From positions 1-6,888 of the IMG/VR virus record IMGVR_UViG_3300002703_000260: a DNA stretch of 6,888 nucleotides; one strand, 5' to 3'. The DNA comes from a virus. The notes under the pieces were generated by a model. The model worked only from the letters and a program-made list of their open reading frames with translations. It was not told the origin of the DNA and did no database searches. The translations under genes and the position numbers were made by a program. This document shows, one piece after another, positions 1 to 6,888 of the stretch (position 1 is its first letter; each line of letters begins with the position of its first letter).

Positions 1-59
1 ATTATGCGAAGCGCCCAATCTGAATGGATCACCACAGGTGGCCGGGTTTGCCGGTTCCG
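1..59. repeat. Left copy of the 59-bp exact direct terminal repeat (identical to 6830-6888)
   Basis: Base-by-base comparison: attatgcgaagcgcccaatctgaatggatcaccacaggtggccgggtttgccggttccg occurs at both window ends. Confidence 0.97.
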
Positions 60-1306
60 ACGACGACGAGATCGGATTGCCGGGATGACGCCTGCCCGGT
101 TCCCCGCGGCACGCCGCTTGGGGAACCTGACAGGCTATTGACCGTGCGTTCGTTGACTCGGCCCTTGAGGTCGAGCGGCCATGTCCGGGCAACATGGGAA
201 ACGCCCTGTTTTTCGAGCAGCAGCCCGTAACCGGTTCGTGTGACGGTCCAGCCCATGGCCTCGATCTCACGAACGTACATGCGTTCCTTGACGTTGTAGG
301 AGCTGTCGAGCAATTCGATCTGGCCCATAAGGCGCTTACCTTCCTTCTGGCTGTCGATGATGCCGGTAGCCCTAACGGTGTACTTCTGCGCGAGATTGTC
401 CAGGTAGTCGATTGCATGCACCTCGTCGCCCTGGTCGGCAGTTGGCGATGACTGGGCAACGTGCAACGTTGGCGGATCAGGATTGACGAGACCAGCCGGA
501 GGCTGTTCATAAACAACAGGTGCAGCCTTGGCGACAGTGACCTTGGTGGCCGGCTCAGAGTTGACGGGACCGCTACCGCCGAAGAAGCCAATGAGGTGAA
601 ACACGGCATAGCCGGCAAGAACGAAGGCAGCAGGAACGCCCATGGCAAGTGCTCTGGAGTTCTTGAGGACGTTTGTGCGGCCGGTCTGGTAAACGCCAGT
701 GCCTACGCCTTCACGGCGGACGGACGAGTAAAGACCAAAGTATTTCGAGTCATACGAACGGACCCCCGAACCGATCTTCACAAATCGGCCCTTGGCTTGC
801 TTCTGCAGCTGCTCCCACTTGTACTGATTGGGACGCCCAACCGCCTGCAGCTTGAGGAAGTAAACAATGTCCTCAATTCGGCTGCGGATGATCTTGTGCA
901 CGTCATCGCGGTCCTGACCCATGATGACGATTTCAAGCCCGCGATGCCGATGCTCGGTCCAGAACTTCTGCTGATTGAGAGGCAGCTTGTAATTACCGCT
1001 CGGAAAATAGTCCTGAATCTCGTCCCAGACGATCATCGCGTTATCGGGCGTACGATCGGCGAACTCGTTCTTCACGCGCTCAATGTCGGCGGCCTCCCCG
1101 TCCTGCTCGGCCGGCTCGATGTACAGCAGCAGCATGCGGACATACTCGACAGGCTCGTCCAGTAGCTCAGCGAACTTGTCCCAGTTGACGCCGCGAATAT
1201 TGGTAATAACCTGCCGTCCGGACTTGAGAGCGGGCAGGATGTGATAGACGCATGCTTCGTAACTCTTGCCAGCGCCCGGCAAGCCTTCGTGAAAGTGAAT
1301 AGCCAT
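29..1306 (-). CDS. zot: Zot / pI-family phage assembly ATPase, 425 aa from the ATG at 1306
   Basis: N-terminus MAIHFHEGLPGAGKSYEA carries a Walker A motif (GAGKS) and a Walker B-like MIVWDE. A single central TM (VPAAFVLAGYAVFHLIGFF) is followed by a C-terminal domain. It is the last gene of the morphogenesis block. The track start at 1312 is TTG; the ATG at 1306 overlaps the upstream stop as TAATG. Confidence 0.85.
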   Translation of the reverse strand: MAIHFHEGLPGAGKSYEACVYHILPALKSGRQVITNIRGVNWDKFAELLDEPVEYVRMLLLYIEPAEQDGEAADIERVKNEFADRTPDNAMIVWDEIQDYFPSGNYKLPLNQQKFWTEHRHRGLEIVIMGQDRDDVHKIIRSRIEDIVYFLKLQAVGRPNQYKWEQLQKQAKGRFVKIGSGVRSYDSKYFGLYSSVRREGVGTGVYQTGRTNVLKNSRALAMGVPAAFVLAGYAVFHLIGFFGGSGPVNSEPATKVTVAKAAPVVYEQPPAGLVNPDPPTLHVAQSSPTADQGDEVHAIDYLDNLAQKYTVRATGIIDSQKEGKRLMGQIELLDSSYNVKERMYVREIEAMGWTVTRTGYGLLLEKQGVSHVARTWPLDLKGRVNERTVNSLSGSPSGVPRGTGQASSRQSDLVVVGTGKPGHLW

Positions 1307-1599
1307 TACCAACGCCCCAGAGTGATGGCCTTGCGAGCAAGGCGGAAAAGGACAGCAGCAAGCAGGATGCCGAATGCCTGGCTTATGCCGGACTGGCTGA
1401 GGAAAAACCCGATGAACTCCATCGTTGGGCCGAGATGGTCGCTGATCGAAGTGCCCATGAAGTCAGGGGGTTGGATAGTGCCGAGAACCTCAAGCACACC
1501 GTCAAGGAACTTCTTTAGGAGCTGGATCGGCAGGTCGGCAAGGTACTCGGTAAAGTCATCCCAAAGGCCTTTCCAGAATTCAAGCGTAAAGATTTCCAT
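1306..1599 (-). CDS. g6-like minor coat / small membrane protein (97 aa), by its position between the adsorption protein and Zot
   Basis: ATG at 1599 preceded by GAGGTG. Hydrophobic C-terminal half (FIGFFLSQSGISQAFGILLAAVLF). The stop TAA shares one base with the zot ATG. Function is assigned by synteny only. Confidence 0.6.
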   Translation of the reverse strand: MEIFTLEFWKGLWDDFTEYLADLPIQLLKKFLDGVLEVLGTIQPPDFMGTSISDHLGPTMEFIGFFLSQSGISQAFGILLAAVLFRLARKAITLGRW

Positions 1600-1607
1600 T
1601 GCTCACC

Positions 1608-2990
1608 TCACAGGAACGCAATGCGGAATGCGAGAAAAGACGCAGCAGCGATGATGACGGCTGCAATTGCGGACCACGGAATGTCACCGGTGCAGAACTG
1701 GTCAAAGTCGAAGTCAAAGACCCACGTTGAAACACTCCAGCGCGGGCATGCGCCAGAAGCGTTAAACGTGAGGAACTTCGTTGTTTGCACACTTACGGGC
1801 AACAACTGAACCTTCTGCGAAAATTCGGTCAGCACGCTTCCGAACGTGTCCTCACCCGGAGTAAACCAATCTTGTGCGCCAACTTCTGAACCGCCGGGAC
1901 CGCCGGGAAGGCCGCCGCCACAATTGCCCGTTGCACAATCACCGAAGCCGTCCCCATCCGCGTCAGGGTTTGAGGACTTATTTGGACAAAGCGGGCCGGT
2001 ACAGGTTGAGTTAGAACCCGTAGTCTGCCCATTTGCATTCTTTGTTGTGGTGGTGGTAACGGTCGTGGTGGTAGTCGTACAGTTTTTTATGCCCTTACAG
2101 GTGGTGCTAGTTGCGGTGTCGGTTTTAGTTGTGGTCGTAGTGCCATCAGGATTTGTCTTTGTAGTCGCCTCAGTCCTGATATCAATGCCGTTTTTGTCAG
2201 GGGCTTTAGGAACACATGTTCTAACCCCATTAACCTCGCCGCATGACTCCCCGGTATTTTCTTCGCTTTTCTTGGACTCGCAAACTTGCTTGTCACCAAC
2301 GGTTGTATATACACAAGGCTTTTCTTCTTTAACGGTTTCAGGATCAACCGAGTCGCTTACGTCTTCTGCAACCTCAGTACCGGTTCCAGTTGTAGAGCAC
2401 TGCTGTCCGGTATAGCCCATGAGGCCACGGCAAAGGTAAGGGCCTGCGGTGAACGTCTTACACCGGAGATCGGTTATCTCAACAGCGCAACCGTCCTTAC
2501 AGCCTTGACGCTGCGGAATGCCATAGCCGCCTGACGATATGTTCATAAAGTTGTCAGGCGCTGTGCCAGCCCTAGAAAAAGGAGCCTCAAGGCCCTCTTT
2601 ATCCTTACAGGGATTAACCGGAACATCGCACTTGCCAAGAGCGGGATCATATTGAGCGCCACCGGGGCATGAATCACCAGTACGGCTGACAGAGCCAGTG
2701 AAAGTGGCGATATTGCCATCGGATAAACGGCGAACCCTTACGACGCAGGTGAATGAAGCGGGATTCGACGTAGCACTTAACGTGTGCGAGTCATAAACAC
2801 TGGTGCCCTGAGGATGTACGTAAGACTTAGCACCGACAGAACATGCTTCTTCAGCAGATTGAAACTTAGTAGAACTACCGACAGTGAATGTGGTAGCAGG
2901 CCGAATAAATGAGAATTCGTAATCGACCGCAAACGCAGGCACCGAAATTAACGAGAGGACAAGAAGCCCGAGATAATTGCCCAAGCGCAT
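1608..2990 (-). CDS. g3p/CoaA-like adsorption (minor coat) protein, 460 aa from the ATG at 2990
   Basis: The ATG at 2990 is preceded by a GGGGGG RBS and followed by a signal peptide MRLGNYLGLLVLSLISVPAFA/VD. The protein has 22 Cys, a Thr-rich linker (about 1995-2174), a Gly-rich linker (about 1887-1958) and a C-terminal TM anchor (AIAAVIIAAASFLAFRIAFL). The track's longer ORF to 3128 would overlap the coat gene and is Arg-rich. Confidence 0.75.
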   Translation of the reverse strand: MRLGNYLGLLVLSLISVPAFAVDYEFSFIRPATTFTVGSSTKFQSAEEACSVGAKSYVHPQGTSVYDSHTLSATSNPASFTCVVRVRRLSDGNIATFTGSVSRTGDSCPGGAQYDPALGKCDVPVNPCKDKEGLEAPFSRAGTAPDNFMNISSGGYGIPQRQGCKDGCAVEITDLRCKTFTAGPYLCRGLMGYTGQQCSTTGTGTEVAEDVSDSVDPETVKEEKPCVYTTVGDKQVCESKKSEENTGESCGEVNGVRTCVPKAPDKNGIDIRTEATTKTNPDGTTTTTKTDTATSTTCKGIKNCTTTTTTVTTTTTKNANGQTTGSNSTCTGPLCPNKSSNPDADGDGFGDCATGNCGGGLPGGPGGSEVGAQDWFTPGEDTFGSVLTEFSQKVQLLPVSVQTTKFLTFNASGACPRWSVSTWVFDFDFDQFCTGDIPWSAIAAVIIAAASFLAFRIAFL

Positions 2991-3048
2991 AACGCCCCCC
3001 AAAAGAACAGTCCGAATTGAATGAGCATGTTTGATCCTCAGAAACGAT

Positions 3049-3070
3049 GAAGGCCCCCGAAGGGGCCTCC
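3049..3070 (-). terminator. Hairpin terminator candidate just downstream of the major coat gene
   Basis: AGGCCCC-cgaa-GGGGCCT forms a 7-bp GC stem (3051-3057 with 3062-3068). On the minus strand it is followed by TCATCGTTTCTG. The position matches the terminator after g8 in Ff phages. The T tract is weak. Confidence 0.5.
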
Positions 3071-3091
3071 GGCGAGGCGACAGCGTGGTTC

Positions 3092-3226
3092 TTAACGGAA
3101 CCAGCCGATGACCTTGTTGAAGCCCCATTTGGCGACGCCGGGCAGAACCTTGATTGCAGCGATGGCAGCAATAGCAGCCACGATAGTGGAAGCGTCAACA
3201 GCACTTACGATGGAAGAAAAGTCCAT
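3092..3226 (-). CDS. Major coat protein, 44 aa, Pf3-like architecture without a signal peptide
   Basis: Hand translation gives MDFSSIVSAVDASTIVAAIAAIAAIKVLPGVAKWGFNKVIGWFR: acidic N-terminus, about 20-aa hydrophobic core, basic/aromatic C-terminus. A GAGGAG RBS lies 8 nt upstream. The gene sits between the ssDNA-binding region and g3p. It is below the ORF-track size cutoff. Confidence 0.8.
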   Translation of the reverse strand: MDFSSIVSAVDASTIVAAIAAIAAIKVLPGVAKWGFNKVIGWFR

Positions 3227-3231
3227 GTTTG

Positions 3232-3507
3232 TTACTCCTCGTTGATTACAGTGTCATCGGTGCGTGAGTTGATGTAACTCACTACAACACCGAACGCCCA
3301 GGCAGAAAGCCAGAGCATTAGCGGCAGAGTCAGCCCAGCAGCGAAAGCGGTCTGAACAGTCTCTGGTTCCGGTACTGCGAAGAGCGCCGCCAGCGTTGGC
3401 GTACTGGCGAACTCTTGCGCGGTCATAAGTGCGTAGCCCGAGCAGGCGTCGGAATACTCACCGACAGCGGTGAGGGTCGAGCCGACCAGTTCTACGCAAA
3501 GCGCCAT
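3232..3507 (-). CDS. Hypothetical small membrane protein (91 aa), possible g7/g9-equivalent virion or assembly protein
   Basis: The ATG at 3507 lies 2 nt after the upstream stop. GC3 is high and there is a C-terminal TM (LTLPLMLWLSAWAFGVVVSYI). It lies directly upstream of the coat gene. No motif recognised. Confidence 0.55.
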   Translation of the reverse strand: MALCVELVGSTLTAVGEYSDACSGYALMTAQEFASTPTLAALFAVPEPETVQTAFAAGLTLPLMLWLSAWAFGVVVSYINSRTDDTVINEE

Positions 3508-3509
3508 GG

Positions 3510-3809
3510 TCAGCCGGCAACCTTGGCAGGGGCGACGGCAGCGGGCGCCGGGTTAGCAATGCGGCGGGCTTGGCGCGGGTCCACCTCGAAATGGATGCGG
3601 TCATCCTTGATCGAGCAGCTGACGTCGCACTCGTAATGGCCGACCGGCAAAACTTCGTTCTGAGAGGCGGCGTAGTAGCTGAACTTCTGCGGATACGGGA
3701 CGCCCGGCAGATGCGCATAGGCTTCGGCCATCCAGTAGGCCTTTTGCGACTTGGTGGCGATGCCGGTACGGAAGTTGCCGGTGGTTTCGATCTTGATAGT
3801 CATAGCCAT
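3510..3809 (-). CDS. g5p-like single-stranded DNA-binding protein (99 aa)
   Basis: AAGAGG RBS 8 nt upstream of the ATG at 3809. Size, position after Rep and the small ORFs, and the pattern AYAHLPGVPYPQKF...LPVGHYECD resemble OB-fold helix-destabilising proteins of Pseudomonas/Xanthomonas-type inoviruses. This resemblance is from memory. Confidence 0.65.
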   Translation of the reverse strand: MAMTIKIETTGNFRTGIATKSQKAYWMAEAYAHLPGVPYPQKFSYYAASQNEVLPVGHYECDVSCSIKDDRIHFEVDPRQARRIANPAPAAVAPAKVAG

Positions 3810-3821
3810 GGGTATTGCCTC

Positions 3822-4094
3822 TTAAAAGCCGAACAGGTCGGCAACGCAGGGAGTGCCACGCTCTTGGCGTTCCAAGAACCATTGGCGTTCGGGCTTGATG
3901 CCCTGGGACTGGCGAGCTTCGAGCGCTGCCAGGGTTTCGTTTACTTGCTGCTGCAGAACCGGGTTCACGAATGGCCGGGCCTGCTGTTGCTCTTGAAGGC
4001 GGCGGCGCTGGCCGCTGGTGAGCTGGGTGCCTTGGAAGCTAACGGTGCGAAGGGTCATGCCCTCCCCCGGCTTGCTTTCGGTCATCTGGATCAT
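3822..4094 (-). CDS. Hypothetical Gln/Arg-rich protein (90 aa from the ATG at 4094)
   Basis: The ATG at 4094 is preceded by GGAG 8 nt upstream and overlaps the upstream stop as ATGA. The track's longer version starts at a GTG (4211) and adds an Arg-rich, implausible extension. Confidence 0.55.
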   Translation of the reverse strand: MIQMTESKPGEGMTLRTVSFQGTQLTSGQRRRLQEQQQARPFVNPVLQQQVNETLAALEARQSQGIKPERQWFLERQERGTPCVADLFGF

Positions 4095-4177
4095 GGGCGG
4101 AACTCCAAGCGAACGAGGTAGAGCGCAATGGCGCCACCGGCGAGGGTGGCCAGAAGAGAGAGGGTCGCGGAAATCAC
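4091..4177 (-). CDS. 28-aa hydrophobic micro-protein (MISATLSLLATLAGGAIALYLVRLEFRP), GTG start
   Basis: Hand translation. GTGA overlap with the upstream stop and ATGA overlap with the downstream start. GC3 is about 70 percent and there is a single TM-like segment. It exactly fills the gap between two better-supported genes. Confidence 0.45.
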   Translation of the reverse strand: MISATLSLLATLAGGAIALYLVRLEFRP

Positions 4178-4344
4178 TTGGCACCCCGACGCTTCGGCGA
4201 TGTTTCAACACGAACGCAACGGGCGAACTCAGCCTCGGTGAAGTCGGCCCAGTCAGCTGGCGTGTGATGGATGCCGGCTTGCTTGCTGTACGCCTTGATC
4301 AGGCGATCACGGTTTGCGCCTTTCCACAGCAGGAAAGCGTTCAT
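4174..4344 (-). CDS. 56-aa basic protein coupled to Rep, with an HMG-box-like signature
   Basis: The ATG at 4344 overlaps the rep stop as ATGA. Sequence: MNAFLLWKGANRDRLIKAYSKQAGIHHTPADWADFTEAEFARCVRVETSPKRRGAK. The upstream part of the track's 126-aa ORF overlaps rep out of frame and is discounted. Confidence 0.55.
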   Translation of the reverse strand: MNAFLLWKGANRDRLIKAYSKQAGIHHTPADWADFTEAEFARCVRVETSPKRRGAK

Positions 4345-5471
4345 GCGGCCACCTGCAGATGGTTCGGGCGCTGATACCAGCTCGGGATGGCCAGCACGGT
4401 CGACTTGGTGATTTCGCGGGCCTGACGGACGAAGACCGGCGCGAAGCGCGAGGTATCGCAGGCGTTGCGAATGTTGATGCCGATGCGGTTGAGGCGAGCG
4501 GCGTGGGTCTTCACGGCAGACTTGTCGAAGTCGAACTGTTGCCCGTGCATCCACTGAATCGCATACATGGCGGTGGTATTTGCTGCACGGGTGGTGTCTA
4601 CGATCTGCTCAGCCAAGAGCTGTTCGGATATGGAAACGATGTCCATGGCGGTCACCTTCAGTCGCTCGTCAATTCTCAAAAACTCGTCGTGGAGTTCGGC
4701 AAAACGCCGCTCGTCAAAGAGGCCCCAATAGGCCAAGCATTCGCGCTGCAAAAATTCGTTTTTCAGCTCCTGCTCCATCCGAACCACGCCATGAAGGGCG
4801 CAGTAGTCGCGGACGCGCTGCACGTACAGGAACTCGGGAGATTCATCGCCGTACAGGCGCTTGATCTTCGGGAGCAGGTTCTCGTCCAGCTCGAAAGCCT
4901 TGTCGTAGGCCTTGCGGTACTGGAGGCGCCCGCCTTTGCCGTTGCCCTTCGGGGTCCATGCGACGGTGCGGCCGTTGGGATACAAGAAGCCGATGCTGTG
5001 CCCGATGCGCTGGGAGGACACACCGCGCAGGTAAGCCAGCACATTGCCCTCGCCTACCGATACGTTCGTGGTGAGATCGATGCGCTCGATCTTGGCGCCG
5101 TCTGCCACACGATCACCGGTCTTTGCACCTGATGCGCCGTCCCGCAGATCAACACGGGTGCAGCGAGTGAAGCCCGGCAGACCGTACTCAGCCAGAAGCT
5201 GGTTGTAGACCGAGACACACTGCTCGATGGTCGAGAAGCCGAACAGGTTATCGAGGCGCCCTACCCGGCTTGGGTTGCCCTCGACGCGGATTTTCCGCCC
5301 CTGCACATGGATCGTGACCGACGTGGAATAGCTGGCCTCATGCTTGAAGCGAGGCTGACGGGTGGAAAGCACCTCATTGGTGTTCGTATCGATTGTGATC
5401 GTCATCACATCGCACACGACCGGAAGATCGTGAGTGTGCTCCTGTGAGATCGTAAGCCAATCGATGAACAT
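4341..5471 (-). CDS. Rolling-circle replication initiation protein (gII / Rep_trans / phage CRI-like), 376 aa from the ATG at 5471
   Basis: MFIDWLTISQEH N-terminus, VEGNPSRVGRLDNLFG, RIDLTTNV and a RKAYDK (YDK Tyr) motif are typical of filamentous-phage and Rep_trans initiators as I recall them. It is the first and largest gene of the train. The track start at 5486 is TTG and remains possible. Confidence 0.8.
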   Translation of the reverse strand: MFIDWLTISQEHTHDLPVVCDVMTITIDTNTNEVLSTRQPRFKHEASYSTSVTIHVQGRKIRVEGNPSRVGRLDNLFGFSTIEQCVSVYNQLLAEYGLPGFTRCTRVDLRDGASGAKTGDRVADGAKIERIDLTTNVSVGEGNVLAYLRGVSSQRIGHSIGFLYPNGRTVAWTPKGNGKGGRLQYRKAYDKAFELDENLLPKIKRLYGDESPEFLYVQRVRDYCALHGVVRMEQELKNEFLQRECLAYWGLFDERRFAELHDEFLRIDERLKVTAMDIVSISEQLLAEQIVDTTRAANTTAMYAIQWMHGQQFDFDKSAVKTHAARLNRIGINIRNACDTSRFAPVFVRQAREITKSTVLAIPSWYQRPNHLQVAA

Positions 5472-5507
5472 TCCATTTCCCGTCAAGGTCCATAACCTGA
5501 CTGCGAA

Positions 5508-5535
5508 GGTATAAGATCGTACACCCTAGCGTCAA
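5508..5535 (-). promoter_or_regulatory. Candidate sigma70 promoter for the rep operon
   Basis: On the minus strand: TTGACG (complement of 5530-5535), 16 nt spacer, TATACC (complement of 5508-5513), about 35 nt upstream of the rep ATG. Confidence 0.4.
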
Positions 5536-5543
5536 GCACAATG

Positions 5544-5561
5544 TGACACCCTGCGGTGTCA
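5544..5561. promoter_or_regulatory. Operator candidate: perfect palindrome TGACACC-ctgc-GGTGTCA
   Basis: A 7-bp perfect inverted repeat with a 4-bp spacer lies between the divergent rep and XRE genes, directly upstream of a TATATT -10-like box (5562-5567). A related half-site ACACCCTaGCG lies at 5521-5531 inside the putative rep promoter spacer. Confidence 0.5.
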
Positions 5562-5566
5562 TATAT

Positions 5567-5578
5567 TGACGCTGGTCA
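5567..5578. promoter_or_regulatory. Second short palindrome TGAC-gctg-GTCA
   Basis: It shares the TGAC/GTCA ends and 4-bp spacer of the 5544-5561 palindrome and lies just upstream of the XRE RBS. Confidence 0.3.
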
Positions 5579-5595
5579 AACATACAGGAGTGATG

Positions 5596-5970
5596 ATGCT
5601 CGGCAACGAAGAACCACACGGCGGCGACTCCATGACAATCGGCGAGAACCTAAAGCGGGCGCGGGCTGCAGCAGGACTGACCCAGCAGCAGGTGTGGGAG
5701 GCTGCCGGCATGTCCGAGTCCGCGTACAAAGGCTATGAGAAAGGCGAACGGCCACCACCAGGGGACAAGATCGCAGTCCTTGCCCGCGTGCTCGGGGTCG
5801 CAACTGACGAATTGCTGCTAGACGAGGCAGAGCGAAGCGGCAGCGCAGAATTCAGGGCGATGTGGCGCCGACTAGAGATGCTCCCCGAGGACATGCGTGA
5901 GCAAGCGAAGATCGCGATGCGGGGCGTGCTCATGAGCATCGAGCAGGAAGCGCTGAGGAAGGCGGGATAG
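5596..5970 (+). CDS. XRE/Cro-CI family HTH transcriptional repressor (124 aa from the ATG at 5596)
   Basis: IGENLKRARAAAGLTQQQVWEAAGMSESAYKGYEKGERPP...LARVLGVATDELL is a classic HTH_XRE pattern, followed by a helical extension of about 50 aa. AGGAG (5586-5590) lies 5 nt before the ATG at 5596. The track start at 5566 is TTG and sits inside the operator region. Confidence 0.8.
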   Translation: MLGNEEPHGGDSMTIGENLKRARAAAGLTQQQVWEAAGMSESAYKGYEKGERPPPGDKIAVLARVLGVATDELLLDEAERSGSAEFRAMWRRLEMLPEDMREQAKIAMRGVLMSIEQEALRKAG

Positions 5971-5971
5971 G

Positions 5972-6151
5972 ATGAAGTGGATTTTGATCATATACCTCGG
6001 CGCCGCTACAGAGCCGACCGTCATCGTTGATTCATACGAGTCAGAAGCTCAGTGCGGCATCGCAGCAGACCTGATCATCGCCGCCGACATCGCAGCTAGA
6101 GGGTCAGAGAGTGACTACTCGACAGTCTGCCAAGAACGGATGAAATCCTAG
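5972..6151 (+). CDS. 59-aa hypothetical protein coupled to the repressor gene (MKWILIIYLGAATEP...)
   Basis: Hand translation. The ATG lies 1 nt after the XRE stop, with GAGGAAGG upstream. GC3 is about 64 percent. The N-terminus is hydrophobic and signal-like, and there are two Cys. One residue below the track cutoff. Confidence 0.45.
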   Translation: MKWILIIYLGAATEPTVIVDSYESEAQCGIAADLIIAADIAARGSESDYSTVCQERMKS

Positions 6152-6154
6152 GGC

Positions 6155-6200
6155 TGGTACGGGAATCCATACCAAAGTGGGGGTGTAACAGCACCCCCAC
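6155..6200. other. Two adjacent stem-loops at the start of the intergenic region
   Basis: Hairpin 1, 6155-6174: 7 bp with one mismatch and a GAAT loop. Hairpin 2, 6177-6200: GTGGGGGTG-taacag-CACCCCCAC, 9 perfect bp. On the minus strand hairpin 2 is followed by TTTGG, so it may terminate minus-strand transcription. Confidence 0.5.
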
Positions 6201-6370
6201 CGCCGACCAGCTGAAAAGCGCTGCTGAAACCGAGCAACTATCGTGACCTGACCAGAGGCGGTGCTGAAGGTCTTGGGAGAGCGGCAGAGAGACGCCCGGA
6301 GCGGCTCAATTTGGGCAGATCGGGGCGCGGGTTGAGTTGGTGGCGGGACAGTGGGACGAAGATCGCGAGA

Positions 6371-6410
6371 AGCCTCCTGAGGGCCGTATAGGCCGCTGGG
6401 GGCTTTTTTG
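6371..6410 (+). terminator. Rho-independent terminator, plus strand
   Basis: A composite stem (AGCCTCC with GGGGGCT, enclosing GGCC-gtata-GGCC) is followed by TTTTTT. The minus-strand side has no T tract, so it is unidirectional. Confidence 0.65.
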
Positions 6411-6526
6411 TGGGTCGATGGTTGCGGCCCCTTCGGGGGTATCGTCGCAGGCGCTGTGAGGCACGACAGGAGGCCATGCAGGCGACTAATCGCCGCAAGC
6501 GGCGAGGTCGAGGCCAGCAGGACAGG

Positions 6527-6757
6527 TTAGAGCTGGTTGATTCGCTCAGCGATCTGCCGCAACTCATGCAGGACGGCATCGAGCTGGGCACCTTCGTCGT
6601 CGAGCTGGGCGACTCGCTTTCTCAGATCGCGGATCTCGGCGACCAGTCGCGGGTAGTCGTCGAGTATCCACGTCACGGCATCGGAGCCCTTGCGGCCCGG
6701 CGCATACAGTTCAGCGGTTTTGATCAGGCGGGATTCGAGGTCGATAGCGCATCGCAT
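6527..6757 (-). CDS. Hypothetical 76-aa coiled-coil protein
   Basis: ATG start, high GC3, heptad-like C-terminal half (LVAEIRDLRKRVAQLDDEGAQLDAVLHELRQIAERINQL). No family recognised. Weak RBS. The start codon lies inside dif-like site 1. Confidence 0.55.
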   Translation of the reverse strand: MRCAIDLESRLIKTAELYAPGRKGSDAVTWILDDYPRLVAEIRDLRKRVAQLDDEGAQLDAVLHELRQIAERINQL

Positions 6758-6776
6758 AATCGAGCCTATGTTACGC
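6749..6776 (+). other. dif-like XerC/XerD site 1 (6-bp central region)
   Basis: GCATCGCATAA-TCGAGC-CTATGTTACGC compared with E. coli dif GGTGCGCATAA-TGTATA-TTATGTTAAAT. The inner cores CGCATAA and TATGTTA are conserved. Confidence 0.6.
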
Positions 6777-6809
6777 GACGCCCGGAGCCAGAGGCATTGT
6801 CCGGACGCC

Positions 6810-6841
6810 GCTCAACATAAGCTCAGGCCATTATGCGAAGC
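6810..6841 (-). other. dif-like XerC/XerD site 2, inverted orientation, 10-bp central region
   Basis: The minus strand reads GCTTCGCATAA-TGGCCTGAGC-TTATGTTGAGC. The XerC arm TTCGCATAA plus TG matches the gammaproteobacterial dif variant, and 11 of the 15 nt of the Xanthomonas phage attP core TATACATTATGCGAA (as recalled) are present. Confidence 0.6.
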
Positions 6842-6888
6842 GCCCAATCTGAATGGATCACCACAGGTGGCCGGGTTTGCCGGTTCCG
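6830..6888. repeat. Right copy of the 59-bp terminal repeat, including a duplicate of the zot 3' end (6858-6888)
   Basis: Identical to 1-59. It ends at the window edge, so the redundancy may be longer in the source. Confidence 0.97.

Follow-up and report, generated by a model that had tools for sequence, protein, structure and literature searches.

The window (the whole stretch of DNA that was analyzed, 6,888 nt) very probably represents the genome (6829 nt) of a filamentous phage (inovirus) that lacks an integrase and infects a Pseudomonas-like host, with region 6747-6843 serving as a CTXphi-type attachment site. Because this region holds an inverted pair of dif-like sites that forms a hairpin, no integrase is encoded, and an identical phage was found at a bacterial dif site, the integration of this phage is almost certainly CTXphi-like. 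It is a further case of CTX-type integration, of the kind already proposed for YpfPhi and CUS-1.

Genome and genes of the phage

Positions 1-59 of the window are identical to positions 6830-6888, and the unit is therefore a 6829-nt circle or a tandem junction. The start of the window coincides exactly with the predicted crossover point. Two contigs (L106 and L107), which are circular or tandem, carried the same zot-to-hairpin junction as the window with 100% identity. The following features were assigned outside the attachment region or at its border.

1..59, no strand given: terminal overlap (same sequence as 6830-6888), with the site 2 XerC arm repeated at bases 1-12
29..1312, minus strand: Zot-type assembly ATPase (Pfam Zot, E = 5e-32); on the circle, the last gene ahead of the hairpin
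4341..5486, minus strand: rolling-circle replication initiator (Rep) of the G2P/Phage_CRI type (Pfam)
5566..5970, plus strand: RstR-like helix-turn-helix repressor, divergently transcribed (Pfam HTH_31 and HTH_3)
6527..6757, minus strand: conserved 76-aa gene (phrog_13909), with its ATG inside TTATGCG, the complement of the site 1 XerC arm

Scans of every sizeable ORF on both strands against Pfam, PHROGs, and NCBIfam found no integrase, resolvase, or transposase, in agreement with the first-pass annotation, which had noted the absence of recombinase and transposase genes. No DUF3653 match, as expected of an activator of the XafT kind, was found among the ORFs of the window. The repressor covered the full NCBIfam phage_RstR profile with an E value of 1e-18, and its score of 67 bits was below the 80-bit cutoff. 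An exact look-up of the Rep protein gave no match, and the 76-aa protein matched only designed coiled coils, or had no match at all, in PDB, Pfam, and NCBIfam. In a megablast search against GenBank phages, only a partial match to "Phage silverpheasant213" was obtained, and the record of this phage carries no att annotation.

Two inverted Xer sites and their fold

The first-pass annotation had placed two inverted XerC/XerD-like sites, with spacers of 6 nt (plus strand) and 10 nt (minus strand), between the zot stop codon and the 76-aa gene. Both sites were present where it had placed them, and site 2 lies on the minus strand, which is the gene-sense strand, as had also been claimed. The ATG of the 76-aa gene (6757) falls within the 3' arm of the hairpin, and the region is therefore not purely intergenic. 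The parts of the attachment site are as follows.

6747..6843, minus strand: attP(+), the complete attachment site as folded, which is a bulged hairpin of 97 nt (identified from inverted repeats, ssDNA folds, and covariation in 26 homologous hairpins)
6749..6776, plus strand: site 1, attP2-like, short spacer; XerC arm GCATCGCATAA at 6749-6759, central region TCGAGC (6 nt) at 6760-6765, XerD arm CTATGTTACGC at 6766-6776; its complement is the bottom strand of the stem
6777..6809, minus strand: apical part between the XerD arms, which, joined by the 2 outermost nt of both XerD arms, forms a 12-bp stem and a simple loop
6810..6841, minus strand: site 2, attP1-like, long spacer, the top strand of the stem; XerC arm GCTTCGCATAA at 6841-6831, 10-nt central region TGGCCTGAGC at 6830-6821, XerD arm TTATGTTGAGC at 6820-6810
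6830..6831, minus strand: predicted XerC cleavage and strand-exchange point, between CGCATAA and T; also the end of the terminal overlap of the window

The pattern CGCATAA-N(6-11)-TATGTT occurred twice, against an expectation of 0.00 from 200 shuffles. Two inverted repeats were found in the region, one of 14 nt with 93% complementarity (6747-6760 with 6830-6843) and one of 25 nt with 80% complementarity (6762-6786 with 6800-6824).

Folding of both strands as ssDNA, which had been suggested as a check, gave stable structures, and the sense strand was the more stable one. The fold energy was -29.4 kcal/mol (z = -5.0) for the plus strand, whereas the minus strand gave -36.7 and -36.4 kcal/mol (z = -6.8 and -8.3). 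The sense-strand structure was a single unbranched bulged hairpin and not the forked hairpin described at first; the fold of CTXphi, in contrast, is branched. In the stem, the XerC-arm duplex contains one T.T mismatch. The central region spans 6 positions, and its unpaired part is only a 4-nt bulge (GGCC) on the site 2 strand, directly after the first T. The XerD arms of the sense strand are paired over 8 consecutive positions, G.T pairs included, followed by one unpaired A, beyond which the pairing continues into the apical stem of 12 bp. Positions 8-9 of the XerD-arm duplex are a G.T pair and an A/G mismatch. From the pairing scheme given earlier, the apical 12-position stem was recovered, but the XerD arms pair over 8 positions instead of 6 and the unpaired center is reduced to the 4-nt bulge.

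Conservation of the hairpin in relatives

More than 100 related loci were retrieved, and about 50 distinct hairpins of the same design were found in these relatives. The covariation alignment consisted of 26 type-A hairpins, and the spacers of the longer type-B hairpins were read by eye. In the alignment, 97.1% of the cells were paired compared with 84.9% after shuffling, and 17 of 32 pairs showed double compensatory changes; the observed values were reached in none of 500 shuffles. Controls with a slid register showed only 29 to 39% pairing. The apical stem, which also holds conserved bases, showed double compensatory changes in 9 of its 12 pairs (alignment columns 32-43 with 59-70), and such changes extended beyond the apex through the Xer arms and the central stem. 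Three enterobacterial loci (L015, L018, and L019), with Rep proteins 47 to 49% identical, had the same hairpin design. In addition, an ORF of 76 to 81 aa begins at the hairpin ATG in 20 of 27 type-A hairpins.

The sense strand was the more stable strand in 46 of 49 hairpins, with a mean advantage of 4.6 kcal/mol (P = 2.5e-9). This difference arises from conserved G.T pairs, a pattern that points to selection on one strand only.

The backbone of the window resembled that of L026, and its attP module resembled that of L033.

Integrated copies at dif

An exact match to the 76-aa protein led to a metagenome contig (L105) that carries a phage copy 100% identical to the window unit (6829/6829 nt), integrated at a perfect 28-bp dif site. 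At attL, the host XerC arm ACTTCGCATAA is joined to the phage long spacer TGGCCTGAGC and the hairpin. At attR, the phage XerC arm GCTTCGCATAA is joined to TCTATA TTATGTTAAAT. The hybrid junctions lie exactly between CGCATAA and T, which places the crossover within 6830-6840, where the XerC arm of site 2 borders on its spacer. The flanks of the contig encode DUF1652 and DUF2790 proteins (Pfam), which we take to be typical of Pseudomonas. In a sequence search, these flanks matched only the flanks of other metagenome prophages.

The same attL and attR layout was observed in 14 further relatives (L001, L006, L010, L011, L012, L017, L019, L021, L024, L026, L030, L031, L033, and L041), so that in all of these copies both half-sites are kept at attL and dif is regenerated at attR. 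More than 12 integrated relatives, found in Pseudomonas, Aeromonas, Marinobacterium, and Pectobacterium, have perfect 28-bp dif sites. The attR junction always has the host central region, and the XerC arms of attL and attR differ where host and phage differ; the polarity of the exchange is therefore XerC-side. Tandem copies were present at L007, L009, L014, and L016/17, and the copy in L105 is single; CTX-type elements integrate irreversibly, and their phage is produced by rolling-circle replication of tandem arrays. The first-pass annotation had suggested a search for phage copies next to dif with hybrid junctions, and L105 and its relatives are such copies. It had also named prophages at tRNA genes or near an integrase, and junctions outside 6749-6841, as findings that would speak against it; no copy adjoins a tRNA gene or an integrase, no tRNA gene was found near the L105 prophage, and the junction is inside that interval.

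The integrated copies were also compared with the dif type of their hosts. The second base of the site 1 central region was G in seven copies and T in one copy from hosts with a TGTATA dif, and C in all seven copies from hosts with a TCTATA dif. It was thus identical to the host dif base in 14 of 15 integrated copies (P = 5.8e-4, Fisher's test), a small sample in which the copies are phylogenetically related. The corresponding base of site 2 did not follow the host dif (P = 0.57; 15 related copies). In the window, the first two bases of the site 1 central region (TC) are those of the host dif central region TCTATA. This pattern would not be expected unless the partner strand comes from site 1. 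Since the host dif type (TG or TC) follows the site with the short spacer and not the cleaved one, the folded form is favored as the substrate. A point against the model is that, in TCTATA hosts, the phage top strand and dif share only one base (T) past the cleavage site, fewer than in CTXphi El Tor (TGT).

Proposed integration mechanism

We infer from the CTXphi system that ssDNA is the substrate, that XerC alone performs the catalysis, and that the junction is resolved by replication. In the packaged strand, presumably the gene-sense (minus) strand of the window, site 2 with its 10-nt spacer would pair with the complement of site 1 with its 6-nt spacer. The resulting stem would imitate dif, with an XerC-arm duplex, a bulged central region, and an XerD-arm duplex. 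By analogy with CTXphi, this stem and the chromosomal dif site would both be bound by host XerC and XerD. XerC would then cut after CGCATAA in the top strand of each partner, and one pair of strands would be exchanged. The incoming dif strand (5'-TC...) would be stabilized by pairing with the bottom strand derived from site 1, and the pseudo-Holliday junction would be turned into a prophage via replication or repair. The left end of the prophage would retain both half-sites and, as duplex DNA, would no longer be a substrate. The right end would regenerate a working dif site, at which more copies or other elements could insert to produce tandem arrays.

Alternative explanations

Prophage junctions, taken alone, look alike under integration of the hairpin and under double-stranded integration via site 2. 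Integration by double-stranded site 2 alone, in the manner of VGJphi, would thus give the junctions seen at site 2, and the complementarity of site 1 would then have another role, for example in packaging, as an origin of the minus strand, or in RNA folding. In filamentous phages, both packaging and synthesis of the complementary strand depend on hairpins (PMC preprint 10.1101/2023.12.30.573655), and the conserved bases in the apical stem are consistent with such a use. However, the site 2 counterpart has a spacer of 8 to 13 nt in all relatives compared with 6 to 7 nt at the partner site, and a spacer of that length, read as duplex DNA, would be outside the usual 6 to 8 bp of Xer sites. The host dif type follows the central region of site 1 and not that of site 2, the compensatory changes cover the Xer arms and the central stem in addition to the apex, and neither duplex site of CTXphi is a substrate (PMC4246890). 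This explanation is, in our judgment, very unlikely. Another reading is that the hairpin merely terminates transcription downstream of zot, forms a 3' structure of the mRNA there, or is a palindrome that arose by chance, and that its likeness to dif is incidental. On the sense strand, it is located 14 nt past the stop codon of zot, and an RNA structure would show a preference for this strand as well, with G.U pairs that would favor the sense RNA too. However, no T-run is present behind the stem, a terminator scan gave no match there, no Rfam match was found, and the chance expectation of the sites is 0.00. This explanation, to which we give next to no probability, is already contradicted by the identical phage, which is integrated at dif and has its junction within an arm of the hairpin. 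A terminator and a known RNA family were rejected for these reasons, as was tRNA targeting for want of a tRNA gene.

The folded site may instead arise by cruciform extrusion in the supercoiled replicative form, which is double-stranded, and not on free phage ssDNA. The inverted repeat is long and stable enough for extrusion, and integron attC sites, which are also folded recombination sites, use both the ssDNA and the cruciform routes. Sequence alone does not separate these two sources of folded DNA. However, a cruciform would have its weaker hairpin in the antisense arm, with the mean difference of 4.6 kcal/mol given above, and the conserved G.T pairs show that only one strand is under selection. 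Experiments on CTXphi support the ssDNA route (PMC3089051, which cites Val et al. 2005). We therefore consider the cruciform, too, to be very unlikely.

Implications

These results extend the ssDNA host-recombinase strategy of CTXphi to a large, previously undescribed group of small Pseudomonas-type inoviruses, with relatives in Aeromonas, Marinobacterium, and Pectobacterium. The mechanism was earlier backed mainly by experiments on one phage, and evolutionary evidence is added here in the form of compensatory change, one-strand preference, and a base that tracks dif. The copies also provide a rule for prophage borders, which run from the host XerC arm to the hairpin, the prophage, and the phage XerC arm joined to dif; such borders are often broken by automated tools and assemblers. 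The dif variant that a given phage can target becomes predictable and directly testable.

It is also quite possible, although we propose this tentatively, that the CTX-type ssDNA attP is a compact portable module of about 85 to 110 nt, and not a curiosity of Vibrio and enterobacteria, which moves between inovirus lineages with unrelated replication genes. One or two bases in the half-site with the short spacer (TC or TG dif) would then determine the host range. A second function of the hairpin is also possible, since it contains the start codon of the 76-aa gene, which is located where other phages have Xer activation factors.

Comparison with known systems

The VGJphi-type phages and the Xanthomonas phages of the phiLf/Cf1c/XacF1 type are also integrase-less inoviruses that use host XerCD and dif. 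Unlike the window phage, they have one double-stranded dif-like site with a near-normal spacer, two usable sites flank their prophages, and they encode an activation factor, either XafV or a DUF3653 protein of the XafT kind. Assignment to the VGJ-type IMEX was rejected because two inverted sites are present, the crossover site has a spacer of 10 nt, and this abnormal spacer is retained at attL. The TLC-type IMEX, defined by a degenerate XerD arm, XerD-side exchange, and XafT/DUF3653, was rejected because the crossover is XerC-side and no DUF3653 match was found.

Pf4, Pf5, and Pf6 are likewise filamentous phages of Pseudomonas, but all of them encode a tyrosine integrase and target tRNA, tmRNA, or direct-repeat sites (PMC7549136). 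An integrase-type Pf prophage was rejected since the window has no integrase, L105 has no tRNA gene, and the target is dif. The first-pass annotation had attributed a single double-stranded dif-like attP to Xanthomonas and Pseudomonas phages alike, which is correct for the former but not for the integrase-bearing Pf phages. A described Pseudomonas inovirus of the CTX type or dependent on XerCD was not found in searches of the literature; the PMBT54 phage was judged episomal in its paper, and the UPphi paper does not discuss hairpins.

The inverted XerC/XerD pairs of YpfPhi (Yersinia pestis) and CUS-1 (E. coli K1) have been proposed to be CTXphi-like (PMC4266046, PMC3089051, and PMC3442271). 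As compared by their descriptions, both are non-Vibrio inoviruses found at dif, often in tandem, with an RstR-like repressor in the same position. They differ from the window phage in their enterobacterial hosts, their genomes of 7.1 to 8.7 kb, and extra ORFs at both ends. Because the CTX-type design had already been proposed outside Vibrio for these two phages, the window phage is less unusual than the first reading implied.

The closest model is the attP of CTXphi, a CTX-type IMEX of Vibrio cholerae (Val et al. 2005; PMC3089051, PMC4246890, and PMC3442271). The CTXphi record, examined and folded here, showed the same orientation and fold logic in a branched form. Both phages lack a recombinase gene, carry two dif-like sites, of which the long-spacer one is on the sense strand and the short-spacer one is in the opposite orientation, and have an RstR-like repressor divergent from and beside the replication gene. 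In the attP(+) of CTXphi, one XerC-arm position is also mismatched, a small loop follows directly after the first T of the top strand, and two adjacent XerD positions are non-Watson-Crick (PMC3442271). The CTXphi logic that had been recognized at first thus matches the published architecture, including the arm mismatches and the loop by the cleavage site. The XerD arms are nearly the same, with TTATGTTGAGC/CTATGTTACGC in the window and TTATGTTGAGG/TTATGTTACGG in CTXphi, and the site 2 arm matches that of CTXphi attP1 (PMC3089051) at 10 of 11 positions. In both, the half-sites are kept at attL, dif is regenerated at attR, and compatibility with dif is set by the short-spacer site.

The two phages differ in spacer lengths (12 and 7 in CTXphi [PMC3089051] compared with 10 and 6 nt in the window), in the distance between the sites (about 90 nt compared with 33 nt), and in the hairpin itself (about 150 nt and forked compared with 97 nt and unbranched), since the apical part at 6777..6809 replaces the approximately 90-nt forked region of CTXphi. 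The conserved 76-aa gene begins inside the hairpin only in the window, whose host is Pseudomonas-like with a TCTATA dif central region. The window phage also has a Zot only 24% identical to that of CTXphi, no toxin cargo, and a G2P/Phage_CRI Rep in place of an RstA-like one. This Rep showed no similarity to CTXphi RstA (E = 18), and the window phage is therefore not a taxonomic relative of CTXphi. Altogether, the phage works like CTXphi and stands outside its lineage (genus Affertcholeramvirus), which is characterized by an RstA-type Rep and overall gene homology.

Genome organization of the phage

The first 59 nt of the window are repeated at its end (1-59 = 6830-6888), and thus the unit is a 6829-nt circle or a tandem junction. 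Its gene content is of the inovirus type, with nearly all genes on the minus strand.

29-1312, minus: Zot-type assembly ATPase
1306-1599, minus: minor coat protein
1608-3128, minus: large adsorption-type protein
3092-3226, minus: major coat protein (Inovirus_capsid)
3510-3809, minus: ssDNA-binding protein
4341-5486, minus: G2P/Phage_CRI rolling-circle initiator (Rep)
5566-5970, plus: divergent HTH repressor; best NCBIfam match, the RstR family, below cut-off
6527-6757, minus: 76-aa helical protein of unknown function (phrog_13909), with its ATG inside TTATGCG
6749-6776, plus: site 1, short spacer, GCATCGCATAA TCGAGC CTATGTTACGC
6810-6841, minus: site 2, long spacer, GCTTCGCATAA TGGCCTGAGC TTATGTTGAGC

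The repressor aligned over the full NCBIfam phage_RstR profile (E = 1e-18; 67 bits, cut-off 80 bits). Directly after it lies a 59-aa ORF (5972-6151, plus strand), which was also called in L105, a metagenome contig with an identical integrated copy of the phage. Profile scans including NCBIfam matched no window ORF on either strand to an integrase, resolvase or transposase, in agreement with the first-pass annotation that the unit lacks a recombinase or transposase gene. The packaged strand of filamentous phages has the sense of the structural genes; the packaged strand here is therefore presumably the window minus strand.

A perfect hairpin was also observed at 6177-6200 on the minus strand (9 bp, 6-nt loop; GTGGGGGTG-CTGTTA-CACCCCCAC). 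Of 104 fetched loci, 71 contain it unchanged, and in the loci checked it lay on the Rep-sense strand about 350 to 550 nt upstream of Rep, even at 74 to 84% Rep identity. Its probable function is that of the plus-strand origin or nick site or, alternatively, of a packaging signal.

Folding of the two inverted sites

The two inverted XerC/XerD-like sites lie exactly where they had been annotated. A loose dif-like pattern matched twice in the window, compared with 0.00 matches in shuffled sequences, and the attachment region contains inverted repeats of 14 nt (93% complementarity) and 25 nt (80%). When both strands were folded as ssDNA, a stable hairpin (6747-6843) was found, and the sense strand (-36.4 to -36.7 kcal/mol, z -6.8 to -8.3) was stronger than the antisense strand (-29.4 kcal/mol, z -5.0). 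In the sense fold, pairing extends over the XerC arms, interrupted by one T.T mismatch, and includes the first central T; a 4-nt bulge (GGCC) comes next, on the site-2 side only. The central stem pairs TGAGC with GCTCG, the duplex of the XerD arms includes a G.T pair and leaves one A unpaired (positions 8 and 9), and the structure is capped by a 12-bp stem with a simple loop. The fold is thus a single bulged hairpin and not the forked one that had been proposed. The ATG of the 76-aa gene, at 6757, is inside the 3' arm.

Integration at dif

The 21.9-kb contig L105, which encodes the 76-aa protein, contains the whole 6829-nt unit at 100% identity (9929-16757). The left junction joins host ...TCTGACTTCGCATAA to phage TGGCCTGAGC TTATGTTGAGC and the remaining hairpin; the right junction joins phage ...GGGCGCTTCGCATAA to TCTATA TTATGTTAAAT and host sequence. 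These sequences indicate that the prophage is inserted within a 28-bp dif site, the dif of P. aeruginosa being GATTCGCATAATGTATATTATGTTAAAT (PMC2731167). The host contributes the XerC arm at the left of the prophage and the central region plus XerD arm at the right. The crossover lies within the common CTTCGCATAAT (window 6830-6840), inside the interval 6749-6841 to which the first-pass annotation had confined the junctions. That annotation had named a non-dif locus, such as a tRNA gene, as evidence against its reading; the prophage is at dif, and a scan found no tRNA gene on the contig. In addition, the junction from zot to the hairpin, as in a circular or tandem form, is present at 100% identity on the short contigs L106 and L107.

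The predicted hybrid attL/attR junctions were found in L105 and, with the same layout, in relatives from named genomes and viral contigs.

L006: Pseudomonadaceae MAG
L010: Aquipseudomonas alcaligenes
L011: P. mosselii
L012: P. lundensis
L001: another Pseudomonas sp.
L019: Pectobacterium
L021: Aeromonas rivuli
L016/17: Marinobacterium, two tandem copies
L024, L026, L030, L031, L033, L041: viral contigs

Where the XerC arms of host and phage differ, as in Marinobacterium (ACTTCGTATAA vs GCTTCGCATAA), attL has the host version, and attR and the internal tandem junctions have the phage version. Many short contigs start or stop at CGCATAA/T(GT), like the window, whose 59-nt terminal overlap ends exactly at CGCATAA/T; independent contigs of relatives that start or end within a few bases of this point are L002-L005, L008, L013, L015, L018, L027, L045, L049, L069, L072, L083, L089, L093, L094 and L097. 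These breaks likely reflect assembly branching between phage-phage and phage-dif junctions. Altogether, the attachment region is almost certainly the XerCD/dif integration site of the phage, with the crossover at site 2.

The dif central region is TCTATA in the hosts of the closest relatives (L105, 16746-16773; L024, L025, L026, L030, L031, L033, L041, L052 and L080), TGTATA in the named Pseudomonas genomes and P. aeruginosa, TATATA in L082 and TGTGTA in L102. The L105 host flank (61.5% GC, with DUF1652 and DUF2790 genes) is syntenic with those of L030, L041, L048, L059 and L033. Leftover sequences were observed between prophage and dif in two genomes. L001 (16437-16749) contains a 285-nt unit composed of a complete hairpin and about 200 nt, whose terminal catccaagggtaCGCATAA is also found at the end of the prophage, and L006 (15494-15702) contains a 185-nt piece without a hairpin, resembling the right end of L024-type phages. 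Such pieces may have been left by earlier insertions, or they may be miniature satellites.

Conservation of the hairpin among relatives

With the Rep protein as query, 22 loci were obtained from reference genomes, together with 80 viral contigs (77 to 99% identity). Thirteen of the 22 loci were from Pseudomonas/Aquipseudomonas (74 to 84%), and relatives at 46 to 51% were found in Aeromonas, Marinobacterium, Pectobacterium, Lelliottia and Kluyvera. Where the sequence upstream of the repressor was part of the locus, a hairpin of the same design was almost always present, namely CGCATAA, T plus 7 to 12 nt, a TTAYGNT-type arm, a stem-loop, the complementary arm, 6 to 7 nt and TTATGCG. About 50 distinct hairpin sequences in two size classes were obtained.

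For 26 hairpins of the window's size class, RNAalifold recovered the same structure, and 17 of 32 pairs showed changes on both sides with pairing kept. Paired cells amounted to 97.1% (84.9% when shuffled) and doubly changed cells to 88 (23 when shuffled), values reached in none of 500 shuffles; control registers slid by 1 to 3 columns gave only 29 to 39% pairing. The compensatory changes run through the central stem, XerD arms and apex, thereby indicating that the conserved feature is the pairing and not just two protein-binding motifs. Owing to several conserved G.T positions, the sense strand was more stable in 46 of 49 hairpins (mean 4.6 kcal/mol, p = 2.5e-9). Such a bias suggests that one strand is the folded species, although a sense RNA would also give it.

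The folded strand as the probable integration substrate

The prophage junctions alone do not discriminate between the folded form and duplex site 2. In every relative, however, the cleaved site has a spacer of 8 to 13 nt and its partner one of 6 to 7 nt, and dif-like spacing of the two arms is reached only in the folded stem. This spacing and the compensatory pairing of sites 1 and 2 both favor the hairpin as substrate. So does the specificity of site 1. Two host dif types, TGTATA and TCTATA, occur in the integrated set, and the second base of the site-1 central region was G in 7 of 8 TGTATA hosts and C in 7 of 7 TCTATA hosts (Fisher p = 5.8e-4), whereas the second base of site 2 did not track the dif type (p = 0.57). 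The central region of site 1 in the window begins with TC; the dif that harbors the integrated copy is of the TCTATA type. The CTXphi model requires base pairing between the bottom strand of the stem and the dif strand that XerC has released. CTXphi variants targeting dif1, dif2 or difG are set apart by variation in the short-spacer attP2 (PMC3089051). Because the sample is small and includes related copies, the correlation is supporting evidence rather than proof.

Integration through duplex site 2 alone is disfavored by both the spacer length of site 2 and the site-1 signal. The folded site could also arise as a cruciform extruded from the replicative form; the selection on one strand counts mildly against this route. 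A terminator or RNA element was not supported (no T-run, scan match or Rfam match) and cannot account for the dif junctions. We regard the folded single strand as the likely substrate, as in CTXphi. A second, putative role of the hairpin in packaging or complementary-strand priming is possible.

The 76-aa gene and apparent exchange of the attachment module

The ATG of the 76-aa gene lies in TTATGCG, which is complementary to the site-1 XerC arm. Among hairpins of the window's size class, 20 of 27 have an ORF of 76 to 81 aa starting at this ATG; among the longer ones, none has. The gene occupies the position of the Xer activation factors in TLCphi and VGJphi; its product matched no DUF3653 or HTH domain. 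Viral contig L026 covers 91% of the window at 94% identity with a different hairpin type, whereas contigs L033 and L023 share the hairpin and 76-aa gene (570 nt, about 96%) and little else. Judged from these alignments, the window is a mosaic, and the attachment module appears to have been exchanged between phages.

Comparison with CTXphi and other systems

The CTXphi sites are attP1, AGTGCGTATTA TGTGGCGCGGCA TTATGTTGAGG, and attP2, AATGCGTATTA TACGCCA TTATGTTACGG (PMC3089051). The CTXphi record places attP1 on the gene-sense strand and attP2, in inverted orientation, about 90 nt further downstream; dif1 is at the far prophage end. In its computed ssDNA fold, the XerC arm and first T are paired, 5 top-strand nt are bulged, and the XerD arm is paired with a mismatch at position 9, followed by a fork. 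The XerC-arm mismatch, the small loop by the cleavage site and two adjacent non-Watson-Crick XerD positions described for CTXphi (PMC3442271) are all present in the window hairpin, and the XerD arms differ at 1 and 2 of 11 positions. In contrast, the window has shorter spacers (10/6), a simple 33-nt apex and a total length of 97 nt, its replication module is unrelated (Rep against RstA, E = 18), and its Zot is only 24% identical. The phage probably works like CTXphi but is outside the CTXphi lineage. Tandem copies of a relative (Rep 51% identical) are found in an Aeromonadaceae MAG (L014, 9344-9461 and 15035-15152). The two sites of this relative have spacers of 12 and 7 nt, XerC arms of the CGCATTA type and, as XerD arms, TTATGTTGAGG/TTATGTTACGC, a pair almost equal to attP1/attP2.

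The CTXphi-type interpretation of the first-pass annotation is supported apart from the forked shape, and the design has precedent outside Vibrio. Reviews list RS1, YpfPhi and CUS-1 as CTX-type and describe the attP sites of CUS-1 and YpfPhi as having features that would allow ssDNA to integrate directly (PMC4246890, PMC3089051, PMC4266046). A single duplex dif-like site serves the Xanthomonas phages (preprint 10.1101/2023.12.30.573655), and the classical Pf phages of Pseudomonas have their own integrases (PMC7549136). In the literature searched, no Pseudomonas inovirus was described as CTX-type or XerCD-dependent, an absence that is not proof. The mechanism itself is not new; the phage is a solid, widely distributed further example of CTX-type integration, providing useful comparative evidence and a testable rule for dif specificity.
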